Positions 1 to 64,000 are shown, numbered from the stretch's first letter. The stretch is DNA of 64,000 nucleotides from an uncultured bacterium (GCA_963807755.1 CAWECM010000004.1:46543-110542), one strand, 5' to 3'. Numbers and translations: made by a program. The notes: generated by a model from the letters alone, not told the origin.

Positions 1-1118
1 ATCAATGGCGGCAGGAATCGCAGCATCTGCGGCCCGGGGCGGTTGATCACGAGCCCGGCGTCCAGACAGCGGTCGCGCACGGCGGCGGCGTCCAGGCCCT
101 CGGCGAGGGTCACGCCGAGCATCAGCCCGCGTCCGCGCACGTCGGCGACGCCGTCGAGCACGCGGAGGCCGTCCGCGAACCGGCCGCCGGTGGCCCGCAC
201 CGAGGCCAGCAGCTCCGGCTCGCCCAGCAGGTCGAGCGCGGCCAGCGCCGCCGCCGCACCCACCGGGCCGCCGGCGAAGGTCGAACCGTGGTCGCCGGGC
301 TCGAAAACGTCGCCCAGGGTCGGCGTCGTGACCACGGCGCCCACCGGGAGCCCGCCGCCGAGCGCCTTGGCGCTGGTCATCACGTCGGGCCGCACGGGAA
401 GCTGTTCGTGCGCCCAGAGCGAGCCGGTGCGGCCCATCCCGGTCTGGACCTCGTCGAAGACCAGTAGCGCGCCGGTGGCGTCGCAAGCTTCGCGCGCCGC
501 CACCAGCACGTCGTCGGCGATCGGGAAGATCCCGGCCTCACCCTGGATCGGCTCGATGAGGACCGCTGCGGTCTGCGAGCGGACCGCAGCGCGGAGGTCG
601 TCCGGGTCGTCGCGCCCGACGGCGGTGAACCCGCGCGGCAGCGGCCCGAAGCGATCGTCGTCGGCGAGCCGCGGGGTCGCGGCCAGCGCGCCCAGCGTCC
701 GGCCGTGGAAGCCGCCGTCGAGGCTCACGATCTCCGGGTAGAGCCCACCCCTCTCCCGCGCGTGCTTGCGAACGAGCTTGATCGCGCACTCGGCCGCCTC
801 GGTGCCGGAGTTGCAGAGAAAGACCTTGCCCTCGAGGCTCGATTCGCTCAGCCGCTCGGCAAGCTGAAGCGCGGGCTCAGACAAGAACAGGTTCGACGAG
901 CCGGCGAAGGTCGCGGCCTGTTCGGCGACCGCCGCCACGATGCGCGGGTGGCAATGCCCGGCGTTGTGGACGGAGAGGCCGGCGAAGAAATCGAGGTAGC
1001 GCTTGCCATCGGCGTCCCAGAGCCGGGCGCCGTCGCCGCGCACGAATTCGACTTCGGCGCGCGCGTAGGTCGGCATCGTGTAGCGGGAGTCCAGCTCCCG
1101 CAGCCGCCCCGCGCTCAT
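1..1118 (-). CDS. argD: acetylornithine aminotransferase (class III PLP aminotransferase); 3' end runs off the window
   Basis: My own translation of the minus strand from ATG 1116-1118 stays open to position 1. It reads MSAGRLRELDSRYTMPTYARAEVEFVRGDGARLWD...LCNSGTEAAECAIKL...FDEVQTGMGRTG...MTSAKALGGG. ATGA overlap with the argB stop. Missing from the ORF track because no stop lies inside the window. Confidence 0.9.
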   Translation of the reverse strand, partial: MSAGRLRELDSRYTMPTYARAEVEFVRGDGARLWDADGKRYLDFFAGLSVHNAGHCHPRIVAAVAEQAATFAGSSNLFLSEPALQLAERLSESSLEGKVFLCNSGTEAAECAIKLVRKHARERGGLYPEIVSLDGGFHGRTLGALAATPRLADDDRFGPLPRGFTAVGRDDPDDLRAAVRSQTAAVLIEPIQGEAGIFPIADDVLVAAREACDATGALLVFDEVQTGMGRTGSLWAHEQLPVRPDVMTSAKALGGGLPVGAVVTTPTLGDVFEPGDHGSTFAGGPVGAAAALAALDLLGEPELLASVRATGGRFADGLRVLDGVADVRGRGLMLGVTLAEGLDAAAVRDRCLDAGLVINRPGPQMLRFLPPL

Positions 1119-1978
1119 GGCGTGACCATCGTGCCGATGCCGGCGTCGGTGAACAGCTCCAGGAGCAGGGAGTGCGGGCGGCTGCCGTCGACGATCTGCG
1201 CGGATCCGACGCCGCCGCGAATCGCCTCGACGATCGCGGCAAGCTTCGGGCGCATGCCGCCCGCCACGTTCCCCAGCGCCCGCTCGACCTCGTCCACGGT
1301 CGCACGCGAGATCAGGCTCGAGCGATCGTCCGGGCTCTCGAGCCATCCGGGCACGTCGGTCAGGAAGATCGCCTTGTGGGCGCGGAGCGCGGCCGCGACC
1401 TTGCCCGCCGCGGCGTCCGCGTTCACGTTGTAGGAGTTGCCGTCGACGTCGGCCGCCGCCGACGCGACCACCGGGATGTAGTCCGCCGCGATGTGATTCA
1501 GCACGTCGACGTCCACGCGCTCGATCTCGCCGACGTTTCCCACCTGGTCGGCATTGGCAACCGGCTTCACCGTGAACATCGACCCGTCGTCGCCGGAGAG
1601 GCCGACCGCCGGCTGGCCGTGGCGGTTGATCCGGTTGACGATGTCGGAGTTGACCTTGCCGAGCAGAACCATCTTCGCGACCTCGACGGTCTCTGGATCG
1701 GAGACCCTCAGGCCCTCGTGGAAGCGCACCTCCATGCCGAGGCGCTCCATGTAGGTGGTGATGTCCGGGCCGCCGCCGTGGACGACGACCGGGTTGAGCC
1801 CCACGTACTTGAGGAGCACTACGTCGGTTGCGAAGGCCTCGCGGAGCTCCTCCTCGCGCATCGCGGCGCCCCCGTACTTGATCACCACCGTGCGGCCGTG
1901 GAACTGCCGGATGTACGGCAGCGCCTCGAGCAGCGTCTCGACGCTGGCGACGCCCTCACTTGTCCGGCGCTCGGGCAT
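1115..1978 (-). CDS. argB: acetylglutamate kinase
   Basis: ORF 1115..2500 trimmed to ATG 1976-1978 (MPERRTSEG...). Carries VVIKYGGAAM, NPVVVHGGGPDI and NVNADAAAGKVA amino-acid-kinase motifs. ATGA overlaps on both sides. Confidence 0.95.
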   Translation of the reverse strand: MPERRTSEGVASVETLLEALPYIRQFHGRTVVIKYGGAAMREEELREAFATDVVLLKYVGLNPVVVHGGGPDITTYMERLGMEVRFHEGLRVSDPETVEVAKMVLLGKVNSDIVNRINRHGQPAVGLSGDDGSMFTVKPVANADQVGNVGEIERVDVDVLNHIAADYIPVVASAAADVDGNSYNVNADAAAGKVAAALRAHKAIFLTDVPGWLESPDDRSSLISRATVDEVERALGNVAGGMRPKLAAIVEAIRGGVGSAQIVDGSRPHSLLLELFTDAGIGTMVTP

Positions 1979-3159
1979 CACGTCGTGTACTCCGCGTTGA
2001 TCCGGATGTACTCGTGGGTGAGATCCGAGAAATAGACGTGGGCGGCGGCCTCGCCGCGGCCGAGCGCGATGCCGATCTCGGCCTCGGCCGTGTCGGCGCC
2101 GAGTTCCTCGAAGGCGATCGAATGTGGCCCGGGCTCCGGCAGTCGCTTCCCCGCGAGCGCCATCCCCGCGGCCTGCGCGATCCGGCCCCAGTTCGCGTCG
2201 CGGCCCGTCAGGGCGGTTTTGACCAGCGGTGAGTTGGCGATCGCGCGCGCGACCCGCTCGGCCTCGCCGGGCTCCGCGGCGCCGGTCACCTCCACACGCC
2301 CGACCCGCTCCGCACCCTCGCCGTCGGCGACGACCTCGAGCGCGAGCTGCAGCAGCACCGCGTCGAGCAGTCCCTCGGGCAGGGGCCGGCCCGCGGCGCC
2401 CGTCGCCTGGAGGAGCACGGTGTCGTTGGTGCTCATCTGCCCGTCGACCGTGATGCGTTCGAACGAGCCGGCCACGGCTTCGCGGAGTGCGGCATTGCAA
2501 TCCGGGACGTGGGCGTCGGTCTGCACGAAGCAGAGCATGGTCGCGAACCCGGGCTCGATCATCCCCGCGCCCTTGGCCTGGGCGGAGACGGTCAGGTCAC
2601 CCGCGCGCAGCGCGCATTGCTTCGGGCCGCTGTCGGTCGTCATGATCGCGCGGCTGAAATCGCGCCCGCCGTCCAGGGCCAGCGCTGCGGCGGCCCGGTC
2701 GATCCCGTCGAGAACGGGGTCGATGTCAAGCGGGACCCCGATCACGCCGGTCTCCGCGACGGCGACCGCCCGCTGGTCGACCTCGAGCGCATTGGCCGTG
2801 GCGGCCTGCATCGCGAGGGCGTCCCGGTACCCCTGTTCGCCAGTGGCCGCGTTCGCGTTGCCCGAGTTGACCACGACCGCCCGTACGGCACCCTGGTCGA
2901 GGTCGTCACGGCAGACGACGATCGGCGCGGCCGCGGCCGCGTTCCGCGTGAGCAGGATCGCGGAGCTGACCTCCGGCGCGTCGCACGCCAGCACGGCAAC
3001 GTCGGTCTCACCGCCGTTCTTGAGGCCGCATTGAGCGCCGCCGGCCCGGAATCCCGGCGCGAGGGCCGCCGGATCAAGCTCCTCGACCCCGGCGGGCGGC
3101 GCGACCCAACGTGACCGAAAGAACCCCTGGCGACTGGCGACTGGCGACGGGCGACTCAT
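1978..3159 (-). CDS. argJ: bifunctional ornithine acetyltransferase / N-acetylglutamate synthase
   Basis: ORF 1978..3321 trimmed to ATG 3157-3159 (MSRPSPVA...). Has [20 protein letters not shown] (ArgJ self-cleavage region) and NSGNANA. Overlaps the argC stop and argB start. Confidence 0.95.
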
Positions 3160-4216
3160 CCCAGCCCGTCCCCCTCGTCGAGCCCCAGCATCAGGTTCAG
3201 GTTCTGGATCGCCTGGCCGGCCGCCCCCTTCCACAGGTTGTCGATCGCACCGAACGCCATCGCACGCCCCCCTCTCGATCCAGCGCGACATGGATCCGGC
3301 AGAAATTCGTCTCGCGGACATCGGCGACTCCCGGCGGGGAATCGACCAACTCGATAAAGCGTTCGTCCGCGTAGCGGCCGCGGTACAGGTCCCGCAGCTC
3401 GGCCTCGTCGGTCTCGCGCGAAAGCGTCACGTAGCAGCTCGCGAGCAGCCCCTGGTCGAGGGGCAGCAGATGCGGCACGAACGTGACCTGCCCGCTCGCC
3501 CCCAGAACCCGCAACTCCTGCTCGAGCTCCGGCGAATGGCGGTGCCCGTCGACCTTGTAGGGCTTGAAGTTCTCGTCGACCGCCGAGAAATGCAGCGCAT
3601 CTCCCCCACCCCGGCCGGCACCGGACACTCCGGACTTGGCGTCGACGACCACGCCGTCCACCAATCCGGCTTCCGCCATCGGCGCCAATGCGAGCAGCGC
3701 GGCGGTCGGATAGCACCCGGGGTTGGCGACGATCGAGGCCCGGCGGATCGCATCGCGGTTCAGCTCGGTGAGGCCGTAGACCGCGTCGTAGAGGAGGTCG
3801 GGCGCGCCGTGCTCCCCGTACCAACGGCCGTACTCGTCGAGGTCACGCAGGCGGAAGTCGGCGGACAGGTCGACGACGGCGACCCCGAGGTCGCGCAACC
3901 CGGACACCACCGGGGCGGCGGCTCCGTGCGGATAGGCCACGATCGCGGCGTCGACCTCCTCAACCTCCTGGAGGTCGAGCTCCGTGAGCGTCATCGGCAC
4001 GCGGTGGCGCGGGTAGACCTCGTCGAGGCGCTTGCCGGCTTCGTTGCGCGACGTGATCGCTACGAGCTCGAGCCGGGGGTGGCCCCAGGCCAGCCGTGCC
4101 GCGAGCGCGCCGCTGAAGCCGCTTGCCCCCGCGACGAGAACGCGTGGCTGTGAGGCGGAGCGGAGCGGAGCGGAGCCCCGCCGTTGTTGAGGCGGCCCAT
4201 TTCCCGAATCAGGCAC
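3156..4216 (-). pseudogene. argC: N-acetyl-gamma-glutamyl-phosphate reductase, reading frame broken once near its 3' end
   Basis: ORF 3197..4429 carries RVLVAGASGFSG...ANPGCYPTA...[10 protein letters not shown]...HRHSPE. The conserved C-terminus [27 protein letters not shown] is in another frame (ORF 3156..3824). The switch sits at the C6 run 3267-3272, and a G7 on the coding strand would restore the frame. The start is uncertain; GTG 4214-4216 is the nearest canonical start. Confidence 0.85.
4148..4195 (+). repeat. 48-nt dispersed element, copy A: (GGAGC)4 tract plus CCGCC/GGCGG hairpin
   Basis: tgtgaggcggagcggagcggagcggagccccgccgttgttgaggcggc matches the reverse complement of 23710..23757 at 46/48 positions (aligned by eye). 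Lies between the pheT stop and the conserved ArgC N-terminus. Confidence 0.8.
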
Positions 4217-6677
4217 GGAGCGAGCCCCCGATTGCTTCCAGGGCGCGCGCGATCGCCTCCCGGTAACCCGAGACCTCATCGTCGGTGAGGGTGCGGTCGG
4301 GCGCCCGGAACTCGAGCCGCAGCGCCAGGCTCTTACGTCCCGCGCCCACCTGGTCGCCGCGGTAGAGGTCGAAGATGCGGACGTGGCGAAGCAGGTCCCC
4401 TCCGGCCTGGTTGACCGTTGCCACCACACGCTCGGCGGGCACCTCGTCGGCGACGACGACGGCGAGGTCCTGGAGCACCGCCGGGTGCGTGGTCACGTCC
4501 TCGTAAGGCGTCTCACCGGACCGGGCGACGGCGATCAGGGGCGCCAGGTCCAGCTCGAACGCGGTCCCGCTCGGCAGGTCCCAGGTGGCCGCAACGGCGG
4601 GGTGCAGCTCCCCGACCCACCCCGCGGGCTCGGACGCAACGGCGATCCGAGCGGCCCGGCCCGGATGGAGGAACGGCTCGGTCGCTGCTTCGACGGTAAG
4701 GCTCGCCCCGAGCCCGGCGGACAGGGCCTCGAGGACGCCCTTCATGACGAAGAGGTCGCCGGGGTCGCCCTCGGCGCGCCAGCCCGACGGCGACAGGGGT
4801 CCGACGAGGATTCCCCCGAGCCGGTGCGGCTCGCGGTCGGGTGCCGGCATCGTCCCCGGGAACGCCCCCGCCGCGGTCCCGCCGTCGACCGGAGCGGGCT
4901 CCGCCAGGTATGCCCGGCCGGACTCGTACAGCGCGACCGCCTCGGCGCCGCGCGCCAAGTTGTAGCGCGCTGCGTCCAGGAGGCTGCCAAGCAGCGTGGT
5001 GCGCAGCACCGATCCGTCCTCGGACAGCGGGTTCGAGATCCGCACGGCGGCCGTCCGCCGAGGGTCGTCGGCGGCCAGGCGCAGGCGGTCGGCGATCTCG
5101 GGGGACACGAGGGCCCAGCCGAGTGCCTCGTCGAACCCGAGATCACGCATCGCGTCCTCGATCCGGCGGTGAAGCGCCTGCTCGCGGGAGAGCCCTCCAC
5201 GCCGCTGCCCGTGGGCGGGCAGCGTGCGCGGCAGGAGATCGAGGCCGTGAAGCCGCCCAACTTCCTCGATCACGTCGACCTCGCGGGAGACGTCGTAATA
5301 GCGCTCCGGGGTCACCTCGACGAGCAGGTCGCTCGCGCCCTCCTGCTCGACGGAGAACCCCAGTCGGCTGAGATGCTCCTCGGCCTCCTCCCGCGCAACC
5401 GGGGCGCCGAGAAGGCCCTCGACGCGGGCTCCACGGAGCGTGATCCGGTGTGGAGGCGGAGGCTCGGTGGCGACGTCGATCGTGCCGGGCACAAGGGCGG
5501 CGCCCGCGAGCTCGCAGATCAGTCGCGACGCGACGCGCTGGCCGCGAAGCGCCAGCTCCGGGTGGAGCTGCTTCTCGAACCGCGTGGACGCCTCCGAGCG
5601 CAGTCCGAGGGCGTTCGACGTCGTCAGGATGTTCGGCCCGTTCCAGGTCGCAGCCTCGAGCAGCACCCGCGTCGTCCCGTCCGAGACCTCGGACTCCTGC
5701 CCGCCCATCACGCCGGCGATCCCCCCGGCGGGCTTCTCCTGGTCCGTGATCAGGACCATCTCCGGGTCGAGCCTGCGCTCGACCCCGTCGAGGGTGGTGA
5801 TGCGCTCGCCGTCGCCGGCCGCGCGGACGATCAGCTCGTGCCCGGTGACGCGGTCGAGGTCGTAGGCGTGGAGCGGCTGGCCGGCCAGCAGCATCACGTA
5901 GTTCGTGATGTCGACGATGTTCGAGATCGGGCGCTGCCCCGCGGCGCTGAGGCGCGCCCGCAACCACAGCGGCGACGACCCGATCTCGACGTCCGTGAAG
6001 ACGCGTGCGGTGAACCTCGGGCAGAGCTCCGGCACCTCGACGCTGACCGACACCAGCTCGTCGACCGTGCCGTCGCCGGACGCGTCCGCATCGCTCCCCC
6101 ACGGCGGAGGCGCAAGCGGGGCGCCCGTAATCGCGTGGACCTCGCGCGCGACCCCATAGACGCCGAGACAGTCGGAGCGGTTCGGGTTGAGATCCAGCTC
6201 GAGCACATGCTCGGTGACGGGGATGACCTCGGTGAGCGGCGTGCCGGGATCGACCCCGAGGTCGCCGAGAACCATGATTCCCTCGTGGTCGTCCCCGAGT
6301 TCGAGTTCGTCCTCCGCGAGGATCATTCCCGCCGATTCGACCCCGCGCAGCTTCGCCTTCCCGAGCTTCTGGCCTCCCGGCATGGTCGCGCCGGGGAGAG
6401 CGACGGCGACCGTCTGCCCCGCGGCGACGTTCGGCGCCCCGCAAACGATCGTCCGCTCGCCGTCGCCGGCATCCACGGAGCAGACGGTCAGCCGGTCGGC
6501 GTCCGGGTGCTTCTCGGCGGAGAGGACGGTGCCGACGACGAATCCCTCCGGTGACGGCGGTCCGATCGTGCTCACGCGCTCGACCTCGACGGCCCGCATC
6601 GAGAGCAGGTCGGCGATCTCCTCGGCCGGCAATCCGGGATCGCAGTATTCGCACAGCCATGTCAGGGGGACCCGCAC
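4209..6677 (-). CDS. pheT: phenylalanine--tRNA ligase beta subunit
   Basis: ORF 4209..6761 trimmed to GTG 6675-6677 (VRVPLTWLCEYCD, the typical PheT N-terminus). About 822 aa, sitting downstream of pheS. Confidence 0.92.
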   Translation of the reverse strand: MRVPLTWLCEYCDPGLPAEEIADLLSMRAVEVERVSTIGPPSPEGFVVGTVLSAEKHPDADRLTVCSVDAGDGERTIVCGAPNVAAGQTVAVALPGATMPGGQKLGKAKLRGVESAGMILAEDELELGDDHEGIMVLGDLGVDPGTPLTEVIPVTEHVLELDLNPNRSDCLGVYGVAREVHAITGAPLAPPPWGSDADASGDGTVDELVSVSVEVPELCPRFTARVFTDVEIGSSPLWLRARLSAAGQRPISNIVDITNYVMLLAGQPLHAYDLDRVTGHELIVRAAGDGERITTLDGVERRLDPEMVLITDQEKPAGGIAGVMGGQESEVSDGTTRVLLEAATWNGPNILTTSNALGLRSEASTRFEKQLHPELALRGQRVASRLICELAGAALVPGTIDVATEPPPPHRITLRGARVEGLLGAPVAREEAEEHLSRLGFSVEQEGASDLLVEVTPERYYDVSREVDVIEEVGRLHGLDLLPRTLPAHGQRRGGLSREQALHRRIEDAMRDLGFDEALGWALVSPEIADRLRLAADDPRRTAAVRISNPLSEDGSVLRTTLLGSLLDAARYNLARGAEAVALYESGRAYLAEPAPVDGGTAAGAFPGTMPAPDREPHRLGGILVGPLSPSGWRAEGDPGDLFVMKGVLEALSAGLGASLTVEAATEPFLHPGRAARIAVASEPAGWVGELHPAVAATWDLPSGTAFELDLAPLIAVARSGETPYEDVTTHPAVLQDLAVVVADEVPAERVVATVNQAGGDLLRHVRIFDLYRGDQVGAGRKSLALRLEFRAPDRTLTDDEVSGYREAIARALEAIGGSLRA

Positions 6678-6735
6678 TACGCCACCTTGTTTCGCGTTCC
6701 GCCCAGGACAAAGCTCCTCTTGTCGTGCTCCACGC

Positions 6736-7845
6736 TCAAAATTGCTCCAGGAAGCGCACATCGTTCTCGTAGAAGATCCGCAGGTCCGGCACGCCGTGCT
6801 TCAGGAAGGCGATGCGCTCGATTCCCATCCCGAACGCGAAGCCCTGCACCCGGTCCGGGTCATACCCGTGCTCGGCGACGAAGCCGAACACGTTCGGGTC
6901 GACCATCCCCGCGCCCAGGATCTCGATCCAGCCCGTTCCTTTGCAGACCGGGTCACGCTCGCCCTCGATCAGCCCGCTGCCGCCGCACCGGAAGCACGAG
7001 ACGTCGACCTGCACGCTCGGTTCGGTGAACGGGAAGAAGTCCGGCTTGAGACGGGTCTTACGGTCGGGTCCGAAGAGCCCCTTGGCGACCTCCTCGAGCG
7101 TCCCCGCCAGATCACCGAGGGTGATGTCGTCTCCGACCGCCAGGCCCTCGACCTGCGAGAAAACCGGCAGGTGCGTGGCGTCCATAGTGTCTCGCCGGTA
7201 GACGGTGCCGGGGACGATGACGAACAGCGGGGGCGCGTGGGTTTCCATCGCCCGTACCTGGTTCGGCGAGGTGTGCGTCCGCAACAGGACATCCCGCGGC
7301 CCGGGCGGCAGGTCCCGTTCGCTGCGGACGCCCTCGGGCAGCGAGGCGGGATCGATGTAGAAGGTGTCCTGAACCATCCGCGCCGGGTGCCCGGGCGGAT
7401 GGTTCAGCGCCGTGAAGTTGTAGTAGTCGTGCTCGACCTCGGGCCCATCCATCACCTGGTAGCCCAGCCCGACGAAGATGTCTTCGATCTCGCGGCGCGT
7501 CTGCGTGATCAGATGCAGGTGACCGGTGCGAACCGGTGGCGCCCCCGGCAGGGTCACGTCGACGGTGTCCCCCGCGAGGCGCCGGTCGAGCTCGTCGCCC
7601 TCCAGCTCGGCGCTCCGGGTGGCGAGCAGCTTCTCAAGCGCGCCGCGGGCCTCGTTCGCGCCCGCCCCCACCGGCCCTCGCTGGTCGGCCGGAAGCTCGC
7701 CGATGCCGCGCAGGATCCCGGTCAGCTCAGACTTGCGGCCGAGGTACTTCACGCGGAGGTTCTCGAGCGCGGCGCTGTCGCCGGCCGCGGCGATCGCGGA
7801 TTCGGCCTCTGCGCGCAGCTCGTCGATCCGGTCAATCGCGGTCAT
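6736..7845 (-). CDS. pheS: phenylalanine--tRNA ligase alpha subunit
   Basis: 369 aa: MTAIDRIDELRAEAE...RTHTSPNQVR...FSQVEGL...FPFTEPS...GAGMVDPNV (class II aaRS motifs). ATGA overlap with the upstream methyltransferase. Confidence 0.95.
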   Translation of the reverse strand: MTAIDRIDELRAEAESAIAAAGDSAALENLRVKYLGRKSELTGILRGIGELPADQRGPVGAGANEARGALEKLLATRSAELEGDELDRRLAGDTVDVTLPGAPPVRTGHLHLITQTRREIEDIFVGLGYQVMDGPEVEHDYYNFTALNHPPGHPARMVQDTFYIDPASLPEGVRSERDLPPGPRDVLLRTHTSPNQVRAMETHAPPLFVIVPGTVYRRDTMDATHLPVFSQVEGLAVGDDITLGDLAGTLEEVAKGLFGPDRKTRLKPDFFPFTEPSVQVDVSCFRCGGSGLIEGERDPVCKGTGWIEILGAGMVDPNVFGFVAEHGYDPDRVQGFAFGMGIERIAFLKHGVPDLRIFYENDVRFLEQF

Positions 7846-8539
7846 GAGACGGCGGGCGACGATATCCGCTCCAGCGCGATCGCCGCCGCGGCGGCCACGC
7901 CCAGCGACTCGGCCGCGCCGGCAAGAGGGATGGTCAACAGCTCACTGCATGCGGCCGCTGCCTCGCCCGAGAGCCCCTCGCGCTCCGCGCCCAGACAGAG
8001 CGTCGCGGCGTCCCCGCCGGCGGCCAGGCGCCGCCGTGGGCCACCATGCCCGCTCGTGGTTCGGGTGTAGTGGCTACCTCGCAGCGCTCGAGAGCAACGG
8101 TGAAGATCGACCCCATGCTCGCCCGAACCGCCTTCGGCGAGAACGGATCCGCCGTATCCGGATCGACGGCGACCGACGAGGCGCCGAGCGCATCCGCAGC
8201 GCGGACGATCGCCCCGACGTTGCCCGGGTCTCGCACGCCGTTCAAGAAGACGCATAGCGGGATTGCCGCCTCGGCCCAGGCGAGGTCCCAGACAGCGATC
8301 GCCCGCGAGCCCGACCCGAGCGCCGAGGCGGAGTTCAGAAGGGGCCGGTCCACCTCGTCGCCGCCCAGCCCGGCCCCGGCCTCGGTCAGCAGCAGCTCCG
8401 GCTCACGGCCCGAGCCCCTGCCGGCGGCGAGCAGATCTTCCCCTTCGGTCACGAACAGGCCCTCGCGCTCGCGGTGCTTGCGCTCGGCCAGGCGCCGCAC
8501 CAGCTTCAGCTTTTCGTTGTCCTTGCTCGAAATCGTCAT
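7842..8539 (-). pseudogene. TrmH/SpoU family RNA 2'-O-methyltransferase, one frame break
   Basis: The N-terminal part (ORF 7934..8554, ...VRDPGNVGAIVRAADALGA...) and the C-terminal SpoU motifs (ORF 7842..8255, ...CLGAEREGLS...LTIPLAGAAESLGVAAAAAIALERI) are in different frames. The switch is near 8030-8050. The stop overlaps the pheS ATG. Confidence 0.8.
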
Positions 8540-8609
8540 GTCAGTTTGAAACACAAAGGGCGCCTCAGCGGCGCCCGGTCGGTCGTGTTTCGGCGGTGTG
8601 AGGGTTGCC

Positions 8610-8969
8610 TCAGGCCGCCGCGGCCTCCCGGGCTAGCTCGGCAAATCGGCGGAACGCATCGGGGTCGCGGACGGCGATGTCCGCGAGCATCTTGCGGTTG
8701 ACCTCGACTTCGGCCAGCTTCAGGCCGTGCATCAGCTCGGAGTAGCTCATGCCCTCGCGCCGTGCCGCCGCGTTGATCCGCACGATCCAGAGGCGGCGGA
8801 ACTCCCGCTTGCGCGCGCGCCGGTCGCGGTAGGCGTAGTTGCCCGACCGCATGACCTGCTCGTTGGCGAAGCGGTAGCTCGAGTGCTTCCTGCCGTAATA
8901 GCCCTTCGCCTGGTCGAGCGTCTTCTTGCGCCGTCTCTTGCGCGCGACGGCGTTCGTGGCGCGGCTCAT
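8610..8969 (-). CDS. rplT: 50S ribosomal protein L20
   Basis: 119 aa: [26 protein letters not shown]... Confidence 0.97.
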
Positions 8970-9169
8970 GAACGCTTGGCCCCCAGGAGCTTTCGGACAC
9001 GCTTCGTGTCGGCGGACGAAATCGTGGACGGCTTGCGCATGTTGCGCCGCCGCTTGGACGACTTGTGCTCCAGGTTGTGGCTGGAGTTCGCGCGCTTCCC
9101 GCGGAGCTTCCCGCTGGCGGACCGCTTGAAGCGCTTCTTCGCGCCGGAATGACTCTTCATCTTGGGCAT
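8966..9169 (-). CDS. rpmI: 50S ribosomal protein L35
   Basis: 67 aa: [22 protein letters not shown]... Overlaps the rplT start. Confidence 0.97.
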
Positions 9170-9222
9170 ACGGAACGGACTATTGAAGCAGAACGGTTCC
9201 GGCCCACCGCACGCCGCGCGGG

Positions 9223-9849
9223 TCAGCCGGTGGCGGCTTCGCTCTCCGCGGGCGCCTCGCCTTCGGGCTCGCCGCCCTTGGCGTCCTTGGCGTCGCGCAG
9301 GGCCTCCTTCGAGGGCGCCAGCAGCATGTGCATGTTGCGGCCCTCCTGCAGCGGGTTCTGCTCGATCACCCCGAGTCCGTCTAGGTCCTCGAAGAGCCGG
9401 CTCAGGAGCATCCGCCCGCGTTCCGGGTGGGCCTGCTCGCGGCCGCGGAACATGATCGTCACCTTCACCTTGTCGCCACCGCGCAGGAAGCGCTCGACGT
9501 GGCCCTTCTTGGTCGAGTAGTCGTGATCGGCGATCTTCGGCCGCAGCTTGATCTCGCGGACGTTGATCTGCTGCTGGTGCTTGCGCGCCGCCTTCGCCTT
9601 CTGCTCCTGCTCGTACTTGTACTTCGAGTAGTCGAGGAGACGTGCAACCGGCGGGCGCGAGTTCGGCGCCACCTCGACCAGGTCGAGGTCGCGCTCCTGG
9701 GCCATCTCCAGCGCCTGCTTGGTCTCGATCACGCCGATCTGTTTGCCGTCCTCGTCGACCAGCCGCACCTCGCGCACCCCGATGCGCTCGTTGATACGAG
9801 TCTGGTCCCGCTCGGGCATCCGGCGGTCGAAACGTCGAGGGACCGGCAC
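9223..9849 (-). CDS. infC: translation initiation factor IF-3
   Basis: INERIGVREVRLVDEDGKQIGV...LDLVEVAP...KEIKLRPKIADHDY. The start is uncertain: GTG 9849 or ATG 9819, and IF-3 often uses unusual starts. Confidence 0.9.
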   Translation of the reverse strand: MPVPRRFDRRMPERDQTRINERIGVREVRLVDEDGKQIGVIETKQALEMAQERDLDLVEVAPNSRPPVARLLDYSKYKYEQEQKAKAARKHQQQINVREIKLRPKIADHDYSTKKGHVERFLRGGDKVKVTIMFRGREQAHPERGRMLLSRLFEDLDGLGVIEQNPLQEGRNMHMLLAPSKEALRDAKDAKGGEPEGEAPAESEAATG

Positions 9850-9996
9850 TAGGAAGGGCTGGCGGGAAGCGTCAAGCTAACCGTTGGGTGTTGAGAGCGA
9901 GGGTGCGAGGCATTGAGGGAAGGGCACGGCGCTTTAGCGGCGCTGCGTGGTCTTGGTGCCCTTCATCTGGGCGTGAGTATAGAGCGATGCTCGCCA

Positions 9997-11909
9997 CTAC
10001 GGGGAAATCAGCTCGGCGAGCCCTTCAGGCCCCATCGCGCCCAGATCCCCCTCGTCGTGGGAGCGGACCGCGAGATCGCCGGAATCGAGCTCCTCGGTCG
10101 CCGATCACGACCATGAACGGGAGCTTCCGCGAGCTCGGCGTCCCGGATCTTGCGGCCCACGGACTCGCCGCGCTCGTCGACGCTGACTCGCAGCCCGCGG
10201 CCCTCGAGCTCGGCCGCCACCTCGCGGGCGCGCTCGGAGTGGCGGTCGGCCACCGGGAGCACGCCGACCTGAACCGGGGCGAGCCAGGCTGGGAACCGTC
10301 CGGCGTAGTGCTCGATGAGGATTCCCGCGAAGCGCTCCATCGATCCCAGGAGCGCACGATGGATCATCACCGGCCGATGCTCGGCGTTGTCATCGCCCTG
10401 GTAGGTCAGCTCGAAGCGCTGTGGCATCTGGAAATCCACCTGGCAGGTGCCGCATTGCCATGAGCGGCCGAGCGCATCGGTGATGTGGAAGTCGATCTTG
10501 GGGCCGTAGAAGGTCCCCTCGCCGGGGCTCACCCGGTAGTCGCGCCCCTGGCGCTCGAGCGCCTCGCGAAGCGCCTCGGTCGCACGGTCCCACTCCTCGG
10601 CGGTCCCGATCGACTTGTCGGGCCTGGTCGAGAGCTCGACCTCATAGTCGCCGAACCCGAAGCGCTCGTAGAGCTCGTCGACGGCCTCGCAGATCGAGTC
10701 CACCTCGTCGGCGATCTGCTCCATCGTGCAGAAGACGTGACCGTCGTCCTGGGTGAAGGCCCGGACACGCAGAAGCCCGTGGAGGACGCCCTCGCGCTCG
10801 TGCCGGAACACGTGCCCGAACTCCGCCATCCGCAGCGGCAGGTCGCGGTACGAGCGGCGCTCCGAATCGAAGACGAGGCATGCTCCCGGGCAGTTCATCG
10901 GCTTCAGCGCGAACTCGCGGCCGTCGACCTCGGAGAAGTACATGTTCTCGCGGTAGTTGTCGTAGTGGCCGGAGCGGTGCCAGAGGTCGACGTCCATGAC
11001 GTGCGGCGTTGAGATCTCCACGTAGCCGCGTTTGCGGAGCTGCTTGTGGTCCTCCGCTTCGATCAGCCGCAGCAGCACCGCCCCCTCCGGAAGCCAGAAC
11101 GGCATCCCCGGCGACTCCGGGCGCAGGCGGAACAGGCCGAGCTCGGGTCCCAGGCGACGGTGGTCCCGTGCGCGGGCCTCCTCGAGGAGGCGCTCGTGCT
11201 CCTCCAGGTCGGCGTTCTTGAAGAACGCGGTTCCGTAGATGCGGCTCAGCATCTGCCGGCTCTCGTCGCCGCGCCAGTACGCACCCGCCACCGAGGTCAG
11301 CTTGAACGCCTTGATCCGCTTGGTCGACGGCCCGTGCGGCCCCAGGCACAGGTCGGTGAACGGCCCGTTGCGGTAGAGGGACACGGTCTCGATCCCCTGG
11401 TCGCGAACCAGGTCCTCGATCAGCTCGACCTTGTACGGCTGGTCCTCGGCCCGGAACCGCTCGAGCGCCTCGGCGACCGTGACGTCTCTCCGCTCGAAGG
11501 ACTCGTCGGCCGCCACGTGCTTGGCCATCGCCTCCTCGATCGCAGGCAGGTCGTCCGCCGACGGGCGGAAGCCGTCCGGGAACTCGAAGTCGTAGTAGAA
11601 GCCCGAGTCGATCGCGGGCCCGATCGAGACCTTGGTCTCGGGCCAGAGGTCGAGGACGGCGGTCGCCAGGACGTGCGCCGTGTCATGCCGGATCAGCGCG
11701 AGGGCGTCGTCGTCCCTGTCGGTCAGGAGCTCGATCTCGGCTCCGTCGGGCAGTGGGCGGGCGAGGTCGCGCAGCTCGCCGTCCACGCGGATCGCGAGCG
11801 CCGCCTTCGCCAGCCCCGGTCCGATCGCCGCAGCGGCGTCGGCGCCCGTCGCGTCCTGCTCGAGCTCGAGCGCCGTCCCGTCGGGGAGCTTGACCGTGAT
11901 CCGCGCCAT
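9997..11909 (-). pseudogene. thrS: threonine--tRNA ligase, two frame breaks in the last ~45 codons
   Basis: ORF 10008..11909 is ThrRS (TGS domain, HRSGHYDNY, class II motifs) up to ...GRKIRDAEL. The next segment, RKLPFMVVIGDR, is in frame +1, and EELDSGDLAVRSHDEGDLGAMGPEGLAELISP* is in frame +2, ending at TAG 9997-9999. This fits two 1-nt insertions near 10128 and 10092. Confidence 0.85.
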
Positions 11910-11978
11910 GAGGACGGATGATGCTATTGGGGGCCGCTACGGTCTTGGAGACAGGGAAAGCGACTCCAAGGAGGAGCG

Positions 11979-12437
11979 ATGAAGAGCAGACTTACGCTGG
12001 CGGGAGGCGTAGTCGCGCTGATCGCGGCCCTCATACTTCCGGCTGCGGACGCAGCCGCGCCGGCCGTGCAGCTCTCGGCGAAGCTGAAGGGCGCGAAAGA
12101 GGTGCCCGGGCCGGGCGACGCGAACGGCAAGGGCGAGATCTTCGTGGCGGTGAAGAAGCAGAAGCGCAAGGTCTGCTTCGCGCTGAGGTTCCGCAAGGTC
12201 GAGTCCCCGGAGGCCGGTCACATCCACAAGGGCGGCCGCACCGACGCCGGGCCCGTGAAGGTCCTGCTGTTCGAGGATCCGTCGGGGCTGCCCGGTCACA
12301 GGTTCGAGGATTGCGTCAAGGGCAAGCGGAAGACCCTGCGCAGGATCGCGCGGAATCCTGAGAACTACTACGTGAACATCCACAACGACGACTACCCGGA
12401 CGGGGCGATCCGCGGGCAGTTGAAGCCCGCGCTCTAA
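11979..12437 (+). CDS. secreted CHRD domain protein
   Basis: Signal peptide MKSRLTLAGGVVALIAALILPAADA. CHRD-type motifs AGHIHKGGRTDAGPV and YYVNIHNDDYPDGAIRGQL. Strong AAGGAGG Shine-Dalgarno sequence. Confidence 0.75.
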   Translation: MKSRLTLAGGVVALIAALILPAADAAAPAVQLSAKLKGAKEVPGPGDANGKGEIFVAVKKQKRKVCFALRFRKVESPEAGHIHKGGRTDAGPVKVLLFEDPSGLPGHRFEDCVKGKRKTLRRIARNPENYYVNIHNDDYPDGAIRGQLKPAL

Positions 12438-12446
12438 GCGTCCCTT

Positions 12447-13397
12447 ATGAGTGTGAACCACCGCCCTGAGCGCCTTCTCTATTTCGCGGGGACAGCGTTC
12501 ACCGGATCGACGCTCTCGGCCTTCATGCTCAACCTGCATCCGCAGATCGTGAGCGTTGGCGAGGCCGCGGGCCCGGCTCGGGGCCGCGAGGCGCGTGTGA
12601 AGAGTGGTGAATACGCGTGCTCGTGCGGCGCGCCGCTGGCAGAGTGCCCCTTCTGGACGACCGTCGGAGAGGAGGTGAGGGCGCGTGGCCTGGAGTTCGA
12701 CCTATGGGACTGGGACATGCGCTTCGATCCCGACGACCTCCCCGCTCGCCGGCTCCTCACGAGCTCGCTGCGAAGCAATCGTGCCGACGATCTGCGCGAG
12801 GCCCTGATCCTGCGTACGCCCGGGCTCGGAGAGCGCTTCCGAGCAACCGCGCACCGTAACGAGGCGATCATGGCCAGTGTCTGCTCGGTCGCCGGAAAGC
12901 CGGTCTTCGCCGATACGTCGAAAGGAGTGTTTCGCGCGCGATGCCTGGACCGGCTTACCGATCTGCAGCCATACGTCGTTCATCTGGTGCGCGACTCCCT
13001 GGGGTTCGTCGCGTCCAAGAAGTCCCGCAGGGAAAAGAATCCCAGGGGCGCGGAGCTTGGCAACGCGATCCGGTACTGGAATCGCAGAGCCGCCCAGGTC
13101 GAGCGCCTCTTCGCGACCCTCCCACCGGAGCGGCGGCTCCGCGTGCGCTACGAGGATCTCTGCACGGACCCGGAGCGCGAGTTCGGACGCATCTGCAGTC
13201 TGGTCGGGCTCGAACCCCTTCCCGGCCCATACGACTTCCTGACCGGCGATCACCACATCATCGGCAACCCCATGCGTCTTGCGAGTTCCAGCGAGGTGGT
13301 GCTCGACGAGCGGTGGCGGTCGATCTTGAGCAGCGACGAGGTCGACACCGTGCGGCGCAAGACGAATGGCTTTCGCGAGAAGTTCGGCTACGCGTGA
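12447..13397 (+). CDS. sulfotransferase family protein
   Basis: 316 aa. PAPS-binding-like FAGTAFTGSTL (5'-PSB) and HLVRDSLGFVASKK (3'-PB), plus RYEDLCTDPE. Confidence 0.7.
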   Translation: MSVNHRPERLLYFAGTAFTGSTLSAFMLNLHPQIVSVGEAAGPARGREARVKSGEYACSCGAPLAECPFWTTVGEEVRARGLEFDLWDWDMRFDPDDLPARRLLTSSLRSNRADDLREALILRTPGLGERFRATAHRNEAIMASVCSVAGKPVFADTSKGVFRARCLDRLTDLQPYVVHLVRDSLGFVASKKSRREKNPRGAELGNAIRYWNRRAAQVERLFATLPPERRLRVRYEDLCTDPEREFGRICSLVGLEPLPGPYDFLTGDHHIIGNPMRLASSSEVVLDERWRSILSSDEVDTVRRKTNGFREKFGYA

Positions 13398-13430
13398 CGC
13401 CGGCGGTCCCGGCCAGGGATGCCCAGGAGC

Positions 13431-15220
13431 TCACCCGGAGGGCTCGGCCCGGTCCCCGTCCGCGATGAACGGACAGCGAGGGCCGGGCTGCGGGTCCGCG
13501 ACCGAAGCGAGGTCGAACGCTTCGGGCCCTTCGTAGGCGATCACGTTCTCGATGCCGTCCGGCAGCTTGGAAAAGCCCCTGCCCGCAGGCGGGGTTGCGG
13601 CACACACGTTGCCGCCCCGAAGCTCCCACAGGAACAGGTCCTCACCGCGCTCCTCCAAAAGGAGATCCGCGGGGGCGGTGATCAGGGTGTCGTGCCCGTC
13701 CTCGCCTCCGGGGCCGAGCCGGCCGCTCTCGCGTAGCTCGATCAGGCCCGGACCCCATTCGGTTGGGCCCACCGGCCCGTTCGCCAGCGCCAGGACGCTG
13801 CCTGCGGCCGCGGGCACGCAGAACGCCACCGCGAGGGCGGGCACGGCCAGCGCGCGGCCGGTGGCCACGCGCAGCTCGGCAAAGACAGGCGTGGCCGCGA
13901 GCAGGGCGCGGGCTGAGATGAGCATCGCGAGCGGGGCGGCGATGGCGATCGCCTTCGCCTCCTGGTAGGGCGTGCCGGCGACCAGCGGATAGAGGTAGAG
14001 GATCGCGGCCGCGCCGAGGGCCGCCGGGACCGCGAGCTCGCGCCGACCGAGCCACCACCAGAGGCCGAAGCCGAGCGCCGCAAGGCCGACCAGGCCGCCG
14101 AGCCAGAACGCGGCGGCCGGAGCGAAGCCGGCGCCCGGATCGAGACGGAAGTCCCCCGAAGGCCAAATTCCCAGCGCCTCCAGGGGCGAGATCGCGTTGA
14201 ACAGGTTGCCCAGGCCGTCGCCATCGGGGTCGAAGGTCTCGAAGCTCCCGAAGTCCGCGATCCGGCCCAGCTCGGGAGCGATCGCCACCACCATGGTCCC
14301 CACGGCGAGGGCACCCGGGACGAGCGCTGCGCGAAACGGCTGGAGGCTCCGGCGAGCCACCAGTTCCGCGATCCCCCAGATCCCGGCCGCGCCAAGCAGC
14401 CAGGCCAGGCCGGGGAAGCTGTAGGTGTAGATCGACCCGACCGCCAGGGCCGCGAGGGGGACGGCCGCCAGCAGGCGCCACCGCGCGGCGGGCTCCGGGC
14501 CGCCGAGAGCGCCCTGCGCCAGCTGCTGGAGGCCGATCGCGAAGGCAAGGACGAAGAGCGCCTGCATCGTTTCCTTGAACGCGCCCTGGATCAGGTAAGA
14601 CGCCGCCATGTAGGCGAGCCCGATCAGCAGCGCCCCACCGACCTGGCGGATCCTGGCGAGCCCACCGAGGAGCTCGAGGGCGGCGAGGGACGCGGCCACG
14701 GCAACCGCCAGGGTGATCCCGCCAAAGGCCTGCAGCAGGCTCGGGCCGGCCTGGGAGACCGCGACGACGATCGCGTGGGGGCCGAGCGGGTAGCCCTCGG
14801 TGATCAGCCGCTCCTCCCCCCGTTTGCGAGCCGATCGGCGGCGAACAGATGCTGAGACATGTCCGGGTTGAGCGAGGTCCCGAGGATCCCGAACCGGCCC
14901 TCGACCGCGAACGGCAGCGAGGCGAGGACGATCGCGGCCGCCACCACGACCAGGCCGACACCGGCCCTCGGCATCGTGAGCTCGCCGGCGGAGGCCCACG
15001 CGCCGAGGCCGCCGACCGCGAGTAGGGCGATCGCCGCCAGCGCCACGGCTGGCTCGTCGGTCAGGTTCAGCCCACCCCAGGCAACCCCGGTGAGCACGGC
15101 CATCCCGACGGCCGGCGAGAGCCAGCTCCATTCCCGGCGGCCACAGAGCGCGAACAGCCCCTGGCCCGATGCGGCCGCCGCGACGAGGATCACCGCGAGC
15201 GATGCGTAGGTGCCGACCAT
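13431..15220 (-). pseudogene. large polytopic membrane protein (function unknown), one frame break
   Basis: The N-terminal TM segments are in ORF 14804..15220 (MVGTYASLAVILVAAAASG...FAADRLANGG). The remainder, starting EERLITEGYPLGPHAIVVAV..., is in the frame of ORF 13431..15347. The junction is at the C6 run 14816-14821. It has many hydrophobic helices and a soluble C-terminal tail. Confidence 0.6.
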
Positions 15221-15259
15221 GGGGCGGCGAGCCTACCGACGGCGGATGTCGCCGACCGC

Positions 15260-15730
15260 CTAGAGGTCGCGCTCGTAGAAGATCATCAGGGGCCCGTCCG
15301 GAGCGCCTTCGCGATTCGTGAAACCGAGCTTCTCGTAGAGCGCGCACGCCGCCTTGTCGTCCACGCTCGTGCCCAGGTGGATGAAGCCGGTCCCGCGGGA
15401 CCGCGCGAGCTCGAGCGCCGCCTCGAGCAGAGCCTGCCCGAGCCCCTCGCCGCGGCGGTCCGGCGCCACGTAGAGCTCCTCCAGGTACGCGTCGATGCTC
15501 TCGGTCCAGAGCGCGGGCCTGAAGCGCAGCACCGCGATCCCGTGTGGGCCTGCGCCCCCGAGGAGGATCACGGCCTCGCCCGCGTCGATCAGGGGGACGA
15601 GCCGGCGGGTGAGAGCCTCGACGCCAGGCGTGGCCTCGTCGAACTCCGTGTTGAAGTCGTGCAGGAGCGATGCCGCTGCGCTGGCATCGGAAGCGTCGGC
15701 AATCCTGACGCGGGGTGGGTCAGCGGCCAC
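15260..15730 (-). CDS. GNAT family N-acetyltransferase
   Basis: ORF 15260..15793 trimmed to GTG 15728-15730 because upstream codons overlap the tRNA. Acetyl-CoA motif VAPDRRGEGLGQALLEAALELARSRG. Confidence 0.75.
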   Translation of the reverse strand: MAADPPRVRIADASDASAAASLLHDFNTEFDEATPGVEALTRRLVPLIDAGEAVILLGGAGPHGIAVLRFRPALWTESIDAYLEELYVAPDRRGEGLGQALLEAALELARSRGTGFIHLGTSVDDKAACALYEKLGFTNREGAPDGPLMIFYERDL

Positions 15731-15735
15731 GGTAG

Positions 15736-15808
15736 TGGGCACTACTGGGCTCGAACCAGTGACCTCCGCCTTGTCGAGGCGGCGCTCTCCCAACTGAGCT
15801 AAGCGCCC
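15736..15808 (-). tRNA. tRNA-Val (anticodon GAC); anticodon loop reads UCGACAA (C at position 33)
   Basis: Folded by hand: GGGCGCT/AGTGCCC acceptor, GCTC/GAGC D stem, CCGCC/GGCGG anticodon stem, ACTGG-TTCGAGC-CCAGT T arm, discriminator A. No encoded CCA. Confidence 0.85.
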
Positions 15809-15837
15809 GGGACGTGGAATCTAGCAGCGGGTTTCGC

Positions 15838-17283
15838 TCACCCCGACGCGCCGGCGGCGTTCCCGGCGGCGATCGCGCGGCGGGCGGCGTCGGGGTACCG
15901 GAGGATCTTGTCGAGCGTTGCCTCCGGCACCTCGTAGCCCAGCCGGTCGAGGTACCCGGACGTCTCCAGATCGTTGAGGTCGTGCGGTTTCGCGCGCTCC
16001 GGTTGCGCGCCGGGCTGGAGGATGCAGGGCGTCGCGAGAATCGCGTTGGGGTCGGGCAGCGAGGGTCGATTGAAGTTCGGGTTCCGCCAGTTGAAGCTCC
16101 GGCCGATGTTGGTCGCGAACTTGTGGCGACGGTTCAGGTGGCCAAGCCCGAACCGGTACGACAGCAGCTTCAGGATCGACTCGTGCGTGACCCGCATGTG
16201 GCTGACCCGGCCGCCCCGCGTGTAGGGGGAGATCGCGACGCCGGGGACCCGGAACCCGCAGAAGCCCCAGTCCTCCTCGAGGTTGCGCCGGTCGCGGCGG
16301 CCGTCCGGCACGAACGGCGGCGAGACGTGGTCGAAGAAGCCGCCCCACTCGTCGTAGTTGATGAACATCGCGCCGCGCCGGTATTGGGGCGATTCGATGA
16401 ACGCGTGCACGACGTCGGACATGAACGCCTGGCCGAGGCGGATGTCACCGTGCGGATGCTCGTCCGCCGAGAGCCCGTTGCCGCCGCCGCCGTCGCGGAA
16501 TGGCGGGTCGACGAAGCAGATGTTCGGCAGGTTGCCGGTGAGAGCGTCGACGTAGAACAGCGGCATCGGGCGGATCCACGGCAGCGCGCGCGCCCCGTAG
16601 AGCAGGCCGAACGGGAGGTCCGAGGGGTAGTACGCGACGCTCACGCCGCGCTTCCGCGCGCGGTCGAAGATCGTCTCCCAGGTGAACCCGAGGTTTTCGT
16701 TGACCGGGAGCTCGTTCGACTTCTGCCCCCCGTTCTGGGCGCCCCATTGGTAGTGCCGGTTCGGGTAGGTGGATGCCATGATCGAGCAGAACCAACGGTC
16801 GTAGAGCGTGTAGGCATCCGCGGCGTGCGGAAGGAAGGGCACGTCCCGCTCGAGGTAGTAGCCGATCGCGAACTCGTCGCTGCCCGCGCCCGATGCGTTC
16901 CCGGTGACGAACCGGTTGTTCCGCCCGCCGTTCCATTGCCACCGCCCGCCGCTCCAGCCGTGGTCGGGATCCGGATGTCCGCAACCCTGGAAGTCCGGGG
17001 TCAGCCGATGCGTGGGGATCCTGTTGCCGTTCCCGTCGGGGTATCGCAGGCCCGTGTTCCTGGCGTCGGCTCGAGGGTGCCAGCCGAGGTAGTGGTCGAA
17101 CGAGCGGTTCTCCATCATCAGGACGACGAACGTGTCGATCGGCAGGTTCCGCGGCGAGGGCAGCCGGTGCCGGTTCGCCCGACGCGCCGCTTCCGCGACG
17201 AGTTGGTCCGCGCCCATGGTCGCCGCGAACGAGGCCGAGCCGGCCACCGCGGCCGTGCGGGCGAGGAACTCACGCCGGCGCAT
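15838..17283 (-). CDS. phosphoesterase family protein (phospholipase C / acid phosphatase type) with Tat signal
   Basis: ORF 15838..17385 trimmed to ATG 17281-17283 (MRRREFLARTAAVAGSASFAA twin-arginine signal). Carries VVLMMENRSFDHYLG, ASTYPNRHY and GFRVPGVAISPY. Confidence 0.8.
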   Translation of the reverse strand: MRRREFLARTAAVAGSASFAATMGADQLVAEAARRANRHRLPSPRNLPIDTFVVLMMENRSFDHYLGWHPRADARNTGLRYPDGNGNRIPTHRLTPDFQGCGHPDPDHGWSGGRWQWNGGRNNRFVTGNASGAGSDEFAIGYYLERDVPFLPHAADAYTLYDRWFCSIMASTYPNRHYQWGAQNGGQKSNELPVNENLGFTWETIFDRARKRGVSVAYYPSDLPFGLLYGARALPWIRPMPLFYVDALTGNLPNICFVDPPFRDGGGGNGLSADEHPHGDIRLGQAFMSDVVHAFIESPQYRRGAMFINYDEWGGFFDHVSPPFVPDGRRDRRNLEEDWGFCGFRVPGVAISPYTRGGRVSHMRVTHESILKLLSYRFGLGHLNRRHKFATNIGRSFNWRNPNFNRPSLPDPNAILATPCILQPGAQPERAKPHDLNDLETSGYLDRLGYEVPEATLDKILRYPDAARRAIAAGNAAGASG

Positions 17284-17448
17284 CGTGCCCTCGGGGTCAA
17301 GCGCGAGATCGCACTCCAGCGCGTCCTCGTCGGCGTACTCACCGTCCGCGAGCCGGTGCGAGTGGTCGGCGGGCCTCCCGATCACAGGCCCTTCTTACAC
17401 CGGATCGACCGGGCCGGGTCGCAGTTCGTGTGAACGCTGGAGCTCGCC

Positions 17449-17778
17449 TTAGCCCGGCTCGGGACCGACCCGCAGCTTGAGGCCCTGTACGGCGGTCACG
17501 CGCACCCGATCGCCCGGCGCGAATGCGCTCCCGTCCTCGGCCACGGCGGACCAGATCTCGCCGCGGAGCGTCACCCGCCCCTCCGGGTCGCAGGCCTCGG
17601 TCACCTCGGCCCGCTCGCCGATCATCCCCTCCGCGCCGCCGCGCACGCGATAGCGGCCCAGGAACCGCTTCCACAGGTAGAGCTCGCCAACCTCGATCAC
17701 GGCGGCGACGCAGACGCCGATGACGTTCCACGGGGAGGGAAGGACGAAGAGGCCGACGATCGAAGCGGTGAGCAGCAT
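17449..17778 (-). CDS. NfeD family protein (short form)
   Basis: ORF trimmed to ATG 17776-17778 (MLLTASIVGLFVLP...). Two TM helices followed by an OB-like tail: G.RAEVTEACDPEGRVTLRGEIWSAVA...GDRVRVTAVQGLKLRV. Confidence 0.7.
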   Translation of the reverse strand: MLLTASIVGLFVLPSPWNVIGVCVAAVIEVGELYLWKRFLGRYRVRGGAEGMIGERAEVTEACDPEGRVTLRGEIWSAVAEDGSAFAPGDRVRVTAVQGLKLRVGPEPG

Positions 17779-17806
17779 GGGCTCAGCACCGTAGCCGGGT
17801 CCGGCC

Positions 17807-19009
17807 TCAGTCCAGCTGCGCCACCGACTCCCCCAGATCCGCGAAGCGATCCGCCTGCGCCTCGCGCAGGTGACGAGCGGCGAAGGCACGCGCGGACGCC
17901 ACGAGCCGCTCCCCCAACGCCGGGTCCGCACGAACCTCGCGGACCGCCTCGGCCAAGGCCTCCGGATCACCATGAGGAACGGTGAGGCCAAGGCCCTCCG
18001 TCTCGATCAGCCGCCGGAGCTCGCCCGTACAGGCCGCGACGATCGGCCGCCCGATCGCACACGCGTCGTAGAGCTTGGCCGAGACGACCAGATCCTGACG
18101 TTCGGACACGAGCACCACGTCGGCTGCGCGGAGGTGCCGTCCCGCCTCGGCAGGGGACATCAGGGGCCGCACGTCGACCTGGCCGGGCAAGGCCTCCGCC
18201 TCACGCGCGACGCCGGCGCGCCGCGGCCCCTCGCCGATGACCAGGAGGAGGTAGTCGTCGCCGAGCAGCCGTTGAGCTTCGAGCGCGTGCTCCACGCCGT
18301 GCGCGAGCCCGATGTTGCCGGCGTACGCCCAGACGAAGCGGCTCGGCGGGAGCCCGACGGCGTCCCTGTCCACCGACATGGCCCCGGCATCCAGCCACGC
18401 CTGGGTGGTCCCGTTGGCGATCGCGACGATCTGCTTCCCGGCGGGCGCCCGATCGGCGATGTACCCGGCGAAGGCGTCATTCGCCGTGACCACCGCGCTC
18501 GCCTTCGCGTAGACCCATCGCTCCATCCGTTCGAGCATGTCGGTCACCCGCCCCGGCGCGAGCTCTCCCACGGCGATCGGTGTGTACGGCCAGAGATCGC
18601 GAATGTCGAGCAGCAACGGCACGCGATGGCGCATCGCGACGAGCGCTCCGGCGGCGGCGACACTTAGCGGCGGCGAGCTGGCGACCACCAGATCCGGCCG
18701 CGACCGCAGCATGCCGGCCCCCGTCGCCAGACCGGCGTAGGAGCCGTAATAGGCAAGTCGCGTGCGCGGGGTCTTTTGCCGCGACGTGGCCACCCACAGG
18801 TAGGTCACCCGAGCGCCGCCGACGCGCCGTTGGATGCGCGGCCGCCCCCGAAAGCCGTCCTCGACGACGCCGCTGGGATGGTTGGGCACGGGGCAGACGA
18901 CGTCGACCTCGTGGCCCTTCCGCACGAACGCGTCCACGAACGCCTCGACGCGGAAGCGGCCGGCGGTTACCTCGGGCGCGTAGTGCTGGGTGAGGAGGAG
19001 AACGCGCAT
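17807..19009 (-). CDS. glycosyltransferase family 4 (WcaI/WbuB-like)
   Basis: 400 aa: MRVLLLTQHYAPEVTAGRFRVEAF..., with a GT-B C-terminal half carrying the E..G motif region. Confidence 0.8.
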   Translation of the reverse strand: MRVLLLTQHYAPEVTAGRFRVEAFVDAFVRKGHEVDVVCPVPNHPSGVVEDGFRGRPRIQRRVGGARVTYLWVATSRQKTPRTRLAYYGSYAGLATGAGMLRSRPDLVVASSPPLSVAAAGALVAMRHRVPLLLDIRDLWPYTPIAVGELAPGRVTDMLERMERWVYAKASAVVTANDAFAGYIADRAPAGKQIVAIANGTTQAWLDAGAMSVDRDAVGLPPSRFVWAYAGNIGLAHGVEHALEAQRLLGDDYLLLVIGEGPRRAGVAREAEALPGQVDVRPLMSPAEAGRHLRAADVVLVSERQDLVVSAKLYDACAIGRPIVAACTGELRRLIETEGLGLTVPHGDPEALAEAVREVRADPALGERLVASARAFAARHLREAQADRFADLGESVAQLD

Positions 19010-19046
19010 GCCTCCGGCAGCCTAGCCTCGCGTACAGTGATCTCCG

Positions 19047-19853
19047 ATGAGCACCGGGGATGCAACCGAGGGTGGAAGCGCTACCGAGCGCGAAGCGCCG
19101 CTCCGGGTCCTCTTCATCACCGAGGACGACCCGCTCTACGTGATCGAGTTCTTCGACTCGTTCCTCGACGCATACCCGCACGAGCGCCTCGAGGTGGCCG
19201 GGATCACGATCAGCCGCGCCTTCAACGAATCACGCCTGGCCACCGCGCGGCGGGTGCTCCGCCTCTACGGCGTCGGCGACTTCGCAAAACTCGCCGCCCG
19301 CTTCGCCCAGGCGAAGCTCCGTCGCCGCTCGATCGAGTCGCTGGCCCGGCGGTCCTCGATCGCGCTGCTCCCGACCGCCTCGGTGAACGACCCTTCCTAC
19401 ATCCGCCGAGTGCGGGAGCTCGCCCCGGATGTGATCGTCTCCGTTGCCGCCCCCGAGATCTTCCGGGAGGAGCTGCTCGGATCGGCCGCGATGGGGTGCG
19501 TGAACATCCACTCGGGCCGGCTTCCGACCTACCGCGGGATGATGCCGGTGTTCTGGCAGATGCTCAATTCCGAGCCGCACGTGACGGTCACCGTGCACGA
19601 GATGGCGGCCCAGCTGGACGCTGGGGCCGTGCTCGGCACGGTCGAGCTGCCGATCCTGCCGTCGGATCGTCTTTCCCGCCTGATGGTCGAAGGCAAGCGC
19701 GAGGGCGCGCGGCTCTTGATCCGGGTGCTCGAGGACCTCGCGCAGGGCGAGGCTAACCCGAAGCCCCTGGACCTGGAGCAGGCGTCGTACTTCTCCTTCC
19801 CCGGCCCGACGGAGGCGCGCGAGCTTCGCGCCCGGGGTCACGCCCTCGTCTAG
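19047..19853 (+). CDS. formyltransferase family protein (Fmt/ArnA-N-like)
   Basis: 268 aa. NIHSGRLPTYRGMMPVFW matches the HxSLLPxxRG formyltransferase motif. Divergent from the GT4 gene. Confidence 0.75.
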   Translation: MSTGDATEGGSATEREAPLRVLFITEDDPLYVIEFFDSFLDAYPHERLEVAGITISRAFNESRLATARRVLRLYGVGDFAKLAARFAQAKLRRRSIESLARRSSIALLPTASVNDPSYIRRVRELAPDVIVSVAAPEIFREELLGSAAMGCVNIHSGRLPTYRGMMPVFWQMLNSEPHVTVTVHEMAAQLDAGAVLGTVELPILPSDRLSRLMVEGKREGARLLIRVLEDLAQGEANPKPLDLEQASYFSFPGPTEARELRARGHALV

Positions 19854-19882
19854 CGGAGCGCGCCGCGGGCTTGGAGCACGTG

Positions 19883-20746
19883 ATGACCGCCAAGGGCCCC
19901 TCGGCTGCGATGTCGATCGACGTCGAGGATTGGTTTCAGGTCGAGAACCTGAGGACCGCGATCACCCGTGAGAGCTGGAACGATCGCGAGCTTCGGGTGG
20001 AGCGCAACACCGACCGGATGCTCGAGCTGCTGGCCGAGCGCGATATCCGATGCACGTGCTTCGTGCTCGGCTGGGTGGCGGACCGCTGCCCAGCGCTGAT
20101 CCGACGGCTTGCCTCCGCCGGGCACGAGATCGCCAGCCACGGGTACGGACACGAGCTCGTGTACAGACAGACGCCATCGGAGTTTCGTGAGGACGTACGG
20201 CGGTGCAAGGTCCTGTTGGAGGACCTCGTTTCAGCGCCCGTCGTCGGCTACCGGGCGCCCAGCTTCTCGATCACGGATTGGTCCATCCCGATCCTCCAGG
20301 AGCTCGGCTTCCAATACGACTCCTCGCTCTTCCCGGCACTCGCCCATGACCGCTACGGACGCATCGCGGGCGTCGGCCCGCGCGAGCGCATCGCCGAGCT
20401 GGCGCCCGGCTTCAGCGAGGTCTGCATCTCGTCCCTGTTCGTCGGATCCCGCGCGCTCCCGTGGGGAGGCGGAGGCTACTTCCGGTTCCTGCCCTATCCC
20501 GTCTTCCGGCGCGGCGTGGCCGGCATCCTGGGCTCGGGAGAGCCGTATGTCTTCTACATCCATCCCTGGGAGATCGACCCCGGCCAGCCGCGGGTCGCCG
20601 GGCTTTCCCGAACGCACTCCTTCCGGCACTACGTCGGGCTGCGCACTGCCGAGCGCCGCTTCCGGTCGCTGCTGGGCGACTTCGCCTGGACCACCGTCGC
20701 GGACGTCCTCGCCCGGTGCGCCGACCCTAGGGCTGATAACTCGTGA
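19883..20746 (+). CDS. polysaccharide deacetylase family protein with DUF3473-type C-terminus
   Basis: SIDVEDWFQVENL, FVLGWVA, HEIASHGYGHE, YRAPSFS, WGGGGYFRFLPY. Start options are TTG 19871, GTG 19880 and ATG 19883; the ATG has a GGAG 6 nt upstream. Confidence 0.8.
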   Translation: MTAKGPSAAMSIDVEDWFQVENLRTAITRESWNDRELRVERNTDRMLELLAERDIRCTCFVLGWVADRCPALIRRLASAGHEIASHGYGHELVYRQTPSEFREDVRRCKVLLEDLVSAPVVGYRAPSFSITDWSIPILQELGFQYDSSLFPALAHDRYGRIAGVGPRERIAELAPGFSEVCISSLFVGSRALPWGGGGYFRFLPYPVFRRGVAGILGSGEPYVFYIHPWEIDPGQPRVAGLSRTHSFRHYVGLRTAERRFRSLLGDFAWTTVADVLARCADPRADNS

Positions 20747-22205
20747 TCTGGACGTTTGCGTAGTCCGTGTAGATCATCTCCTGGCGCGGCTGGCCGGGGA
20801 CGGAGCCGTCGAAGAGGTCCATGTGGTGGTACAGACCGATGCCGGCTGAGGAGCTCGGCCGGCCGCCCGTGAAGTCGATTCCCGACTGACGGCTCACCGC
20901 CTGGGTCATCGAGCCGTTCTGGTCGAGGTCGGCCCATACCTCGTACCAACCGTCCGAGTCCCAGTTGCTGACGATCGCCATCCGGATCCACTCGCCGGTC
21001 GGGACCTGGAGGATCTGGTACCTGTTTTTGTTTTCACCGTCGCGGGCGATGAACTTGATCCCGTCGGAGCCGATGGTCGCCGAGAACGGCAGGTGGCTGC
21101 CGAGACCGCCGCCGTGCGACTTGAACTGCAGCAGCTGGCTGAACTTCGAGTTGCCGCCGCCGTTCGACTGCTTGTGCGGGAAGGGCGACTCGCCGTTGGC
21201 GAGCTCCTGCAGGCGGAACGAGTAATAGAAGGCGTAGTTGCCCGGCGTGAATGACATCGGGTTGTCGGACGCCGACCACTTCTGGGTCTGGGTCCGAGTG
21301 GACTGGCTGCCGGATTTCGTCCGGTCGTAGACCGACTGCGCTCCGAGGCGGGAGATGTAGCGGCGGTAGTACGGGCTGCGCGCCGACTGTCCGACCGCCA
21401 CGTGCGGATCGCCGTCGCCCGAGCGTCGGACGACGTACGGGTCGTTGGCGGCGCTGGCGTCACAGCCATAGAGGAACGGCGTCGAGTTCGAACCCCAGAC
21501 CAAGCACGGGTTCGGCTGGGTGGCCAGGTCCTGGGAGAGGACCGTTCCGGTGCCCGGGACAACCGAAGCCGAGCCGGGGGGAACGGGCGGATCCGGTGGA
21601 TTCGGCCAATCGGGCGGATCCGGGGGATCGGGCGGATTTGGCGGATCGGGCGGATTTGGCGGATCGGGGGGATCCGGGGGATCGGGGGGATCCGGTGGAT
21701 CGGGTGGATCGGGCGGAATCGAGGGAAGGTCTACGGCAAACGACCGGGCGGCCGGGGTGGGATCGGTGTTTCCAGCCCGGTCGGTCGCCCGGACCGCGAA
21801 GGTGTGCCGGCCCTCGATCATCCTGGACACCGGCTCCGGGCTGGAGCACGCGTGCCAATCCCCTTCGTCCAGCAGGCACTCGAACGTGGAGCCGGGCTCA
21901 GAGGCAGAGAAAGCGAAGGCGCTTGCGGGCACCGGGATCGTGCCTGACGGCCCGAAGATGATCGCGGTGTCCGGCGCGATCCTGTCCCGTCGGCTGCCGT
22001 GCCAGGCCCGAGGTCGGTTCGTCTTGTGGCGCAGGCGATGCGCCTTATGGCCGCTGAACACGTCGTCCGGCTTCGTCATGGCCGCGCCGCGGGAGCTCCC
22101 GGCGCGACTGGCGTCCCGCTTCGAGTCGGCGGCGAATGCGGAAACGGCAAAAGTGAGCATCGCCGTAAGGGCGAGGGCGGTGAGGCTGCGACTGCGGTCG
22201 AACAT
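20727..22205 (-). CDS. secreted protein: signal peptide, Ig-like domain, (PPD)n linker, jelly-roll (polysaccharide-lyase/concanavalin-like) C-terminal domain
   Basis: ORF 20727..22361 trimmed to ATG 22203-22205 (MFDRSRSLTALALTAMLTFAVSAFA) with a GAGGAGAA Shine-Dalgarno sequence. GSTFECLLDEGDWHACSSP...GRHTFAVRATDRAGNTDPTPA is the Ig-like module. The lyase-like assignment for the C-terminus is only a pattern-level impression. Confidence 0.7.
   Translation of the reverse strand: MFDRSRSLTALALTAMLTFAVSAFAADSKRDASRAGSSRGAAMTKPDDVFSGHKAHRLRHKTNRPRAWHGSRRDRIAPDTAIIFGPSGTIPVPASAFAFSASEPGSTFECLLDEGDWHACSSPEPVSRMIEGRHTFAVRATDRAGNTDPTPAARSFAVDLPSIPPDPPDPPDPPDPPDPPDPPNPPDPPNPPDPPDPPDWPNPPDPPVPPGSASVVPGTGTVLSQDLATQPNPCLVWGSNSTPFLYGCDASAANDPYVVRRSGDGDPHVAVGQSARSPYYRRYISRLGAQSVYDRTKSGSQSTRTQTQKWSASDNPMSFTPGNYAFYYSFRLQELANGESPFPHKQSNGGGNSKFSQLLQFKSHGGGLGSHLPFSATIGSDGIKFIARDGENKNRYQILQVPTGEWIRMAIVSNWDSDGWYEVWADLDQNGSMTQAVSRQSGIDFTGGRPSSSAGIGLYHHMDLFDGSVPGQPRQEMIYTDYANVQITSYQP
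21585..21720 (-). repeat. about 15 tandem 9-bp units (GGATCNGGN on the plus strand) encoding PPDPPDPPN...
   Basis: Direct reading of 21585-21720. The translation is IPPDPPDPPDPPDPPDPPNPPDPPNPPDPPDPPDWPNPPDPPVPP, inside the CDS above. Confidence 0.9.
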
Positions 22206-22214
22206 CCGGTTCTC

Positions 22215-22305
22215 CTCTTCGGCGGCTGAGCCGTCTCGCTGAGCACGAGACCTCTGGCTTTGCGTCCCCGCCTCACGGCGGGTTTGCCTTGTCGGTGGAT
22301 GCCGG
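22215..22305 (-). promoter_or_regulatory. candidate c-di-GMP-I (GEMM) riboswitch in the 5' leader of the secreted protein gene
   Basis: The minus strand reads ACAAGGCAAACC-CGCC-GTGA-GGCG-GGGACGCAAAGCC-AGAG-GTCTCG-TGCTCAG-CGAGAC-GGCTCAGCCGCC. GGCAAACC and GGGACGCAAAGCC match my recollection of the most conserved GEMM-I blocks (compare Vc2: GGGCAAACC-AUUC-GAAA-GAGU-GGGACGCAAAGCC). The first hairpin is capped by a GNRA loop and a second hairpin follows. The motif ends about 10 nt before the Shine-Dalgarno sequence. Confidence 0.65.
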
Positions 22306-22511
22306 TCCCTCGGCCCCACGTTTTGTGAGTCTTTCCCTAAGGCTCGGTTTCCAAACCTCAAAACTTGAGAAAAGCTGCAACCGACCGGAACGTCCGTCCA
22401 ATCGCCCTGGGCGGAGTCTTGCGCGCAGGCGGGCGCCGGAACCTTCGAGTTCGGCCTAAAGCAGAGAGTTAGTGTTCGCCGATCTCACCCGGTCCGCGCC
22501 CCCGATAGAGC

Positions 22512-22537
22512 GAGAGCCCCGCCGGGCGGGGCTCTCG
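22512..22537 (-). terminator. GC-rich stem-loop downstream of the PepSY gene
   Basis: GAGAGCCCCGCC-GG-GCGGGGCTCTC hairpin, 24 nt after the stop at 22561. No clear T-tract. Confidence 0.4.
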
Positions 22538-22560
22538 GAGCTCAGCGGCTTGCGCGGGCA

Positions 22561-22893
22561 TCAGCCCTCGTCGGCCTCGTCCTCCTCGCCGTCGTCGGCC
22601 TCGTCGCCGACCACGTTGAACGAGCGGTCGAGCTGCACGTCGGTCTGGCTGCCGTCTTCCAGGGTCACCTCGACCTCGTAGTAGCTCTCCTCGTCGCCGA
22701 CCTCGGTGCCGGTCACCTGGCCGCCGCCGGTGTGCTCGAGCGCCGCGGCGCTCGCGCTCTCGAGGGCGGTGCCGGAGATCGGCTTCTCGGAGGCGTCGTC
22801 ATCGGCGCCGGTGCCGAGGGCAACGCCTGCGCCGCCGGCCGCGATCGCGGCTGCGGCGACGCCGCTGATCAGGATCTTCGTTCGCTTGGTCAT
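22561..22893 (-). CDS. PepSY domain-containing protein
   Basis: 110 aa. N-terminal TM/signal MTKRTKILISGVAAAAIAAGG. ALESASAAALEHTGGGQVTGTEVGDEESYYEVEVTLEDGSQTDVQLD fits the PepSY pattern. Acidic tail and AGGAGGAA Shine-Dalgarno sequence. Confidence 0.7.
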   Translation of the reverse strand: MTKRTKILISGVAAAAIAAGGAGVALGTGADDDASEKPISGTALESASAAALEHTGGGQVTGTEVGDEESYYEVEVTLEDGSQTDVQLDRSFNVVGDEADDGEEDEADEG

Positions 22894-22962
22894 CTCATTC
22901 CTCCTGGGTTCAGGGTTGATGCCGCTGTTCTAAGGAGGCGCGATGAAATGACGATGAATGGG

Positions 22963-23703
22963 CTACTCCAGATCGCGGCGGCGCAGGAGGACGGCGCCGG
23001 GCGCGAAGAACGCGAGCACCCAGGCGAGCATCGCGAGCGTGGCAAGGCCAGGCGCGAGCAGGGTCGTGTCTATCGCAAGCGCGTTCTCGGGGAGGTCGGT
23101 GACGCCGGCGGGGAGGCCGAAGAACAGGCCGTAACGGGCCACCTCCGGAAAGACGGCCATCAGGGCCGGCTCGAGCACGAAACCGACGACGAGGACGGTG
23201 ACGACTCCCACTACCTGGTTACGGACGACGGTGCCGAAGGCCACGCCGAATGCTCCAAGCAGCATCGCGACGATCGAGTTCCTGCCAATCAGGGTCAGGA
23301 CGTCGCCGAGCTCGGGAACCGGCTGGCCGCGGAGCTCCAGCACGGTGTAGCCGAGGATCGCGACCCCGCTCGAGATCAGCAGCGAAAGAATCAGGCCGGC
23401 GACCGCGAACGCGAGCGTCTTCGCGAGCAGGAACCGCAGGCGGTCCGGCGCCGCGAGCAGCGACGAGGCGATCGTGCGGTGGCGCCACTCGCCGGTGATC
23501 CCGACGATCGCGAGCAGCAGGATGAAGAGCGAGCTCGTGTCCGACGCGAACACGTCGACCAGTACTGACTCCTCCGTGGTGTCCCCAAGCAGTGCGGTGA
23601 GTCCGGCGATCAGCGCCGACGTGGCGACGGCGACCGCGGTGAGCGCGGCGAAGGTACGGGTCGTCCGGAGCTTCAGCAGCTCGGCCTGCAGCAGGGCGCT
23701 CAT
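22963..23703 (-). CDS. ABC-2 type transporter permease
   Basis: 246 aa, six hydrophobic segments. The ATG overlaps the stop of the upstream ATPase (ATGA). Confidence 0.8.
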   Translation of the reverse strand: MSALLQAELLKLRTTRTFAALTAVAVATSALIAGLTALLGDTTEESVLVDVFASDTSSLFILLLAIVGITGEWRHRTIASSLLAAPDRLRFLLAKTLAFAVAGLILSLLISSGVAILGYTVLELRGQPVPELGDVLTLIGRNSIVAMLLGAFGVAFGTVVRNQVVGVVTVLVVGFVLEPALMAVFPEVARYGLFFGLPAGVTDLPENALAIDTTLLAPGLATLAMLAWVLAFFAPGAVLLRRRDLE

Positions 23704-24653
23704 CGATAAGCCGCCTCAACAACGGCGGGGCTCGGCTCCGCTTCGCTCCGCCTCACATCCACCTCCGTGAGCTCGAGGAACGCGTCCTCGAGGCTGCGGG
23801 CGGCGATGCCCAGCTCGATCAGCGCGAGGCCGTGCTCGGCCGCGACGCGGCCCACGGCAAGCGTTTCCGCGCCGCGGACCAGGAGGCCACCGCCATCCGC
23901 CGCGGCGGCCGCCGCGAACCCTCGCTCCGCCAGGAGCGCCGCCAGGCGCGCGTCGTCGACCGAGCGCACGCGGGTGGCAGGACCGTCGGCCGAGCCCAGC
24001 ACCGATTCGAGCGAGCCGAGGCCGCGGAGCCTGCCGTTCGCGATCACGACCACGTCATCGACGGTCTGCGCCACCTCAAACAGCAGGTGGCTCGAGATCA
24101 GGACGGCGCTGCCGCGCCGGGCCTCCGCCCGGACGAGGTCGCGCATCCAGCGGATCCCGGGCGGGTCGAGCCCGTTCGCCGGCTCGTCGAGGATCAGGAC
24201 GCGCGGCTTCCCGAGGAGGGCCGCAGCGATCGCGAGTCGCTGGCGCATGCCCATCGAGTAGCCGCCTACCCGGCGGTCGGCGGCGTGCGCGAGCTCGACC
24301 TGGGCGAGCACCTCGTCGACGCGTGCAGCCGGATGGGATCCGGCGGCGGCGAGCACGCGCAGGTGGTTGCGCCCCGTCCGGCCCGGATGGAAGCTTGCGT
24401 CCTCGAGAACCGCGCCGACCTTCGCGCTCGGGTGCTCGAGCGCCTCGTAGCGCAAGCCGCCGAAGGTCGCGGCGCCGGCGTCGGCATGGACGAGCCCGAG
24501 CAGCGCTCGCAGCGTCGTGCTCTTGCCGGCGCCGTTCGGGCCGAGGAAGCCGGTCACGCGACCCGCCTGGACCTCGAACGAGAGGTCATCGACGGCACGA
24601 ATGGATCCGAAGCTCTTCGAGAGCCCGGTGATCTGGATCGCCGGATCAGCCAT
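23700..24653 (-). CDS. ABC transporter ATP-binding protein
   Basis: ORF trimmed to ATG 24651-24653 (MADPAIQITGLSKSFG). Walker A GPNGAGKST, signature YSMGMRQRL, Walker B VLILDEP. Confidence 0.92.
   Translation of the reverse strand: MADPAIQITGLSKSFGSIRAVDDLSFEVQAGRVTGFLGPNGAGKSTTLRALLGLVHADAGAATFGGLRYEALEHPSAKVGAVLEDASFHPGRTGRNHLRVLAAAGSHPAARVDEVLAQVELAHAADRRVGGYSMGMRQRLAIAAALLGKPRVLILDEPANGLDPPGIRWMRDLVRAEARRGSAVLISSHLLFEVAQTVDDVVVIANGRLRGLGSLESVLGSADGPATRVRSVDDARLAALLAERGFAAAAAADGGGLLVRGAETLAVGRVAAEHGLALIELGIAARSLEDAFLELTEVDVRRSEAEPSPAVVEAAYR
23710..23757 (-). repeat. 48-nt dispersed element, copy B (inverted relative to copy A)
   Basis: The reverse complement, tgtgaggcggagcgaagcggagccgagccccgccgttgttgaggcggc, is 46/48 identical to 4148..4195. 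It supplies the last ~17 codons (VRRSEAEPSPAVVEAA) of the ABC ATPase. Confidence 0.8.
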
Positions 24654-24719
24654 GCCGAAAACGTTAGGAGGGAGCGCCCGTGTGCACATCGGGCGCGAGA
24701 CTGAATCGCGACTACGACT

Positions 24720-25382
24720 TCAGGATGAGCGCGGGCGGACCAGCCCCACGTCGTAGGCCAGCACCACGGCCTGCACGCGGTCGCGCAGGCGCAGCTTGCG
24801 CAGGATCGCGGACACGTGGGTCTTGACCGTCGCCTCGCTCACCACCAGCCGCTCGGCGATCTCTGAGTTCGACAGCGCGAGCGCGACGAGGCGCAGGACC
24901 TCCACCTCCCGGTCGGTGAGCTCGTCGAAGTCGGGGACGGCCTCCGCCTGGGTCGGCAGATCAGGCGCGAACTTGTCGAGCAGACGCCTGGTCACGCTCG
25001 GCGCGAGCAGGGCGTCACCCGCTGCCACGACGCGGATTCCCTCGACCAGGGCCGCCGGCCGGACGTCCTTCAGAAGGAAGCCGCTGGCCCCGGCGCGTAA
25101 CGCTTCCGAGACGTACTCGTCGATGTCGTGCGTCGTGAGGATGATGATGCGGGCGTCGCTGCCCGCACTGACGATCCGCCTCGTCGCCTCGAGGCCGTCC
25201 ATCCCCGGCATCCGTACATCCATGAGGATCACGTCGGGCCGGTGTTCCTCCGCGAGCGCAACTGCCTCCGTCCCGTCCGGTGCCTCGGCCACGACCTCCA
25301 TGTCGTCGCGGTCGTCGATGATCATCCGGAACCCGCCCCGAACGAGCGCCTGGTCGTCGGCGATCAGGACGCGGACGGTCAC
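24720..25382 (-). CDS. response regulator, NarL/LuxR family
   Basis: GTG 25380-25382 forms a GTGA overlap with the kinase stop. VRVLIADDQALVR...DVILMDVRMPGMDG receiver domain, then LTDREVEVLRLVALALSNSEIAERLVVSEATVKTHV HTH. Confidence 0.92.
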   Translation of the reverse strand: MTVRVLIADDQALVRGGFRMIIDDRDDMEVVAEAPDGTEAVALAEEHRPDVILMDVRMPGMDGLEATRRIVSAGSDARIIILTTHDIDEYVSEALRAGASGFLLKDVRPAALVEGIRVVAAGDALLAPSVTRRLLDKFAPDLPTQAEAVPDFDELTDREVEVLRLVALALSNSEIAERLVVSEATVKTHVSAILRKLRLRDRVQAVVLAYDVGLVRPRSS

Positions 25383-26479
25383 GACGCGCGCTCCAGAGGG
25401 AGCCGCGCGCGGACGCGGAAGCCGCGCTCGGGCAGTGGACCTGCCTCGAGGGTGCCGCCGATCAGCGCCGCGCGCTCGCGCATTCCCACGATCCCGTGTC
25501 CGCCCTCGCCCTGGCCGTTCGCCTTGGCGCCGAGGCCGTCGTCGTCGATCACCAGCTCCAGTATGTCCCCGGCGAAGCGCACGAGGACCTCGGCGCTGCC
25601 TGCGCGCGCATGGCGAAGCGTGTTGGTGAGGGCTTCCTGGACGATCCGGTACGCAGAGAGATCGACGCCGGGCGCGAGCGCCGCCGGCTCTCCCTCGCGG
25701 CGGACGATGACCTGTACGCCGCCGGTCCTGATCCGTTCGACGAGCTCGTCGAGCTGGTCGAGTCCCGGCTGCGGCCCGCTCTCGGGGTCGCCGGCCTTGA
25801 CCGCGGCCAGCAGCCGGCGGAGCTCTCCCATGGCCTCCCGGCCCGAGCTCTCGATCGAGTGCAGGGCGGCCCGCGCCTGCTCGGGCTGCGACTCGAAGAC
25901 GTCGTCCGCCGCCGCAGCCTGGACGACCATCACCGAAACGCTGTGCGCGATCACGTCGTGGAGCTCGCGCGCGATGCGCGCCTGCTCCTCCGAGACCGCG
26001 CGGCGCGCCTCCTCTTCGATCGCCACGTGTCGGTTGCGGGTCGCCTCGCCCAGTGCCCAGGCCGCGCCGCACGCGGCGATCGCGAAGCCGGCGTCGCCGG
26101 CCGCAACCTCGGGGAACAGGAAGTTCAGGCTCGCGACCAACGCGATCGCGGCAAGCGCGAGGCGGGACTCACGCGGCGGACGGTGGGCCGCGAACGAGCC
26201 GATCGCAAACAGGCCGGCAAGCGGCAGCACCATCTGCGGCGCCAGGAGCATCGTCAGCGCGCCGCCGACAAGCGCGATCGCAAGGACCGGGCCAGGATGC
26301 GTGCGACGCCACCGAAGCGCGCCGCCCTGGACAGCCCCCAGGCTGATGGCAAGCACCAGATCGAGCCAGTCGTTCGGCTGGCGCTCGTCGAGGATCGTCA
26401 GCGCGATGATGATCCCGACCCCCCACGGGATCAGGTAGTCGGCGATCCTGCCGAGTCGACTTCGCCAATTCCCGCGCAC
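25379..26479 (-). CDS. sensor histidine kinase (HisKA_3 / DesK-LiaS type)
   Basis: ORF 25379..27100 trimmed to GTG 26477-26479. Four or five TM helices, then ARELHDVIAHSVS (H-box) and the HATPase region DDGLG...GHGIVGMRERA. Confidence 0.85.
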   Translation of the reverse strand: MRGNWRSRLGRIADYLIPWGVGIIIALTILDERQPNDWLDLVLAISLGAVQGGALRWRRTHPGPVLAIALVGGALTMLLAPQMVLPLAGLFAIGSFAAHRPPRESRLALAAIALVASLNFLFPEVAAGDAGFAIAACGAAWALGEATRNRHVAIEEEARRAVSEEQARIARELHDVIAHSVSVMVVQAAAADDVFESQPEQARAALHSIESSGREAMGELRRLLAAVKAGDPESGPQPGLDQLDELVERIRTGGVQVIVRREGEPAALAPGVDLSAYRIVQEALTNTLRHARAGSAEVLVRFAGDILELVIDDDGLGAKANGQGEGGHGIVGMRERAALIGGTLEAGPLPERGFRVRARLPLERAS

Positions 26480-26557
26480 GCCTCGATCCTGGCGGATCGA
26501 CCCCGATTTCGCATCGGTCTCGAGGATGAGAGCGCGCCGCGCGTCTAGTCTGTCGGC

Positions 26558-26851
26558 GTGTCCAACGTCGACGACGCCGTCAGGCTGATCACTGACCCCG
26601 CGAACGTGACCCGGATGAAGCAGACCGGGCCGGACGAGCAGTTCGCGGTCAAGCAGAACCGGGTGATGCGTGCGCTTCGGGACGCCGGCGCCGGCAAGGC
26701 CGAGGCCCGCGAGCTCGCCCTGAAGGCGCTGGAGCAGGTCGAGGGCGGCGCCGAGCTCCAGGCCCACCGCGGTGCCCAGCCCGTCGGCGGCCGCGGCGAC
26801 GCCACCGAGGAGCATTGGTGGGTGCCGGCGACGGCGGTGCGGTTCGAGTAA
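26558..26851 (+). CDS. hypothetical protein (97 aa)
   Basis: GTG-start ORF in an otherwise empty gap. Strong GC at third codon positions when read by eye. I recognise no family. Confidence 0.45.
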   Translation: MSNVDDAVRLITDPANVTRMKQTGPDEQFAVKQNRVMRALRDAGAGKAEARELALKALEQVEGGAELQAHRGAQPVGGRGDATEEHWWVPATAVRFE

Positions 26852-26855
26852 CCGC

Positions 26856-27623
26856 CTAGCCGGCCTCGGATCCAACGCCCGCAACCGCATTCGCCGAAGC
26901 GCTGGCGCGGCTCTGGTGCACGACCGCCGCGTCGCGGATGCGATGGATGTGGTCGCCCATCGCGCGTCCCGCGTGCTCGGGGTCGCGCGCGCAGATCGCC
27001 TCGACGATTCGCTCGTGTTCCCCGGCGGTCCGTTGCGCCACCGAGGGCAGCTGGACGGTGTAGCCGCGACTCTCCTCGGCGAGCGCGGCGATGGTCGCAA
27101 GCAGGCGCTCGAGAAGCGGGTTGTGCGCGGCGCGTGCGATCCGCTCGTGTAGCTCGACGTCCACGCGCACCAGCTCGTCCGCCGTCATGTCGCCCGCGCT
27201 GCCGCGGCGCGCACATTCGCGCAACTTCTCGAGCTCCTCGTCGGCGGCGCGCTCGGCGGCCTGTGCCGCTGCGCCCGGTTCCAACATGAGCCGGACCTCG
27301 AAGAGGTGCTCCAGACCGAAGTCGGACAGCGCCAGCGCGAACTGGAGCGGGCGCAGGAGCTCCTCGACGCCGAGCGAGGAGACGAAGGTGCCCGACCCGT
27401 GCCTGCTCTCGACGATGTTCATCGCCTGAAGCGCCCGAATGGCCTCGCGGACGGTCGGTCGGCTGACGCCCAGCGCTGTGCTCAGCGCCCGCTCCGACGG
27501 GAGGCGATCACCGGGGCGAAGACGCCCGTCGAGGATCATGTCCTTGACCGTCAGAATCGCGTCCGTCGTGAACCCCGTCCGGGCGAGCGGGCTGAACTCG
27601 GCCGCGGGCTCGTCGCCGTCCAT
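26856..27623 (-). CDS. GntR family transcriptional regulator (FadR-like C-terminal domain)
   Basis: 255 aa: LRPGDRLPSERALSTALGVSRPTVREAIRALQAMNIVESRHGSGTFV followed by an FCD-type helical domain. The start overlaps the cupin stop by 1 nt. Confidence 0.9.
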   Translation of the reverse strand: MDGDEPAAEFSPLARTGFTTDAILTVKDMILDGRLRPGDRLPSERALSTALGVSRPTVREAIRALQAMNIVESRHGSGTFVSSLGVEELLRPLQFALALSDFGLEHLFEVRLMLEPGAAAQAAERAADEELEKLRECARRGSAGDMTADELVRVDVELHERIARAAHNPLLERLLATIAALAEESRGYTVQLPSVAQRTAGEHERIVEAICARDPEHAGRAMGDHIHRIRDAAVVHQSRASASANAVAGVGSEAG

Positions 27624-28012
27624 CAGCGCTCGACGTGCCCCGAGCCGCCGTCCGTGCCGAGGACCAGGTCCCGCTCGCGGTCGGGGACGTGGTCGAGGGG
27701 CACCGGGGCCAGTGCCTCGATGAACGCGCAGCCGTGCTCGGAGTAGAGCTCGTGCTCGAGCCCCCGGTTGACGACCACGGTGTCTCCGGCGCGGAGGGTG
27801 CGGGTCTCATCCTCGATCGTCATCGTCAACTCCCCCTCGAGGATGAGCATCACCTGCTCGGTGTGTTCATGGCTGTGGCGGCTGACGCGCATCCCGGGCT
27901 CGTACGCGGCACGGCAGAGCAGCACCCGCTCGCCCCCGACCGCGTTGATATGGACGCCGGGCGCGAACTCGTACGTCTCGACCTCGTTGAAGGTGCCGAA
28001 GGGTGAGCTCAT
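27623..28012 (-). CDS. cupin domain protein
   Basis: ORF trimmed to ATG 28010-28012 (MSSPFGTFNEV...). SRHSHEHTEQVMLILEGEL...GDTVVVNRGLEHE cupin motifs. ATGA overlap with the upstream gene. Confidence 0.8.
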   Translation of the reverse strand: MSSPFGTFNEVETYEFAPGVHINAVGGERVLLCRAAYEPGMRVSRHSHEHTEQVMLILEGELTMTIEDETRTLRAGDTVVVNRGLEHELYSEHGCAFIEALAPVPLDHVPDRERDLVLGTDGGSGHVER

Positions 28013-30362
28013 GTCGTCTCCTCGAGCGCCCGCAGGATCTTCTCCGGAGTGATCGGGAGCTCGGTGATCTGGACTCCGATCGCATCGGTGACGGCGTTGG
28101 CGATGGCCGGGATCGGGGAGTTGGCGGTCATCTCGCCCACTCCCTTCATCCCGAACGGCCCGTTGGCGGAGGGGATCTCGAGGATCGTCGATTCGATCTC
28201 GGGCAGCTCCGCCGCGCCGGGCATGAGGTAGTGGGAGAAGTCGTTGGGCGCGTGGTCGGTCTCCGGGTAGTACGGCGCCGTCGTCTCGTACAGCGCGTGC
28301 GACATGCCCATCCACGTACCCCCCGTGATCTGTCCCTCGACCAGGGCCGGGTTGAGCGCGCGGCCCACCTCGTAGGCGCTCTTGAGGCTCAGCACACGGA
28401 CGTGCCCGGTCTCGGTCTCGACCTCGACCTCGGCGACGGTGCACGCGTGGGCCTCCGTGGAGTCCGGGTCCATCGCCCCCGTCTCAGGGTCGACCTCGCT
28501 CTTCGGCTTCATGTACATGCCCCGCCCCGAGATCGAGCGCCCGTGCTTGAAGTGGGCCGCCAGGGCGACGTCGGCGATCGGAATCGAGCGCTGCGGCACG
28601 CCGACGACCCGGATGTTGCCCTCGCCGTCGGTTTCCACGTCCTCGGGCGCCGCCTCGAGCTCATCGGCCGCGACCTCCAGCAGCACCTCCTTGGCCTCGT
28701 TGGCCGCCGCGATGATCGCGTTCCCCACCCGATGCGTGGCGCGGCTTGCGAAGGTGCCCATGCAATGAGGGCCCGTGTCCGAATCGGCTGTGTCGACCTG
28801 GACGGTCTCGAGCGGGACCCCGAGCGTCTCCGCCCCGATCTGGGCCATGACCGTGCGCAGGCCCTGGCCCAGGTCGACGCTCGAGAGGGTGATCATGAAG
28901 GCACCGGTGGGCGTCGAATGGATCAGCGCCTGGCTCGGATCGCCCCCCAGGTTCATGCCGGTCGGGTAGTTGACCGCCGCCATCCCGCGGCCGCGCAGGA
29001 GCGTCATTTCGCCACCTGCCCGCGGTCGTTCGACGTCATCGCGCGCAGGTCGGCCGAGAGCTCGACGCCGGCCATCTCGGCTGCGCGATGCATGGTCTCG
29101 ACCAGGGTGGCGTCCGCGGTGGTCTTGCCATACGGGCGCTCGTCGCCGTTGCGGTACGCATGGCGCAACCGAAGCTCCCACGGGTCGATCTCCAGCTCAC
29201 GAGCGATCCGGTCCATCTGCATCTCGAGCGAGAACGACGCCTCGGTGACCCCGAAGCCACGCATCGCGCTCGACGGCGTCCGGTTCGTGAAGACGCAGTG
29301 GACGTCGATCGAGACGTTGGGGATCGTGTAGGGCCCGGAGGCGTTGGCCGCGTGTTTGGTGCACCCGTAGGGGGTGTGGCGGCTGTAGGCGCCGGCGTCC
29401 TCGTAGCTCGTCACCTCGCGCGAGACGATCGTGCCGTCGTCCATCACGCCGTCGGTGATGTAGATGCGGTTGGCACTGCGGGTCGAGGAGACCTGCATCT
29501 CCTCCTCGCGCGTGTAGACGTACCGGATCGGGCGGCCCGTTCGCATCGCGGCGAGCGTCGCCAGGGGCTCGACGATGACGTCGACCTTCCCCCCGAAGCC
29601 GCCGCCCACGCTGCCGCCGATGAAGCGCAGCTTGTGCGGTGGGACCTGGAGGATGATCGCGGTGTTGTCGAGACTGAAGAAGATCGCCTGGGTGTTCGTG
29701 TAGACCGTGACGCGCCCGTCGGGCTCGGGCTTGGCGACGCAGCCCGTCGGCTCAATGGGTGCATGCTCGATCGGGCTCATCTGGTAGCGGCCCTTGATCA
29801 CGCGGTCGGCCTGCTCGCGGGCCGCCGGGGCATCGCCGTGGCGAACCCGCCGGCAGTGATGCCCCTCGTAGACGAAGTAGTTCGTGCCCCAGTGGGTGAC
29901 GATCGGCGCCCCCGGCGCGAGCGCCTCCTCGACGTCGAAGACGGCCGGCAGCTCCTCGAGGTCCAGCTCCACCTTGTCCGCCGCCCGGAACGCCGCCGTC
30001 TCGGTCTCCGCCACGACGACCGCGATCGGCTCGCCCTTGTAGCGCACGCGCTCGGCGGCGAGCACCTGCTCCTCGTCGGGTTCGACCCCGATCAGGCAGA
30101 GGATCGTGTAGACGTTCTTCGGGATGTCCGCGGCGGTCAGCGCGGTCACGAAACCGGGCACCCGCTCGGCCGCGGAGAAGTCGATGCCGCGAATCCGCGC
30201 GTGGGCCACCGGACTGCGCACGGCCTTCATGTGGCACATGCGGGGGAAGCTGACGTCCTCGGAGAAGGTCGTCGACCCGGTCACGTGCCCGAGCGCGTCG
30301 CGGCGCTCGTGGGTGCGGCCGATGACGTCGAACGGCTTCGCCCCGTTGCCCGGCGCGCTCAT
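28009..30362 (-). pseudogene. molybdopterin-binding large subunit of a xanthine dehydrogenase/aldehyde oxidase/CoxL-family hydroxylase, one frame break
   Basis: The N-terminal two-thirds is in ORF 29004..30668 from ATG 30360-30362 (MSAPGNGAKPFDVIGR...GGGFGGK...). The C-terminal third is in ORF 28009..29181 (...GMAAVNYPTGMNLGG...GQGLRTVMAQI...GVGEMTANSPIPAIANAV). The frame switch is near 29005-29022. Confidence 0.85.
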
Positions 30363-30850
30363 GCGGACGCCTCCCGGCTCTCGCGCATCCGCTCCGCCGC
30401 GTCGGAAACGGCGGCAATGATCGGCGCGATGCCCGTGCAGCGGCAGACGTTTCCGGAAAGGGCGGCGACGATCTCCTCGGGCGTGGGTTCGAGGTTGCGC
30501 TCCAGAAGCGCCGCCGCCGTCGAAATCATTCCCGGGCTGCAGAACCCGCACTGCGAGGCGAACCCCTCGTGAAAGGCAGCCTGAAGCGCGCTCTGTCCGC
30601 CGGGCCCGCCATGGCCCTCGATCGTCCGCACGGCGCGGTCCTCCGCGTTCTCGACCGGAACCAGGCACGAAAGAGTCGGCTCACCGTCGAGGAGAACGGT
30701 GCAGCTCCCGCATCCGCCCTGGCGACATCCGGCCTTCGTGCCGGTCAGATCCAGGCGCCCGCGCAACACGCTCAGAAGCGTCTCGAGCGGCTCGGCGAGC
30801 ACCGTCACCGGCTCGCCGTTGAGTTCCAAGCTGACGGCCCGGGCGCTCAA
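30359..30850 (-). CDS. (2Fe-2S)-binding small subunit of the molybdenum hydroxylase
   Basis: 163 aa: GCRQGGCGSCTVLLDG...QCGFCSPGM...CRCTG cysteine clusters. Confidence 0.93.
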   Translation of the reverse strand: MSARAVSLELNGEPVTVLAEPLETLLSVLRGRLDLTGTKAGCRQGGCGSCTVLLDGEPTLSCLVPVENAEDRAVRTIEGHGGPGGQSALQAAFHEGFASQCGFCSPGMISTAAALLERNLEPTPEEIVAALSGNVCRCTGIAPIIAAVSDAAERMRESREASA

Positions 30851-31671
30851 CCAGCCTCCCCCTCCAGAGCCCTTTCGAGCGCGCGCCTCATATGGACTCT
30901 GATCATCCGGGCGCGATACCAGGCACTTGCCACCGCGTCGTCGACGGTTTCGACCGCGCCGGCCGCCGCCTCGACGGCCGCCTCGACGGCCGCCCCGTCG
31001 CCCGGCGAACCCACGAGCGCGTCCTCGGCTCCGATGGCGCGCAACGCCCGCGGCCCGACGGCGTTGAGCGCGATTCGCGCCTCGCTGATGGTGCCGCCCT
31101 CGCTGCGCAGGCGAGCAGCGACGCTGACCACCGGGGGCGCACCCGCGGCCAACCGCGCGCAGCGCTCGAAGCTGACGGTTCCGGCATGCCCGGGGATCAC
31201 GATCTCGGTCAGGAGCTCGCCCGCGAGCGGCCGGTTGCCCTCCAGGGCTTCGGAGAGCGGGATCCGTTCCGGGCCGGGGGCGCCGGCGAGCGTGATCTCC
31301 GCGTCGAGCGCCAGGAGGACCGGGACCAGGTCGCCGTAGGGGCGAGAGACCAGCAGGTTGCCGCCGATCGTCGCGGTCGTTCGGAGCGGCCAGCCGCCGA
31401 TCGACCGAGCGGCTGCCGCCAGCGCCGGGACTTCGTCCAACTCGGCCACCACCTGCAGCGGTGTCATGGCGCCCAGCGTGAGTGCCCCGTTTCGATTCAC
31501 GCCATCGAGCCCGGCCCGCGCGAGGCCGATCACCCGGCGACCGTTCAGCTCACCGACGGTCGCTCGCGGAACGATGGTAGTGCCGCCGCCCATGACGATG
31601 GCCGCGGGGTCCTCGGCCACGAGCCTCACGGCTTCCTCCGGCGTGCTGGCGAGCACGTAATCCCGCACCAA
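30847..31671 (-). CDS. FAD-binding medium subunit of the molybdenum hydroxylase
   Basis: 274 aa: VMGGGTTIVP...ATIGGNL (FAD_binding_5 pattern). Probable TTG start with an AGGAGGAG Shine-Dalgarno sequence. Confidence 0.88.
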   Translation of the reverse strand: MVRDYVLASTPEEAVRLVAEDPAAIVMGGGTTIVPRATVGELNGRRVIGLARAGLDGVNRNGALTLGAMTPLQVVAELDEVPALAAAARSIGGWPLRTTATIGGNLLVSRPYGDLVPVLLALDAEITLAGAPGPERIPLSEALEGNRPLAGELLTEIVIPGHAGTVSFERCARLAAGAPPVVSVAARLRSEGGTISEARIALNAVGPRALRAIGAEDALVGSPGDGAAVEAAVEAAAGAVETVDDAVASAWYRARMIRVHMRRALERALEGEAG

Positions 31672-31755
31672 GACCGCTCACTCCTCCTGGCTCAGTGGTC
31701 AAGTGGTCTGACCGATTCAACCTATACGCGTGAACGTCCGAGTGTCGGGCGGGTG

Positions 31756-33288
31756 TTACTCGACGATCTCGGCCTCGGGCGCCTTGCCGCGGGGGAGGCC
31801 GATCAGGGCGACGAGGAACGCGACGGCCATCGCCCCCGCCATGACGTAGAAGACCGTCTGGGACGAGAGGGCGAACGCGTCCTGCACCGCCTGGAACTGG
31901 GCCGCGCTCGCATGCCCGGTCGCGTCCCCGGTCCCGGCGCTGTGCTGGCTGAGCGAGTTTGCGACCTCGAGCGCGTCGGCGTGCGGCACGTGGTCCGAGC
32001 CCGTCAGGGAGGTCAGCTTGTCCACCACGTTGGTCCGGTTCTGCGAGATCAGGAGAGTGCCGAGCACGGCGAGCCCGAGGCTCGCGCCCAGGTTGCGGGC
32101 CGTCTGTGTGATTCCCGTGACCTCGCCGTAGCTGGTCCCGGGCGCCCGGTTGAGCGCGTCCGTGGAGATCGGTCCGAGGATCAGCCCGGTCCCGGCCCCC
32201 GCAAGGACGACCCGCCACCAGCCGCCGCCGTCGCTGTAGGCGATGTCGGGCATCGTCTTCGCCCAGAGGAAGAAGCCGACCGCGGCGATCGCGCAGCCGG
32301 GCACCGCCGCGGCCTTCGCGCCCCGGGTATCGAGGAGCCGGCCTCCCCACTGCGCCGCGATCACGTACCCGATGAAGAAGATGCCGAGGTAGAGGCCCGC
32401 CTGCGAGGCGTCATCGCCGAGCGAGATCTGCGAGTACATGCTCGCGTAGAGGAACATCGGGACGAACGCGATCGAGATCAGGAAGAGGACCGCATTGTCG
32501 GTCGAGAACGCCCGGTTGGCGAACGTGCGGACCTGGATCAGCGGGCTCTTCGTCCCAAGCTGTGCGAAGACGAACACGACCATCAGGAGCACTCCGAGGG
32601 CAATCGATCCGATCGTCTTGAGATCGTCCCAGCCCCACGTGCTCGACTGTTGGAGGCCGAGCACGAGCAGGCCCATGCCGAGCGCGAACAGAACCGTTCC
32701 CCGGTAGTCGAGCGGCGCGGGCCGGCGATGGTCGTCCGGCTTCGAGCGCAGCGTCAGCACGACCGACGCGATCGCAACGGGGATGTTGATCCAGAAGATC
32801 GCGCGCCAGGAGATGTCGATCAAATAGCCCCCCGCCAGCGGGCCGAGCGCCGTCATGCCGCCGGCGACGCCGAAGAAGATCGCCAACGCCTTGCCGCGCT
32901 CATCCTGCGGGTAGGCGCCGACGACGATCGCCAGCGCGGCCGGGAACATGATCGCCGCACCCGCTCCCTGGATGATCCGAAAGACGATGAGCCAGGCTTC
33001 CGCGATCGAGGTGTCCGGCGTGGCGCCGCAGAGCGCCGAGGCGCCCGCGAAGATGCCGATCCCGAGCAGGACCATTCGCCGCCGGCCCGCGATGTCGGCG
33101 AGCCGGCCACCGAAGGCGAACAGCGCGGCGAGCGCCAGGAGATACCCGTTCACGATCCACTGCGCACCGGTGGCCGAGAGCCCCACGTCGTCCTGGATGT
33201 CGGGAACCGCGATCGAGACGATCGTCTGGTCGATGAACGTCATCGACACCGTGAAGATCATCGCGACCAGCACGAGCCTCTTGTTCAT
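31756..33288 (-). CDS. MFS transporter, DHA2 (EmrB/QacA, 14-TMS) family
   Basis: 510 aa: MIFTVSMTFIDQTIVSIAVPDIQ...WIVNGYLLALAALFAFGGRLADIAGRRR. Confidence 0.9.
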   Translation of the reverse strand: MNKRLVLVAMIFTVSMTFIDQTIVSIAVPDIQDDVGLSATGAQWIVNGYLLALAALFAFGGRLADIAGRRRMVLLGIGIFAGASALCGATPDTSIAEAWLIVFRIIQGAGAAIMFPAALAIVVGAYPQDERGKALAIFFGVAGGMTALGPLAGGYLIDISWRAIFWINIPVAIASVVLTLRSKPDDHRRPAPLDYRGTVLFALGMGLLVLGLQQSSTWGWDDLKTIGSIALGVLLMVVFVFAQLGTKSPLIQVRTFANRAFSTDNAVLFLISIAFVPMFLYASMYSQISLGDDASQAGLYLGIFFIGYVIAAQWGGRLLDTRGAKAAAVPGCAIAAVGFFLWAKTMPDIAYSDGGGWWRVVLAGAGTGLILGPISTDALNRAPGTSYGEVTGITQTARNLGASLGLAVLGTLLISQNRTNVVDKLTSLTGSDHVPHADALEVANSLSQHSAGTGDATGHASAAQFQAVQDAFALSSQTVFYVMAGAMAVAFLVALIGLPRGKAPEAEIVE

Positions 33289-33406
33289 CCCCCGGATGCC
33301 TCCGCCACTTGTGCCCTCCCTCGCCTGAACCCTCGCGCGGGATCATATGGTGGGAGCGGCGAAGGCGCCTACCGGTCCGGCACCCCCGTTCGGTCCTCGC
33401 AGCCGC

Positions 33407-33637
33407 CTACTCCCAGGCGTCGTTTGTGGCAGCCCAGTCGAGGTGTTCGGTCCAGCTCGGATCCACGGCCTCCAGCGCCAGCTCGAAGGCGATCGGCATC
33501 CTCTCCGCCGTCAGGTCGTAGTTGCGGGCGCCGGCGAGCTCCACGCCATACGGGCGTGCCCCTGTCGCCTCCTCGAAACGGTCGAGCAGACACCCCCCAT
33601 GGTCCGACAGCGGAACCAGCTCGATGGTCGTGGCCAT
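33407..33637 (-). CDS. hypothetical protein (76 aa)
   Basis: ATG ORF with plausible codon bias. No family recognised. Confidence 0.45.
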   Translation of the reverse strand: MATTIELVPLSDHGGCLLDRFEEATGARPYGVELAGARNYDLTAERMPIAFELALEAVDPSWTEHLDWAATNDAWE

Positions 33638-33791
33638 CTCGCCGTGAGACTACTCCCCCGATTGCAAGGGATGGCCTTATTTATGAGGAGTACCCTCGGC
33701 GGAGCAGGGAACAACCGCCGTTCGAGACTCCTTTGCTCTCCCTCCCTTGATCGCGCGGCCTCGTATGAGGCAGAGCTGAAGGGAGCCCGCG

Positions 33792-34109
33792 ATGGGCGAT
33801 GAGGATCCTGGGCGTGCAGCCCAGCCGCAGCCGTTCGAGGTCAGGACGGCGAGGCAGGACGGCCACTGGGTCGTGGCGGTACAGGGGGAGATCGATCTCG
33901 CCACCGTCGGAACCCTCGAGGCCTACCTGAACGGCGTGAGTGGGCCGGTCGTTCTCGACCTGGGCGCGGTGACCTTCATCGACAGCATGGGATTGACCCT
34001 GTTGCTGCGGGCTACCAAGAACGGGCTCGCGGTTCGCGAGGTTTCCCATCAGGTGCGCCGGCTGCTCGACCAGTGCGGCTTGGCGACCGAGCTTCGCTAC
34101 GCCGACTGA
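33792..34109 (+). CDS. STAS domain protein (anti-sigma-factor antagonist type)
   Basis: 105 aa: VVAVQGEIDLATVGTLEAYL...VVLDLGAVTFIDSMGLTLLL. Confidence 0.8.
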   Translation: MGDEDPGRAAQPQPFEVRTARQDGHWVVAVQGEIDLATVGTLEAYLNGVSGPVVLDLGAVTFIDSMGLTLLLRATKNGLAVREVSHQVRRLLDQCGLATELRYAD

Positions 34110-34137
34110 GCGCCTCCCCCTGGATCCGGTTTCCCAG

Positions 34138-34208
34138 AGGCGCCTACCGGAATCGAACCGGTGTAAACGGCTTTGCAGGCCGCTGCGTAACCACTCCGCC
34201 AAGGCGCC
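34138..34208 (-). tRNA. tRNA-Cys (anticodon GCA)
   Basis: Folded by hand: GGCGCCT/AGGCGCC acceptor, GCGGC-CTGCAAA-GCCGT anticodon arm, ACCGG-TTCGATT-CCGGT T arm. 71 nt. Confidence 0.88.
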
Positions 34209-34245
34209 GGGCGTGGGCAAGGGTACCGAGGGATAGGGTCCCGCC

Positions 34246-35076
34246 ATGGCCGCGCCGGTGCTGCGCAACGAGGGTCCGATCGCGTTCCGCGAGGCGCCCG
34301 CGCCGGGCACCGAGAGCGGTGATCCGGTGCTGCTGGTGCACGGCTTTCCCGAGAGCTCGCGCATGTGGGCTCCGCTGATGGGCGCGCTGTCCGAGGCCGG
34401 CCGCCGCTGCGTGGCGCCGGACCTGTACTGCCTGGGGGCGTCGAGCGATCCCGGACCGGCGACGTTCGAGCGGAACCTCGAGGCGCTCGGCGCCCTCCAC
34501 TCCGAGCTCGAGCTCGGGCGGGTCGCGCTGGTGGTCCATGACTGGGGCGGGTTCGTCGGCCTCGCCTGGGCCTGCGAGCGCTCTGACCTGGTGTCGGCCC
34601 TGGTGATCAGCGACACGGGCTTCTTCGCCGACGGCCGCTGGCACGGTATGGCCGAGGCGGTGCGGGGCGACCAGGGCGAGGCGCTGGTCGGTGCGCTCGA
34701 CCGCGACGGCTTCGTCGCCCTGCTGACCGCCGGCGGCGCGACGTTCAGCGAGGAGGACCTGGACGAGTACTGGCGGCCGTTCGAGCGCGGGCGCGGGCGC
34801 GCCGCGACGCTCGAGTTCTACCGCTCGATGGATTTCGCGAAATTGGCTCCGTACGAGGGCAAGCTCGGCGAGCTGGGTGTTCCGACGCTGCTCCTCTGGG
34901 GCGCCGAGGACGAGTTCGCGCCGATCGGCGGCGCCCATCGCTTCGCCAGGGAGATCCCGAACGCGCGCCTGGTCGCTCTCGCGGGCGCCGGGCATTTCGT
35001 CTACGACCAGGAGCGTGGCGCGACCACCGCAGAGGTCGCCGCGTTTCTTGCGGCTGCACCGGAACCGGATCGCTAG
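34246..35076 (+). CDS. alpha/beta hydrolase (haloalkane dehalogenase/epoxide hydrolase-like)
   Basis: 276 aa: VLLVHGFPESSRMW...LVVHDWGG...GAGHFV. Confidence 0.85.
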   Translation: MAAPVLRNEGPIAFREAPAPGTESGDPVLLVHGFPESSRMWAPLMGALSEAGRRCVAPDLYCLGASSDPGPATFERNLEALGALHSELELGRVALVVHDWGGFVGLAWACERSDLVSALVISDTGFFADGRWHGMAEAVRGDQGEALVGALDRDGFVALLTAGGATFSEEDLDEYWRPFERGRGRAATLEFYRSMDFAKLAPYEGKLGELGVPTLLLWGAEDEFAPIGGAHRFAREIPNARLVALAGAGHFVYDQERGATTAEVAAFLAAAPEPDR

Positions 35077-35126
35077 AGCCCGTCAGCTAGAGTCGCCCAC
35101 GGGACCCATGAAGGGAGGGTCGCCGG

Positions 35127-37313
35127 ATGGAAGCGGGTACCGGCGCCGGGCTTGGACGCACCCCGAATCGGACGAGGACGATCGCGAGTTTCGTGCTCGC
35201 GGGGCTCGCCGGCGTGCTCGTGTTCCTGGGAGCGATTCTCCTCTACGCGCGCGAGGAGATCATCGACGAGGGTGCCTTCGCGAACAACGCGGCGGAGGCC
35301 CTCCAGGACGATGCGGTCCGGAACGTGGTCGCAACCGAGCTGGTCGTGGGCCTCATCGAACAGGGCTCGCCGGATCTGATCGCGGGCCGGCCGCTGCTCG
35401 AGACCGTCGTCGGCACGGTCCTGGACACCGCGCCGTTCCGCCAGGTGTTCCGCCAGGCGGCGAAGGAGTCCAACCGCCTGCTCTTCGTGCGCGACAAGAC
35501 CAGCGTCGCCTTCGACCTGAAGGACGCGCTGGAGGTGATCCGGTTCGCGCTGCAATCGTCCTCGCCACAGCTCGCCGAGTCGCTGCCGAAATCGCTCGAT
35601 GCAACGCTCCTGAAGCTTCAGGGGCGCGACTTCGCCCGCTCGAGCCTGGACGTCGCGGACAAAGTGCGGACGCTCGGCATCATCGCTCCGATCGCCGCCC
35701 TGCTCGCATTGGTGCTTTCCGTGGTGGTCGCAACCGATCGGCGGACCGGGGTGCTGCGGGCGGCGCTCGCGGTGGCCGCAGCCGGGACCACGCTCGCGAT
35801 CAGCTATCAGATCCTGTACGACCGGACCCTGGCCGGGGTCGTGGGCGGCGATGAGCTGACGGACGAAGAGCTCCGGGACGCCGTCGGCGGGATCTTCGAT
35901 GCGTTCACCGGCGGCCTGTTCACATGGGGCCTCCTGCTCGCGTTCACGGGCCTCGTGATCGCGGGCGCCGCCGCCGTGGCCGACCCGGTGCGCGGCGATC
36001 CAACGGAACGTCTCCGTGAGCGGGTGACGCGCCGCCCGACCACCACTTGGGGGCTGACGCTCCGCGGCATCGTGGCCGTGGCGGCTGGCTTCGTCGTCGC
36101 GCTCGAACCGGACCTTGCGCTCCGGCTGATCGCCCTGCTGATCGGCGCCTGGCTGGTCTACTTCGGGAGCGCCGAGCTGCTCAGCCTGCTCCAGCCGACC
36201 GATACCGACGAGGAGAGCCACGAGGCCGTCCGGCGGCGAACCTTTGCCCGGACGGGGATCGCCGGCGCGGTTGCGGCGGCTGTCGTGATCGCCGCGGTGA
36301 TCGTGATCACCTCGGGCGACGAGGGATCCCGGGCGCAGTCCGTCCCGCGCGAGGGATGCAACGGCTCGGTCGAGCTCTGCGACCTGCGTCTGGGCAACGT
36401 CGTCTTCGCCGGGACCCACAACTCGTTCTCGGCCGCCGACAGCCCGGGCTGGTTCATCGCGAACCAGAAGAACACGATCGAGCGGCAGCTGCAGGACGGG
36501 ATCCGCCTGTTCCTGATCGACACCCATTGGGGCGTCGAGGACGAACAGGGGCGCGTGCGAACGGACTTCGAGTCCGAGGGCCGCGAGCGCAACAAGGTCG
36601 TGAGCGCGCTGCCACCCGAGACCCTCGCCGCCGCCGAGCGCCTCGCGGGCAGCGTCGGCGTTCGCTCCGAGTCGGGCGGCGAGCGCGCCGTCTGGCTCTG
36701 CCACACGGTCTGCGAGCTCGGGGCCACGCGCATCGACGACACGCTGCTCGAGTTCCGCGACTTCCTCGAGGCGAACCCGGGCGAGGTCGTGATCCTGTTC
36801 ATCGAGCCGTACGTGCTCCCGAGGAGATCGAGAAGGCGTTCCAGCCGCGGGCCTCGACGAGTACGTGGACGAGCTCGACCGCGACGCGCCGCTCCCCACG
36901 CTCGGCGAGATCGTCCGCGCGGGGCGCCGGCTGATCGTGTTCACCGAGAAGGACGCCGACCCGGCCGTTCCCTGGTACCTCGACGGCTTCTCGTTCATCC
37001 AGGACACGCCGCTCGGGGCGAAGACGGTCGACCAGCTGAGCTGCGACCTGAACCGCGGTGACGCCGACAGCCCGTTCCTGATGCTGAACCACTGGGCCGA
37101 TGTCTTCCCGCCGCAGCGGGGAGCGAACGCAGCCCTTCCACAGGAAGCAGGAGGTGATCCGCCGGGCGCATCAGTGCGAGCGGGAACGGGGCCTGCCGGT
37201 GAGCCTGATCGCCACCGATCACTACGACGACGGCAGCTTCATCGAGGCGGTTGACAAACTGAACGAGGAGCGGATGCGAGGCGAACGGGGGGAACGGATG
37301 GCTGACGAGATGA
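35127..37313 (+). pseudogene. membrane-anchored protein with C-terminal PI-PLC X-domain-like phosphodiesterase module; at least four frame breaks in its last ~500 nt
   Basis: ORF 35127..37061 gives the TM-rich N-terminal half and CNGSVELCDLRLGNVVFAGTHNSFS...IRLFLIDTHWG...VVILFIEPYV. The protein then continues through other frames as PEEIEKAFQ, then LDEYVDELDRDAPLPTLGEIVRAGRRLIVFTEKD...LMLNHWADVFPPQR, then FHRKQEVIRRAHQCERERGLPVSLIATDHYDDGSFIEAVDKLNEE. Switches are near 36818, 36848, 37133 and the G6 run 37287-37292. With G5 the frame ends in a TGA that overlaps the next ATG. Confidence 0.65.
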
Positions 37314-38423
37314 AGGTGCTCTACGGGGTGAACGGCGAGGGGATGGGCCATGCGACCCGCTCCGAGGTCGTGATCGACGCCCTGCTCGAGCGCCACGACG
37401 TGCGCGTGGTGGCCGGGGGCGCCGCGTTCAAGTACCTGAGCGGGCGCCTCCCCCGCGTGGACGAGATCTTCGGCCCCTCGTTCGCTCTGGATGAGGGCGA
37501 GATCCGGCGATGGGCGTCGGTGCGCCAGAGCCTCCACGACGCCCGGCTCGAGCTCCCGGACACGATGCGGCATTGGATGTCGCTGGTCCACGAATGGCGG
37601 CCCGACGTCGTGATCACCGACTTCGAGCCGCTGGCCGGGGTGTACGCGCGCAGCACCCGGACTCCGCTGATCGCGATCGACAACATCCACATGCTCGTCC
37701 GCTGCCACCACGACGAGCAGATCGTCGGCGCCCAGCACTCGGATTTCATGCTGGCGTGCGGCGTCACCCGGGCGATGGTGCCCGGCGCGGTCTCCTACAT
37801 CGTGACCACGTTCTTCGACGCGCCGGTCGCCTACGGCGGGACGACCTTGGTGCCGCCGATCCTCCGACCCGAGATCATCGCCGCCGAGAGCACGCGGGGC
37901 GAGCACCTGCTCGTCTACTCGAGCGGCGAGGAGGAGCTGCTCGCGAACCTCCGGCGCTCGGGGCTGCCCTGCCGCGTCTATGGGATGCGCGGCGACCGTT
38001 CGGCCGAGGACGTCGGAGGACGGGAACCTGGAGTTCCGGCCGCACTCGAACGAGGGGTTCGTTGCGGACCTCGCGAGCGCCCGCGCGGTCATCGCCGGCG
38101 GCGGCTTCTCGCTTCTGAGCGAGGCGGTGTACCTCGGAAAGCCGGTGCTGTCGGTTCCGCTGCACGGCCAGTTCGAGCAGCTCATGAACGCCCGGTATCT
38201 CGAGCGCAGCGGCTACGGGCTCTGCGCGACGGAGGTGACCCCCGAGGTCCTGGACGGCTTCGTCGGCCGGATCGACGAGTTCGACGAGGCGCTCGCCGGC
38301 TACCAGCAGGAGGGCAACGCGATCCCGGTCGCGACCGTGGAGGCCCACGCCGAGGCGGCGGTCGCCGCACAACCGAAAGAGCTGCGCCGGGAGCGCCGCC
38401 GGAGCAGAAGGAGGATGAAGTGA
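37310..38423 (+). pseudogene. glycosyltransferase, TIGR00661 (MJ1255)/GT28-like family, one frame break
   Basis: MKVLYGVNGEGMGHATRSEVV... (frame of ORF 37100..39151) continues after about 38015 in ORF 37980..38423 (...EDGNLEFRPHSNEGFVADLASARAVIAGGGFSLLSEAVYLGKPVLSVPLHGQFEQ). Removing one G at 38015-38016 joins them. Confidence 0.7.
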
Positions 38424-39151
38424 GGGCAAGGACACTCGCCGGGCTCGGCGCCGCCGGGGCGGCTGGGCTCGCGTTCTACGGCGGTCAGGTGCCGACTGCC
38501 CAGATCTTCGGGCCGACCATCTGCCGGGGCGCGCCCGGGCGGAAGCTGATCTCCCTGACGTACGACGACGGGCCAAACCCGGCCTACACCCCGGGTCTGA
38601 TGGAGCTGCTCGAGCGCTACGACGCCAAGGCGACGTTCTTCCTGATCGGCGGCTGGGCCGAGCGCGAGCCCGCGCTGGTCCGCGAGCTGCACGAGGCGGG
38701 ACACGCGATCGGCAACCACACGTTCACCCATCCGACGATGCCGCTCTTGACCACGGACCAGGTCCGGGAGGAGCTGCGCCGGTGTCGCGGCGCGGTCGAG
38801 GGCGCGGGCATCGAGTTCTCGGAGGTCGGCGGCGAGGCGCTGATGCGGCCGCCCTACGGACGTCGCCGGCCGGCGACGCTGCGCACCCTCCATGAGGAGG
38901 GTTACGTGCCGGTCACCTGGTCGATCACCGCGTACGACTGGCGGCGTACCGCGACGGTCGAGAAGCTCACCCGCCGCTGCGCCCGCTCCAAGGACGGCGA
39001 CGTGATCCTGCTGCACGACGGCTCGAACGAGGAGCCAACGGCCGACCGCTCCCGGTCCGTCGCCGCGACGGAGGCCACCCTCGAGCGCTTCACCGCCGAG
39101 GGTTATCGGTTCGTGACGATTCCCGAGATGGCCGGTGAGGCGCCCGCGTGA
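38420..39151 (+). CDS. polysaccharide deacetylase (NodB homology / CE4)
   Basis: GTG 38420 forms a GTGA overlap with the GT stop. N-terminal TM segment, then LTYDDGPNP, HAIGNHTFTHP, RPPYG and LLHDG motifs. Confidence 0.85.
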   Translation: MRARTLAGLGAAGAAGLAFYGGQVPTAQIFGPTICRGAPGRKLISLTYDDGPNPAYTPGLMELLERYDAKATFFLIGGWAEREPALVRELHEAGHAIGNHTFTHPTMPLLTTDQVREELRRCRGAVEGAGIEFSEVGGEALMRPPYGRRRPATLRTLHEEGYVPVTWSITAYDWRRTATVEKLTRRCARSKDGDVILLHDGSNEEPTADRSRSVAATEATLERFTAEGYRFVTIPEMAGEAPA

Positions 39152-39954
39152 TCGAGCCCGCGTCGATCTTCTCGGACTTCTGGAACGACCAACTCGTCGA
39201 GCACGACCGCCAGTGGCTGTTCCTGGTCCTGCTCGGGATCGTCCTGTCGTTCGGGTTCATCCGGCTCTCCACCCGCCTGATGCGGAGCCCCCGCGTCCCA
39301 TGGTGGCCGGGCTCGGTCGTCAGCGATGGCGGCCTCCACGTCCACCACCTCGTGTTCGGGATCGTGCTGATGATCGCCGCCGGCACGATCAGCTTCGCCG
39401 GGTTCGCCGTGGACCCGATCTACGAGATCTGCGCCTTCTTCTTCGGCGTCGGCATCGGGCTGACGATCGACGAGTTCGCGCTCTGGCTCTACCTCGACGA
39501 CGTCTACTGGTCCAAGGAGGGCCGCAGCTCAGTCGACGCCGCCGTCGTCTGCGTGTTGTTCCTCGGCCTGATCCTGATCGGGACGCGTCCGTTCGACCTC
39601 TCGGACGGCAGCCTCGGCGCGGTGCTCCTGAGCATCCTCACGGTCCTGATGACGCTTTTCGCCGTCTCCATCTGCTTCATGAAGGTGCGCTTCTGGCACG
39701 GGGCGATCGGCTTCTTCATCTTCCCGCTCGCGCTGTACGGGGCATGCCGGCTCGGCAAGCCGGACTCGGCATGGGCGCGGCGCTTCTATGGCGAGCGAAA
39801 CGCCGACAAGCAGGAACGCTCCGAACGCCGCTTCCCGCCGGATCGCCGTACGGAGCGCGTGAAGAACTGGCTGCGCGACGTCCTCGGGGGATCGCCGGAG
39901 GACGAGTACCTGGCAAAGGTGGCGGCGCGCTCGGAACAGGACAAGGGCGGCTGA
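39148..39954 (+). CDS. integral membrane protein, unknown function
   Basis: 268 aa, about 6 TM helices with a basic C-terminal tail. GTGA overlap with the deacetylase stop. Confidence 0.6.
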   Translation: MIEPASIFSDFWNDQLVEHDRQWLFLVLLGIVLSFGFIRLSTRLMRSPRVPWWPGSVVSDGGLHVHHLVFGIVLMIAAGTISFAGFAVDPIYEICAFFFGVGIGLTIDEFALWLYLDDVYWSKEGRSSVDAAVVCVLFLGLILIGTRPFDLSDGSLGAVLLSILTVLMTLFAVSICFMKVRFWHGAIGFFIFPLALYGACRLGKPDSAWARRFYGERNADKQERSERRFPPDRRTERVKNWLRDVLGGSPEDEYLAKVAARSEQDKGG

Positions 39955-39961
39955 CCGGGCC

Positions 39962-41134
39962 TCAGCCCGTCAGCTCCGCCAGGCGCTCCTCCAGAAAGCG
40001 CCGCTCGGCATCCGCGTGGACGAGTTCCAGCGCCCGCTCGTACGCAACGCGCGCCTCGTCCCGGCGGTCGAGCCGGCGCAGGAGCTCCGCCCGGGTCGCG
40101 TGGAGGTAGTGGTAACGATCGAGCTCGAGACGCTCGACCACCCCGAGGGCAGCCTCCACATTGCCCGCCTCGGCGACCGCGACGGCCTGATTCAGCTCGA
40201 CGACCGACGATCCGGTCAGGCGAGCCAGCTCGCCGTAGAGCGCTGCGAGCTCCTGCCAGTCGGGAGGGTCCTCGGCGTGCAGGTCGGCGATCGCCGCCTG
40301 TAACACGTACGGGCCGCGGCCGCCGAGCGCCAGGGCGCGCTGGAGCGCCGTCCGGCCCTTCTCCATCTCGCTGCGATCCCATAGGGCGCGGTCCTGGTCG
40401 GAGAGCGGAACGGCCACCCCATCCTTGAACCGCGCGTCGCTCCGCGCGTCGTTCAACAGCATCAGCGCCAAGAGCGCGTGCACCTCGGGCTCGTCGGGCA
40501 TCAGCTCGGCGAGGGCCCGCCCGAGGCGGATCGCCTCGGCGGCGAGCTCGCTACGGCCACCATAGCCCTCGTTGAAGATCAGATAGACGACAGCCAGAAC
40601 CGCCGCCAGCCGGTCCGGCAACAGGTGGTCGTCGGGCACCCGGAACGGGATGCCCGCGGCCTTGATCTTCCCCCGCGCGCGGACGAGCCGCTTGGCCATC
40701 GTCGGCTCGGGCACAAGAAACGCCCGGGCGATCTCATCGGTGTCGAGCCCACCCAGAGTCCGCAGGGTGAGCGCAACCTGCGCGTCAAGCGCAAGGGCCG
40801 GATGGCAGCAGGTGAAGATCAGCTCCAGCCGCTCGTCGGGGATCGTCGTCTCGTCCATCTCGTCCTCGGTCGCCGCGGCGACCTCGAGCAGCCGCGTCTT
40901 CTCGGCGAGGGTGCGGTCGCGTCGGATGCGGTCGATCGCGCGGTTGCGCGCCGTCGTCACCAGCCACGCCCGCGGGTTGGCGGGCTCGCCGTCGCGCGGC
41001 CAGCGCTCGGCGGCTGCGGCAAACGCCTCCTGAGCGGCGTCCTCGGCGAGCTCGAAGTCGCCGAGGTAGCCGATCAGGCTGGCGAGAACGCGCCCCCACT
41101 CGTCGCGAAAGGCCTGGTCGAGGACCGCTACCAC
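39962..41134 (-). CDS. ECF-type RNA polymerase sigma factor with long C-terminal (TPR-like) extension
   Basis: ORF 39962..42016 trimmed to GTG 41132-41134. AEDAAQEAFAAAAERWP...AWLVTTARNRAIDRIRR (region 2) and LGGLDTDEIARAFLVPEPTMAKRLVRAR (region 4), followed by about 230 aa more. Overlaps the YciI stop by 7 nt. Confidence 0.82.
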   Translation of the reverse strand: MVAVLDQAFRDEWGRVLASLIGYLGDFELAEDAAQEAFAAAAERWPRDGEPANPRAWLVTTARNRAIDRIRRDRTLAEKTRLLEVAAATEDEMDETTIPDERLELIFTCCHPALALDAQVALTLRTLGGLDTDEIARAFLVPEPTMAKRLVRARGKIKAAGIPFRVPDDHLLPDRLAAVLAVVYLIFNEGYGGRSELAAEAIRLGRALAELMPDEPEVHALLALMLLNDARSDARFKDGVAVPLSDQDRALWDRSEMEKGRTALQRALALGGRGPYVLQAAIADLHAEDPPDWQELAALYGELARLTGSSVVELNQAVAVAEAGNVEAALGVVERLELDRYHYLHATRAELLRRLDRRDEARVAYERALELVHADAERRFLEERLAELTG

Positions 41135-41490
41135 TCTCCAGACACGGGGCGCACCTCGATCGCGCCACCGAGCCGGGCCGCCGGGATGCGGGCCGCGAGC
41201 TCGATCGCCGCGTCGAGGTCGTCCGCCTCGAACAGCAGATAGCCGGCGACGGCCTCCTTGGTGGCGACGAACGGGCCGTCGGTGGTCAGCGTGCGGCCGT
41301 CCTGCACACGCACGGTCGTCGCCGTCCCGGGATCCTGAAGCCGAAGGCCGGGCGTGACCCCGGGAGCCTCGTTGATCGCCTGGTAATCGGCGAAGACGGC
41401 CTTCTGCTCGTCCTCCGAGAGGGTCGCCCACGCCTCGGGGTCGCGCGGGGTCGGGGCATCGCCGTGGTTGATCAGCAGCATGTATTTCAT
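41128..41490 (-). CDS. YciI family protein
   Basis: ATG 41488-41490 with a GGAGGAAA Shine-Dalgarno sequence. MKYMLLINHGD...TTDGPFVATKEAVAGYLLFEADDLDAAIELAARIP. Confidence 0.85.
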   Translation of the reverse strand: MKYMLLINHGDAPTPRDPEAWATLSEDEQKAVFADYQAINEAPGVTPGLRLQDPGTATTVRVQDGRTLTTDGPFVATKEAVAGYLLFEADDLDAAIELAARIPAARLGGAIEVRPVSGEW

Positions 41491-41596
41491 CGTTTCCTCC
41501 TTTTGGGGGATGTTCGCGTATGAGACGAACGGGAAGCGCGGGCGAGGACACCACATCCGTAAGGTCGGGAACGATGAAACCGCGGAAAGGCGAGGC

Positions 41597-42274
41597 ATGA
41601 CGGAAATCGGTGGAGCGCTTGACAAGTTCCAGGAGATCGAGACGGGAGAGGCGTTCACGCTCCAGGGGCCGAGGCTGTTGAAGGTGGAGCTGTCGGAAGC
41701 CTCGGTGATGGCCAAGAACGGGGCGATGGTCGCCTACCAGGGCGAGGTGAGCTTCGAACACCAGGGTGGTGGCCTTGGGCGCTTCTTGAAGAAGGCGGCC
41801 ACCGGCGAATCGCTCACGCTGATGCAAGCTCAGGGCACGGGTGAGCTGTTCCTCGCCCACCAGGCGATGCTCGTGCACGTCATCCGGCTCGATCAGGAAT
41901 CGATCACGGTGAACGGCGAGAACATCCTCGCCTTCGAGACCGGCATCGACTGGGACGTCACCCGGGTCAAGGGCGGCAGCGCCGGGATGCTCGCGGGCGG
42001 CCTGTTCAACATCCACCTGAACGGCAGCGGGCTGGTCGCCCTCGTGTCGGACGGTGAGCCGGTGAAGCTGGACATCGGCGGAACGCCGACGTTCGGCGAC
42101 CCACAGGCGGCGATCGCATGGTCAGGCGGCGTCACCACGACGCTCAAGACGGAGGTCCAGGCGAAAACCCTGATCGGCATGGGGTCCGGCGAGAGCTTCC
42201 AGCTCGGCTTCTCCGGCCACGGCTGGGTCCTCGTGCAGCCATCCGAGGGACGGCCCATCCATCGGAGCGGTTAG
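41597..42274 (+). CDS. AIM24 family (DUF124) protein
   Basis: ORF trimmed to ATG 41597. ...AKNGAMVAYQGEVSFEH...LMQAQGTGELFLA...AFETGIDWDV...LNGSGLVALVSDG. Confidence 0.75.
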   Translation: MTEIGGALDKFQEIETGEAFTLQGPRLLKVELSEASVMAKNGAMVAYQGEVSFEHQGGGLGRFLKKAATGESLTLMQAQGTGELFLAHQAMLVHVIRLDQESITVNGENILAFETGIDWDVTRVKGGSAGMLAGGLFNIHLNGSGLVALVSDGEPVKLDIGGTPTFGDPQAAIAWSGGVTTTLKTEVQAKTLIGMGSGESFQLGFSGHGWVLVQPSEGRPIHRSG

Positions 42275-42289
42275 AAGCGCGCCCACCGA

Positions 42290-43282
42290 CTATGTGTCGG
42301 ACCCTGTGAACTCGTACCTGGTCCCGACGCTGTTCGGAATGAACGCGTCCGGAAACTTGGTGGCGAGACTCTGAGTTGCTCGCCATCCCGTGCAATGCGC
42401 GGGCACCAGGAAGTCGGGTGAGAACTCCGCAAAGCCGTCGCAGGTCGGCTCGATGATCGGCTCGAAGGCTTTCCCGCCGAGATGGAACCCGCCGAGCACG
42501 GCATGGAACCTGTCCTGCCCGCTGATCTTCCGCACGTATCGCAGGATGTTGATGATCCCCGAGTGCCCACAGCCGGTCAGGACGACCAGCCCTTGCCCGC
42601 GCACCGAGGCCACCAGCGCCTGGTCGTCGAGGATCATCGGGTCTGGCTGCCACTCTCCGTCGAGGTGAGCCTCGTGGCCCGGGAACCCGCGCTCGAACTC
42701 GGTTGTGCGATCGACCTCGCCCGTCACCAGGAGCGAGCCGTCGAGCAGGAACGAGGGTTGACGCTGCTCGACGATCTCGAAGCCTGCTCCCTCGAGCGCG
42801 GTCTTGCTCGTCGTCGGCAGCTCGACCGGGTCGCGTCCAGGCAGCGCAAGTCGGCGCCGGCTCCAGAACTCGGGATGGATCAGGACCGGTACTTGGACGC
42901 GGCCGAGCTCCCGCACGAGCCCGTCCATCCCCGTCGTGTGATCCCAGTGACCGTGGCTCAGGACGATGACGTCGATGTCGCGTGGCGACAGCTCGAGCCG
43001 CCGCATGTTCTCCACCAGCCCGTCCGGGCTTCGTCCGGCATCGAACAGGATCGTGGTCTCGCGATCCCCCTTCGTGATCGTCACCAGCGCCGAGAACCCA
43101 TGCTCGGCACGCAGAGCGTCGTCGGTGTCCCCGCCCGCCAGGAACCGGGCGGGAACCCGGGGTGCGGAGGCGATCGAGGGCCGCTTCGCGGGTCCTAGAT
43201 CGGGAAGCAGGTTGTCGGTGACGTTGTCGACCAGCGTCGTCACGGTCAACGAATCGACCGGGTCGAGCGAAATCGCTTCCAT
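42290..43282 (-). CDS. MBL-fold metallo-hydrolase
   Basis: 330 aa: TTLVDN..., VLSHGHWDHTTG (HxHxDH), GCGHSG. Confidence 0.85.
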   Translation of the reverse strand: MEAISLDPVDSLTVTTLVDNVTDNLLPDLGPAKRPSIASAPRVPARFLAGGDTDDALRAEHGFSALVTITKGDRETTILFDAGRSPDGLVENMRRLELSPRDIDVIVLSHGHWDHTTGMDGLVRELGRVQVPVLIHPEFWSRRRLALPGRDPVELPTTSKTALEGAGFEIVEQRQPSFLLDGSLLVTGEVDRTTEFERGFPGHEAHLDGEWQPDPMILDDQALVASVRGQGLVVLTGCGHSGIINILRYVRKISGQDRFHAVLGGFHLGGKAFEPIIEPTCDGFAEFSPDFLVPAHCTGWRATQSLATKFPDAFIPNSVGTRYEFTGSDT

Positions 43283-43339
43283 GCTCCTCCTCGTCAGCCC
43301 GCCCGGACTCTATGTCTCGGTCGGGACGAGCGGCGGGCT

Positions 43340-45797
43340 CTAGCCCGGGACGATCCGGTACGTGCCCTCGCGATAGCCGTCGTCGGAGGGATCGTCCGGG
43401 TCATAACCGCGCTCGACGTTCCCGGCGGCGTCGACCGAGAACCAGCGGAAAACGGTGGTGCGGTCGACCAGGAGCTCCTCCCCCTCCTCGCGGATCCCCG
43501 CCGCCTCGTACGTCGGCGAGTCGAAGGTCGGCCGCCGGCCGTTGGTCGTGTAGTAGATCGTCGCCGGCTCCGAGGTCTCGAACCGCACCTCGACCGGCTC
43601 GTCGTAACGGCCGGGAGGCGGCACCGGATTGCTGCGTGGGTTACGGCCGTCGCGGCTGAAGTCGTATGCGACGTCCATCAGCTCCACGAGCCCGTTGGAG
43701 AACTCCAGCGCCTCGTTGTGCGCCTCTTCCCACTCGGGCTGGAACTCGGTGCCGACCTCAAAGTTCCAGGCGAAGATGTCGTGCCCGTACCAGAGCGCGT
43801 CGCCCGAGTTGCCGGCCGCCGAGTAGAGGACGTCGGCGATCGGGCCGGTCCGCGCCGGCGTCACCGAGAGCCCGCGGTGCTCCTTGATCTCGCCCAGGAT
43901 CCGCTTCGAGGCGTACCAGAAGAACTCCTCCTCGCCGAAGGTCGGCCGCGGCAGGGTGACCCGGCCCGGGACGCGGTATGCGCCCGGCGACCACATGAAG
44001 TAGTTGCCCGAGCTGTGCAGGTTCATCGAGAACTTGATGTTGGGATAGCGCTCGGGCAGCGAGAGCACGTTCCGGCTCTCGGGCTCGGACTGCTCGAACG
44101 GGCCGGCGAAGGTGCCGCGAGGTGCAGTCCGCGGACGCCCCGAAGTAGCCGTCGAACAGCGACCCGATCGGGTAGTTGCGGTTGACGTCCACTCCCCAGT
44201 CATCGCGCGCCGCCGGATCGGACGGCCCGTCCTCGGGGCAGTAGTTGAACATGTTCTTGCGCTGGAAGTTCTCGTCGTAGAACGAGTAGTGCCCGCCGTC
44301 GGTGTTGACGGAGGGGACGATGAAGATGTCGAGGTTGTTGACCAGCCTCCTGGTCTCGCGGTCGGTCTGGTAGTTCCGCAGCAGCCGCTCGGCGGTCTCG
44401 ACCGCGACCAGCGGCGGCACCCACTCGCGCGCGTGCTCCTGGGCGTAGGCCATGACGCCGACGTCGGATCCGTCGCGCTCGCGGCCGATGCGAATCGCGA
44501 GCGGCTGGTACGGCTCCCGGCTGATGTTCGCGGGGGCGCTCAGGAAATCGGTCAGCGGCGTTTCGAACTGCGGGCTGACGACGCCGTCGCCCGGGCTGCC
44601 CCGGAAGGTCTGCGCGTTCACTGTCTGGCCCACCGCGTCGTCGATCGCCTCGACCACCTCGGCGGCGGTGCTGGTGACCTGGCCAGTCGCGTCGGTGGCG
44701 AGGTCGACCGAGATCAGGTCGCCGTCCTGCTCGACCTCGAGCTCCTGGTCGGGCTCGTCCGGGTCGGAGAGCTCGATCGAGAGGTCGTTGCCGCCCTCGT
44801 GGCCCCATGCACGTGAGGAGACGACAACCGCCGACGCCTCGGCGGCCTCGGTGTCCACCGACCCCAGGATGGCCTGCGCGTGACGCCGGTAGCCGTTGGT
44901 CCGGTTTGGGAGCTCGATGATCTCAGCCAGGCGCGGGAACTCCTCGGCGAGCGAGACGATCCGTTGCTGGAGCTCGGTCGGGTCCATGTAGCGGCCGACG
45001 AAGTCCTTGAAGTACGGCTCTGGGTCGGGGTCGTCGTCGGGCGGCAGCCACTCCTCGACCGCAGCCGTGGCGCTGCCCCCGCTCGAGCTGGTCACCTCGA
45101 CCATCGAGGGATGCTCGTCGATCTCGATCTGGCCGCGGTGGTAGAGGTACGCGTCGGCGTCGATGAACGGCTCGAGCTCCGCCGAGCCGCCGGAGCCGAT
45201 CTCCGTCCCGGGACCGGAGTCCCAGCTGACCGTGAGCGTGGCCGCATCGAGGTCGGAGCTCTTCGCTTCGACCGACAGGAACTGGCCGCCGAGGCTCGTG
45301 AAGTAGTCGGCCCGCGCGACCCGGACCTCGTCGGTGGCCTGTTGCGCCGTCGCCAGGTCCGCCGTGCGCTGCTCCTTGCGCTCGAGCTGGCCGATCGCGC
45401 GCTTGCGTTCGCGCATGATCGCGTTCGCCTCGGCCTGCGTCTGCACCGTGCCGCTGATCCGGAATCCCTCGGCGCGGAGGCGGGCCTCCTCGGAGGGGGT
45501 CAGCACGGCCTGCACGGCGATCCCACCGGCGCTCGCCTCCAGGTGCTCGGTCAGGTCCACGCCGGTGGCGATCAGCCGGTCCACCTCGGCCCGACTCGAG
45601 AGCACGACCTCGACCACGTTGCGCGGCTCGACCGCCGCGGCCGCGCCGCCGGGAACGGCCTGCTGGAGCGCCGGGTCCGGCGCTTGCGCGGTGAGCGCCG
45701 CGGGCGCCAGGGCCCCCGTCAAGGTGACCGCGGCCACCGTCGTGGCGAGCGCCACCCTCCGCCTCGTCCGAGACCGACCACCACGCTGTCCAGCCAT
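43340..45797 (-). pseudogene. secreted M14 family zinc carboxypeptidase with N- and C-terminal accessory domains, one frame break
   Basis: ATG 45795-45797 with an AGGAGGA Shine-Dalgarno sequence and signal MAGQRGGRSRTRRRVALATTVAAVTLTGALAPAALTAQA. AQEHAREW...VPSVNTDGG...VDVNRNY are in ORF 43758..45866. GTFAGPFEQSEPE...NLHSSGNYFMWSP... are in ORF 43340..44203. The switch is near 44115-44121. Confidence 0.8.
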
Positions 45798-46013
45798 CAA
45801 GCGTCCTCCTGTGTTGTCGGCGCTCCGCCGTGCCAGCCGGTCGGATCGTCCCTGCGGAAGCGGCAATACCCGGGGTGCGCGGACCTAAAACCTCGCCGAA
45901 GGCAGCGCCCGCCCTCGGACGTCCGCGTGTCGAGTTTTCCTCTTCAGCGCCAGGATCGGGCGAGGAATGAGAATCCGCTCATCCCCGTCGGCGCGCGCCC
46001 CTGCCGGCCCGGT

Positions 46014-46862
46014 TCAGGGCATCATCTCCATGGACTCGCCCTGGCCGCCGCCCTCATGCATGTCGCCCACCGGCTCGGCGAACCCCGGAACGTCAGCGGG
46101 GAGGAACGCCACGCCCAGCCCGAGCGCGAGCAGCGCCAAGGCCACCCACCTGCGCGCTGCGGTCGGCCACGGCAGCAGCCTCTCGGCCACGATGAACGCC
46201 GCGATCACCGCCATCCAGCCGAGGCTCATGACGCCGACCGCGAACAGCGCGGCCATCAGCGCCCAGCAGCAGCCGAGGCACCAGGCGCCATACCGGACCC
46301 CCAATTCGAGCGCACCTGCGCGGCCGTCGCGCCAGCGCTCGGCGAGGAAAGTCATCGGGCTGCGGCACTCGGCCAGGCAGGCCCGCTTGAGCGGCGTCAC
46401 CTGGTAGACGGCCGCGGCCACGATCACGCCCCCGGTCACGTACTGACCGGCCTCGTCCCAGGCCAGGAACGCCGGGTCGATCGCGCGGACCAGTTCGAAC
46501 AGGGCGTAGGCCGCCAGGCCCGCCGCCGTCCACACCAACAGATAGCCGGCAACGAACAGAGCGGTCGCGTCGCCCGCTGCCCCCGTTCCGCGCGCCCGGC
46601 GACCCTCTCGCAGCCCGTCGTACGTGAGCACCGTGGGAGCGACCGCCGGGAACATCATCGCCGCCATCATCACCACCCAGACGGTGGCGTAGAAGCCGAG
46701 GGACCCGAGCGCCATGCCCGGCATCGCCTCCATTCCTTCCATCCGGTCGTTCGTGACCAGCCACGCCACGACGGCGAGCGCAAGCAGCGCTCCGAGCAGG
46801 ACGAGGCGGGCGCGGTCGAGTCGAACCGCGCCCGAACGCGCGCTTAGCCGGGCTGCCTCCAA
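46014..46862 (-). CDS. DUF2182 family membrane protein (predicted metal-binding)
   Basis: 282 aa, TTG start with a GGAGG Shine-Dalgarno sequence. MMAAMMFPAVAP...VTPLKRACLAECRSP...CLGCCWALM pattern as I recall it for DUF2182. Confidence 0.65.
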   Translation of the reverse strand: MEAARLSARSGAVRLDRARLVLLGALLALAVVAWLVTNDRMEGMEAMPGMALGSLGFYATVWVVMMAAMMFPAVAPTVLTYDGLREGRRARGTGAAGDATALFVAGYLLVWTAAGLAAYALFELVRAIDPAFLAWDEAGQYVTGGVIVAAAVYQVTPLKRACLAECRSPMTFLAERWRDGRAGALELGVRYGAWCLGCCWALMAALFAVGVMSLGWMAVIAAFIVAERLLPWPTAARRWVALALLALGLGVAFLPADVPGFAEPVGDMHEGGGQGESMEMMP

Positions 46863-46876
46863 CGTCAGGCCTCCAC

Positions 46877-47620
46877 TCAGTCCGGGTACTCGTCTTTGCG
46901 CCAGTCGCGGGGCTCCTCAGGCTGCGGCTTCGGGGTCCGTTCGAGCAGCATGTTGAAGTGGGGGGCGACGAACGGGTCGGGAGCCATCACCGTGTAGGTG
47001 TGGTAGACGGTCCCGTTGTCCCGCGCGAAGGCGATGTAGCCCGGGCCCTCCCGGAGGCCGTCCTTGAGGTCGGCGCCAACCTGCTCGCCCCAGTCCTGGA
47101 GCCATTCCGGCGGGTCGTCGATCATCTCCTTCACCTCGGGGATCTGCTCCGCCTCCTCCTCGGTCAGCGCGAGCCCGAAGTCCCACGGGAAGTCGGTCTC
47201 GTACGTCGAGACGTAGGGAAACTCCCAGCCCATTCGCTCCTTGTATGCGGCGAGCCGATCGATCGGCGCGCGCGAGAAGCACAGGAACGTGACGTCGCGG
47301 TGGTTGAGGTGGATCAATGAGCCACTGAACTCGTCCCCGAGGCTCGTGCAGCCCGGGCATGCCCCGACCTCGTAGTCCGGGCCGTACATGATGTTGTAGG
47401 CGAGAAGCTGCGAGCGGCCGTCAAAGAGCTCGGACAGCGACTTCTTGCCGTCCTCGGTGTCGAACTCGTAGTCCTTCTCGACCGGGACCCACGGGAGCTC
47501 CCGCCGCTTCTTCTTGATCTCCTCGTTCAGCTCAGCATGCTCGCCCTCGAGCTTCGCGAGCTCGTCCCGAGCCGCCTGCCATTCCTCGCGGGTGCCCGTC
47601 TCGTGGTCCGACATCGTCAA
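46877..47620 (-). CDS. DUF899 family (thioredoxin-like) protein
   Basis: 247 aa: REEWQAARDELAKLE...RRELPWVPVEKDYEF...GRSQLLAYNIMYGP...CPGCTS. Confidence 0.7.
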   Translation of the reverse strand: MTMSDHETGTREEWQAARDELAKLEGEHAELNEEIKKKRRELPWVPVEKDYEFDTEDGKKSLSELFDGRSQLLAYNIMYGPDYEVGACPGCTSLGDEFSGSLIHLNHRDVTFLCFSRAPIDRLAAYKERMGWEFPYVSTYETDFPWDFGLALTEEEAEQIPEVKEMIDDPPEWLQDWGEQVGADLKDGLREGPGYIAFARDNGTVYHTYTVMAPDPFVAPHFNMLLERTPKPQPEEPRDWRKDEYPD

Positions 47621-47782
47621 CTCCTCAGTTGTGTTTGCGTGGCGTGCGGGGACGACCGGGTTGTCGATCGCTCGGCACGTGTACCCGTGTCCGCCATTTA
47701 GGACACGCGGCGGCGGCGAAACTCATCGTTTTTCGCTCAGTTCGCCTCGTACTCGTTGTGGCGCCGGATCCACATGGGCCGC

Positions 47783-48322
47783 TCAACTGGTCTGGCGGGC
47801 GTCGCGCGCGACATCGCGCCAGTGAGCATCGACGGCGGATCCACGCTCAGCGGCTGCTTCGAGCGCCGCGCGTTCGGCCCCGGTGAGCTCGCGAACGAGG
47901 CAGAACTCGTTTCCGAACGGATCCTGCATGACCGCCCAATCGATCAGCGGACGGGCACCCTCGTAAGCGTGTGGTACGGGGTAGAGCGTTGGCGGGTACT
48001 TCAGGCGGCCGCCGATCCTCTCGACATGCGGGATCGCCACGTCGATTTCATCCACTCCGATGTCGATGTGGGCACGATTCGCGGCCGGGTCGATGCGTCG
48101 GGCTACGTCGATTGCACCCGGTTCGGACCGCTTCGCCGTCGCCACCAGGTGAAGGATGATCTGGTGCTGCCAGGTCGTGTCGTCCTCGTAGCCCAAATAG
48201 GCAAAGCGATCGGGCCAAGGAGACGAGATGCGCGGAATCCCGGTCAGCTCCGACCAAAACGACGAGCCGACCTCGAGATCCTCGACATCGATCACGAAGC
48301 AGCGAAGCGTCCCAATCGCCAT
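47783..48322 (-). CDS. VOC (glyoxalase/bleomycin-resistance) family protein
   Basis: 179 aa: FVIDVEDLEVGSSFWSELTG...HIDIGVDEIDVAIPHVERIGG...MQDPFGNEFCLV. Confidence 0.75.
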   Translation of the reverse strand: MAIGTLRCFVIDVEDLEVGSSFWSELTGIPRISSPWPDRFAYLGYEDDTTWQHQIILHLVATAKRSEPGAIDVARRIDPAANRAHIDIGVDEIDVAIPHVERIGGRLKYPPTLYPVPHAYEGARPLIDWAVMQDPFGNEFCLVRELTGAERAALEAAAERGSAVDAHWRDVARDARQTS

Positions 48323-48359
48323 GCATCCTCCATCCTGCCGTACCGAGCGTGCGCTGCAA

Positions 48360-48382
48360 AGAGCGGCTGATCGGATTCGAAC
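48360..48382 (-). repeat. 23-nt copy of the tRNA-Gly 3' end (att-like direct repeat, distal copy)
   Basis: agagcggctgatcggattcgaac is identical to 49672..49694 and in the same orientation. The flanking sequence does not continue the tRNA. Confidence 0.85.
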
Positions 48383-48385
48383 GAG

Positions 48386-48784
48386 CTACTCCCCCACCCC
48401 GGCGGCTTCGAGGGCCTGATTGCGGTCGGCGAAGATTCGGATCATCTTGATCTTGCCGTCCGCGAGGTCGTAGACATTCCCGGTGGCCGTCTCGGTCGGA
48501 ATGCCACTCGCTCGAAAGGTTGCGGTCACGCGCATGAGGACCAAGACCCGGTTTGGCCCGACCTCCTCCAGACGCTCGATGGTGAGCTTGAAGTCGGGAC
48601 CAGCGTCGGCTATGTCCGCGAAGAAGCGGCGGATGCCTTCGCGACCGACGTACGCTCCAGCAACGTCGGCTATGGGGGTGATCAGCTGGACGTCCTCCGT
48701 GCAGCAGGCAAGGTACCGGTCGATATCCCTCTGGTTGACGGACGCAACAGCCCGCTTGACCAACTCGACGTTCTCGTCAGACAT
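48386..48784 (-). CDS. SnoaL-like / NTF2-fold protein
   Basis: ORF trimmed to ATG 48782-48784 (MSDENVELVKRAVASVNQRDIDRYLACCTEDVQ...). Confidence 0.7.
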   Translation of the reverse strand: MSDENVELVKRAVASVNQRDIDRYLACCTEDVQLITPIADVAGAYVGREGIRRFFADIADAGPDFKLTIERLEEVGPNRVLVLMRVTATFRASGIPTETATGNVYDLADGKIKMIRIFADRNQALEAAGVGE

Positions 48785-48885
48785 CGCCCGGGCAGTATCT
48801 CGCGATTCATTGCGCTTTCCATGCAAAGCGAAATTGCGCTTCTCGTCCGAAGTGCACCGCATTCGCGGCCATCATCGGCTAGAAC

Positions 48886-49422
48886 ATGCGGGGGGCACTG
48901 CCCACCGCCTGGCAGAGAGGGGTGTTCGTGCGAGCCCGCGACCGACTGACGTACGCGAACGTGATGGCGACGATCGCCGTGTTCGGAGTCCTGGCCGGGG
49001 GTGGGGCATATGCGGCCTCGAAGATCGGGACGAGCGACATCGACAGGCACGCGGTCACCCACCCCAAGCTGGCCAAGGACTCCGTCCGACCACGATGTTG
49101 CTCGCTGGACGCCCGCTGCGGGGCCGTTGCAACATCGTGCAGGGTGCGCGGAGACGAACACGTTGAGACCACCCACGAGGGCGTGCCGTATCCGTTGCCG
49201 GGCGCAAGCTGGACCCAGTCCGGCGACGCCTTGAACTTGGTCTACGGGAAGGTCGTGGCAGACATCCCACCCGGGTGCGGAGATGGTCCAAGCACACCCG
49301 AGATTTATTTCGCGGTTGACATCTCCCTCGACGGCGGGTTTCTGGGTCGGGTGACCAACGACAACGGCACGTTCGGACCATTTCTGATCTGGGAACCGGG
49401 GGAGACGCGAAGCGAACGCTGA
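48886..49422 (+). CDS. hypothetical protein with N-terminal TM anchor
   Basis: 178 aa: LTYANVMATIAVFGVLAGGGAYAA. Cysteine/arginine-rich middle section that could hide another frame error. Visibly lower-GC region. Confidence 0.4.
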   Translation: MRGALPTAWQRGVFVRARDRLTYANVMATIAVFGVLAGGGAYAASKIGTSDIDRHAVTHPKLAKDSVRPRCCSLDARCGAVATSCRVRGDEHVETTHEGVPYPLPGASWTQSGDALNLVYGKVVADIPPGCGDGPSTPEIYFAVDISLDGGFLGRVTNDNGTFGPFLIWEPGETRSER

Positions 49423-49642
49423 CCGCGAGCACGGGTGATTCATGCAACCCGGATGCCGATCCGCCCTTGCATGCGACGGTGCTTTCAGTGGAGGCCGACG
49501 TAGTCGAGTTTCGCTGAGCGCACGGTGCCTGAATGCGGGGGAGGCTGAGTGTTGCTTTCCATGCTAGGCGGATGTTCCCCTCCGCCGGGGCGCATAACGC
49601 ACCACAGAATCCCGACCTGGCCGGGCCCACCTGAACCAATAG

Positions 49643-49663
49643 AAAAACCCCGCCGGAGCGGGG
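49643..49663 (-). terminator. intrinsic terminator after tRNA-Gly
   Basis: On the minus strand: CCCCGC-TCCG-GCGGGG followed by TTTTT, 10 nt after the tRNA 3' end. Confidence 0.65.
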
Positions 49664-49673
49664 CTCTCCCTAG

Positions 49674-49747
49674 AGCGGCTGATCGGATTCGAACCGACGA
49701 CCTTCTGCATGGCAAGCAGACGCTCTAGCCAACTGAGCTACAGCCGC
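49674..49747 (-). tRNA. tRNA-Gly (anticodon GCC)
   Basis: Folded by hand: GCGGCTG/CAGCCGC acceptor, TCTGC-TTGCCAT-GCAGA anticodon arm, GTCGG-TTCGAAT-CCGAT T arm, discriminator T. 74 nt. Confidence 0.9.
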
Positions 49748-49760
49748 GCGAGCGGGGATT

Positions 49761-50735
49761 CTAGCTCGCCGAGTCGAGCGCCTGGGCGACGAAGTCGCCG
49801 AGCTCGTCGTCGAACCGCTCGGCCGCCTCCCAGAACGGCATGTGCCCGACGCCGTCGTACCAGGACGCAACCGCAGGCGCACAGGAGCCGAGCACGTGCT
49901 CAGCCATCGATGGCAGGACGATCGCGTCGTCGCGGCCGTGGCTCACGAGCACCGGGACCGACAGGCTCGAGAGGGCGTCGTCGCCGTCGATCTCGCGAGC
50001 GATCAGTGCGCCGCGGACCCCGGGTGGAACGACCATGTTCCAGCAGAGCGCGATGACCCATTCGTCCCGCTCGAGCGGTTGAGCCGTGCAAGCGCGCAGA
50101 AAGCGGCGGACCGCGGCGATGTTGGTGCCGAGGTCCAGCGCGCACATCTCCTGCGCGTTCTCCAGCAACCCCGGCCCAAGATGGTCGAACGTCGGCGGCC
50201 TCAGGATCGTCGCCCCGCCGACGAGGTTGATCCCGCCCAAGTCCGCGTCCCCGTAGGCGCGCAGGTAATCGGTGACGATGAACCCGCCGTAGGACCAGGC
50301 GACCACCACCGGCTGGTCGAGGGCGGTCTGCCGAATCACCGCCGCGATGTCGTCGGCCCAGAGCTGGCCGTCGGCGTACGCCTCCTGATCCGCCGGCTGC
50401 TCGGACAGGCCGTGGCCGCGGATGTCGAAGGTGACGATTCGGTGGGCGGCGGCGAGACTCCCGCTCACCTGCTTCGTCCAGCAAACATCACATTGCGAAA
50501 GGCCGTGCACGAACAGGATCGCGGGGCCGTCCGGGTCGCCCCACTCGCGGACATGGAGCCGCACTCCCCCGCCGCCTCGAACCTCGTGCGTCGCGACCGG
50601 CTCGGCTCGGAGAGTCCGATCGTCGACGAGTGCCCCCTGTGCGTTCCACCGCGTGTTCCTCCGTTCTCGGGTCTCTGACTTCCATTCCGGCCCGACCCTA
50701 TGGAGGCGGGTTCCGGCCGGCATCGGTGTCACCAC
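49761..50735 (-). CDS. alpha/beta hydrolase
   Basis: ILFVHGLSQC...VVAWSYGG...GHMPFWE. The start is uncertain: GTG 50735 or ATG 50723. Confidence 0.8.
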   Translation of the reverse strand: MVTPMPAGTRLHRVGPEWKSETRERRNTRWNAQGALVDDRTLRAEPVATHEVRGGGGVRLHVREWGDPDGPAILFVHGLSQCDVCWTKQVSGSLAAAHRIVTFDIRGHGLSEQPADQEAYADGQLWADDIAAVIRQTALDQPVVVAWSYGGFIVTDYLRAYGDADLGGINLVGGATILRPPTFDHLGPGLLENAQEMCALDLGTNIAAVRRFLRACTAQPLERDEWVIALCWNMVVPPGVRGALIAREIDGDDALSSLSVPVLVSHGRDDAIVLPSMAEHVLGSCAPAVASWYDGVGHMPFWEAAERFDDELGDFVAQALDSAS

Positions 50736-50783
50736 CCAACTTCAGCCCGGCCGCGTGGCGGTCTACACGCAGCGCGCGTTCGT

Positions 50784-51888
50784 TCAAGGACGGGGGATCG
50801 ACGCCTCCGAAGACTGCGAGAAGCGGGCCGCGGCGGCGGCCCGTGCCGCCTTTCCCGAGACGCCGAGCTTCGCGTAGACGTTGGATAGATGTCGCTCCAC
50901 GGTCCGCACGCTGAGGTAGAGGCGGTCGGCGATCGCCTCGTTCGTGAGCCCCGCGGCCACCAGCTCGAGCACCTCGAGCTCCCGAGCGCTCAGGTCCGCC
51001 GTGACCGAGGGCTCCGGCGGGGCCGGCCCGGCGCGGAGGAAAGCACGCAGCTCGGAGATGAAGTACGCCCACGCGGGCTCGTCCGCAAGCAGGATGTGGT
51101 TCGCGGACTCGAGCAGGATCAGGCGCGCGCCTGGGGATCAGGGAGGCCAGCAGCCTTCCCTCCTCGACCGGGACCACGCGATCGCCCCGGGCATGGATCA
51201 CGAGTGTCGAGGCACGTACCTGTGGCGCCAGGGCCCGAACGTCGAGCCCGCCGCGCGCCTCGAAGAGACGTATCGCTGTCTCGGATGAGGTCGAATTGCG
51301 GAGCAACTCCTCGTACCACTTCATCTGCTCGGCTGTGCCCTCGGGCAGGAACAGTGCGCTGAACACGCGACGGAAGGTCGGGTCGGCCGTATCCCAGCCC
51401 GCGCGGATCGCCGCGACCACGGCGTCCTCCTCCTTGCGCTGTCCCCGATGCCGGCGGCCCCGCGCGTAGCCGCCGTAGAGCACGAGGTCGGACACCCGGT
51501 CCGGATTCGCAGCCGCGTATGCAACCGCAATCGCTGCACCCTGGGAGACGCCGAGCAAGGTGAAGCGGTCCAACCCGGCCGCGTCGACGACGGTCTCGAG
51601 GTCCCCGACCCAGGTCTCGAGTGAGAGATCTCCGACCTCGGCGTCCGAGAGGCCGCACCCGCGCTCGTCGTAGCGGACGACGGTATGGCGCTCGCCCAGA
51701 GCGGTCAGCCAGTGATTCCAGACCGGGCTCTCCCAGTCGAAGTCGAGATGCGTCAGCCAGGTCGCCACCCGCACGAGCGGCGGCCCCCGGCCGTGCACCG
51801 CGTACGCGAGCCCGACGCCGTCGGGCGCGGTACAGAAGCGAACCTCCTGGTTCACCCCAGGACCGTACCGCGTCACCGACGTGGTCAA
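50784..51888 (-). pseudogene. alpha/beta-hydrolase-fold domain fused to LuxR-type HTH regulator, one frame break
   Basis: The hydrolase-like N-terminal domain is in ORF 50698..51888 (...LLGVSQGAAIAVAYA...). After ...EEGRLLASLIP the protein continues in another frame as ARLILLESANHILLADEPAWAYF...LSARELEVLELVAAGLTNEAIADRLYLSVRTVERHLSNVYAKLGV (ORF 50784..50972 tail). The extra base is near 51132. Confidence 0.75.
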
Positions 51889-52289
51889 CTAGCAGCGTCG
51901 AGTGCCTGGTTGACCAGGTCGTCCGCGTGGGCGTTGTCGTCCCGCCGGACGTGGTCGAACGTCCACTCTCCCATCTCGGCGAGTGCGGCACGGGCCGCGG
52001 CGTGAAGGGGCTTCAGGCCGGCGTCCTTCACCTTGTACTCGCCCCGCACCTGCTTGACGACCAGCTCGGAATCGCCATAGATCTCGAGCTCCCTGGCCCC
52101 GTGCTCCCGAGCCAGCTCAATGCCACGCAGCAGCGCCCTGTACTCCGCGACGTTGTTGGTGGCGACGCCGATCGTTTCCCCCACCGCGTGCACGACCTCA
52201 CCCGACGGGTCGGCGATCACCACACCGACAGCGGCAGGTCCCGGGTTGCCGCGGGCCCCGCCGTCCACGTGGACGACAAGCCTGCTCAA
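51885..52289 (-). CDS. rnhA: ribonuclease HI family protein
   Basis: 134 aa: VHVDGGARGNPGPAAVGVV...NNVAEYRALLRGIELA...IYGDSELVVKQ...R..NAHADDL. Confidence 0.85.
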   Translation of the reverse strand: MSRLVVHVDGGARGNPGPAAVGVVIADPSGEVVHAVGETIGVATNNVAEYRALLRGIELAREHGARELEIYGDSELVVKQVRGEYKVKDAGLKPLHAAARAALAEMGEWTFDHVRRDDNAHADDLVNQALDAAS

Positions 52290-54370
52290 GACGCGACTTC
52301 GGCTTCCGCCTGACTCGCGGTGATCACCTTCTGCGCAATGTGACCGGGGACTTCCTCGTAGCGGACGAACTCGAGCTTGTACTCGCCGCGGCCGCCGGTG
52401 ATGGCGCGCAGGTCGGGCGCGTAGTCGAGGACCTCGGCCATCGGCACCTCGGCCTTGATTTCGGTCATCGACCCCTTCGGTTCCATCCCGAGCGGGCGCC
52501 CGCGACGCGAATTGAGATCGCCGATCACGTCGCCGACGGCGTCCTCGGGCGCGGCGATCGTCACCAGGACGATCGGCTCGAGCAGGTAGGGCTCGGCGTC
52601 CCGCGCCGCCTGCTGGAAGGCCATCGAGCCGGCGATCTTGAACGCCATCTCGGACGAATCGACCGTGTGGTACTGGCCGTCGTAGAGGCGGACCCGGACG
52701 TCCTTCACGGGATACCCGGCCAGGACGCCCTTGGCCATCTGCTCCTCGATCCCCTTCTCGACCGCCGGAATGAAGCCGCCGGGGATCACACCACCCTTGA
52801 TCGCGTTCACGAACTCGAACCCGGCGCCCTCGGCGGGCTCGATCTCGATGTGGCAGTCGCCGAACTGGCCGCGTCCCCCGGTCTGCTTCTTGTAGCGGCC
52901 GTGCGCCTTGGCCGGCTTCCGGATCGTTTCGAGATACGGGACCTGCGGGGGATGCAGCTCGATCTCCGCGCCGAAACGGCGCTTGATGCGGTCGACGATC
53001 ACCTCGACGTGGACCTGTGTGAGGCCGGCGATGATCTGCTCGCCGGTCTGCGGATCGCGATGGACGTCGAGCGTCGGGTCCTCCTCGGTGAGCCGGCGGA
53101 TGGCCGTCGCCGCCTTCTCCTCATCGCCCTTCGACTTCGGCTCGTACGCGAAGGCCATGACCGGCGACGGAAGGTCCAGCGGCGGGAAATGGATCTCGGT
53201 CGGCTTCTCGGCCACGACGTCGCCCGCGCGGGTCTCCTTGAGCTTGGCGACCGCGCCGATGTCCCCGGGGCCCAGCTCATCGACCGGGTCCATCTCCTTG
53301 CCCCACGGCGAGGCGAGCTGCCCCACGCGCTCCTTCACGCCGCGCGTGGCGTTCAGGACGTGGGAGTCGGAGCGCAGCACCCCGGACTCCACCCGCAGGA
53401 GGTTGATCCGCCCCGTATAGGGGTCGGCGGTGGTCTTGAACACGTAGGCGAGCAGCTCCCCCGACTCGTCGGGCGCAATGTCCTCGTCCGCGTCCTCGGC
53501 GCCCAGCGCGTGAATTGCGCCCCGCATCGCCGGCGAGGGCAGGTCCTCGAGCAGAGCCTCGAGCAGCCGGTCCGCGCCCAGGTTCTTGGTCGCGATGCCG
53601 CAGGTCACGGGGAACAGGTGCCCCTCGGTGACGCCCTTCTTGAGCGCCGTGACGATTTCTGAGTGCGAGATTTCCTCGCCCTCCAGATACCGCTCCATCA
53701 GCTCGTCCGAGTTCTCCGCGACCTCGTCCATCAGCTTCTCCCGGTACTCCTGGGCGCGGTCGGCGAGATCGCCGGGAATCTCCGCCTCGGTCGAGTTACC
53801 GCGGCCTTCGCCCTCGTAGACGAATGCCTTCATGTCGATCAGGTCGATCACGCCCCGGACGTCGTGCTCCGAGCCGATCGGGATCTCGGTCGCGACGACG
53901 TGCGGGCCGAAGGCCGTCTTCAGGGAGTCGAGCGTGCGGAAGAAGTCGGCGCGCTCGCGATCCAGCATGTTCACGAAGATCAGGCGCGAGAGCCCCTCGT
54001 CCGCCGCCCGCTTCCACAGGCGCTCCGTATGCACCTCGAGTCCGGTGACGGCGTTCACGACGACCACGACCGAGTCGACGACGCGCATCGCGGCCAGGGC
54101 GTCGGCGACGAAGCTGGGCTCGCCGGGAGTGTCGATCAGATTGATCTTGCGGTCGTGGAAGTCAATCGAGGCGACCGCCGCGTCGATCGTCATCTGCCGG
54201 TCGTGCTCGTCGTCCTCGTAATCGCAAACCGTTGTGCCGTCCACGACCGAGCCGAGCCGATTCGTCTTTCCGGCCTCGAACAGGATCGCCTCGGCCAGGC
54301 TGGTCTTGCCGCTGCCGCGGTGCCCGATCAGGGCGACGTTTCGAATCCGGTCCGGAGGCCTGTGGCCCAT
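52286..54370 (-). CDS. elongation factor G family GTPase (paralog; not in an rpsL-rpsG-fusA-tuf context)
   Basis: 694 aa: IRNVALIGHRGSGKTSLAEAIL...DTPG...VNMLD, followed by EF-G domains II-V. Confidence 0.9.
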   Translation of the reverse strand: MGHRPPDRIRNVALIGHRGSGKTSLAEAILFEAGKTNRLGSVVDGTTVCDYEDDEHDRQMTIDAAVASIDFHDRKINLIDTPGEPSFVADALAAMRVVDSVVVVVNAVTGLEVHTERLWKRAADEGLSRLIFVNMLDRERADFFRTLDSLKTAFGPHVVATEIPIGSEHDVRGVIDLIDMKAFVYEGEGRGNSTEAEIPGDLADRAQEYREKLMDEVAENSDELMERYLEGEEISHSEIVTALKKGVTEGHLFPVTCGIATKNLGADRLLEALLEDLPSPAMRGAIHALGAEDADEDIAPDESGELLAYVFKTTADPYTGRINLLRVESGVLRSDSHVLNATRGVKERVGQLASPWGKEMDPVDELGPGDIGAVAKLKETRAGDVVAEKPTEIHFPPLDLPSPVMAFAYEPKSKGDEEKAATAIRRLTEEDPTLDVHRDPQTGEQIIAGLTQVHVEVIVDRIKRRFGAEIELHPPQVPYLETIRKPAKAHGRYKKQTGGRGQFGDCHIEIEPAEGAGFEFVNAIKGGVIPGGFIPAVEKGIEEQMAKGVLAGYPVKDVRVRLYDGQYHTVDSSEMAFKIAGSMAFQQAARDAEPYLLEPIVLVTIAAPEDAVGDVIGDLNSRRGRPLGMEPKGSMTEIKAEVPMAEVLDYAPDLRAITGGRGEYKLEFVRYEEVPGHIAQKVITASQAEAEVAS

Positions 54371-54385
54371 CGACCGGGAATCTAT

Positions 54386-55174
54386 CTATAGGGGCGAGGC
54401 TTGGAAGCGCGAGCGCAGCGCCAGCACCGACTTCGTATGGAGCTGGGAGACGCGCGACTCGGTCACGCCGAGGACCTCTCCGATCTCGCGAAGGGTCAGG
54501 TTCTCGTAGTAGTAGAGCGCGATCACGAGACGCTCACGCTCTGGCAGCGACTCGATCGCGTCCGCCAGGCGGTCCTTGAGCTCGGCCGTGTGCGCCTCCG
54601 ACTCGGGGTCGAGAGCGTTCGGGTCCTGGATCGTGTCCAACACCGAGATCTGGCCGCCGCTGCCGTCGGGATCGGCGAACGTCCACAGGTCGTCCAGGGC
54701 CAGCACCGACGAGTTTGCGATCTGGAGCAGCGCATCGCGAAACTCCTCAACCGATAACTCGAGCTTCTCCGCCATTTCCTCGTCCGTCGGTGCGCGTCCG
54801 TACTCGGCCTCGAGGGCGGCGTTGGCCCGTTCGACGTCTCGCGCGCGGGCGCGGACGCTCCGCGGGACCCAGTCAAGCGAGCGGAGCTCGTCGATGATCG
54901 CGCCCTTGATCCGGGCCACCGCGAACGTTTCGAACTTGATCTCGCGCTCGAGATCGAAACGCTCGATGGCGCCGATCAACCCGAGTAGCCCGTAGGACAC
55001 GAGGTCGCCCTCGTCCACGTGCGAGGGCAGGCCGGACGCCATCCGCCCCGCGATGAACTTGACCAGGGGCGAATAGGCGACGACGAGCCTCTCCCGTGCT
55101 CGTTCATCCCCGTCGTCCTTGTAGCTGCGCCAGAGCTCACGCAGCTCGACTGCCTTGACGTTGATCTCCATCAT
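54386..55174 (-). CDS. whiG: FliA/WhiG family RNA polymerase sigma factor
   Basis: 262 aa: LVVAYSPLVKFIAGR...DLVSYGLLGLIGAIERFD...FETFAVARIKGAIIDELRSLDWVPR...LTLREIGEVLGVTESRVSQLH. Confidence 0.88.
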   Translation of the reverse strand: MMEINVKAVELRELWRSYKDDGDERARERLVVAYSPLVKFIAGRMASGLPSHVDEGDLVSYGLLGLIGAIERFDLEREIKFETFAVARIKGAIIDELRSLDWVPRSVRARARDVERANAALEAEYGRAPTDEEMAEKLELSVEEFRDALLQIANSSVLALDDLWTFADPDGSGGQISVLDTIQDPNALDPESEAHTAELKDRLADAIESLPERERLVIALYYYENLTLREIGEVLGVTESRVSQLHTKSVLALRSRFQASPL

Positions 55175-55216
55175 TCGTCCAAAGCTGAACCGGGAACGTT
55201 AGCCATCCAAGCCACC

Positions 55217-56152
55217 TCACGCGCGGGGATGCGCGCGCTGGTACTCCTGTCGCAGCCGCGAGGGCTCCACCCGTGTGTAGACCTGGGTCGTCGAGACGCT
55301 GGCGTGGCCGAGGAGCTCCTGGATCGAGCGCAGGTCGGCGCCCCCTTCCAGGAGGTGCGTGGCGAACGAATGCCGGAGCGCGTGGGGCGAAACCCGCCCA
55401 GCCACGGCCAGCTTCGAAACCCACTTCTGCAGCCGCCTGCGGACGTCCGAGGTCGAGAGTCGCCGCCCCGTCCGCGACAGGAAGAGCGCCGGCTCGTCGC
55501 GACGTTCGGCAAGCGCGTGCCGGCTGGCCTCCAGGTATCGGCGAAGGGCCTTTTGCGCCGGCTCTCCGATCGGCGTCAGGCGCTCCTTCGACCCCTTCCC
55601 GAAGACGCGTATCTGCTCCCCGTCGAAGTCGATCGCGCTCAGGTCAAGGTTCACGATCTCCTCGGCGCGCAAGCCGCACGAGTACGCCAGTTCGAACATC
55701 GCCCGATCCCGGATCTCGAGCGGAGTGCGCGCCGGGATCCGATCCAAGAGCTCCGCGACCTGGTCACGTCCGAGGGCTCGCGGTAGGCGCTGCTCGCGCT
55801 TCGGCGTCGGCAGCAGCTCGGCAGGGTTCGACTCGATCGCCCCCGCTTTCAACATTCCGTCGAAGAAGCTCCGCACGGCGGCCAGCTTGCGGGCGATGCT
55901 GGACTTCGCCAGACCGCGCCCGGAAAGGGCGGCCGCGAACCCACGCAGGTCGCGGTAGCGCAGATCGGGCGGCTCCGACCCCCGCGCTGTCGCCCAGCCC
56001 GCCAGCTCCGTGAGATCGGCGCCGTAGGCACGCTTGGTCGCGGCGGCCACGCCACGACGATCCTGGTCCCGTGCGAACGCCAGCAGGGCGGCCTCCCAGC
56101 GGGGGCTGATCTCCGTCCCCTCCGCGCCCTCGCGTGCGGTCGCCTGCGGCAT
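55217..56152 (-). CDS. xerC: tyrosine recombinase XerC/XerD
   Basis: ORF trimmed to ATG 56150-56152. ...ELAYSCGLRAEE...GKGSKER...HALRHSFATHLLEGGADLRSIQELLGHASVSTTQVYT (R-H-R-Y catalytic signature). Confidence 0.9.
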   Translation of the reverse strand: MPQATAREGAEGTEISPRWEAALLAFARDQDRRGVAAATKRAYGADLTELAGWATARGSEPPDLRYRDLRGFAAALSGRGLAKSSIARKLAAVRSFFDGMLKAGAIESNPAELLPTPKREQRLPRALGRDQVAELLDRIPARTPLEIRDRAMFELAYSCGLRAEEIVNLDLSAIDFDGEQIRVFGKGSKERLTPIGEPAQKALRRYLEASRHALAERRDEPALFLSRTGRRLSTSDVRRRLQKWVSKLAVAGRVSPHALRHSFATHLLEGGADLRSIQELLGHASVSTTQVYTRVEPSRLRQEYQRAHPRA

Positions 56153-56227
56153 GCGTAGGAGCTTCCCCTGGGAGCCCAGTCCCCTACCCACGCAACCAAA
56201 CTGCCGCGCCGGATCTGCGGGCGCCGC

Positions 56228-57267
56228 TTAGCGCCGATGTAGATCGGAGTTCCGACGGGGACCTGGTCGTAGAGCTCGATCACGTCGTCCACCGCCATGC
56301 GAACGCAACCGTGGGACGCCGCGCTCCCGAGGGAGCCGACGTCGTCGGTCCCGTGGATGCCGGCGCCGTCGAAGATGCCCATCCAGCGCGCCTTGAGCGG
56401 GTTTTCCGGGACGCCGCCCGGCACGACGGTGCCGGCGAGGTCGCCCGCCCAATCGCTGTCCGGGACGCTCCATGCCGGGTCGACGGCCTTGTTCTGGATC
56501 GCGTATTCGCCCGCCGGCGTGTCGAAGCCCGCGGCGCCGATCGCCACGGTGTATGTCTTGCTCAGTTCGAGGTTCTCCCAGAGCTTGAGCTCGAAGGTCG
56601 AGCGGTTCACCGTGAGGTAGACCGGGTATTGCTCGGAGAGCTCCTTGGTGGTGACCTCGGGCTGGACCGTGTCGACCGCTGCCTTGACGCGGCGGTGGTT
56701 CGGACTCTGGACCGCAGCGGTCAGCGCCTCGTGAAGCTCATCCTCGCGGAGCGTCTGACCCTCCTGGCCGGGGACGGGCTCGATCGCGTTCTCGGTGGGC
56801 TGAACGGACGCATTGACCGGCTCGCGGTTGATTTCGCCGGCGATCTTGTTGACGATGGCCGCGACCTCGCCCTTGTCGTAGAGCACCTCGGGCTCGATCG
56901 ACTCATCGACCTCTCCGCCGGTCGCGTAGCGCACGAGCCGGGTGGGCAGGCCGCCCTCCTGGCTTGCGTCCAGCGCCCGGTCGACCATGCCCTCGACGTC
57001 GGCGCGGACGTCGAGCTTCTCCGAGTTCAGCTTGTACTTGACGCCGTCGTAGGTGGCCACCAGGTCGCGGTCGAGAGGGTCGATCAGCTCCTCGGTGACG
57101 AGCGCCTCCGCCTGCCGCTCGGTCAGCCCGCCGACGTCGACGCCGCCGATGTCAACTCCCTCGGCGATCTCGTCCGAGCGCGAGGAATCCCACGCGTAAG
57201 CGCCAACGGCGGCCCCCAGCAAGAGCACCACCGCCAAGGTGAGTGCGATGTAAAGCTTGCGTCCCAC
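56228..57267 (-). pseudogene. L,D-transpeptidase (YkuD domain) with N-terminal anchor; natural stop apparently lost
   Basis: ORF 55849..57267. Signal anchor MGRKLYIALTLAVVLLLGAAVGAYA, and a catalytic ...GIHGTDDVGSLGSAASHGCVRMAVDD... region ending GTPIYIGA. A TAA at 56228-56230 is one base out of frame. As written, the ORF runs about 125 more codons across the xerC start. Confidence 0.75.
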
Positions 57268-57352
57268 GGACTTCAGAAAGTGTAGTCAGGGATTCTCCGT
57301 AGTTCCCTGCCCTCCTGCCTACGGCGCAAGCGCGGATTCAGATGTCCCGGCC

Positions 57353-58439
57353 TCAGATGCCGAGCGGCTCGTGATCGGCCTCGACGCCCTCGGATCGGCG
57401 CTCACGACGCACGTGCGGGCTCCAGCGCAGGAACTCCTCGACCTCGCGCTCGTAGGTGAACCCCTCGTCAACCCCGCGCATCACCGGGTCGACCCGGAGG
57501 TGATGGCCGAACTTGGCCACCGCCTCGCGCGAGGTGTGGCCGTAGCGGAAGCCCGTGGCCTGGAAGCGGCGGTTGTCGACGCCGCGCCCGAAGCGGAGCA
57601 GATTCAGCATCTCGTTGGGAATCCGGAAGCCGAGGCCGCGGAGCGGCCCCGCCAGGAGTCCCGCGCCCCAGGGCGGCAACACCGGCGCCGGGCGCTTGCC
57701 CAGGAGCGAGATCGCCTCGCTCAGCGCCAACACCCCGTCCGCCGCGACGTTGTAGATGCCCGGGGTCTCGCGGAGGCACGCAGTGCTCGAGCGCGTAGAC
57801 CACGTCGTCCTCGTGAACGAACTGCAGCCGCGGGTCGAAGCCCAGGACCATTGGCACAACCGGGAGGGCGAACATTCGCGTGAACGCCGTGTCGACGTCC
57901 GGCCCGAGCACGTTCGCGCACCGGAGGACCGTTACCTCCACCCCCGGGTGCTTCTCCGCGAACTCCGCAACGGCTCCCTCGGCCTCGCCGATGTCGCGTT
58001 CGAGCGGGGTTCGGGGTGGGTGGGGGCGTCGCATCGCCTCGAGGAAGAACGCCGGGTCGTCCTGCTCGGAGCCGTAGTAGTGGGTGGAGCTCTTGAAGAT
58101 GAACTTCCGGACCGGCGAGTCGCTGCCCGCACAGGCCGTGACGATGTTCATGGTGCCGATCACGTTGTTGTCGTGCGCGGACCGCGGCCGCTCGGTGACG
58201 GAATTCACGGTCAGTCTGCAGTCGACGACCGTGTCGATCTCCGCGGCCCGGACGATCCGCGAAAGCAGCGAATGCTGGTTCGTGACCTTCACGAACTCCG
58301 TCCGTTCGAGCTCCCGCGTCGGCTCGACGGAGTCGATGCCGATGATCGCCTCGACTTCCTCGAAGCCCTCGAGCGCCTGCGCCAGCCGGCCTCCCCAATA
58401 GGTCGAGATGCCGGCGATCAGGAGGTGGCGCCGGCTCAT
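57353..58439 (-). pseudogene. NAD-dependent epimerase/dehydratase (SDR) family protein, one frame break
   Basis: MSRRHLLIAGISTYWGGRLAQALE... is in the frame of ORF 57468..59363. The C-terminal part, LRETPGIYNVAADGVLALSEAI..., is in ORF 57353..57859. The switch is near 57775-57786. Confidence 0.75.
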
Positions 58440-59363
58440 CCGAACCACACGACTCTTCCGCTTGCCGAGCATGTCGTGGAGGCTCTCCTGGATCCTTGCG
58501 CGGATTTCCTGCGACACGGTCTGCACGAGCGCGCGGTCGTTCACGGCCTCGCGGCCGCCGAGCGTCACGGTGTCGATCGGCTCCAGAAAGCGGATCTTGA
58601 ACTTGGCAGGCAGGTAGGCGAGCATCCCCAGCGGCCCCAGCCACGGGAAGGTCGGCGTGATCGGGAAGTAGATGAGCCCGGTGAGCCGGCGCAACGGCTC
58701 GACCTGGGCGAACACCGGCATCGCCTCCTCGGCGCCCACCAGCGCCAGCGGGACGAGCTTCGCCTCGGCCCGCATCGCTGCCTCGACGAAGCCTCCCCGG
58801 CCGAAGCGACGCAGGCGGTACCTGTCCTTGTAGAGCTTCTCGGTGCCCTTGCGGCCCTCCGGGAACACCAGGACGAGCTGCTCCTCGTCGTAGAGGAGGC
58901 GATGGACGTTCGCCGGGTGCGCGGCGACGCCGCCGATCTTGGGGATCAGCATCGAGAAGCCCGGATAGCCCTTGAAGAAGTGCTCGACGGTCAGGTACAC
59001 GTCCCGGGGCCGCGGGTGCTCCTCGTGCACGGCCTTCGCGATCATCGCCGCGTCCGGAGGCAGCGCGCCGGCATGGTTCGAGACCAGCAATGCTCCCCCG
59101 TCGGCAGGCACGTTCTCGATCCCCTCGACCTCGACCCGGAACCAGTACCGGTAGAAGAACTCATAAAGCGTGGCGTCCATGAATCCCTCGACCCGCTCGG
59201 AGCGTCCCCAGTCGTTCAGCGTGCGCTCGGGCTCGATCGGGGAGAGCAGCTCGCGTCCGGGCGGCCGCGTGGCTGGAAGGAGCGAGGCGGGCTCGGCGGT
59301 CTGCTCATCGACCGGAGCCTCCGGGTCGGCGAGGGACGTGCGGTCGGGGACCATCAGTGGCAT
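58436..59363 (-). pseudogene. 1-acyl-sn-glycerol-3-phosphate acyltransferase-like (PlsC family) protein; frame break 4 codons before its stop
   Basis: LLVSNHAGALP (HX4D-type block) and VFPEGRKG. As written it reads through into the epimerase (…GKRKSRVVRMSRRH). Deleting one base near 58450 gives ...KRKSVWFG-TGA with an ATGA overlap to the epimerase ATG. Confidence 0.75.
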
Positions 59364-59415
59364 TCTCGCAAGCCGCCATGGCGCGCGATCACCCGCGTTC
59401 CTCGCGCGCTGACGG

Positions 59416-61125
59416 CTAGACGGTGATCGCGCCGGCGGAGGCGCTCGAGACGGTCGCGGCGTACTTCGCCATCACCCCGCTCGCATAGGCGGGCTCGGGC
59501 GGCTCGTACGCGGCGACACGCTCGGCGATCTCGTCGTCCGGCAGAGCCACCGAGAGCTCGCGGGCGTCGATGTCGATCGTGACCTCGTCGCCCTCGCGCA
59601 GCGCCGCGATCGGGCCGCCCCGCACCGCCTCGGGCGCGACGTGGCCGATCATGAGCCCGCGCGTCGCTCCCGAGAAGCGGCCGTCCGTGATCAGCGCCAC
59701 CTGCTCCCCCAGGCCCTCGCCGACGATCGCGGCGGTCACCTGGAGCATCTCGCGCATCCCGGGCCCGCCGACGGGACCCTCATTGCGGATGACGATCACG
59801 TCCCCGGGCTCGATCCGCTGGTCCTTCACGGCGCGGAAGCATTCCTCCTCGGATTCGAAGACGCGAGCCGGCCCGCTCTGACCCCGCCGCTCCGTGCCGG
59901 CGAGCTTCACCACCGAGCCCTCGGGCGCGAGGTTGCCCCGCAGAATCGCCAGGCCACCCTCGCTCTTGAGCGGATCCGAGAGCGGACGGACCACCTCCTG
60001 GCCGGGGGTCTCGACCGCCGCCGCCGCCTCCTCGCCGATCGTGCGGCCGCTGACGGTGATCGCCTCCTCGTGCAGGATCCCCGCCTCGGCCAGGCGGCTC
60101 AGGATCAGCGGAACGCCACCCGCGGCGTAGAGGTCCGTCGCGAGGAATCTCCCCCCCGGCTTCAGGTCCGCCAGGAGGGGCGTTGCCTTCGAGATCCGCT
60201 CGAAGTCGTCGATGCTCAGCTCGATCCCGGCCTCGCGGGCGACCGCCAGCAGGTGAAGAACGCCGTTCGTCGAGCCACCGGAGGCGGAGACGCACGCGAT
60301 GGCGTTCTCGAGCGAGTCGTGCGTGATCACCTGGCTGGGCCGCAGGTCATCGGCGAGAACCCGCATCACCAGCTCGCCGATCTGCTCGGCGACCGTTGCC
60401 TTGTCGGACACCTCGGCCGGGACCATGGCCGACCCGCCCGGCGAGATCCCCAGCGCCTCGAACGCGCAGGCCATCGTGTTCGCGGTGAACTGGCCGCCGC
60501 ACGCACCGGGGCCGGGGCTCGCGACGTCCTCGAGGGAGCGGAGCTCCTCCTCGGTCATCTTGCCGGCCGCGTGCGCGCCGATCGCCTCGAACACGTCGAG
60601 GATCGAGACGTCGCGGTCGTGCCACCGACCGGGAGCGATCGAGCCGCCGTAGAGCATCACGCCGGGGATGTCGAGGCGGGCGAGCGCCATGACGCAACCG
60701 GGGATCGTCTTGTCGCAGGCCGAGAGGGCGACGATCGCGTCGAACTGGTAGCCGCGCGCCGTCAGCTCGATCGAGTCGGCGATGACCTCGCGGCTGACGA
60801 GCGAGGTCTTCATGCCGCGTGTGCCCATCGTGATCCCGTCCGAGATCGCGACGGTGTTGAACTCCATCGGAGTCCCCCCGGCGGCGCGCACGCCCTCCTT
60901 GACGTGCTCCGCGAGCCCCCGGAGGTGGAAGTTGCAGGGCATCGCCTCGGTCCAGGTGTTGGCGACCCCGATCGTCGGCCTCGACAGCGCGTCGTCGTCG
61001 AACCCGATGCCCTTCATGTAGGCGCGGGCGGCGGCGCGGTCGGGACCGTCGAACACGGCGGCCGAGCGCGGTCGCGGCAGGGCGGTCGCGGTCGAGCCGT
61101 TGGCTTGATCCGTCGGTCGATTCAT
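59416..61125 (-). CDS. ilvD: dihydroxy-acid dehydratase
   Basis: 569 aa: ...IGVANTWTEAMPCNFHL...AISDGITMGT...SACDKTIPG...TDGRFSGAT. Confidence 0.95.
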   Translation of the reverse strand: MNRPTDQANGSTATALPRPRSAAVFDGPDRAAARAYMKGIGFDDDALSRPTIGVANTWTEAMPCNFHLRGLAEHVKEGVRAAGGTPMEFNTVAISDGITMGTRGMKTSLVSREVIADSIELTARGYQFDAIVALSACDKTIPGCVMALARLDIPGVMLYGGSIAPGRWHDRDVSILDVFEAIGAHAAGKMTEEELRSLEDVASPGPGACGGQFTANTMACAFEALGISPGGSAMVPAEVSDKATVAEQIGELVMRVLADDLRPSQVITHDSLENAIACVSASGGSTNGVLHLLAVAREAGIELSIDDFERISKATPLLADLKPGGRFLATDLYAAGGVPLILSRLAEAGILHEEAITVSGRTIGEEAAAAVETPGQEVVRPLSDPLKSEGGLAILRGNLAPEGSVVKLAGTERRGQSGPARVFESEEECFRAVKDQRIEPGDVIVIRNEGPVGGPGMREMLQVTAAIVGEGLGEQVALITDGRFSGATRGLMIGHVAPEAVRGGPIAALREGDEVTIDIDARELSVALPDDEIAERVAAYEPPEPAYASGVMAKYAATVSSASAGAITV

Positions 61126-61155
61126 GCGACGAAGCAGTCTACGGTCGGGGTCCGG

Positions 61156-61992
61156 TCAGGGATCGAGCCGGGGCGGGTCGATCTCGCGCCGTCTGACCCC
61201 GAGAACGTCGACCGGGCCCCGCCCGGCGCCCAGCTCTGAAAGCCCGTGGCCGACCGCCTCGGCCGCGATCTCGCGGGCCCAGCGGGCCGCCTCCGGGAGC
61301 TCCATGCCACGCGCCAGCAGTGCCGCGAGGGCCGAGGAGTGAGTGCACCCCGACCCGTGAGCCGCGTCGCTTGGATAGCGCGGCCCGCCGATCCGGAACG
61401 CGCCGTCATCGTCGACCAGCACATCCGCACCATCCTCCACGTGGCCGCCCGTGACGATCACGGCGCGCGGCCCCAGGCCCAGGATCGTCCGGCCGAGCTC
61501 CTCGGGGCGAACGTCCTCCCCCCTGCTGCCCGCGAGCTCCCGCGCCTCCATCAGATTCGGTGTGACGACGGTGGCGCGCGGGAGGATCCGCTCGATCAGC
61601 GCGGCCTTCGCGTTCGGGTCGAGCAGCGTCGCCCCGCTCTCCGAGACCATCACCGGGTCGACGACCACCGGGACCCCCTTGCGATAGCCCTCGATCAGGT
61701 CGAGCGATTCGACGACCGCGCCGATCGTGACCTCGTCGCCCAGCATCCCGATCTTGACCGCGTCAACCCCGATGTCTGCCGCGACCGCCCGGACCTGGGC
61801 GATGATCATCTCCGGAGGCGTCGCCACGATCGCGTCGACCCCCGTCGTGCTCTGCGCGGTCAGTGCGGTGATCGCGGTCATCCCGTGCGCACCGCACCGG
61901 GCGATCGCCTTGACGTCCGCCTGGATCCCAGCGCCACCACCGGAGTCCGATCCGGCGATCGCTAGGACGGTCGGGACGCGGGGCTCCACCAC
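61156..61992 (-). CDS. thiD: bifunctional hydroxymethylpyrimidine kinase / phosphomethylpyrimidine kinase
   Basis: 278 aa, GTG start: VLAIAGSDSGGGAGIQADVK...VKIGML...VVDPVMV...GSGCTHSSALAA. Confidence 0.92.
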   Translation of the reverse strand: MVEPRVPTVLAIAGSDSGGGAGIQADVKAIARCGAHGMTAITALTAQSTTGVDAIVATPPEMIIAQVRAVAADIGVDAVKIGMLGDEVTIGAVVESLDLIEGYRKGVPVVVDPVMVSESGATLLDPNAKAALIERILPRATVVTPNLMEARELAGSRGEDVRPEELGRTILGLGPRAVIVTGGHVEDGADVLVDDDGAFRIGGPRYPSDAAHGSGCTHSSALAALLARGMELPEAARWAREIAAEAVGHGLSELGAGRGPVDVLGVRRREIDPPRLDP

Positions 61993-62012
61993 GCGCCGCA
62001 GGGTAACGAGGG

Positions 62013-62906
62013 CTAGCCGGGCGGCGAAAGCGCGGTCCGCGCATACCGGCCGACGCCGTCGGCTGTGACGTAGCCCATGAGCTCGAGGCGGGCCAGCGCC
62101 ACCGCGGCGGCACGGCCCTCTGCCACGGCCTCGAGGGCGACCGCGTCACACGTCGCCGCTCCGCCCTCGACCGCCAAGAGCACCCGTTCGAGCTCCGCCT
62201 CGAGAGCCGGCCCCTTCCCACGCACGCTGGCGAAGCCGACGCCGAGCCCCAGATCGAGCAGGTCCTGAGGGTCGCGCACGACCGCGGCGCCGTCGCGGAT
62301 CAGATCGTTCGGCAGCTCGGAGAGCGAAGACGTGACGGCGCCCGGCACCGCTCCGACGTCACGCCCGAGCGCCTCCGCCTCGTTCGCGGTGTGCCGCGTG
62401 CCGGACCGGTGGCGTCCCTCGACGATCACGACCACCCCGGAGAGCGCCGCCATAATCCGGTTCCGCTCCGGGAAGAACCGCGGCTCGGGTTCCTGTCCGG
62501 GAGGTCGTTCGGCGATCACGGCGCCGCCCTCGCGCGTGATCCGCTCGTGCAGTTCTGCCTTCGAACGTGGATACGGGATGTCGGGGCCATTGCCGAGGAC
62601 CGCCACCGTTGTCCCGCCCGCCGCAAGCGCTCCCTCGTGGGCCGAGGAATCGCAGCCCAGCGCCATCCCGCTGACCACGACCAGGCCCGCGGCGCCGGCG
62701 CCGAAGCCGAGCTCGTGGGCCACGCCGCGGCCGTAGGCCCCCGAGCGGCGGGCCCCGACGATCGTGACCGCGCGATCCGGGTCGAGTGCCGAGACGAGGC
62801 TGCGGTCACCGACGCCGTAGAGGACACCGGGCGCGCGATCCCCGAGGTCCTGGAGACATTCGGGGTAGCCGGAATCGCCGAGCCGCAGCGTCCACACGGC
62901 GCTCAT
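62013..62906 (-). CDS. dprA: DNA-processing protein DprA (Smf)
   Basis: 297 aa: IVGARRSGAYGRGVA...VVSGMALGCDSSAHEGAL...AVLGNGPDIPYP...FPERNRIMAAL. Confidence 0.9.
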   Translation of the reverse strand: MSAVWTLRLGDSGYPECLQDLGDRAPGVLYGVGDRSLVSALDPDRAVTIVGARRSGAYGRGVAHELGFGAGAAGLVVVSGMALGCDSSAHEGALAAGGTTVAVLGNGPDIPYPRSKAELHERITREGGAVIAERPPGQEPEPRFFPERNRIMAALSGVVVIVEGRHRSGTRHTANEAEALGRDVGAVPGAVTSSLSELPNDLIRDGAAVVRDPQDLLDLGLGVGFASVRGKGPALEAELERVLLAVEGGAATCDAVALEAVAEGRAAAVALARLELMGYVTADGVGRYARTALSPPG

Positions 62907-64000
62907 TCGGTCCCCCGCCTGCGAAACGCGAGAGCCATCGCCACGTGGTCGGCGTCAACCTCCTCGCACCCGCGAAGATCGGCCACGGTCCGGGCAACGC
63001 GCAGAACGCGATCGTGCCCGCGGCCGCTCAGTCCCAGGCGCCGGTATCCGGACGCGAGCTCCGTGCGTGCCTTTCCGGCGAGGCGTGCATGCCGCCGCAG
63101 CCCGGCCGGACCGAGCTCCGCGTTGGGGCACCCCTGGCGACCCCGGGCGATCTGGCGCGCCGACGTCACTCGAGCGCGCACGTCGGCGGACGATTCCCCC
63201 TCCTCGCCGCCGAGCGCCTCGGCGGACGGCTGATCGACGTGCAACGAGAGGTCGATTCGGTCGGCGAGCGCCCCGCTGATCCGGTTGCGGTACCGCCGCG
63301 CGGCCCCGGGCGCACAGCGGCACTCGGGCCGGTCCTCGCCGTGGCCGCATGGGCACGGGTTCGAGGCCGCGATCAGCAGGAATCGGCTGGGAAGACTGAC
63401 CGAATGGCGAACGCGGGCGATCGTGACCGAGCCGTCCTCGAGCGGCTGACGCAATGCCTCGAGCGCGGAACGCGAGAACTCGCCGAGCTCGTCGAGGAAG
63501 AGCACGCCCCCGTGCGCCATCGTCACCTCGCCGGCACTGGGCGGGTTGCCCCCGCCCACGAGCCCCGCGGGCGAGATCGTGTGGTGCGGCGCCCGGAACG
63601 GCCTTCTCACCGTGCCCGCCTCGGGCCGCCTGCCGCAGACGCTTGCGATCCGCAGGATCTCCATGGCCTCGGGCTCGGACGGCGGGGGCATGATCGAGGG
63701 CAGGCGGCGGGCGGCGAGGCTCTTGCCGGCGCCGGGCGGGCCGAGGATGAGCATTCCATGGCCGCCGGCGGCGGCGATCTCGAGCGCGTCGCGAAGGGCC
63801 GGCTGCCCGCGGAGATCGGCCAAGTCCGGGTGCTCGACTGGGGTCGCATCCAGGTCCGGGACGGGAGTCGTGAACGCGGGCTCGCCCTCGGTCCCGATCC
63901 TCCGGAGGTCGGCCAGCCGCTCGATCGGCACCACCCGGGCGCCTCCCGCCGCGCCGACCGCGGACGGTAGCCCGGCTTCGTACGCGCTCTCGGGCGCGAC
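62903..64000 (-). CDS. comM: YifB/ComM family Mg-chelatase-like ATPase; 5' end runs off the window
   Basis: GQPALRDALEIAAAGGHGMLILGPPGAGKS...FRAPHHTIS...GVLFLDELGEF...NPCPCG. The frame stays open from 63934 to 64000 in my own translation, so the GTG at 63934 in the ORF track is probably internal. Confidence 0.88.
   Translation of the reverse strand, partial: VAPESAYEAGLPSAVGAAGGARVVPIERLADLRRIGTEGEPAFTTPVPDLDATPVEHPDLADLRGQPALRDALEIAAAGGHGMLILGPPGAGKSLAARRLPSIMPPPSEPEAMEILRIASVCGRRPEAGTVRRPFRAPHHTISPAGLVGGGNPPSAGEVTMAHGGVLFLDELGEFSRSALEALRQPLEDGSVTIARVRHSVSLPSRFLLIAASNPCPCGHGEDRPECRCAPGAARRYRNRISGALADRIDLSLHVDQPSAEALGGEEGESSADVRARVTSARQIARGRQGCPNAELGPAGLRRHARLAGKARTELASGYRRLGLSGRGHDRVLRVARTVADLRGCEEVDADHVAMALAFRRRGTE

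Follow-up and report, generated by a model that had tools for sequence, protein, structure and literature searches.

The region analysed, referred to as the window, is a stretch of 64,000 nucleotides from an uncultured bacterium with a G+C content of 69.7%. The locus of interest comprises a gene on the minus strand coding for a protein of 492 amino acids with a signal peptide, the intergenic space in front of it and three neighbouring genes:

17807..19009, minus strand: GT4 gene, neighbour
19047..19853, plus strand: Formyl_trans_N gene, neighbour
19871..20746, plus strand: Polysacc_deac_1+DUF3473 gene, neighbour
20727..22205, minus strand: the putatively regulated gene, whose 492-aa product has a signal peptide, an Ig domain of the Big_13 type, PDP/PNP repeats and, at the C-terminus, a predicted beta-jelly-roll resembling PL20 lyases
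22372..22400, minus strand: candidate promoter of low confidence, TGGACG (22400..22395), 17 nt, CAGCTT (22377..22372)
22511..22537, minus strand: GC-rich hairpin of 11 bp, similar to a terminator, behind the stop codon (22563..22561) of the PepSY-like gene upstream

The genes upstream of the leader encode a PepSY-like protein (110 aa), an ABC-2 permease/ATPase pair and a LuxR-type response regulator. A preliminary description of the locus had placed a candidate riboswitch in the leader of a secreted PDP-repeat, lyase-like gene flanked by glycan-modifying genes, and both parts of this placement were borne out, the former by the features of the protein described below and the latter by the adjoining Polysacc_deac_1/DUF3473, Formyl_trans_N and GT4 genes. 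The length of roughly 300 nt given there for the leader needs correction: the intergenic space (355 nt, 22206..22560) also holds the terminator-like hairpin of the upstream gene (22537..22511), at which transcription of the upstream unit probably ends, and counted from the candidate promoter the leader would comprise about 160 nt. Conservation of the leader among orthologues starts near 22420, and the candidate promoter is kept in 7/7 aligned leaders, including the spacers of two paralogues lacking an aptamer (L008, L009), and within the second hexamer neither the second base (A) nor the sixth (T) varies among these seven leaders. A scan with the sigma-70 consensus called no promoter here, the candidate TGGACG-17-CAGCTT included.

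The 492-aa protein starts with a Sec-type signal peptide (MFDRSRSLTALALTAMLTFAVSAFA/AD), followed by a weak match to the Big_13 Ig-like domain (20 bits) and by PDP/PNP repeats of about 45 residues. No exact copy of the sequence was found in the protein collection searched. The C-terminal part reached 25.1 bits with PF14099, which is below the gathering score of 29.9, and precomputed annotation assigns PF14099 to many homologues, with several of these assignments marked as weak. When PDB sequences were searched with a profile of the C-terminal domain, no relative came up. An AF2 model of the C-terminal 278 aa built with 29 homologues gave a beta sandwich (pLDDT 64, pTM 0.71), whose best match in the PDB was the PL20 glucuronan lyase 2ZZJ (E 1.9e-8, TM 0.43-0.49), behind which came PL7 alginate lyases as well as toxin Hc and jelly rolls of lectin-like proteins. 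A beta-jelly-roll is predicted, for which the 2ZZJ and PL7 lyases are the leading matches among other jelly rolls; sequence identity is about 14% or less, the model is of medium confidence and the Pfam score stays below the cutoff. At the level of the predicted fold, the label 'lyase-like' appears reasonable.

A cmscan of the whole window revealed a full-length match to the Rfam c-di-GMP-I clan CL00126 at 22297..22217 on the minus strand. The top family was RF03167, with 66.2 bits against a gathering score of 59 (E 2e-13) and coverage of model positions 1-80 of 80; one further CL00126 family scored above its own gathering score at the same place, with a lower score. This match is far beyond chance. 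In a permissive Rfam scan of 22000..22700, the class II c-di-GMP family RF01786 gave no match even at E<=10; otherwise, weak sub-threshold matches to terminator-containing Rfam models appeared at the hairpin further upstream. Membership in the class I c-di-GMP riboswitches is near certain, in agreement with the GEMM identity proposed in the preliminary description; the RF01051 model named there for the search is not the best-scoring one, although the clan match as such lies above the gathering score. The string transcribed there was found exactly (ACAAGGCAAACC...GGC, 22292..22230, minus strand), as were the two core blocks GGCAAACC (22288..22281) and GGGACGCAAAGCC (22268..22256), the 6-bp hairpin with a GUGA (GNRA) loop between them (22282..22267) and the second, GC-rich hairpin that follows. 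The 3' end had been set too early: the aptamer continues past GGC (22230) via GCUCAGCC-GC-CG, so that the 3' strand of P1 (22221..22220) ends 2 nt, and not about 10 nt, from the Shine-Dalgarno (SD) sequence GAGGAG (22217..22212), and the gap between aptamer and AUG amounts to 14 nt. In our reading the functional core, from P1 to P1, spans 22294..22220. The parts of the aptamer are as follows:

22217..22297, minus strand: c-di-GMP-I (GEMM-I) aptamer in the Rfam limits, also present in orthologues
22293..22294, minus strand: 5' strand of P1 (CG), from a parse of 199 related aptamers
22292..22289, minus strand: J1/2 (ACAA, 4 nt), following the 5' strand of P1
22262..22287, minus strand: P2, with junction pairs G22287:C22262 and C22286:G22263 and a 6-bp stem CCCGCC/GGCGGG
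22276..22273, minus strand: GUGA tetraloop of P2
22224..22259, minus strand: P3 hairpin in the Rfam register, lacking the 11-nt tetraloop receptor
22220..22221, minus strand: 3' strand of P1 (CG), directly after G22223-C22222

The element lies in cis to the 492-aa gene, on the same strand and in its 5' leader, and elements of a putative expression platform are present. Orthologues were collected by finding homologues of the downstream protein and fetching their contigs. One of them (L001) is syntenic over the PepSY-like gene, the leader with its gene, the deacetylase, the formyltransferase, GT4, NfeD and a tRNA, and contains the aptamer, which is also present in L005, L006 and L007. In the distant L250, from an NCBI assembly, the protein shows 29% identity with 99% of the query covered, the aptamer directly precedes the ATG and the neighbours are sulfotransferases and a GT4. 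Both core blocks and their pairing are kept in the orthologous leaders. No aptamer was found in front of lyase-like-domain paralogues that are internal genes of operons (P0012, P0018) or belong to tandem arrays (L008, L009); the paralogue P0018 is located outside the window.

The secondary structure of the aptamer was evaluated with relatives from a wider sample. RNAalifold applied to 42 diverse relatives (with the window as the first row) predicted P2 and P3 unaided, including the two G-C junction pairs, and compensatory changes were seen in 11/19 predicted pairs, namely in 3/8 pairs of P2 and 8/11 pairs of P3. The window forms all 19 pairs with the exception of two at the base of P3, where the Rfam register opposes C22256 to A22227 and A22259 to C22224. 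C22264 and G22231 correspond to the two partners of the interhelical C44-G83 pair. P1 consists of only 2 bp in the window (CG:CG, 22294..22293 with 22221..22220) and is canonical in 92% (pair 1) and 91% (pair 2) of the 199 related aptamers, with CG/UA/UG variation. J1/2 usually comprises 5 nt and is 4 nt long, as in the window, in 40/199 relatives.

A short P1, a shortened J1/2, a P3 whose base contains two non-canonical pairs and an anti-SD that is weakened in the window (see below) are what a decaying, non-functional copy left behind by a large expansion of the aptamer lineage would look like. We give this explanation next to no credence: every ligand-contact and junction nucleotide is intact, and the aptamer, the P0 hairpin and the SD helix described below are kept across orthologues down to 29% protein identity. 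Of the 199 relatives, a sample biased by the search pattern, 81 show the same C-A and 83 the same A-C combination at the base of P3, and these mismatches are therefore a trait of the subclass rather than a sign of decay.

The top score of RF03167, the c-di-GMP-I-GGC family, raises the question of whether the binding pocket is that of the parent class. This variant was defined by Weinberg et al. (2017, PNAS 114:E2077). The consensus of RF03167 differs from that of RF01051 at a single conserved junction base, the one following GACGC, which is G in the former and A in the latter; the window has A22261 at this place (GACGC-A-AAGCC versus GACGC-G-AAgCc in RF03167). The window bases were assigned Vc2 numbers by our own count along the Vc2 crystal construct and by the alignment to the model:

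22288, minus strand: equivalent of Vc2 G20, first G of GGCAAACC
22261, minus strand: equivalent of Vc2 A47, A in the window and G in the RF03167 consensus
22222, minus strand: equivalent of Vc2 C92, the C directly before the 3' strand of P1, C in 199/199 parsed relatives

Residues G20, A47 and C92 contact c-di-GMP (PMC4744006, PMC5888326): G20 pairs with one guanine of the ligand (PMC5888326, PMC4744006) and C92 forms a Watson-Crick pair with the other (PMC5888326). Judging from the consensus, the 'GGC' in the name of RF03167 presumably denotes G20/G47/C92. In the window, all three bases of the parent-class triad are present (G22288, A22261 and C22222), and A47 is kept in all orthologues of the window that were examined. 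A was found at this position in all 127 pattern matches listed, which stem from four orthologue loci and a scan of a genome collection with R allowed in the pattern, and GACGCGAAGC was absent from all 249 fetched loci.

Membership in the variant class, with an altered pocket and a ligand that is maybe not c-di-GMP, would explain why RF03167 is the top family in the window (66.2 bits against a gathering score of 59) and likewise in L001, L005 and L007. We consider it very unlikely, as the sole diagnostic junction base is A and not G in the window and in the 127 matches just described, as GACGCGAAGC is missing from the 249 loci, and as RF01051 is the best-scoring model for L006, a near-identical orthologue, and for the distant L250 (59.4 and 53.4 bits, respectively, gathering score 35). 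Furthermore, among 27 scanned aptamers with A47, 19 were assigned to RF03167 and 8 to RF01051. Since canonical aptamers are so frequently given the RF03167 label, the label has no value for identifying the variant, and the model mostly rewards the P1 it includes and the receptor-less P3; these features, and not the pocket, also seem to be the reason why RF03167 wins in the window. A best match to RF03167 in an annotation need therefore not mean a variant binding pocket. On account of the parent-class triad, supported by the scores of L006 and L250, the element is filed under canonical c-di-GMP-I.

The same scaffold could also serve a sensor of 3'3'-cGAMP (GEMM-Ib) or one promiscuous between cyclic dinucleotides. 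Some GEMM-I RNAs with G20 are reported to bind both ligands (Kellenberger 2015 and Nelson 2015, both cited in PMC7266159). Selectivity for cGAMP is set at a position which we take to be position 20. The window and all relatives collected have G there, a base that was fixed by the search patterns, so that its uniformity does not amount to a survey. Variants selective for cGAMP differ at the nucleotide in contact with the ligand's G or A base (PMC9481103); with G kept there, a sensor of cGAMP, or a promiscuous one, is held to be highly improbable.

Compared with Vc2 of Vibrio cholerae, the prototype of RF01051 (PDB 3IRW), the canonical element in the window has the same three helices, the GGCAAACC and GGGACGCAAAGCC junction blocks, a GNRA loop on P2, the equivalents of G20, A47 and C92, the partners of the C44-G83 pair and a location in the leader of a gene for a secreted protein. 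Unlike Vc2, it lacks the pair of GAAA tetraloop and 11-nt receptor, having instead a GUGA loop and a plain GC-rich P3, and it shows a P1 of 2 bp, a J1/2 of 4 nt and a P3 in whose base C faces A and A faces C. The RF03167 variant gives it the best covariance-model score; the element shares with this variant the receptor-less P3, the short modelled P1 and the GC-rich stems, and differs in that the conserved G47 of the model is replaced by A in the window and its orthologues, giving the parent-class pocket.

Between the aptamer and the AUG, neither a terminator nor a promoter was called. The only terminator-like site returned by the scan lies on the plus strand, where it is P2 read as its reverse complement, and was rejected as an artefact. 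The preliminary description had suggested translational control, and the aptamer indeed abuts the SD with no terminator in between. The elements of the putative expression platform surround the aptamer:

22295..22319, minus strand: P0 hairpin, GUGGGGCCG-AGGGAC-CGGC(A)UCCAC, whose 3' strand is the anti-SD (local fold -13.7 kcal/mol)
22297..22305, minus strand: anti-SD CCGGCAUCC, pairing UCC:GGA (22215..22213) and CCGG:CCGG (22209..22206)
22212..22217, minus strand: GAGGAG (Shine-Dalgarno), separated from P1 by 2 nt and from the AUG by 6 nt, kept in orthologues
22203..22205, minus strand: start codon ATG, directly followed by the signal peptide, with MF(D/Q)R kept in orthologues

P0 and the helix formed by anti-SD and SD are mutually exclusive, and the latter is collinear with P1. 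In the orthologues, the counterpart of the anti-SD is CCGGCCUCC, located directly 5' of P1. Across window and orthologues, UCC or CUCC of this segment can pair with GGA or GGAG, and its CCGG with the CCGG in front of the AUG. The predicted energy of the anti-SD:SD duplex (RNAduplex) is -11.0 kcal/mol in the window, a value reached by 1% of shuffled 5' flanks, and ranges from -12.7 to -18.2 kcal/mol in five orthologues (L006 was left out); over the window and these five, 0.2 to 2% of shuffled flanks reach the native energies. The predicted energies of P0 lie between -13.7 and -20.6 kcal/mol in the window and orthologues. When the native P1 and the junction pairs were enforced, the best fold of every orthologue paired the anti-SD with the SD. 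The enforced fold of the window has -49.4 kcal/mol versus -46.8 kcal/mol with the SD forced open, a gap of 2.6 kcal/mol, and the same gap is 3.9 to 8.0 kcal/mol in L001, L005, L007, L180, L051, L097 and L124. The window has the smallest gap and carries a C-to-A change in its anti-SD (CAUCC versus CCUCC in the orthologues), leaving 3 instead of 4 pairs with the SD. In unconstrained folds, the window and L001 form P0 and the SD is roughly half-open, whereas the SD is already sequestered in the unconstrained minimum free energy (MFE) folds of L005 and L007.

For the comparative analysis of the platform, an alignment of seven leaders turned out to consist of near-identical rows without statistical weight, and MAFFT misregistered L250 and L180; duplex and constraint folding were used instead. 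P0 is kept in L001, L005, L006 and L007, and in L250 with a G:C to A:U change. The anti-SD helix of L250 is formed in a shifted register (UCUC:GAGA and CCGG:CCGG) with a spacer shorter by 1 nt, and L180 has GGCC...GGCC in place of CCGG...CCGG (GGCCUUC:GGAGGCC). As the leaders are too similar for covariation statistics, the support for P0 and the anti-SD helix consists of this one G:C to A:U change and of the register shifts in L250 and L180. Among the 199 relatives, CUCC or CCUC occurs within 10 nt 5' of P1 in 13/35 aptamers with an SD at most 5 nt from P1 and in 6/164 others (Fisher p 2e-7, not corrected for relatedness). By eye, P0-like hairpins were seen in L180, L135, L178, L038 and L124, and an upstream hairpin with an SD-mimicking 5' strand in L135, L178, L038, L124 and at the second aptamer on L088.

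Taken as a whole, we favour, with a probability of roughly 0.6, a canonical c-di-GMP-I riboswitch that turns off translation initiation of the secreted polysaccharide-lyase-like protein. In the ligand-free state, the anti-SD CCGGCAUCC would be held in P0, the proposed anti-sequestor, which keeps the SD accessible. Binding of c-di-GMP would close the aptamer and the 2-bp P1, and the helix would continue outward into UCC:GGA of the SD and CCGG:CCGG just before the AUG, so that the ribosome-binding site would be masked and translation turned down. Nearest-neighbour folding and comparative anatomy together make OFF the likely direction of control. With no terminator between aptamer and AUG, effects on the transcript level through Rho termination or mRNA decay are expected to be secondary. 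Points counting against this explanation are the P1 of only 2 bp, the J1/2 that is one nucleotide short and the weakened anti-SD of the window; moreover, the ligand-free ON state is less certain for L005 and L007 because their SD-sequestered fold is the unconstrained MFE.

Precedents exist for the proposed mode of action. Vc2 is reported to repress translation by masking of the ribosome-binding site (Inuzuka et al. 2018, Genes Cells 23:435, as cited in PMC11705072), and according to the same account the masked site is distant from the Vc2 aptamer, whereas the SD in the window follows P1 after 2 nt. In OFF riboswitches of the sequestor/anti-sequestor type (many SAM, TPP and preQ1 riboswitches, and Vc2 in the account of Inuzuka 2018), P1 likewise extends into an anti-SD:SD helix and a competing upstream hairpin captures the anti-SD when no ligand is bound. 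Their platform lies downstream, whereas that of the window would enclose the aptamer: P0 and the anti-SD would flank it 5', the SD 3'.

The opposite polarity, or an action mainly on mRNA stability or Rho termination, with the ligand freeing the SD or leaving it untouched, was also weighed. The SD is paired in the unconstrained MFE folds of L005 and L007, from which another rearrangement could release it, and enzymes that process polysaccharides are frequently expressed together with matrix synthesis when c-di-GMP is high. Both polarities are known among GEMM-I riboswitches (for example PMC9262584, PMC4744006). Since the anti-SD:SD helix continues the native P1 in line, closure of the aptamer can only reinforce this helix, and no competing anti-SD of comparable strength is present inside the aptamer. 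The order of SD-mimic hairpin, anti-SD, aptamer and SD, which recurs in independent lineages, fits an OFF design, and we therefore hold an ON switch or a mainly transcript-level mechanism to be unlikely, with a minor share of probability left to it.

A motif screen detected no GGDEF motif in the ORFs of at least 150 aa in the 64-kb window, and the use of c-di-GMP by the organism is therefore assumed; EAL-like matches in this screen came from a loose pattern. The riboswitch is a further member of one of the commonest riboswitch classes and leaves the knowledge of the class unchanged. Its interest lies in the testable pair of receptor and target that it offers for c-di-GMP signalling in Thermoleophilia/Solirubrobacterales-like soil bacteria, which are mostly known from metagenomes and in which few regulatory circuits have been studied. 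The pair joins the second messenger to an extracellular lyase-like enzyme encoded beside glycan-modifying genes, and the compact platform of P0, anti-SD, aptamer and SD makes it a clean candidate for mechanistic and synthetic-biology work on translational c-di-GMP switches.

A more far-reaching idea, which we put forward tentatively and hold to be possible though clearly short of an even chance, is that the receptor-less GEMM-I lineage has expanded into a master post-transcriptional switch of the secretome in Solirubrobacterales-like soil Actinomycetota and that the present copy is a dispersal brake, which would repress a matrix-cleaving enzyme at high c-di-GMP. Its targets may comprise proteins of the lyase-like, beta-helix, subtilase, lectin-like and collagen-like types together with a large Pfam-less secreted family of about 220 aa; a shifted ligand preference of the lineage preferred by the Rfam variant model would be a less likely part of this idea. 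A metagenome scan for the same type of P3 returned at least 120 loci, and among the listed loci with this P3 type 97 allowed a downstream ORF to be called. Signal-peptide-like N-termini were found in 87 of these 97 ORFs, and 48 belong to the Pfam-less family of about 220 aa. The other downstream products include Laminin_G_3 proteins, a PF14099 lyase with RTX repeats (L178), a subtilase, a beta-helix protein (L051), a Vgb_lyase-type propeller and collagen-like proteins, a spectrum that fits the classical link of GEMM elements to secreted and surface proteins.

At the position that defines the c-di-GMP-I-GGC variant (equivalent to A47 of Vc2), 27 aptamers carry the A of the parent class, and 19 of them were nevertheless scored higher by the variant model RF03167 than by the parent model RF01051. 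These 19 comprise the window aptamer (22217-22297, minus strand) and those of the fetched loci L001, L005, L007, L029, L124, L035, L058, L013, L051, L025, L075, L089, L044, L061, L120, L178, L180 and L135. Among GC-rich soil bacteria, automated annotation will therefore assign many canonical c-di-GMP-I riboswitches wrongly to the variant.

When called mechanically, the reading frame of the lyase-like gene extends in frame across the whole aptamer and reaches as far as the TTG at 22361 (20727-22361, minus strand; 544 aa), so that gene callers could absorb the riboswitch into the coding sequence. The window copy is a single intact frame of 492 aa, unlike the syntenic orthologue (L001:3228-4816), which was called as two overlapping genes of 271 aa with the break inside the PDP-repeat region; a frameshift, or else misassembly of the repeat, would account for this. 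No exact copy of the 492-aa window sequence was found in the protein collection.

Upstream of the aptamer, the motif TGGACG-17 nt-CAGCTT (22372-22400, minus strand) is kept in all seven aligned leaders and is a possible promoter, in which case the leader would measure about 160 nt. Two short motifs follow downstream of it: CCGA at 22346..22343, which is invariant, and TTAG/ATAG near 22340..22337. The lyase-like gene also occurs as tandem paralogues separated by a 75-nt spacer (L008:700-900 and L009:200-380). This spacer retains the upstream motif as TGGACG...CAGGTT/TAGGTT and has CCGGGC immediately 5' of the ATG; the TTAG/ATAG motif, the upstream hairpin P0, the aptamer and the Shine-Dalgarno sequence are all absent. 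The presence of the riboswitch thus varies inside one gene family. In the distant orthologue (L250:1885-1967), the P2 loop is CUGA rather than GNRA and the second P1 pair is C-C, yet the anti-Shine-Dalgarno helix is a near-perfect 8 bp.

The window's aptamer lineage was also observed upstream of a large secreted-protein family, with products of roughly 220 aa (metagenome loci L130-L249, e.g. L156:4227-4287 and downstream), which accounts for 48 of the 97 callable downstream ORFs among the matches listed. Its members begin with MFS/MFP and have no Pfam match. Their expression platform often differs, i.e. GGAGG lies within a small hairpin about 15 nt past P1 and the start codon is GTG.

Further RNA features of the window are:

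22511-22537, minus strand: 11-bp GC-rich hairpin, 24 nt downstream of the PepSY-like gene (22561..22893) and its stop codon
15736-15808, minus strand: tRNA gene adjoining the acetyltransferase/NfeD/GT4 block, as in syntenic L001
34138-34208, minus strand: tRNA gene
49674-49747, minus strand: tRNA gene

A match to the Rfam L17-Actino-Proteobacteria leader at another fetched locus (L002:4104-4155, minus strand; 36.6 bits, E 0.048) lies antisense within the lyase-like coding sequence and is almost certainly a false positive. The 11-bp hairpin lacks a U tract and is probably a terminator of the kind common in high-GC bacteria.
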